Positions 1-24,983 of a DNA stretch of 24,983 nucleotides are shown here, in pieces. The position numbers and the translations under genes were made by a program. The stretch's first letter is position 1. Each line of letters opens with the position of its first letter. Location: NCBI GenBank assembly GCA_003455565.1, contig DMQW01000461.1, positions 1 through 24,983 on the forward strand, read 5' to 3'. Source of the stretch: Limisphaerales bacterium (GTDB taxonomy: Bacteria; Verrucomicrobiota; Verrucomicrobiia; Limisphaerales; UBA11358). The notes under the pieces were generated by a model. It saw only the letters and a program-made list of their open reading frames with translations. It searched no databases and was not told where the DNA came from.

Positions 1-769
<769 letters not shown>

Positions 770-774
770 TTTTT

Positions 775-919
775 AACCACGGATGAACACGGATGCGGGG
801 AAAAAGACTTTGACGCGAATTGCGCGAATTAACGCGAATTAATTTTGAATTCGCGCAAATTAGCGGAATTCGCGTCAACCCGTTTTCGGATTCGTGTCTA
901 TTCGTGTCCATTGGTGGTT
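775..919. repeat. Nested inverted-repeat element built of ~10-nt units, filling the queE-aminotransferase intergenic space
   Basis: Outer arms AACCACGGATGAACACGGAT (775-794) and ATTCGTGTCT-ATTCGTGTCC-ATTGGTGGTT (890-919). Inner perfect 12-bp inverted repeat TTGACGCGAATT (810-821) / AATTCGCGTCAA (867-878) with repeated CGCGAATT units. Confidence 0.85.
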
Positions 920-1798
920 TCAAACGCCGCGCTGTTCCGGTGGCCAGATGATTTTGTGCTGCTGGATTTGAAAACGGACGGGCAGGGCGTCGGCGATGAT
1001 TTTTTCCGCGAGTTCGCGGCGCGAAATCGGCGTGAGGCCGGCGGGAACTTTTTTGAGCGCCTTGCTCTGCTGTTCCGGCGCGAGCGGATGCACCCAGGAA
1101 AACAGCAGCGGACAAATGGAATCCAGTTTGTGCGCGGCGATCTGCTGTTTGGCCCATTCGTAATCTTCAACCGTGCCGATGACGAATTTGATTTCGTCGG
1201 TGGCTTTCAGGTGCGCGATGTTTTCAAAACAATTGCGCGCGACTTCGCCGCTGGCGGGGCATTTCAAATCCATGATGCGGCGGACGCGCGGGTCAATTTT
1301 TGAAATGTCATGCGCGCCGCTGGTTTCAATCAAAACGGTGAAACCGTCGTCGCAGAGCAATTTCATCAGCGGCAGAGAATTTTTCTGGAGCAACGGTTCG
1401 CCGCCGGTGAGTTCCACAAGCGGGAGGCGCAAAATCTCATTAACACCGGGCTTCAGCCCGGTGATAGACGCCGCTCCGCCTGCAACCGCTTCAGCGGTTG
1501 GTCCGATGCGGAAAGCCGTTGAAACGGCTGGGGATCGCTCCGTTCGCGCTGTCACCGGGCTGAAGCCCGGTGTTAAGGAGAGGTGTTTGCCGTGAAATGG
1601 GCCGGCCCGTCGCCGAACTCCTTTCAAGATTTCCGCGAGCGTTCTTTTTTTACCTTCGGTGAAGGCATACGCGGTGTCGCAATACGAGCAGCGCAGATCG
1701 CAGGCGGTGAGCCGGATGAAAACGCACGGCAGCCCGGCAAAGGTGCTTTCGCCTTGCAGGCTCAAATAAATTTCGTTGACGACGAGCGTGTCGGACAC
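920..1798 (-). CDS. queE: 7-carboxy-7-deazaguanine synthase QueE-like radical SAM protein with an in-frame 49-aa repeat-derived insert
   Basis: NEIYLSLQGES, FIRLTACDLRCSYCDT (CxxxCxxC), LTGGEPLLQ, IETSG, MDLKCP, QIQQHKIIW. Start moved from 1825 (TTG) to GTG 1798 to match the usual N-terminus and a -10 box 6 nt upstream. Confidence 0.88.
   Translation of the reverse strand: MSDTLVVNEIYLSLQGESTFAGLPCVFIRLTACDLRCSYCDTAYAFTEGKKRTLAEILKGVRRRAGPFHGKHLSLTPGFSPVTARTERSPAVSTAFRIGPTAEAVAGGAASITGLKPGVNEILRLPLVELTGGEPLLQKNSLPLMKLLCDDGFTVLIETSGAHDISKIDPRVRRIMDLKCPASGEVARNCFENIAHLKATDEIKFVIGTVEDYEWAKQQIAAHKLDSICPLLFSWVHPLAPEQQSKALKKVPAGLTPISRRELAEKIIADALPVRFQIQQHKIIWPPEQRGV
1435..1581. mobile_element. 147-nt MITE/REP-like palindromic element inside queE
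   Basis: 25-bp perfect terminal inverted repeats (1440-1464 / 1552-1576), 29/30 when extended to 1435/1581. Each arm is itself a hairpin. Two internal hairpins at 1483-1500 and 1514-1529. Mobility is inferred, not shown. Confidence 0.8.
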
Positions 1799-1804
1799 AC
1801 GGGC

Positions 1805-1810
1805 AGTGTA
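1805..1810 (-). promoter_or_regulatory. Putative -10 box (TACACT) 6 nt upstream of the queE GTG
   Basis: Minus strand reads TACACT-gcccgt-GTG TCC GAC. No Shine-Dalgarno sequence and no clear -35. Confidence 0.5.
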
Positions 1811-1899
1811 GCGGGTCGGCGGCAAAAGGGAATATGCACCTTTGATTTCCAGGCAGGATAAGCTATGGTTGGCTTGGAAAATTCCCTTTAATCAGAAAC

Positions 1900-3486
1900 A
1901 TGAGCAACCTGTTGAAACGAAAAACCGCGCTGGTTTTCATTTTTATTCTGTTTTTCAGCGTAGTGGTTCAAGCTGCGAGCCTCGACACCATCGGCGTCAC
2001 GTTGTTGCGAGCAGTGACGACCAACCTTAATGGTGCGGGCATCAGTGTCGGACAGGCGGAGGCGGGATACGAATCGGCGACCAATTGGCAGGTCAATCCG
2101 GGCGCCGTCGGTCAACCAAGCAGTCTGTTCACTTATTTCTACGGCACGCCGCCTTATGTGCTGGTGAGCAGCGCAAACACTTATCCCAACTCGCTGGGCG
2201 GGCCATCGGGACACGCCAACAATGTGGCGGGAAATTATTTTGGCAGGTCCGGTGGCGTGGCCACGAATGTGGCGCAGGTGAACAATTACGAGGCGGACAC
2301 CTTCATCAACCACTACATCAGTCTGGGGAACACGATTTCCGAACGCGTGGTGAACCAGAGTTTCACTTACGGCACAAACGACGCGAGCGCGGATCAAAGT
2401 TATGACAATTATGCGGCGGCGAACAACGTGCTTTTTGTCAGCGGCGCGGGATTCAACGGCCAGCAGGTTTATTCACCGGCCACCTGCTACAATGGGATCG
2501 GCGTAGGCGTTTCCGATAATTCCAGCACGCCTTACGGGCCGACGCCTGATGGCCGGAGCAAACCGGACATCGTCGCACCCGGTTCGCCAGACACCGTCAC
2601 GAGCTATACCACGCCGCTGGTCTCGGGTGCGGCGGCGTTGCTGATGCAGGCCGGATTGCGCGGTGATGGGGGCAGCGACACCAGTGCAGCCGTGGATATC
2701 CGCACCTTGAAAGCGTTGCTGTTGAACGGCGCCATCAAGCCGGCGGGCTGGACGAATTCCCCCGCTACTCCGCTTCATCCGCTTTATGGCGCGGGCGTAT
2801 TGAACGTGTTCAATTCCTATAAACAACTGGCGGGCGGCAAACGCAGTTACATCGTTTCTACAAGCGTTGCCACCGGCAATCCGCATCCGCCCACCGGCGC
2901 GACCGGCACCGTGAGCGTGTTGAGCGGCTGGGATTTCAACACGCTTTCCAGCAGCGTTCCGAATGACAAGATGAACCATTATTATTTCAACGTCACGAGT
3001 GGCGCCAGCAATGCGCCGTTCACCGTCACGGCCACGCTCGTCTGGAATCGCCAGCAAAACCAGAGCGGCATCAACAACCTCGATCTGTTTTTGTATGACA
3101 CCGCCAACAGCAATCTGGTCGCGTGCAGCACGAGCCTCGTGGACAACGTCGAACACATCTTCGTGCCGAAGCTCGCGCCAGGCCGTTACGATTTGCAGGT
3201 CTGGAAAGCGGGCGGGATTGGCACCGTCAGTAGTTCGGAAACCTACGCGCTGGCGTGGGCGTTTGTCGCGCCGACGTTGAGCATTGCAAAATCCGCCACG
3301 AACATTGCCTTGACGTGGCCGGTTTATCCGGCGGGTTTTCGTGTTGAAGCGGCGACGAATCTGGTATCGCCCGTCTGGAGCACCAACAATCTTTCGTCGC
3401 CCGTCATCACGAACAGCCTGAACAGCCTGATGCTGAATGCGACGAATGCCCAACAATTTTTCCGCCTGCGCCAGCCGGATTTTTGA
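1900..3486 (+). CDS. Secreted S8 subtilisin-like peptidase with atypical catalytic residues, a beta-rich middle domain and a C-terminal FFRL domain
   Basis: Signal peptide (KRK, hydrophobic stretch, VQA). Motifs GAGISVGQAE, GHANNVAG, VVNQSF, GRSKPDIVAPG, TSYTTPLVSGAAALL, LKALLLNGA, YGAGVLN, TLVW...LDLFL. Confidence 0.85.
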   Translation: MSNLLKRKTALVFIFILFFSVVVQAASLDTIGVTLLRAVTTNLNGAGISVGQAEAGYESATNWQVNPGAVGQPSSLFTYFYGTPPYVLVSSANTYPNSLGGPSGHANNVAGNYFGRSGGVATNVAQVNNYEADTFINHYISLGNTISERVVNQSFTYGTNDASADQSYDNYAAANNVLFVSGAGFNGQQVYSPATCYNGIGVGVSDNSSTPYGPTPDGRSKPDIVAPGSPDTVTSYTTPLVSGAAALLMQAGLRGDGGSDTSAAVDIRTLKALLLNGAIKPAGWTNSPATPLHPLYGAGVLNVFNSYKQLAGGKRSYIVSTSVATGNPHPPTGATGTVSVLSGWDFNTLSSSVPNDKMNHYYFNVTSGASNAPFTVTATLVWNRQQNQSGINNLDLFLYDTANSNLVACSTSLVDNVEHIFVPKLAPGRYDLQVWKAGGIGTVSSSETYALAWAFVAPTLSIAKSATNIALTWPVYPAGFRVEAATNLVSPVWSTNNLSSPVITNSLNSLMLNATNAQQFFRLRQPDF

Positions 3487-4300
3487 GCGTATCCAGCGAA
3501 ACCTGGCCGAGTGCGAAATGGTTTCCGATGCGATAACTATCGGCGATGGCTGACGTGACGAAATGTTTTCCCAGCTCGACCGCGTGCGGCAAATTATGGC
3601 CGAGCGCGAGCGCGGCGCAAATCGCGGCGGAATAAGTGCAGCCGGTGCCGTGCGTGCGGACGCCTTTGACGAACGGGGCGGATAAGAGCAGTTCCGTCTC
3701 GCCGTCAAAAAAAATGTCCACGGCCTCGGTGAAATTTTTCAAGTGACCGCCTTTCAATAAAACCGCGCAGCCGAAGCGCGAAAAAATTTCCCGCGCCGCG
3801 CCGCGCATGGCTTCAATGGAAGAAATTTTTTGTCCGGCCAGAATTTCTGCCTCATCCAAATTTGGGGTGACGAGCGCGGCGAGCGGCAAAAGTTTTTCCG
3901 TGAGAATTTTTATTGCCGCCGGTTCCAGCAGTTTTGCGCCGCTGGTGGAAATCATCAGCGGATCAACGATGAGTTTTAAGTTTTTAGTTTTTAATTTTAA
4001 GTTGCGGAAAAAATCTGCGACGACGGAAATATTTTTTGCCGAGAACAACATTCCGGTTTTTACCGCCGCCGGATTCAATTCTTCAAACACCGCTTCAAGC
4101 TGTTGCCGCAACATTTTCGGCGAACACGGTTCAACGGCAAGCACGCGCTTGGGATTTTGCGCGGTGAGGCAGGCGATGACGCTCGCGCCGTGGACACCGA
4201 GCGCGACGAAAGTTTTCAGGTCGGCTTGGATGCCTGCGCCGCCGCCGCTGTCGGAACCGGCGATGGTGAGGGCGACGGGCAATTTTTTTCTCTTGATCAT
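3407..4300 (-). CDS. thiD: Hydroxymethylpyrimidine/phosphomethylpyrimidine kinase
   Basis: [56 protein letters not shown]. Confidence 0.95.
3974..4001 (+). repeat. Degenerate heptamer tandem repeat x4 inside thiD (encodes [10 protein letters not shown])
   Basis: TTTTAAG TTTTTAG TTTTTAA TTTTAAG. Confidence 0.8.
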
Positions 4301-4362
4301 AATCTTAATCGCAACCTAATCCCGACCTGACGGAGCGATTAAGATTAAGATTAGGATTAAGA
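4291..4362. repeat. Inverted pair of hexamer (GATTAA-like) tandem arrays overlapping the thiD start codon
   Basis: Perfect 12-bp inverted repeat AATCTTAATCGC (4301-4312) / GCGATTAAGATT (4335-4346). The right array continues AAGATT AGGATT AAGA. Confidence 0.85.
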
Positions 4363-4378
4363 ACGCGAAGAAACAAAT

Positions 4379-4406
4379 TTGAACTTTCCAAATTGCACAT
4401 CATATT
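4379..4406 (+). promoter_or_regulatory. Putative sigma70 promoter for polX, leaderless spacing
   Basis: TTGAAC-16-CATATT-6-ATG(4413). Confidence 0.45.
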
Positions 4407-4412
4407 TGGCGC

Positions 4413-6155
4413 ATGGACAAAGATAAGGTCGCAGAGATTTTGATGGAGATCGGCGTGCTGCTGGAATTGAAAGGTGAAAATCCATTCAAGACGCGGGCTT
4501 ATGTCAACGCGGCGCGGACGTTGGAAGGTTTGCGCGAGCCGCTGGCAACGCTCGTCGCGGAAAAGCGGCTCGGCGAAATCAAGGGCATCGGCGAGGCGCT
4601 GGAACAAAAAATCACGGAACTCGTCGAAACGGAAAAATTGAAATACTACGACGAGTTGAAGGCTTCGATTCCGCCCGGCTTGATCAAGATGCTGGAAATT
4701 TCCGGGCTGGGGCCGAAGAAAATCCAGGCGTTGAACAAAAAGCTCGGCGTGGATTCCATTGAAAAACTTGAAGCGGCTTGCAAGGCGGGCAAAGTGGCGG
4801 AACTGGACGGCTTCGGTGATAAAACGCAGGCGAACATTTTGGAAGGCATCGAACGCAAGCGGACTTACGCGAGCAAACATTTGTTGAGTCAGGCGTTGCG
4901 CGCGGCGGAACCGCTGCTCGAAAATTTGCGCGAACATCCGGCGGTGATTCGTTGCAGCCCGGCGGGCAGTTTGCGTCGGTTCAAGGAAATTTGCGGCGAC
5001 ATTGATTTGCTGGCGTCGTCGAAGAAACCGGCGTCGGTGATTGAGTTTTTTGTTTCGCAGCCAGGTATCGTCAAAGTCATTGCGAAAGGTGAAACGAAGG
5101 CGAGCGTGATTTTAGCAGGCGGAATTCAATGCGATTTGCGCGTGGTGAGCGACGCGGAATTTCCGTTTGCGCTGGCGTATTTCACCGGCAGCAAGGAACA
5201 CAACATCGTGATGCGGCAACGGGCGATTCAGCGCGGGCTGCGGCTGAATGAATATGGTTTGTTCAAATCGAAAGAGGAGACGCGCGATGCGAAATTGCTC
5301 GTGCCGTGCCAGGACGAGGCGGAGATTTTTCAGAAATTGGATCTGGTGTTTGTGCCGCCGGAATTGCGCGAGGATCACGGCGAATTTTTGGCGGCGGAGA
5401 AAAATAATCTGCCGAAATTGATCGAGTGGACGGATTTGAAAGGCGCGCTGCACAATCACTCGAACTGGAGCGACGGCAAAAACACGCTCGAAGAAATCGC
5501 GGCCTACATGGAAGAATTGGGACTCGAATACTGGGCGATCACGGATCATTCAAAGTCGTCGTTTCAGGCGAACGGGCTGGATGCGAAACGGCTGCGGGAA
5601 CAAATTTTGGAGATTAAAAAAATTAACGAGAAGTTTGCGGCGCGCGGCAGCGACTTTAGATTATTGACCGGCAGCGAGGTGGACATTTTGAAAGACCGGC
5701 TGGATTTCGACAACGAGTTGCTGGCGGAATTGGACGTGGTCGTGGCCAGTTTGCATGTGCCGTCGAGCAACGAGGCGGAAAACACGAAGCGGCTGATTCG
5801 CGCGGTGGAAAATCCGTTCGTCCATATCATCGGTCACCTGACGGGCCGGCTGCTTTTGGAGCGCGAGCCGTATCCGGTGAATGTGCCGGCGGTGATTGAT
5901 GCGTGCGCCGCGACGGGGACGTGGCTTGAACTGAATTGCAATCCGCACCGGTTCGATTTGGACTGGCGGCACTGGCCTTATGCGAAAAGCAAAGGCGTGA
6001 AGTGCGTCATCAATCCCGACGCACACCGCAATGAACACGCGGGTTTTCTGCGGTTGGGCGCGGGGATCGCACGCAAAGGCTGGCTGGAAAAGGCGGATGT
6101 GGTGAACTGTTTGGGCCGGCAAAAATTATCGAAAGAATTGCAACGCAACGGGTGA
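4413..6155 (+). CDS. polX: DNA polymerase X family protein with C-terminal PHP domain
   Basis: NPFKTRAY, HhH motifs (KGIGE, GLGPKK), AGSLRR, GDIDLL and CDLRV catalytic aspartates, YFTGSKEHN. PHP motifs LHNHS..SDG, TDHS, GSEVD, GHLTGR, PDAH. Confidence 0.96.
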   Translation: MDKDKVAEILMEIGVLLELKGENPFKTRAYVNAARTLEGLREPLATLVAEKRLGEIKGIGEALEQKITELVETEKLKYYDELKASIPPGLIKMLEISGLGPKKIQALNKKLGVDSIEKLEAACKAGKVAELDGFGDKTQANILEGIERKRTYASKHLLSQALRAAEPLLENLREHPAVIRCSPAGSLRRFKEICGDIDLLASSKKPASVIEFFVSQPGIVKVIAKGETKASVILAGGIQCDLRVVSDAEFPFALAYFTGSKEHNIVMRQRAIQRGLRLNEYGLFKSKEETRDAKLLVPCQDEAEIFQKLDLVFVPPELREDHGEFLAAEKNNLPKLIEWTDLKGALHNHSNWSDGKNTLEEIAAYMEELGLEYWAITDHSKSSFQANGLDAKRLREQILEIKKINEKFAARGSDFRLLTGSEVDILKDRLDFDNELLAELDVVVASLHVPSSNEAENTKRLIRAVENPFVHIIGHLTGRLLLEREPYPVNVPAVIDACAATGTWLELNCNPHRFDLDWRHWPYAKSKGVKCVINPDAHRNEHAGFLRLGAGIARKGWLEKADVVNCLGRQKLSKELQRNG

Positions 6156-6238
6156 CGGAATGGAAACGTAGAAGTGTCAAATGTCAAATTCACGTTATTA
6201 TGGTGATGTTGGCGGTGAATAAGATATGAAAAAAAGCT

Positions 6239-6268
6239 TTGACGGACAGCTTGCAGTCTTGTTAGATT
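6239..6268 (+). promoter_or_regulatory. Putative sigma70 promoter of the polysaccharide export operon
   Basis: TTGACG-18-TAGATT with an extended TGn immediately before the -10 box. Confidence 0.55.
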
Positions 6269-6326
6269 GGCCGGAGTAATCGGCTGAGGCGCTTTTTTTG
6301 AATGAAATGTGGTGCCTGTAGTCCAA

Positions 6327-6348
6327 GTTAAAAGTCTGTTAAAAGTCT
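6327..6348 (+). repeat. Perfect tandem 11-mer GTTAAAAGTCT x2 in the operon leader
   Basis: 6327-6337 and 6338-6348 are identical. Confidence 0.85.
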
Positions 6349-6375
6349 AGATATGTTATGAAAAAAATATTTGCT

Positions 6376-7644
6376 ATGAAAAAAATATTTATCTCTGCCG
6401 GGCTGGCGGCGGTTAGCGCCGCTGGATTTGAAACTGTTTTTGCGGCAGCGCCGGATGCGCTTTCGCCAAAGGATTGGAACGTGTCGGGGACGCTGCGTGG
6501 GTTTTATGATGACAATTACGCGGTGGGCGGTAATCAAAAGGGCAGTTTTGGTCTGGAGGTTTTGCCGACAATTTCTCTCAATGTTCCCTTGCAGCAGACC
6601 GAATTTGGTTTGCGCTACACTTACGGTCTTTTCTATTACCAACAGCGGCAAGATATGGGGGTTGACGCGTTTGACCAGACGCATCAGATGGAATTATGGC
6701 TGGATCATGCGTTCAATGAGCGCTGGCGGGCAAATGTCACCGATTCATTTGCGATTGGTCAGGAACCGCAATTGTTGGATCCCCAACAATCGGTTCCATA
6801 CCGTATTGAGGGCGATAACATGGCCAACCACGCCAACTTCACTTTGAACACGGAATGGACGCGCCTGTTGAGCACCGCGTTCCATTACGGAAATGATTTC
6901 TACGACTATCAAAACAGCGGGGGAAATGCAAGCGCTCCCAGCTATGCGGGGATTCTGAATCGGGATGAGCAAAACGTGTCGCTGGATTTCCAGTGGACCA
7001 TCCAGCCGGAGACCATGGCCTTTATTGGATATAATTTTAATCTGGTGAATTACACCGGAGGCGAGCAGATAGCGGTTGATCTCAACGGGGTGCCCTACAT
7101 GAGCGATTCGCGCGATCTCATGTCGCACACCGCTTACGTTGGCGTCAACCATCAGTTCACGGCCAATATCAGCGGTATGGTGAAGGGCGGTGTGACCTAC
7201 ACGGACAGCTATAACGATTCTCGCAATTCCACGTCCTTGTCGCCCTACGCGGATTTGTCAGTCAGCTACACCTACATTCCCGGCAGTTATGTTCAGGTTG
7301 GTTTGACGCACCAAATCAATGCGACGGATGTGGTGTCGCCAGGTTTAGACGGCAGCCTTACGCAGAATCAGGAAAGCACGGTGGTTTACGCAGACATCAA
7401 CCACCGGTTCACGCCCAAACTGCTCGGGACGGTAATCGGACGTTTTTCGAGTTCAACTTTTAATGGTGGTGCCTACAACAATTCTTCCGACGAGGCTTAT
7501 GGTTTGGGAATCAACCTGAACTACCAGATCAACCGGCATTTTTCTACCGATCTCGGTTACAACTATGATGATCTTGTGTCCGGAATTGCCGGTCGCAGCT
7601 ATGATCGCAACCGGGTTTACATCGGTCTGACCGCAAAGTATTGA
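6376..7644 (+). CDS. Outer-membrane beta-barrel protein of polysaccharide export loci (BBP2/EpsX/VpsM-like)
   Basis: Signal peptide, alternating aromatic/hydrophobic beta-strand pattern throughout, C-terminal NRVYIGLTAKY, position directly upstream of wzc and an OPX gene. Alternative start at 6358 (duplicated MKKIF). Confidence 0.8.
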   Translation: MKKIFISAGLAAVSAAGFETVFAAAPDALSPKDWNVSGTLRGFYDDNYAVGGNQKGSFGLEVLPTISLNVPLQQTEFGLRYTYGLFYYQQRQDMGVDAFDQTHQMELWLDHAFNERWRANVTDSFAIGQEPQLLDPQQSVPYRIEGDNMANHANFTLNTEWTRLLSTAFHYGNDFYDYQNSGGNASAPSYAGILNRDEQNVSLDFQWTIQPETMAFIGYNFNLVNYTGGEQIAVDLNGVPYMSDSRDLMSHTAYVGVNHQFTANISGMVKGGVTYTDSYNDSRNSTSLSPYADLSVSYTYIPGSYVQVGLTHQINATDVVSPGLDGSLTQNQESTVVYADINHRFTPKLLGTVIGRFSSSTFNGGAYNNSSDEAYGLGINLNYQINRHFSTDLGYNYDDLVSGIAGRSYDRNRVYIGLTAKY

Positions 7645-7681
7645 GGGATGGTTGACAACATCATGGTTTGAACATAAAGCA

Positions 7682-7720
7682 GGGAGCCGAGTCTAAAACG
7701 GGCTCCCGCTTTCATTTTTT
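7682..7720 (+). terminator. Possible weak terminator or stabilising hairpin between the beta-barrel gene and wzc
   Basis: GGGAGCC (7682-7688) / GGCTCCC (7701-7707), 12-nt loop, followed by gctttcatttttt. Confidence 0.3.
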
Positions 7721-7725
7721 ACGAT

Positions 7726-9912
7726 ATGGATCAAGTTACAACTTCTGCGGCTCCCGAAGCCAGACTGCACTTTTTGGATTACTGGCGCGTGATTCGCATC
7801 CGCAAGGCGATCATCATCACGGTCTTCCTCATCACGGCTATTATTGCGACGGCGGTGACCCTTATCTTGCCTGAATCCTACGCCAGCACTGCCCGCATCA
7901 AGGTGGAGAATGAAGGTGGAATTGTTTCGGGCATGGGGAATTCGCCGGCCGCAACCTCGTTTGGTTATGATCCTTACTTTATCCAGACAACCTTCGAAAT
8001 CATGCAATCGCAGCTCGTCTTGAGCAACGTCATTGCGACCATGAACCTTAATGTTGAATGGGGTAAAAAGTATAACAACGGCGAAACGCTCAAAACCACC
8101 GAGACGATGGAGATTCTCAAGCAACGCATGGGACTCGTCCCGGTGCGCAATACCAAGCTGATTTCCATCACGGTTTATAGCGATGACAAGAAGGAGGCCG
8201 CTGATTTGGCCAATAGCATCGCGGAGGCTTACCGAACCTACCGTATTCAGACTTCGCAGCAGCAGGCGACCACCGGGCTGGAGGTGTATCAAACGCAGTA
8301 TTTGGAGGAATCCAATCGGATTGAGATGTTGCAGGCAAACGTGGATAATCTCCGGCGCACCCTTGATATTAACAATGGCACGGCTTCCAGCCCGGAGCCT
8401 GAATTGACCGTGGAACAACTACGAAGCTATCAAGCTCAAAAACTTGAAAGCGAGCAGGCATACAACGTATCGCTGGTGCAGCTTCAGGATCTTCAAACCA
8501 TTCAGCAGACCAATCAGAGCAAACTTCGTGACGTGCTGCCCGGGGTGGTTTCTGATGCCGAACTCGGCAGCCTGCTCGCCCAATATCACGAAGCGCAACG
8601 CAAAATCGCCGCGTTGAAGGTTGATTATTCACCCGCCAACCTGGACGTGACCCGCGTCCAGACGCTGATTGATACCTTGGACGGACAGATCATTGATCGC
8701 GTTGCCGGCATCATGGTGACTCTGCAGAGCCAGGTGAATTCCAAAAAAGCTTCGCTTGATTCGCTGGTTCAACAAGTTGAAGAGGCCAAGCAAAAAGATC
8801 ACGACAATGCCACCAAAAACCAGCCTTACTACGACGAGAAACGCAAACTGGATCAATTGCTGGACAGCCATAAACTGCTTTATACAAAAATTGTCATTGA
8901 TACGATTGACGCCCAAATTCCCAAGACCACCATGGTTGAGGTCATTGACAGGGCTGAACCCGGCAAGGCACCGGTCAAGCCCAACAAGACCCTTAACATA
9001 ACGCTCGGCCTGATTTTTGGCTTGATCATGGGCGTCGGCCTGGCCTTCTTCATCGAGTATCTTGATACCAGCGTGAAAACCATTGACGACGTTGAGCGAA
9101 CCTTCCAAGCACCCGTCCTTGGCGTCATTCCGCAAAACATCGGCTATCTCCTCGAGGAGGGGGCTGAAAGCAAACATGCCGAGGCCTATCGCGTTCTGCG
9201 GACAAACCTCCTGTTCTCGCGCAAGGACGAAAAACTCAATACCATCGTCATCGTCAGTGCCGGTGCCGGCGAAGGCAAGTCCACGACGACCATCAATCTT
9301 TCTACGGTATTTGCCCAGGCTGGCAACCGCGTTCTGATTGTGGATTCCGATTTGCGCCGCCCGACGCTCCACAAATTATTCAAGGTGGCGAACAATCTTG
9401 GCCTCACTAATTATCTGCTCAAGCAAAACACCGTTGTTGAAGTCGTGCAGACCACCTCCGTGCCCAATCTCGATTTCATGGCCAGCGGCAAGCTGCCCAG
9501 CAGCTCGATGGGCATTCTCGGTTCCGCGCAGATGAAGGAGTTGATTGCCGAACTCAAGCAGCGCTACGATTTTATCTTCTTTGACTCACCGCCCATCCTT
9601 GGTGTCAGCGACGCCTCCATTCTGGCCAGCGAAGTTGACCTCGTCATGCAGGTCATCCAATACCGTCGCTACCCGCAACCAATGACCATCCGCGCCAAGC
9701 AGATGATTGAAAAAGTCGGCGGCAACTTCGTCGGCATGGTTCTCAACAACATCAACATGTCGCAGGACGAGGGCTATTATTACTACAGCGGCTATTACCA
9801 CGATTATTACTACTCGCGTGATCCCAGCGAACAGGAAGCTGAAGCAAAGAAGGCTGACCTCGCCGCCAAAGGGCCCGGCGACACCGAGGTCAACATCAAA
9901 CAAAAGTATTAA
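7726..9912 (+). CDS. wzc: Polysaccharide co-polymerase / BY tyrosine autokinase (Wzc family)
   Basis: Two TM segments flanking a coiled-coil periplasmic region. EAYRVLRTNL, Walker A GAGEGKST, A' LIVDSDLRRP, B FIFFDSPP, Tyr cluster YYYYSGYYHDYYY. Confidence 0.95.
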   Translation: MDQVTTSAAPEARLHFLDYWRVIRIRKAIIITVFLITAIIATAVTLILPESYASTARIKVENEGGIVSGMGNSPAATSFGYDPYFIQTTFEIMQSQLVLSNVIATMNLNVEWGKKYNNGETLKTTETMEILKQRMGLVPVRNTKLISITVYSDDKKEAADLANSIAEAYRTYRIQTSQQQATTGLEVYQTQYLEESNRIEMLQANVDNLRRTLDINNGTASSPEPELTVEQLRSYQAQKLESEQAYNVSLVQLQDLQTIQQTNQSKLRDVLPGVVSDAELGSLLAQYHEAQRKIAALKVDYSPANLDVTRVQTLIDTLDGQIIDRVAGIMVTLQSQVNSKKASLDSLVQQVEEAKQKDHDNATKNQPYYDEKRKLDQLLDSHKLLYTKIVIDTIDAQIPKTTMVEVIDRAEPGKAPVKPNKTLNITLGLIFGLIMGVGLAFFIEYLDTSVKTIDDVERTFQAPVLGVIPQNIGYLLEEGAESKHAEAYRVLRTNLLFSRKDEKLNTIVIVSAGAGEGKSTTTINLSTVFAQAGNRVLIVDSDLRRPTLHKLFKVANNLGLTNYLLKQNTVVEVVQTTSVPNLDFMASGKLPSSSMGILGSAQMKELIAELKQRYDFIFFDSPPILGVSDASILASEVDLVMQVIQYRRYPQPMTIRAKQMIEKVGGNFVGMVLNNINMSQDEGYYYYSGYYHDYYYSRDPSEQEAEAKKADLAAKGPGDTEVNIKQKY

Positions 9913-9945
9913 TAGATCGTTCAGATCCCCAAGTATTTATTGCCG

Positions 9946-10566
9946 ATGAAATCAAAATCATTTCGCTTGTTGCGCCGAAGCCTGTTGCTCATTTTACCTT
10001 TGCTCCTGTTTGCCCTTGCGGGTTGCTCCACCACTGATAATAACGCCGTCATGGCTGCGCCCGGATCGGATTACAGTGGTCCTGACTCCGTCGCCCGGCT
10101 GCACATCGGCGATGCCGTCACCATCACCTTTGACGGGCTGCCGGATCCGATTACTCCGCACGAGGAGATTATCAGGGAAGATGGCACCATTAACTTGCCG
10201 GATGTCGGGCGCGTCAAAGCCGCTGGCCGGACCGCTGGTGAATTACAGGACGCCATCCATGCACTCTACGTTCCCCAAATTTATACCCATCTGACCGTCA
10301 CCGTGAAAGTTGGCGACCGGGTGTTTTACGTCCGTGGTGAAGTCCATGACCCCGGACGCCAGATTTACGCCGGCCCGATGACCGTCTCCAAAGCCATCAC
10401 CTCCGCAAAGGACTTTACCGACTTTGCCAACCGCAGCAAAGTCTGGCTCACCCGCGCCAATGGCCAGCGTTTCAAGTTAAATTGCGATGCCATCCTCAAC
10501 GGCCAAGCCCCTGATCCGCCCGTTTATCCCGGCGACCAAATTGAAGTCAGCCGCCGCCTTTTCTGA
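9946..10566 (+). CDS. wza: Short OPX (Wza-like) polysaccharide export lipoprotein, Poly_export plus one SLBB domain
   Basis: Lipobox ALAGC. LHIGDAVTI, DGTINLPDVGRVKAAGRT..EL, FYVRGEVHDPG, VYPGDQIEV. About 206 aa. Confidence 0.88.
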   Translation: MKSKSFRLLRRSLLLILPLLLFALAGCSTTDNNAVMAAPGSDYSGPDSVARLHIGDAVTITFDGLPDPITPHEEIIREDGTINLPDVGRVKAAGRTAGELQDAIHALYVPQIYTHLTVTVKVGDRVFYVRGEVHDPGRQIYAGPMTVSKAITSAKDFTDFANRSKVWLTRANGQRFKLNCDAILNGQAPDPPVYPGDQIEVSRRLF

Positions 10567-10955
10567 TGGTTCAACTCCGCATTATTTCCGGCACAAGGGC
10601 GGGCGACCTCCGGGTCATCCGCCATTTTCCTTTTCGCGTCGGCCGTTCGGTCGAAAATGATTTGTGCCTGGAGGATGCCGGAGTCTGGGAAAACCACCTC
10701 ACGCTGGAATTTCAGAAAAACGAAGGCTTCATCCTCCAGGCCGCGCCCGACGCTTTCGCGGCCATCAACGAAGAACCGCAAACCTCCGCGCGGCTTCGCA
10801 ACGGCGACATCATCTCCTTCGGCTCCGCCAAAATCCAATTTTGGCTCGCCGCCCCGCGCCAGCGCGGACTGCGCCTCCGGGAATTTTTCGTATGGGTGCT
10901 GCTCACCGCCGTCACAATTTTACAACTGGCGTTGATCTACTCTTTACTGAAGTAA
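10566..10955 (+). CDS. FHA-domain protein with a C-terminal membrane segment
   Basis: FPFRVGRS.ENDLCL.D..V..NH and LRNGDIISFGSAKIQF match the FHA fold. Hydrophobic C-terminal helix. TGATG overlap with the OPX stop. Confidence 0.8.
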   Translation: MVQLRIISGTRAGDLRVIRHFPFRVGRSVENDLCLEDAGVWENHLTLEFQKNEGFILQAAPDAFAAINEEPQTSARLRNGDIISFGSAKIQFWLAAPRQRGLRLREFFVWVLLTAVTILQLALIYSLLK

Positions 10956-10971
10956 TCTTCGGCAAAATTCT

Positions 10972-12519
10972 TCAATGCCGGAAATGCCGCGCGCCGGTGA
11001 ACGCCATCGCCATCCCGCGTTCATCCGCCGCCGCGATGACTTCGGCATCCTTCACTGAACCGCCCGGCTGAATCGCCGCCGTCGCGCCTCCGTCCGCCGC
11101 CGCGATGAGTCCGTCGGGAAATGGGAAAAACGCATCGCTGCAAACCACGCTGCCGGTCAGCGAAAGTTTTGCCTCACCCGCCTTCCACACCGCGATGCGG
11201 CTCGAATCCACGCGGCTCATCTGGCCTGCGCCCGTGCCGAGCGTCCGGCCTTCGCTGCAATACAAAATCGCATTCGACTTCAAATGCTTCACCACGCGCC
11301 AGCCGAACAGCATCGCGCGCAACTCCGCTTCCGTCGGCTGCCGCTTCGTCACAATTTTCAACTCGGCGACCGTTGTCGTTTTCAAATCGCGTTGCTGCAA
11401 TAAAAATGAATCTGCGCCCACGCTCCGAACGTCCCAAGGCCGTGCCGATAAAGGACATTTCGTGATTTGCAGCAACCGCAGATTTTTCTTCTTCTGCAAA
11501 ATTTCCAGCGCTTCCGCCGTGAATTCCGGCGCGACGATGACCTCGCTGAAAATTTCCGCGATGGCCGCCGCGCACGCCCCGTCGAGCGGCTGATTGACCG
11601 CGATGATGCCGCCGAACGGCGCCTGCTTGTCCGTGACAAACGCCTTGTCCCACGCCGCGCGCAGGTTAGCGCCCTGGCCGACGCCGCACGGATTCGTGTG
11701 TTTCAAAATCGCCAACGTCGGCACGTCATTACGAAATTCGGCGATGAGCGCTGTCGCAGCGGTTAAATCCAAAATGTTGTTGTAAGAAAGTTCCTTGCCT
11801 TGAAGCTGCTTGAAAAATTCATGGAACTTGCCGTAAAGTGCCGCCGTCTGATGCGGATTCTCGCCGTAGCGCAACGGCTGCGCCAGCGGCGCGGAAATGG
11901 TCAGCACTTGCGGCAATGAATTTTTGTCGGCGGCAAATTCCTTTTGCAGATGCGCGGCGATGGCTGCGTCGTAGGCCGCCGTGCGCGCGAAAACTTTCGC
12001 CGCCAGTTGACGGCGCAGTTCCAAGGTCGTGTTGCCGTTCGCAGAAATTTGCTCGGCCACTTCGGCGTAGTCGAACGGATCAACGACGACCGTCACGCTG
12101 TCGTGATTTTTCGCCGCGCTGCGGAGCATTGAAGGCCCGCCGATGTCAATGTTTTCAATGGCATCGTCCAGGCTGACGTTCGGCTTGGCGACCGTCGCCT
12201 CGAACGGATAAAGATTCACCACGACCAGATCAATCGGCGAAATTCCATGCGCTTTCACCGCCGCCTCGTGCGTGGCGTTGCCGCGAATGTAGAGCAAACC
12301 GCCGTGGACTTTCGGGTGCAACGTCTTCACGCGGCCATCAAGCATTTCGGGAAAGCCGGTGTATTCGCTGATGTCCTTCACCGCGAGGCCGGCTTCGCGC
12401 AAGGTTTTGGCGGTGCCGCCGGTGGAAATTAATTCGACGCCGTGGCTGGCGAGAATCTGGGCGAATGGAACCAGTCCGGTTTTATCGGAAACGGAGAGCA
12501 GAGCACGATGGATTTTCAC
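10972..12519 (-). CDS. purH: Bifunctional AICAR transformylase / IMP cyclohydrolase
   Basis: [69 protein letters not shown]. Start placed at GTG 12519 (alternatives 12528, 12606). Confidence 0.97.
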
Positions 12520-12526
12520 GCGCGAC

Positions 12527-12555
12527 ACAATCCACGGAGCAACCGCCGCCGTCAA
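12527..12555 (-). promoter_or_regulatory. Putative sigma70 promoter for purH, leaderless spacing
   Basis: Minus strand TTGACG-17-GATTGT-7-GTG(12519). The -10 box is imperfect. Confidence 0.45.
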
Positions 12556-12624
12556 TCGGCAAATTGGTTTTTGAGTAACAATTTTTGCCGCGCGCGTTGG
12601 TTGCAATGGCCGTTTGAACTGAAA

Positions 12625-13962
12625 TTATTTTGCCGGCGCAAGGTCGGCGCCGATGGCGCGTTCGAGTTTGGCGCGGGCGGCGGTGTAATCGTGCAACGCC
12701 TGGATCTGCGTCGTGCGCGCCTGCGTGAGCGAAGTTTCGGCGTCGAGCACGTCGAGCTGCGTGCCGGTGCCGGCATCGGTGCGCGCTTTGGCTTCGCGCA
12801 AGGCTTCGTCGGCCTGTTCCTGAACTTTGGCTTGCGAATCCAAAACTTCCTTCGCCTCGATGAAATCGGAATAAGCCACGCGGACCTGAAGTTCAATCTG
12901 GCGACCTTCGTCAGTCAAATCGGTCTTTGATCTTTCATAAAGCGCTTTGGCTTGGACCACTTTGCCATACGTTAGCAGCCCGTCAAAAATGGCCCAATTC
13001 ATCTGCGCCCCGGCGTTCCAACCGTGAATGTCATGGTCCAGCTCAATCGGCGGTGTAAATTGCGCATTATACCAGTTGTAACCGGCGAAAAGCTGGACGG
13101 TCGGTTTGTAACCTGACTTGGCGCTGACGATGTTGAGATTTTGCAATTCCACCGTTTTGCGCAGAGCAACGAGTTCGGTGCGCTTGGTGAGCGCCTGTTG
13201 AATGGCGTCGGGCAGATTCACTTCATACGGCGCGGCTTCGAGAACGTCGGTCAAATTCAACGGAATGTTTTCCCAGATGTCGCGCGGCAGATTGTAGCCG
13301 AGCAGATTGGCCAGATTATTTTTGGCGATGCGATACTGGTTGCGGGCGCGGATTAAATTCGGACGCTCGTTGGCGACGGCAACTTCGGCGCGCAGCACAT
13401 TAAATTTTGGAACCGTGCCCGCGTCGAGGCGATGCTGCTGATCTTCGAGTTCCTTTTGCAACAAATTCACCGAGGCTTCGTGAACCGTGATTTGTTGTGC
13501 CGCCAGCAGTGTGTCGTAATACGCGAGCCGCACGGCGAGCAACGTGTCGGCGACGGAAGTCTGGTATTGTGCCAGCGCCTGCTGTTTCGTGGCGTCAGCC
13601 GCGCGGATGGCCGCAACCAATTTCCCGCCTTCATAAATGGATTGCACGATCTGGATGCCCGCGTTCCAATTTTCGTTCGGCTGGGTGGAGCCGAAAAAAC
13701 CTTCAATCGCACTTGGGTCGGTGTCTTTATATTGGCCGCTCGCCTGCACATGCGGCAACGCCACTGCGCGGGTCTGCACCACCACGCCGTGCACCGCTTC
13801 GAGATCATTTTTAGCCTTTAAAATCGAGGCATTTTGCTGGAGCGTGGTGTTGAGCGCGTCCGTCAATGACAGCGGTCGCACGAGCCACGCCGCGTTGGTG
13901 TCGGCAGCAGCAATGGCAAAAGTGAAACCGAGAAACAGGGACAACATCGTCAATTTTTTCAT
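12625..13962 (-). CDS. TolC-family outer-membrane efflux protein
   Basis: Signal peptide, LSLTDAL..TLQQN, two OEP-type repeats, DAGTVPKFNVLRAEV, AGTGTQLDVLDAE, KLERAIG. Confidence 0.92.
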   Translation of the reverse strand: MKKLTMLSLFLGFTFAIAAADTNAAWLVRPLSLTDALNTTLQQNASILKAKNDLEAVHGVVVQTRAVALPHVQASGQYKDTDPSAIEGFFGSTQPNENWNAGIQIVQSIYEGGKLVAAIRAADATKQQALAQYQTSVADTLLAVRLAYYDTLLAAQQITVHEASVNLLQKELEDQQHRLDAGTVPKFNVLRAEVAVANERPNLIRARNQYRIAKNNLANLLGYNLPRDIWENIPLNLTDVLEAAPYEVNLPDAIQQALTKRTELVALRKTVELQNLNIVSAKSGYKPTVQLFAGYNWYNAQFTPPIELDHDIHGWNAGAQMNWAIFDGLLTYGKVVQAKALYERSKTDLTDEGRQIELQVRVAYSDFIEAKEVLDSQAKVQEQADEALREAKARTDAGTGTQLDVLDAETSLTQARTTQIQALHDYTAARAKLERAIGADLAPAK

Positions 13963-13976
13963 ATCAGCCCGCCCAT

Positions 13977-13992
13977 CCTACCATTCGGTAGG
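13977..13992. promoter_or_regulatory. Palindrome CCTACC-ATTC-GGTAGG, candidate repressor operator
   Basis: Perfect 6-bp arms directly downstream of the predicted tolC -10 box, in the divergent tolC/hlyD intergenic region. Confidence 0.45.
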
Positions 13993-13996
13993 TAAA

Positions 13997-14023
13997 AGTC
14001 TAATCAATCGTTTCGCTCGTCAA
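13997..14023 (-). promoter_or_regulatory. Possible sigma70 promoter for the TolC gene
   Basis: Minus strand TTGACG-15-TAGACT. The spacer is short, so support is limited. Confidence 0.35.
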
Positions 14024-14059
14024 AAAAAATTTACGTGCTACCGTCAACCCCAAGTTCGT

Positions 14060-15016
14060 ATGAGAGTTTTTTTGAGCTTAAATCTGTTTGTTTTGGCCGC
14101 CGGGTTGTTTGCCGGTTGCTCGCAAAATCCGACGGACGAATTCCAAGGTTACATCGAGGGTGAATATGTTTATGTCGCTTCCCCGCTTGGTGGCGCGCTC
14201 ACGAATCTGGCCGTCGCGCGCGGCGATTCCGTCAAGACCGGGCAGCCGCTGTTTGAGCTGGAACGGCAGTCCGAATCCGCCGCGCTCGCGCAGGCGGAAA
14301 AAAATCTCACGCAGTCGCAGTCGCAACTGGACGACCTGACGAAAGGCAAACGCCCGACGGAAATCGAGTCGCTCGCCGCGCAATTGGAGCGGGCGCAGGC
14401 GAATTTGAAATTGTCCGCCGCCCAGTTCGCGCGGCGTGAACAGCTCGGCGGTGCCGACGTGGTTTCCAAGGAGGAACTGGACCAGGCCCGCGCGCAGAAC
14501 GACGCGAATCAAGCGCAGGTCAACCAGCTCGCGGCGGATTTGGCGACCGCGAAACTGGGCGGACGCGACGACGCCATCCGCGCCGCGCAGGCCGCTGTCG
14601 AATCGCAACGCGCCGCGCTCGACAAGGCGAAGTGGGCGTTCGATCAGAAACAACAATTCGCTCCGGCAGATGCGGCGGTGCATGACACGTTGTATCGGCA
14701 GGGCGAATTTGTCGCGGCGGGAAATCCCGTGGTGGTTTTGCTGCCGCCGGCGAATTTGAAAGTCCGCTTCTTTGTGCCGCAGGAAAAACTGGCGCAGGTG
14801 AAAATTGGCGGAATGATTTCCGTCAAATGCGACGGCGCGGCGCACGCATTTGTCGCGACGGTGAATTACATCGCCACGCAGGCCGAATACACGCCGCCGG
14901 TGATTTTCAGCCGCGAGAGCCGGGCGAATCTGGTGTTCATGATCGAGGCCAAATTTTCCCCGGCGGATGCGGCGGAACTGCGGCCGGGACAGCCGGTGGA
15001 TGTGGAGTTGAAATGA
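14060..15016 (+). CDS. HlyD-family periplasmic adaptor (YbhG-like), lipoprotein
   Basis: Start reassigned to ATG 14060 (lipobox LFAGC). FQGYIEGE...VASP, GDSVKTGQPLFEL, coiled coil, GEFVAAGNPVV, AEYTPP, LRPGQPVDV. Confidence 0.92.
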   Translation: MRVFLSLNLFVLAAGLFAGCSQNPTDEFQGYIEGEYVYVASPLGGALTNLAVARGDSVKTGQPLFELERQSESAALAQAEKNLTQSQSQLDDLTKGKRPTEIESLAAQLERAQANLKLSAAQFARREQLGGADVVSKEELDQARAQNDANQAQVNQLAADLATAKLGGRDDAIRAAQAAVESQRAALDKAKWAFDQKQQFAPADAAVHDTLYRQGEFVAAGNPVVVLLPPANLKVRFFVPQEKLAQVKIGGMISVKCDGAAHAFVATVNYIATQAEYTPPVIFSRESRANLVFMIEAKFSPADAAELRPGQPVDVELK

Positions 15017-15522
15017 TGCTTGCTGTCATTCGCAAATTAGCTGCACCGTTTCATCCTCTCTTTGCGTGGATATGTGTTTTATTGGCATCACGATTAAAGC
15101 CGCACGCATCGGCTCTTAAACATTTTGGGATTCGCGTAGTTGCGGCCAAGGATTACGGAAGCCAGGATAATCAAGACGATGTTTATACAGCGTTAGTTTT
15201 GTTAAAACAATTCGACGAAGACGAGTTCAACCTGATCAAAAAAAATATTCGCACAATTTTTCTTCATGACATGCTTATATTTGGAGGTGGTTACCAGTCG
15301 ACAGGGCAAATTTGTTTTTTAGATATTCGGAATCTCTCAGGGTGCACTTCGGGAACCATGCCTATTGCCATTGCGGGGAATTTAGTTTATTTCGCCTCAC
15401 TTGTTGAATTCAAAAATCATTTCGGAGTTGGATTCGGAGAAAAGAAAAAGATTAACGCTGAGGAGAAGCAACAACAGGTTGTCGAAAAACTGGTAAAATT
15501 ATTTGTGAATGAGCGCTTCTGA
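15013..15522 (+). CDS. AT-rich hypothetical protein (169 aa) inserted in the efflux operon
   Basis: Open frame from ATG 15013 overlapping the hlyD stop (ATGA) and ending 14 nt inside the next gene. One 60-nt line counted at 35% GC versus 63% in a flanking-gene line. Confidence 0.7.
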   Translation: MMLAVIRKLAAPFHPLFAWICVLLASRLKPHASALKHFGIRVVAAKDYGSQDNQDDVYTALVLLKQFDEDEFNLIKKNIRTIFLHDMLIFGGGYQSTGQICFLDIRNLSGCTSGTMPIAIAGNLVYFASLVEFKNHFGVGFGEKKKINAEEKQQQVVEKLVKLFVNERF

Positions 15523-16435
15523 CTTCGCCATTGACGTGCGCGGCGTCACGAAAAAATTCGGCGCGCGCACGGTTGTGAACGACATCGCCATGCAGGTGCG
15601 GCCCGGCGAGATTTACGGTTTTCTCGGCCCGAACGGCAGCGGCAAGACGACGTTTCTGCGGATGCTCTGCGGCCTGCTCACGCCCGACGGCGGCAGCGGC
15701 CAGTGTCTCGGCCTCGATTTCCGCCGCGAATCCAACGAGATAAAAAAACGGGTCGGCTACATGACGCAGCGGTTCAGTTTTTACGAGGATTTGAGCATCG
15801 AGGAAAATCTGGATTTCATCGCGCGGCTTTACGAGGTGCCGCAGCGGAAAATTGCCGTGCAAAAAAGTCTCGAACGGCTCGGCATGGTTGAGCGGCGCAA
15901 ACAACTTGCGGGAACTTTGTCCGGCGGCTGGAAACAACGGCTCGCGCTCGCGGCGTGTCTGATCCACGAGCCGCAATTGCTCCTGCTCGACGAACCGACG
16001 GCGGGCGTGGATCCGAAGGCGCGGCGCGATTTTTGGGAGGAGATTCACAAGCTCGCTGCCGCCGGGCTGACGTTTCTCATCACCACGCATTACATGGACG
16101 AGGCCTCGCGTTGTCATCGCCTCGGCTACATCGCCTACGGAAACCTGCTCGCGCACGGCACGGTGGCTGAAGTCGTGAAAGCCGGCGGCCTGACAACGTG
16201 GGAAGTTTCCGGCGAAAATCTCCCCGCGCTCGCGGAAAAATTGCGCGGCCTGCCGGGCGTGGAGCAAGTCGTCGCGTTCGGAACGACGTTGCACGTCAGC
16301 GGGCGTGATGCGGAAAAATTGCGCGCCAACGCCGCGCCGTTGATGACGGACGGCCAGCACTGGACGAAAATTGAATCGGGCTTGGAAGACGTGTTCATCA
16401 GTTTGATGGAAACGGCGAAGGATAATTTCTCATGA
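15509..16435 (+). CDS. ABC-2 type transporter ATP-binding protein (YbhF-like, single NBD)
   Basis: GPNGSGKT, LSGGWKQR, LLLLDEPT, TTHYMDEA. Confidence 0.96.
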   Translation: MSASDFAIDVRGVTKKFGARTVVNDIAMQVRPGEIYGFLGPNGSGKTTFLRMLCGLLTPDGGSGQCLGLDFRRESNEIKKRVGYMTQRFSFYEDLSIEENLDFIARLYEVPQRKIAVQKSLERLGMVERRKQLAGTLSGGWKQRLALAACLIHEPQLLLLDEPTAGVDPKARRDFWEEIHKLAAAGLTFLITTHYMDEASRCHRLGYIAYGNLLAHGTVAEVVKAGGLTTWEVSGENLPALAEKLRGLPGVEQVVAFGTTLHVSGRDAEKLRANAAPLMTDGQHWTKIESGLEDVFISLMETAKDNFS

Positions 16436-16533
16436 AAATTCCATATTATCGTAGCAGCCAATGTCAGTCGGCTCATTTTAGTTTTTGCAGAATAGTCAGA
16501 GCCAACTCACGTTGGCTGCTACCAAGAACATGA
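16432..16533 (+). CDS. 33-aa ORF bridging the ATPase stop and the permease start (possibly fortuitous)
   Basis: Manual translation MKIPYYRSSQCQSAHFSFCRIVRANSRWLLPRT*. ATGA overlaps at both ends. Mostly encoded by a repeat element. Confidence 0.3.
   Translation: MKIPYYRSSQCQSAHFSFCRIVRANSRWLLPRT
16451..16522. repeat. GTAG-tagged REP-like inverted doublet
   Basis: 24-bp arms 16451-16474 and 16499-16522 match at 21/24. The right arm holds the perfect hairpin AGCCAAC-4-GTTGGCT. Both arms start with GTAG when read inward. Confidence 0.85.
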
Positions 16534-17660
16534 GTTTCAACTTCCATCGGTTTTGGGCGGTCGTCGTGAAGGAATTCATCCAGATGCGGCGCGACCGGCT
16601 GACGTTCGGGATGATGGTCGGCATCCCGATTATCCAACTCATTCTGTTCGGCTTCGCGATCAATTCGAACCCAAAACATCTACCCACGGCGATTTATGCG
16701 GCGGACAACAGCCCGTTTGCCCGCACCGTCATCTGGGCGCTGCATAACAGCAGTTATTTCGATCTCACGCGCGAGGCGCACAGCGCGGCGGAAATCAAAA
16801 CCATGCTCGCGGAAGGCGAAGTGCAATTCGCCATAACCGTGCCGGTGGATTTTTCCCGAAAACTTTTGCGCGGCGAAAAACCGGATTTGCTCCTCGAAGC
16901 CGATGCGACCGATCCATCCGCCGTTGGTTTTGCCACGGCGGCGATCAATCAATTGACGTTTTCCGTGCTGGACCGCGATTTGATCGGACCGCTGGCGAAA
17001 TTGCGCGGCAGTTCACCGCCGTTTAACCTCGTCACGCACCAGCTTTACAATCCCGAAAGCATCAGCCAATACAACATCGTGCCCGGCCTCATGGGCGTGA
17101 TGCTCACGATGACCATGGTGATGATCACCGGCCTCGCCATCACGCGCGAACGCGAACGCGGCACGATGGAAAACCTGCTCTCCACGCCCGTGCATCCGGG
17201 CGAAGTGCTGCTCGGAAAAATCGTGCCTTACATCACCATCGGCTACGTCCAGATCACGCTCATTCTGGTGGCGGCGAAACTGGTGTTCTCGGTGCCGATG
17301 GTGGGCAGTGTGCCGTTGCTGCTCGCGCTGGCGCTAATGTTCATCCTCGCCAACCTTGCGGTGGGCATCACGTTCTCGACCATCGCCAAAAACCAGTTGC
17401 AGGCGGTGCAGATGGCGTTCTTCTTTTTTCTGCCGTCGCTGTTGTTGTCGGGCTATATGTTTCCATTCCGGGGAATGCCGGACTGGGCGCAAAACATCGG
17501 CGAATGCCTGCCGCTGACGCATTTTCTGCGCGTCGTGCGCGGCATTTTGCTGAAAGGAAATGGAATGGCCGAATGCGCGCCGGACTTGTGGCCGATTGCA
17601 TTGTTCTTGCTGGTGATGCTGACAATAGGCATCAAACGCTACCGGCAGACGCTGGATTGA
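16530..17660 (+). CDS. ABC-2 type transporter permease (YbhS/YbhR-like)
   Basis: Start reassigned to ATG 16530. KEFIQMRRD, ILFGFAIN, RERERGTMENLLSTP, LLSGYMFP, PLTHFLRVVRG. Confidence 0.94.
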   Translation: MSFNFHRFWAVVVKEFIQMRRDRLTFGMMVGIPIIQLILFGFAINSNPKHLPTAIYAADNSPFARTVIWALHNSSYFDLTREAHSAAEIKTMLAEGEVQFAITVPVDFSRKLLRGEKPDLLLEADATDPSAVGFATAAINQLTFSVLDRDLIGPLAKLRGSSPPFNLVTHQLYNPESISQYNIVPGLMGVMLTMTMVMITGLAITRERERGTMENLLSTPVHPGEVLLGKIVPYITIGYVQITLILVAAKLVFSVPMVGSVPLLLALALMFILANLAVGITFSTIAKNQLQAVQMAFFFFLPSLLLSGYMFPFRGMPDWAQNIGECLPLTHFLRVVRGILLKGNGMAECAPDLWPIALFLLVMLTIGIKRYRQTLD

Positions 17661-17663
17661 TTT

Positions 17664-17746
17664 GGCGTAGCGGCGTCTCGGCAGAGCGCCGCAATCTTAT
17701 TCCGGTAATTTTAGTTTGCGGCGGTCTGCCGACGCGCGGCTACGCC
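17664..17746. repeat. Second GTAG-tagged REP-like inverted doublet, between and partly within convergent genes
   Basis: 31-bp arms 17664-17694 and 17716-17746 match at 27/31. Each contains GTAG followed by a GC-rich palindrome. Confidence 0.85.
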
Positions 17747-18169
17747 GGCAGTCTGTGCCCGAATCAATTTCGCCGCCGCCACGTGCGCGAAGACCACATC
17801 CGGCGTGCGTTGCAAGGCTTCGTCGTAATGGCGGGAAAATCCTTCACCGACCTCGGTTGCGACGAGCAGCGTTCGGGCCTGCGCCACCAGCGCGTCCACG
17901 TCGGCCACGGTCAGCGGCGCTTTCGCATCCAGCATTTCATCCATCGCGGCGATGAGCCGGGTCACGGGAGTCAGCCACGCAAACCACGGGTCGTTCGTGA
18001 GTAGTTGCAGGAATTGATACGGCGACGTGATGTTGCCGAACGTCGCTTCATAGCTGGCGCGTTCGGATTCCAGCAAGACCTTGTGCAAAGCGAGCAACGC
18101 CTCGCGCAGTTCCGTCAGGCGTTGGCGCAGACCGGCGGGTTCCGGCGGGATGAAATTTTCTTCGCTCAA
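17711..18169 (-). CDS. Hypothetical all-helical protein
   Basis: 152-aa ORF, protein-like amphipathic pattern (LLALHKVLLESERASYE, DPWFAWL). TTG start with TAAGCT 8 nt upstream. No function recognised. Confidence 0.75.
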   Translation of the reverse strand: MSEENFIPPEPAGLRQRLTELREALLALHKVLLESERASYEATFGNITSPYQFLQLLTNDPWFAWLTPVTRLIAAMDEMLDAKAPLTVADVDALVAQARTLLVATEVGEGFSRHYDEALQRTPDVVFAHVAAAKLIRAQTAGVAARRQTAAN

Positions 18170-18252
18170 GCGGCGGCAGCTTACACCGGCTGTGACCGAT
18201 CTGCGATAAAATCATTCCGCGCCGTTTTTAGTGGCAGTGTCCTGATTTGGCC

Positions 18253-18326
18253 GGAGCGCGGATTGTCCTCAATCCGCAGCGCGTGGAAAGTCTGGACGCA
18301 CTGCGAGTTGGGACAACTCGCGCTCC
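18253..18326. repeat. GGAG-tagged REP-like inverted doublet
   Basis: Arms 18253-18279 and 18301-18326 share GGAGCGCG...CGCAG in inverted orientation. Each has a perfect 8-bp hairpin (GCGGATTG/CAATCCGC and GCGAGTTG/CAACTCGC). Confidence 0.8.
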
Positions 18327-18411
18327 GCAAGCAAGTTTGAAATTCAAAGCAAAACTCCCGTTTTCCGGCTGAACTTGCAAATTTCCCCGTTTTCGGTTCT
18401 CCTTGATCAAG

Positions 18412-19980
18412 ATGTGGCAAACCTTTAGGCGGTGGATTTTAATCGGAAGTCTGTCGGTCGCGTCGGTCGGCGCGGCCTCGGAATCCGCCGAGGTGAATCT
18501 CGATTACGTCGCGCAACGGGCGTTGGATCGCGCCCGCGCGCCGTTCCATTCGCCGCATGTGGAATTGCCCGCCGTGCTCCGCCCGGAAAACCTCGACTAC
18601 AACAAATACCGGCAGATCGAATTCCGCCATGACCGTGCGCTTTGGGCCGCCGCCGGTTTGCCATTCCGCGTCGAGTTTTTTCATCCGGGCTACATCTACC
18701 ACGAGCCGGTGCATGTGAATGAATTCACGCCCACGCACACCCAGCCGATCCGGTTCGTCCAGGATTTTTTTAATTACCACAAGCTGAATATCGCCAAGCA
18801 AATCCCGGCGGACACGGGCTACGCAGGTTTCCGCGTGCTGAACCAGTTGAACACGCCGGATCGCTGGGATGAACTCGGCTCGTTTCTCGGCGCGAGTTAT
18901 TTCCGGCTGCTCGGCAAAAATCTGCGTTACGGCGAATCCGCACGCGGCCTCGCGCTGGACAGCGGCGAAGGCGACCGCCCGGAGGAATTTCCCATTTTCA
19001 CCGACTGGTGGCTGGGCAAGCCCAGCAGCGGCGACAACGAACTGCACCTTTTCGCGATCCTCGACAGCGTGAGCTGCGCGGGCGCGTATGAATTTTTCAT
19101 CCGCCCCGGCGAGACGACGACGGCGAGCATCAAGACGGTTTTATATTTCCGCGAGCCGGCAAAAGTGGCGGCTGTGAACAAAGACCGGAAGCCCGTCAAG
19201 ACCATCGGTCTCGCGCCGTTGACGAGCATGTTCTGGTTCGGCAAGGACACGGAACGCAAGTTTGACGACTACCGCACGGAGGTTCACGACAGCGACGGCC
19301 TGCTCGTCCACATGGGCAACGGCGAAATTTTCTGGCGTCCGCTCGACAATCCGCCCGCGACGCGCCACCAGGTTTTTTCCGCGCCGCACATCCGTGGTTT
19401 CGGCCTGCTCCAGCGCGAACGGAATTTCGCCGCGTATCAGGACATGTTCAACCTCTACCATCAGGTGCCGAGCGTGTGGGTGGAAACGGACGGCGACTGG
19501 GGCGAAGGCGATCTGCACCTCGTCGAGTTGAGCACCAGCTACGAAGGACTCGACAACATCGTCGCGTTCTGGGATCCGAAGAACAAACCCGCGCCGCTCC
19601 AGCCGTTTCGTTTTGGCTACACGCTGCACTGGGAAGGCGGCGACGCGGATTTGAAGCGTTCGGAAAACCGCGTCGTCTCCACGCGCATCGGGCCGGACGC
19701 GCAATTTGTGGGCGCACGGCAGTTCGTGATTGATTTCGACGGGCCGAAGCTCGACGCGATTTCCGGAGACAAACCGCCGGTGGCGATTGCAAATTGCAGC
19801 GCCGGTGCCGCCATCGTGGATAATTTTGTGACGCGGAACACTTTTCTCGGAACGTGGCGCGTCATCCTGAAAATGCAGCCGAAAGCCGGCAGCCACGAGG
19901 CGATTGATCTGCGCTGCACGTTGCAGCAAGGCACGAATGCCGTCAGCGAAACCTGGACGTATCAATGGAGCCCGCCTTAA
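18412..19980 (+). CDS. opgG: Periplasmic glucan biosynthesis protein, OpgG/OpgD (MdoG) family
   Basis: LDYNKYRQIEF, EFFHPG, FLGASYFR, YGESARGLA, EEFPIF, APLTSMF, EVHDSDGL, GFGLLQRER, DNIVAFW, SETWTYQW. Start ATG 18412. G versus D paralog not resolved. Confidence 0.93.
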   Translation: MWQTFRRWILIGSLSVASVGAASESAEVNLDYVAQRALDRARAPFHSPHVELPAVLRPENLDYNKYRQIEFRHDRALWAAAGLPFRVEFFHPGYIYHEPVHVNEFTPTHTQPIRFVQDFFNYHKLNIAKQIPADTGYAGFRVLNQLNTPDRWDELGSFLGASYFRLLGKNLRYGESARGLALDSGEGDRPEEFPIFTDWWLGKPSSGDNELHLFAILDSVSCAGAYEFFIRPGETTTASIKTVLYFREPAKVAAVNKDRKPVKTIGLAPLTSMFWFGKDTERKFDDYRTEVHDSDGLLVHMGNGEIFWRPLDNPPATRHQVFSAPHIRGFGLLQRERNFAAYQDMFNLYHQVPSVWVETDGDWGEGDLHLVELSTSYEGLDNIVAFWDPKNKPAPLQPFRFGYTLHWEGGDADLKRSENRVVSTRIGPDAQFVGARQFVIDFDGPKLDAISGDKPPVAIANCSAGAAIVDNFVTRNTFLGTWRVILKMQPKAGSHEAIDLRCTLQQGTNAVSETWTYQWSPP

Positions 19981-20612
19981 AAATTTTGCCCGATGTTTCC
20001 GGTGAAATCGCCGGACGTTCGCTGGAGGAATGGAATGCGGCCTATGTGAAAGTGGAAAATTATTTTCACGCGCTCCGCATCCGCAACAAGCCGCTGCTCG
20101 GCCGCATGGTGCTGCGCGTGCTCGAACGCGCCCAACAGCGCGCGCCCGCCGAACCCGGCCGCAGCGCCACCGAACTTTCCGCCGAGGAAATGGATAAATT
20201 TGTGACCGAATGGTTCGCGGCCGTGCTGCAAATCTCGCCGGCCGGCACCGACCAGATGCTTTCCACGCGCGGCCGGCTCGCGCTGCTGCTCTGCGACATG
20301 CCGGGCAAATGGCAGGATCAATTTTTGCGCCCCGGCCCGTGGCCGGAGGAATTCGTCGAGGCCATGCGCGAAACCTTTTTCCGTGCCGGCCCGGATTTCC
20401 AATTGTCAAAAATGGTGCCGCGTCCGCTCGACCTCGGCCCCATCACGACCCTGTCGAATTTCGGCAAACTGCCTTACGTCCGCATGATTTCGGCGTGGCT
20501 GCTGTTCGGCCTGCTGCTCGTCGCCATTTTCTGGTTCACGCACGGCGGCTTTGACCGGGTGAAATCGCAACTGTCGCTGATGCTTGAATCAGTCACCCAC
20601 CTGAATCGGTGA
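19965..20612 (+). CDS. Hypothetical membrane-anchored protein between opgG and opgH
   Basis: 215-aa ORF overlapping the opgG end and ending 1 nt before opgH. Helical body plus one C-terminal TM segment. Confidence 0.8.
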   Translation: MEPALKILPDVSGEIAGRSLEEWNAAYVKVENYFHALRIRNKPLLGRMVLRVLERAQQRAPAEPGRSATELSAEEMDKFVTEWFAAVLQISPAGTDQMLSTRGRLALLLCDMPGKWQDQFLRPGPWPEEFVEAMRETFFRAGPDFQLSKMVPRPLDLGPITTLSNFGKLPYVRMISAWLLFGLLLVAIFWFTHGGFDRVKSQLSLMLESVTHLNR

Positions 20613-20613
20613 T

Positions 20614-22767
20614 ATGGCTGACGCACCGACCATTTCAGTAACCCCGCTGCCCCGCGCCCGGCGCGGCTGGCGCTTGTTTCTTTTTTATTCGTCTGCTGTT
20701 TTGCTCACCGGGCTGGTCTCGATGCTATTCGCCGATCTGCTCTGGCGCACCGGCTGGTCCACGTCGCGCACGGTGCTGCTGTCGTTGTTCGTGATTCTAT
20801 TTTTGCTCACGGCCATCGGCTGCATGCACGGCATCTACGGATTTTTCATCCGTATTTTCGGGACGAAACACCGCCTCACCGCGCTGAAAAATTACCAGGA
20901 TCAAAAAATTGACGGCGTCAGCACCGCGATTGTTTTTCCGATCTACAACGAAGATCCCGTCCGCTTCTTTGAAGGTCTGCGCGCGACTTACGAATCGCTG
21001 GAACGCACCGGCCAGCTTGATCGTTTTGATTTTTTTATCCTGAGCGATTCGACCAACCCCGACCGCTGGGTCGAGGAGGAGCGCCGCTGGTCCGACCTCG
21101 TGCGCGAACTGGACGCGCTCGGAAAAATTTATTATCGCCGCCGCCTGTTCAACGAAGAACGCAAGAGCGGCAACATTCGTGACTTCCTCAACACCTGGGG
21201 CCGGCGCTACCGTTATTTTGTCTGCTGCGATGCCGACAGCGTGATGCGCGGTGAAACGCTCGTTGACCTTGTGAAATTGATGGAGGCCAGCCCGACCGTC
21301 GGGTTGATTCAAACCATGCCCGCGCTCGTGAATGCCGAGTCGCTGTTCGGCCGCATCCAGCAATTTGCCAACCGACTTTACGCGCCCGTTTTCATTTCGG
21401 GCCTGAATTATTGGGCGCTTGATCTGGGAAATTATTGGGGTCACAACGCCATCATCCGCACCGAGCCGTTCATGCAGTTTTGCGACCTGCCGCAATTGCC
21501 CGGACGCAAGCCGTTCGGCGGCCAGATTTTGAGCCACGATTTCGTCGAGGCCGCGCTGATGCTGCGCGAAAACTGGGAGGCCTGGCTCGCCTATGATCTC
21601 GAAGGCAGCTACGAGGAAGCCCCGCAGTCGCTCATCGAAAATGCCCAGCGCGAACGCCGCTGGTGCCAGGGAAATTTGCAGCACGGCCTCGTGCTGTTCG
21701 CCAAAGGTCTGCGCGGTGTGAGCCGGATGCACCTCATCCTGGGAATTTTCGGCTACGTCGCGAGTCCGCTGTGGCTCGCGTTCATGCTCACGTTCAACTG
21801 GATTTATTGGTATCAAAAATTCACCGGCCTCTCGGACATTCCGGTGGAATCGTTCAATCCGTATCTGAAAAACTGGAGCGGCACCGAACAGGCGTTTTTG
21901 GTTTTCATGATTTGCATGGTGGTCATCATGCTGCCGAAATTTTTGTCGCTCGTTGACCTCGCGCGCGACTGGCCGCGTCGCCGCGAATTCGGCGGCCTGC
22001 TCAATGCCGCCGCCGGCGTCGTGGGCGAAACCATTTTTTCCACGCTGCACGCGCCGCTGCTCATGCTCTGGCACACACGGTTTGTCATCACCAACCTCGC
22101 GGGCATCAGCGTCGGCTGGACGACGCAACGACGCAACGACGCCGGCACGGACTGGCTTTACGCGGTGCAACGGCACTGGGGCCACACGCTCATCGGCGTC
22201 GTCTGGGGCTGGTTCACCTGGCAGCTCGACCCGACGTTGTTCTGGTGGTTCACGCCGATGCTGGCGGGCATGGTTCTTTCCGTGCCGTTGAGCGTGTTGA
22301 CCAGCCGGCGCAGCCTCGGCGCGCGGGCCAGGAGCGCTGGATTATTTTTGACGCCGGAAGAAACCAAACCGCCGATGGAAATCGTCTCGCTGCGGTCGCG
22401 GTTGAAAATTCACGAGCTGACCGAAAACGCTGACGCGCCGCGCCGCACGCACGCCGGACTGGCCGAGGCCGTGCTCGATCCCTACGTCAACGCAGTTCAT
22501 GTGATGCTCCTGCGCGAAAAAGAATTGAATCCGGTGTATGCCGAGCAGTTCGCCAAGCTCGGCGCGGGCAGCGACGCGGTGCGTCTGCTCGGTGAAAAAA
22601 TTCTGGCCGACGGCCCGGACAAATTAAAACCGTCCGAACGCGTGGCCGTGATGGCCGACCAGCGCGTGATGGTGTGGCTGCATCAACAGGCGTGGCTGCG
22701 CCCGGAGGAAAAACTCGCGCCGTGGTGGAAGGCGATGATCCGCGAGTTCAGCCACCGGGAAAATTGA
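20614..22767 (+). CDS. opgH: Glucans biosynthesis glucosyltransferase H (GT2)
   Basis: PIYNED, LSDS, RKSGNI, DADS, WGHNAIIR, LSHDFVEAA, RWCQGNLQH, multiple TM segments. Confidence 0.97.
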   Translation: MADAPTISVTPLPRARRGWRLFLFYSSAVLLTGLVSMLFADLLWRTGWSTSRTVLLSLFVILFLLTAIGCMHGIYGFFIRIFGTKHRLTALKNYQDQKIDGVSTAIVFPIYNEDPVRFFEGLRATYESLERTGQLDRFDFFILSDSTNPDRWVEEERRWSDLVRELDALGKIYYRRRLFNEERKSGNIRDFLNTWGRRYRYFVCCDADSVMRGETLVDLVKLMEASPTVGLIQTMPALVNAESLFGRIQQFANRLYAPVFISGLNYWALDLGNYWGHNAIIRTEPFMQFCDLPQLPGRKPFGGQILSHDFVEAALMLRENWEAWLAYDLEGSYEEAPQSLIENAQRERRWCQGNLQHGLVLFAKGLRGVSRMHLILGIFGYVASPLWLAFMLTFNWIYWYQKFTGLSDIPVESFNPYLKNWSGTEQAFLVFMICMVVIMLPKFLSLVDLARDWPRRREFGGLLNAAAGVVGETIFSTLHAPLLMLWHTRFVITNLAGISVGWTTQRRNDAGTDWLYAVQRHWGHTLIGVVWGWFTWQLDPTLFWWFTPMLAGMVLSVPLSVLTSRRSLGARARSAGLFLTPEETKPPMEIVSLRSRLKIHELTENADAPRRTHAGLAEAVLDPYVNAVHVMLLREKELNPVYAEQFAKLGAGSDAVRLLGEKILADGPDKLKPSERVAVMADQRVMVWLHQQAWLRPEEKLAPWWKAMIREFSHREN

Positions 22768-22799
22768 CGGGGCAAATTGCTGCCGAGATTGAATTAAAA

Positions 22800-22825
22800 G
22801 TAGGAATGTGTGTGAAAATTCCTAC
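22800..22825. repeat. Short inverted repeat GTAGGAAT-10-ATTCCTAC
   Basis: Perfect 8-bp arms 22800-22807 and 22818-22825, 9 nt upstream of the TA -35 box. Confidence 0.7.
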
Positions 22826-22834
22826 AAATATGAA

Positions 22835-22863
22835 TTGACGGACTTTCGTTGTCTGTTCATATT
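22835..22863 (+). promoter_or_regulatory. Sigma70 promoter of the toxin-antitoxin operon, leaderless spacing
   Basis: TTGACG-17-CATATT-6-ATG(22870). Confidence 0.65.
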
Positions 22864-22869
22864 AAGATT

Positions 22870-23145
22870 ATGAATATGACTGAAGCTGCGAACGCTGTCT
22901 GGTTCACAACCAAAGGCCAGGTGGTGATTCCCTTGCGGCTGCGCAAGCAATTTCACATTGAAGACGGCACCAAGGCCATTTTGGAAGCTACGCCCGACGG
23001 CATTCTTTTGAAACCCGTGACTGCCGCCCTCATCAAGCGCGGACGCGGCATCCTCAAGCGCAAGCCGGGTGACAAGTCGTTTGCCGAGGAGTGGGCCGCA
23101 TACAAACAGCACGAGAAGGAGTTGGAGGATCGTCATGCCCGCTAA
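22870..23145 (+). CDS. AbrB/MazE/SpoVT-family antitoxin (VapB-type)
   Basis: TTKGQVVIPLRLRKQFHIEDG...GILLKP swapped-hairpin motif. Overlaps the PIN gene. Start 22870 or 22876. Confidence 0.9.
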   Translation: MNMTEAANAVWFTTKGQVVIPLRLRKQFHIEDGTKAILEATPDGILLKPVTAALIKRGRGILKRKPGDKSFAEEWAAYKQHEKELEDRHAR

Positions 23146-23539
23146 AGTGCTGGACAGTCACGCGCTCGTGGCCTACTTCCGTGACGAACCCGGAGCGGAG
23201 ATGGTGGAGAACTTGCTGGTCGTGGCGGGCCGGAAGGACAGTCCGCTGCACATGACCGACGTCAACTACGCCGAGGTCAAATACTCCATCGTGAAGAAAG
23301 ACGGGGTCAAGGCGTGGGCGGAAGCGGCGAAGATTCTTCAAGGCTTGCCCATTGATTTTCACTCCACGACGCGCGCGATGGCGGACACCGCCGCCGATTT
23401 CAAAGCCCGCTTTAAATTGAGTCTGGCTGATGCTTTTGCCGCCGCACTGGCCAGGGAAAAGAAAACCGAACTCGTCACCGGCGACCCGGAATTTAAGGCT
23501 TTGGAAAAAGAAATTCAAATCAACTGGCTCGCAAAATAA
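23135..23539 (+). CDS. vapC: PIN-domain toxin, VapC family
   Basis: ATG 23135 with GGAGGA Shine-Dalgarno. VLDS, NYAEV, LADA, VTGDPEF carry the four acidic PIN residues. Confidence 0.92.
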   Translation: MPAKVLDSHALVAYFRDEPGAEMVENLLVVAGRKDSPLHMTDVNYAEVKYSIVKKDGVKAWAEAAKILQGLPIDFHSTTRAMADTAADFKARFKLSLADAFAAALAREKKTELVTGDPEFKALEKEIQINWLAK

Positions 23540-23586
23540 TTTGTTGGCAGAATGGGTTTCTGCTCAATCAGCAGATTGATTCGCGC

Positions 23587-24735
23587 TTACAATAACTCCA
23601 CCACGCGCTGCAGTTCCGCGTCCGTGTTGTAAAAGTGCGGCGCGAGGCGGAGGTAATTTCGTCCTTTGCGGTCGGTGCGCAGCGACGCGATGACGCCGGC
23701 GTCCGCCAATTTTTTGTGCAGCGGCGCGAGATCCTTGCCCGGTTGAAAAAAGGACGTGATGCCGCTGGCGTTCTCCGGTTTCGGTTCGGCGTTCAACACG
23801 GCAAAACCTTTCGCCTGCAACGCCGGCACGAGCCATGCGCGTTTGCGGAGCAGTTCGGCGGCGATGTTTTCCACGCCGAGTTCCAGTGCGAGTTCCATCG
23901 CGGCAATCAGTCCGATGAGGCCGATGAGATTGTGCGTGCCCGCTTCAAATTTCGCCGCGCCGCTGCGGAATTCGATTTTTTCCTGCGCGACGAAATTCGG
24001 ATTGCGGACATTGTGCCAGCCGTAAATCGGCGGATTTAATTTTTCCTGCATCTCGCTCCGGACGTAAAAAATGCCCGCGCCGCATGGGCCGAGCAGCCAT
24101 TTATGCGCGTCGGCGGCGAGAAAATCAACGTGTTCAACCGTCGTCGGAAATGCGCCGAGCGTCTGGATGGCGTCGAGGCAAAAAAGAATTCCGCGTTCGC
24201 GCAGAAATTTTCCGATGGCGGCGTGGTCGAGCCGGTAGCCGCTGATGAAATGGTTGGAGGCGAGCGCGACGATGCGCGTGTTTTCGTCCACCTGGCCCAT
24301 CACGTCAATCGCGCGGATCGCGCCGAGGCCGCGCGTGTTGAGCAATCGCACCTGCACGCCGCGCGCGGCAAGCGCCATCCACGGATAAACATTGGACGGA
24401 TAATCGTCGTGGTAAATGAGGACGTTGTCGCCGCGCCGAAAATTCAATCCGGCGGCAACAAAACTCAACGCCAGCGAAGTCGGGCCGACGAGCGAAACTT
24501 CGTCGGGCTGGCAGTTCAATAATTTCGCGCCAGTTTTTCGCGCGTCGTCAATGCGGTGCATGACGAAGGCTTCCTGATCGCCGAGCGTGCCTTCATTGGC
24601 GCAGTCGTTCATCGCCTGCGCGACGCGGCGCGGCAGCGGGCAGACGCCACTGTGCGCGAGGAAAATTTTACCTTTGGTAACAGGGAATTCAGCACGGCGC
24701 AGTTCCTCGTTGGTCAAAATTTCATTCAGAGTCAT
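23587..24735 (-). CDS. Class-V PLP-dependent enzyme (cysteine desulfurase-like fold, no catalytic Cys loop)
   Basis: FLAHSGVCP, DYPSNVYPW, DAIQTLG, DAHKWLLGPCGAG, FEAGT, LRLAPHFYN. Confidence 0.9.
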   Translation of the reverse strand: MTLNEILTNEELRRAEFPVTKGKIFLAHSGVCPLPRRVAQAMNDCANEGTLGDQEAFVMHRIDDARKTGAKLLNCQPDEVSLVGPTSLALSFVAAGLNFRRGDNVLIYHDDYPSNVYPWMALAARGVQVRLLNTRGLGAIRAIDVMGQVDENTRIVALASNHFISGYRLDHAAIGKFLRERGILFCLDAIQTLGAFPTTVEHVDFLAADAHKWLLGPCGAGIFYVRSEMQEKLNPPIYGWHNVRNPNFVAQEKIEFRSGAAKFEAGTHNLIGLIGLIAAMELALELGVENIAAELLRKRAWLVPALQAKGFAVLNAEPKPENASGITSFFQPGKDLAPLHKKLADAGVIASLRTDRKGRNYLRLAPHFYNTDAELQRVVELL

Positions 24736-24741
24736 GGGGTG

Positions 24742-24769
24742 AAAATAAATTCAAAAGGTTCGCAGGCAA
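24742..24769 (-). promoter_or_regulatory. Putative sigma70 promoter for the class-V enzyme, leaderless spacing
   Basis: Minus strand TTGCCT-16-TATTTT-6-ATG(24735). Confidence 0.5.
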
Positions 24770-24776
24770 AGCGGAA

Positions 24777-24983
24777 TTAAAATCCGTTGGTGATGGTGGA
24801 GATCTGGTTGAAGTAGCCGGTGTAAAACTGGATGATTTTGTAGCCGATGATGCAGGCGACGAGGCCGTAGATGAGGCGGGGCGTCCATTGCGCGAAGTCC
24901 TGAAGTTTGCGCGTGCCTTCTTCGTTGTAGTAGCGGTGCAGACGATGGAGCGCGTCGTCGAGCTTGCCGCTGATTTCGCCGCT
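24777..24983 (-). CDS. C-terminal 68 aa of a type II secretion F / PilC-family membrane protein (5' partial)
   Basis: Not in the ORF track. Manual translation SGEISGKLDDALHRLHRYYNEEGTRKLQDFAQWTPRLIYGLVACIIGYKIIQFYTGYFNQISTITNGF*. Matches the GExSGxLD...YY motif followed by a TM segment. Confidence 0.8.
   Translation of the reverse strand, partial: SGEISGKLDDALHRLHRYYNEEGTRKLQDFAQWTPRLIYGLVACIIGYKIIQFYTGYFNQISTITNGF

Follow-up and report, generated by a model that had tools for sequence, protein, structure and literature searches.

A probable gene-less derivative of an IS200/IS605-like element in the reading frame of queE in a Limisphaerales bacterium

The queE gene of a Limisphaerales bacterium carries a 147-nt element with four hairpins in its reading frame. 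It is highly probable that this element is a gene-less derivative of the IS200/IS605 superfamily, which landed in queE and is translated there as a disordered loop. Rickettsia is the best-known source of palindromic sequences that have entered housekeeping enzymes in frame. To our knowledge, no autonomous transposase partner of the Rickettsia palindromic elements (RPEs) has been reported and their mobilizing machinery has never been pinned down; how palindromic DNA enters coding sequence and stays there is still an open question for RPE-type elements. The insertion into queE is an event of this known kind and a new example of it, for which the likely mobilizing enzyme has been identified. The positions given below refer to the window, by which the whole stretch of analyzed DNA (24,983 nt) is meant.

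The queE gene and the site of the insert

The product of the ORF that contains the element (Table 1) matches the TIGR04349 model with 255 bits, in two stretches separated by the insert. The splitting of the match by the insert is the only reason for the score being lower than the 300-bit cut-off. The product also matches the Radical_SAM Pfam family (PF04055) and the solved QueE structures 6NHL, 4NJG, and 5TGS. It contains the sequence CDLRCSYC, representing the CxxxCxxC cluster motif, and the sequence LTGGEP, representing the GGE motif of SAM binding. With both motifs and the match to the equivalog model, the protein belongs to the QueE class. The insert occupies approximately residues 82–130, between CDLRCSYC and LVELTGGEP, and every invariant QueE residue is kept in the insert-bearing ORF. 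The 147 nt correspond to 49 codons, none of which is a stop when read in frame with the minus-strand ORF. The sequence-only reading of the locus had placed 49 stop-free codons between the CxxxCxxC and LTGGEP motifs, and this is confirmed by the ORF and by the split TIGR04349 match. As the insert drops the score below the NCBIfam cut-off, genes of this type may be mis-called in annotation.

In the AlphaFold model, the core of QueE is predicted with confidence, whereas residues 85–129 of the insert show pLDDT values below 50. The low-confidence segment is located between the helix 63–77 and the strand 136–141, which bears the GGE motif. In this model, the 49-residue insert is predicted to be a disordered loop. 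If it is oriented by the usual topology of the radical-SAM barrel, the loop would be found at the start of the GGE-bearing strand, on the face of the barrel opposite the iron-sulfur cluster.

The insert is hosted by the α1–β2 loop of QueE, between ...APF.. and LPLVELTGGEP, which is variable in length and sequence. Among 78 species, this loop is either short or contains a 21-nt block, the 147-nt element or other inserts. The 21-nt block is a heptamer repeated three times, with a sequence specific to the species, and the other inserts include a different palindrome. A queE orthologue was matched in 39 of 40 relatives, in all 39 cases as two pieces, which shows that the insert is absent there. 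Judging from the sequences of this hypervariable site, the loop tolerates almost any insert, in agreement with the earlier proposal of a permissive loop. Heptamer arrays were considered as a target or footprint of the element and rejected, as a perfect period-7 run was found in the flanks of 0/133 copies. The co-location of heptamer blocks and elements in the loops of QueE and GcvP is best read as the sharing of permissive sites.

Integrity of the locus and retention of the insert

The Limisphaerales MAG is fragmented (3.85 Mb in 484 contigs, 81% complete) and repeats can mis-join contigs; moreover, a search for queC in this assembly was negative. Both points would fit an assembly chimera or a pseudogenized queE gene. 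This explanation is nevertheless so improbable that it can practically be dismissed. The same junctions occur in the assemblies of independent studies, and dozens of independent QueE proteins contain the insert. The ORF is intact with all invariant residues, and the dN/dS value of its core is 0.035. The queE gene is present in a single copy in the MAG, and tgt was found in it. Misassembly and a silent pseudogene, the two artefacts considered in the sequence-only reading, are contradicted by these findings.

The queE locus is present in contigs of independent soil, peat, and permafrost studies. A peat-metagenome contig covers positions 1436–1727, comprising the element and a further 146 nt of queE. 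In soil contigs, the covered stretches extend from queE to position 1463 and from position 1553 into queE, each reaching 29 nt across the junction, just below the 31-nt rule used for junction calls. A metatranscriptome (RNA-library) contig with 95% identity covers positions 1517–1730 and contains the insert joined to queE; it is no proof of transcription, as DNA carry-over is possible. A protein with 96% identity to the insert-bearing QueE was also found in the Logan assemblies.

Removal of the insert at the RNA or protein level, on which the earlier reading had speculated, gained no support. A self-splicing intron is not indicated, as the RNA-library contig keeps the insert and no deletion joints at the queE insert were seen in the contigs examined. 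Intein junctions are characterized by Cys/Ser/Thr and His-Asn features. These are missing from the junctions HLSL.../...VNEILR of the insert, which is 49 aa long, and an intein was rejected.

Structure of the element

On either side, the conservation across the family sets in sharply with the first T of TCTCATTAR, which implies that positions 1435–1581 represent exactly one element (Table 1). The terminal arms (1435–1467 and 1549–1581) are 33-nt inverted repeats with 94% complementarity, comprising a perfect stretch of 25 nt and two mismatches. The motif of H1 and H4 occurs twice in the window, compared with 0.00 occurrences expected from 100 shuffles. Folding of the element as a single strand gave −59 kcal/mol for DNA and −93 kcal/mol for RNA (z ~ −10 vs shuffles). 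The sequence and the family conservation thus agree with the initial description of a 147-nt element with perfect 25-bp arms and four hairpins with TTCA/TGAA loops. A search of Rfam led to chance-level matches only (long plant miRNA hairpin models and xerDC), with scores far below gathering, so that no known RNA family was identified.

Table 1. Features of the queE locus and its element, and proteins with in-frame copies
Feature	Location	Strand	Remarks
queE (7-carboxy-7-deazaguanine synthase, radical SAM)	920..1825	minus	301-aa intact ORF; TIGR04349 and PF04055 matches
Complete four-hairpin element, naked core	1435..1581	.	sharp termini; no outer TIR adjoining; no target duplication
Left terminus TCTCATTAA	1435..1443	.	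family consensus TCTCATTAR; covaries with right terminus
Hairpin H1: CACCGGGC, loop TTCA, GCCCGGTG	1444..1463	.	8-bp stem
Hairpin H2: stem CAACCGC (7 bp), loop TTCA	1483..1500	.
Hairpin H3: stem AGCCGT (6 bp), loop TGAA	1514..1529	.
Hairpin H4: CACCGGGC, loop TGAA, GCCCGGTG	1553..1572	.	8-bp stem
Right terminus TTAAGGAGA	1573..1581	.	family consensus YTAATGAGA; one mismatch in QueE copy
Xanthine dehydrogenase (XDH)-type fusions	3 genomes		interdomain linker, CO_deh_flav_C / hammerhead domain
GcvP	2 genomes		linker joining its two halves
CCP_MauG	2 genomes		insert-split
AcrB-type pump (ACR_tran)			two copies in one protein
P-type ATPase			in-frame insert, Pfam-confirmed host
PSCyt2/PSD1			in-frame insert, Pfam-confirmed host
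QueE	another genome		in-frame insert, Pfam-confirmed host

Distribution of the repeat family

The MAG contains eight full and two partial copies of the element, which are only 72–76% identical to each other. Among the other genomes of the genus, copies are present in 12 of the 60 sampled, and none was found in the closest relative of the MAG. A strict-pattern scan of public genomes matched at least 118 contig stretches, the titles of which place the family in Verrucomicrobiota (Limisphaerales and Pedosphaera-like). In the loci fetched from elsewhere, an HMM search identified 142 full-length copies of 139–163 nt with a mode of 149 nt and one outlier of 119 nt. The element is therefore a multi-copy repeat of its own sequence family, as had been predicted. 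Most of the copies are intergenic.

No target-site duplication of 1–10 nt was detected beside the core in 133 copies, and the matches did not exceed those of the shuffled control at any length. A conserved fixed target of 4–5 nt beside the left end was not found either, only a weak C bias at −18/−19. Fourteen of the 133 copies (~10%) are nested in a longer element, which is bounded by separate outer inverted repeats and flanked by 9-bp target duplications. Near-identical, recently amplified subfamilies were seen only among these nested copies. The location of about 10% of the copies in such an outer MITE implies that part of the family has spread via another enzyme. The QueE copy has no outer shell.

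For the intergenic copies of the MAG, no clean empty sites were readable in the closest species, since the intergenic DNA (~80% identity) is too diverged for exact junctions. The empty sites of AcrB and GcvP show that the insert is the whole element, but the loops around it vary too much for a target to be recognized. A search for a strain-level pair of filled and empty sites was negative.

Selection on the hairpins

Covariation was studied in a set of 96 copies, and the counts are numbers of sequences rather than of independent events. Conservation is seen in the stems, loops, and termini, whereas the three spacers vary freely in sequence and hardly at all in length. Overall, pairing is found in 98.5% of the cells and double changes in 15 pairs; these values were reached by 0/500 shuffles, and in the slid-register controls pairing falls to 23–42%. 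The proportion of paired cells is 99.7% in H1, with G:C and C:G variants in a ratio of 49:47, and 99.6% in H4, with C:G and G:C variants in a ratio of 51:45. In H2 it is 99.0%, with double changes at four of six pairs, and in H3 99.3%. The variable central pair of the stem (14:25 in H1 and 141:152 in H4) is paired in 96/96 copies, and the states of H1 and H4 assort almost independently, being the same in 56 copies and different in 40. Independent assortment with intact pairing indicates that selection keeps each local hairpin and not the identity of the arms, which points to the recognition of folded single strands. Although the covariation counts are inflated by the subfamily structure, it would be difficult to arrive at the independent assortment in another way.

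The long TIRs and the size of about 150 nt are also what would be seen in a classical MITE, in which a DDE transposase reads the 29-nt TIRs as a double strand and moves the element by cut-and-paste. The covariation of the left and right termini with each other (helix 1) and the copies found within the outer TIR element with 9-bp target duplications fit this explanation too. It is, however, very unlikely. The naked cores are devoid of target duplications, so that a duplication of fixed length is missing. H1 and H4 differ in 40/96 copies and are each self-complementary, which fits a recognition of the structure and not of the TIR sequence. Furthermore, the enzyme encoded by the full-length elements that share the termini of the short form is of the Y1 HUH type and not of the DDE type.

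The probable autonomous parent and its transposase

Seven loci in related genomes have the same termini and the arrangement H1+H2 ... H3+H4 around an ORF of 168–174 aa. The full-length units are 594–614 bp in length, have the ends TCTCATTAAC...GTTAATGAGA and show no target duplication. The half-elements beside the TnpA gene correspond to the model positions 1–75/89 (terminus, H1, H2) and 72–149 (H3, H4, terminus). The presence of a Y1 gene between H2 and H3 in units with the same termini implies that the 147-nt element is a gene-less derivative. Both the HUH motif (PDHVHA) and the tyrosine helix (YIANQEEHH) are present in the TnpA ORFs, which score 49–69 bits with the IS200 model NF033573, of which the cut-off is 55 bits (exceeded in three of five tested), and 20–30 bits with the RAYT model NF047646, of which the cut-off is 80 bits. 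The conserved C-terminal ETVETV of TnpA is encoded by H3, and one TnpA tail ends with TGLKPGVNE, which is the frame of the second half of the QueE insert. The flanks of five autonomous copies have no common motif.

All seven TnpA genes of the cognate clade (at least 60% identity) are flanked by half-elements, compared with 0/7 of the distant Y1 paralogues. A cognate TnpA of at least 60% identity is present in the three copy-richest genomes and in the genome G076, and a pseudogene or fragment of it in two others; as the genomes are related, this association with the copy number is a lead and not a statistic. In the 81%-complete MAG no cognate TnpA was found. The best Y1 matches there are 32–46% identical and unflanked, and none of the three Y1 transposase genes of the MAG is flanked by hairpins with TTCA/TGAA loops. 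With no cognate TnpA found and copies that are 72–76% alike, the elements of the MAG look like orphan relics. The expectation of a RAYT or IS200-type TnpA flanked by these hairpins therefore holds for related genomes and for the IS200 type, but not for RAYT and not for the MAG itself. Paired termini at a distance of 0.4–4.5 kb were also considered as autonomous elements and turned out to be separate copies only. At the locus L163, two copies enclose genes for a glycosyltransferase and a cytidylyltransferase, but none for a transposase.

We propose that the parent of about 600 bp would consist of a left end (terminus, H1, and H2), the Y1 HUH transposase gene and a right end (H3, H4, and terminus), and that the short form would be the two ends only, with the gene lost. 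The Y1 transposase presumably moves the short form in trans via the single-stranded hairpins and without target duplication. One copy would have entered the α1–β2 loop of QueE, where the open frame would partly be the transposase's own C-terminal frame through H3 and H4. With a length that is a multiple of three and one stop-free frame, the copy would simply be translated in QueE. The frame of the transposase C-terminus through the right-end hairpins would thus be a simple cause of the open frame, and the family offers an identifiable Y1/IS200-like autonomous parent.

Comparison with known systems

Like IS200/IS605 elements, the family has a Y1 HUH TnpA and hairpins located subterminally at either end; it likewise leaves the target unduplicated and includes short derivatives reduced to the two ends. 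Classical IS200/IS605 elements have no TIRs, carry their hairpins on one strand and insert 3′ of a fixed target of 4–5 nt. In contrast, the Verrucomicrobia ends are 29-nt mirror-image inverted repeats, and no fixed target was detected. By its architecture, the family is covered by the definition of TIRtron/TIRYT, that is, a Y1 transposase gene with flanking TIRs, some of them self-complementary, plus gene-less TIR repeats (Di Nocera et al. 2013, PMC3733652). As far as REPtrons, RAYT, and REPINs (Bertels and Rainey 2011) are described through PMC3733652, the logic of the REP doublet (REPIN) is also shared, with gene-less repeat dimers scattered in the genome. Unlike in REPtrons, the consensus has no GTAG or CGTC tag beside the hairpins, and unlike RAYT, the Verrucomicrobia enzyme scores as an IS200 TnpA and fails the RAYT model. 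The family is further distinguished from both TIRtrons and REPtrons by the two different hairpins at each end, by the transposase gene, of which a genome has at most two close copies, and by the frequency of in-frame protein inserts.

RPEs are multi-copy palindromic repeats of about 150 bp, which lie in frame in housekeeping genes unrelated to one another and appear in the proteins as additional loops (PMC10969869; PMC3733652). The Verrucomicrobia family resembles them in size, in the palindromic multi-copy form and in the in-frame inserts, which is a likeness by behavior. The host phylum is different and, as far as can be judged, the sequences are unrelated. In contrast to what is known of RPEs, the family is mostly intergenic and has an identifiable autonomous element encoding Y1. 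The Coxiella burnetii QMITEs and the intragenic ERIC/BOX repeats are small repeats, too, and give rise to proteins in which repeat and host ORF are fused in frame (PMC5896051; PMC10969869). They show the same fusion behavior and represent different families with a different or unknown mobilizing enzyme.

In-frame copies in other proteins

Eighteen long ORFs contain a copy of the element and extend at least 60 aa beyond it in both directions. Genuine hosts, split by the insert, were confirmed with Pfam. At least 12 in-frame inserts were obtained in this way, near-identical orthologues being counted, and they are distributed across seven protein families (Table 1). Other long ORFs across the MAG copies, for example the 904-aa ORF on contig C107, were judged to be antisense or spurious on composition alone. 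Nearly all inserts use the frame ...SL[AT]PGFSPV...TGLKPG[AV]NE. The mean number of open frames per copy is 0.87 of 6, which is judged to be near chance, and an adaptation of the element for coding was rejected on this basis. In-frame, stop-free insertions are simply retained by selection. The RPE-like behavior that had been suggested for the element is thus borne out by in-frame copies in unrelated, Pfam-confirmed proteins. The designation as a coding repeat is correct for these real proteins; it does not describe the family, which is mainly intergenic and not adapted for coding.

With these data, RPE-like behavior is shown in free-living Verrucomicrobia of soil, peat, and freshwater. The family provides many natural comparisons of filled and empty sites in well-understood enzymes, such as QueE, GcvP, XDH, the AcrB-type pump and the P-type ATPase. 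The origin, tolerance, and fate of in-frame palindromic inserts are thereby directly testable.

History and selection of the QueE insert

A protein search identified more than 30 QueE clusters of 290–300 aa with an orthologous insert of 48–50 residues, which is always intact. The insertion in queE is old and common to more than 30 QueE lineages, and it is not a recent event in the MAG. A single-copy element shared by the orthologues had been named beforehand as the finding that would speak against a mobile repeat; the sharing was indeed found, whereas the element is multi-copy. The inserts are 49–74% identical, compared with 81–89% for the cores, and the insert is usually the faster-evolving part. 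In a tree calculated without the insert region, the MAG QueE and two other insert-bearing proteins are placed in a clade with 99% support together with all 16 insert-free proteins. The insert of the MAG QueE is 94% identical to the inserts of QueE proteins with cores that are only 82–88% identical. The position inside a mostly insert-free clade suggests that the MAG allele may have arrived by recombination.

The dN/dS value of the core is 0.035 in comparison with the closest relative and ranges from 0.035 to 0.095, according to which the core is under strong purifying selection. The values for the insert are 0.35–0.84 and imply that the inserted peptide is nearly unconstrained. The dS values of the insert (0.22–0.53) are 3–5 times lower than those of the core (1.05–1.40) in the same comparison. 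Such low values (0.22 vs 1.07) are not explained by a simple neutral passenger inherited vertically. Either the nucleotides of the insert are constrained through the hairpins, or the insert is younger than the surrounding gene as a result of lateral exchange or gene conversion.

These observations bear on the question whether the insert has been co-opted, be it as an mRNA structure that tunes the translation or stability of queE, as a DNA site that is still active in excision or gene conversion, or for a function of the protein loop. The fact that over 30 diverged QueE lineages have kept it in frame, the low dS values and the stable RNA fold would be in line with co-option. The peptide blocks encoded by the hairpins are better conserved than the spacers, and at the locus L193 matched changes from A:T to C:G are found in both H1 and H4. 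We nevertheless consider co-option unlikely. The dN/dS values of the insert and the low pLDDT values argue against a role at the protein level, the hairpins are decaying in several QueE lineages (e.g. P0028, P0043, and P0015), and most close relatives have no insert. The low dS values could likewise arise if the insert had recently spread laterally or if other copies had converted it.

The preferred explanation, a gene-less derivative which landed in queE and is translated as a loop, may be extended by the tentative and rather doubtful suggestion that the hairpins in queE and in the other host genes are still under selection or turnover at the nucleic-acid level, through Y1-driven excision, gene conversion, allele exchange or mRNA structure. 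If this is true, the family would be a tractable system for the entry and persistence of RPE-type elements in coding sequence. Selection or turnover after the insertion would explain the reduced dS values of the insert relative to the flanking gene and the occurrence of the insert-bearing allele within an otherwise insert-free QueE clade. It would also explain the re-colonization of permissive loops by heptamer blocks and other palindromes.

Families and arrangements related to the element

A second hairpin type, CCCGGCGT and ACGCCGGG separated by a TTCA or TGAA loop, is found on the flanks of other Y1 transposase genes in the related genome G063, and four copies of it occur in G000, the Limisphaerales genome that contains the window. 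It looks like a sister family of the four-hairpin element, because both the loop pair and the layout are identical in the two.

About 10% of the copies of the four-hairpin core are enclosed by an outer MITE, which makes 9-bp target duplications and has GGGCGCATCTCAGTTTCTTGCAA as its terminal repeats. This outer MITE accounts for the near-identical copies of the element.

Several copies are arranged in an unusual way. Two copies in G000, on contigs C419 and C107, have similar flanks on either side, and in each case a short ORF starting just upstream (MQFVFTTS... and MTFDFKTA...) reads through the element. These features point to a larger unit that was duplicated, or to a small gene derived from the element. 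At locus L133, other DNA, about 455 nt in length, apparently lies between the two halves of one element; this is not long enough to contain the transposase gene. At L163, a family-2 glycosyltransferase gene and a cytidylyltransferase-like gene lie between two composite copies, an arrangement resembling a composite transposon.

Among the matches listed, copies of the element are also present on contigs of MAGs labelled as Acidobacteriota (Pyrinomonadaceae, Thermoanaerobaculia). Either the element has crossed between phyla, or the contigs are mis-binned and mislabelled. A number of further contig titles (‘Klebsiella’, ‘Bifidobacterium’) look like mislabels, as judged by the neighbouring entries of the list.

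Locations of the described features
Feature	Location	Remark
Y1 gene with second hairpin type	L285:1422-1998	
Y1 gene with second hairpin type	L290:1343-1918	
Outer MITE with enclosed core	L137:1261-1476; L069:1477-1683; L122:516-722	11 others
Outer MITE site in G000	C301 ~6510-6533	
Element with short ORF	C419:1848-1997	MQFVFTTS...
Element with short ORF	C107:4076-4225	MTFDFKTA...
Split element	L133:4533-4607 and 5062-5140	
Composite copies with the genes between them	L163:951-3537	
Acidobacteriota-labelled loci	L090, L102, L103, L118, L142, L143, L119, L124, L134, L135	
GATTGCC x4.6	window 414-445	in aminotransferase ORF 2..769(-)
AGTTTTA x4.6	window 3972-4003	in ThiD-like ORF 3407..4300(-)

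Other occupants of the QueE loop

The QueE loop of L212 and L240 holds a different insert, which reads ...VGDDVRSL...EPPHV(V/G)SY... and is another translated palindrome; further unrelated inserts occupy the loop in L237, L244, L194 and L258. Regarding other genes of the queuosine pathway, no QueC (PF06508) gene turned up in the G000 assembly, which is 81% complete, and a tRNA-guanine transglycosylase is encoded on its contig C156.

Species-specific heptamers are located in the orthologous QueE and GcvP loops, at the exact positions that hold the element in other genomes. Across the whole G000 genome, period 7 is the most frequent class of tandem repeat, with 293 arrays (108 distinct units) versus 139 of period 6. 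Many of the heptamer arrays, the GATTGCC and AGTTTTA arrays of the table among them, lie in frame within coding genes as blocks of 21 nt, corresponding to seven amino acids. The heptamer arrays are reminiscent of the cyanobacterial STRR repeats.
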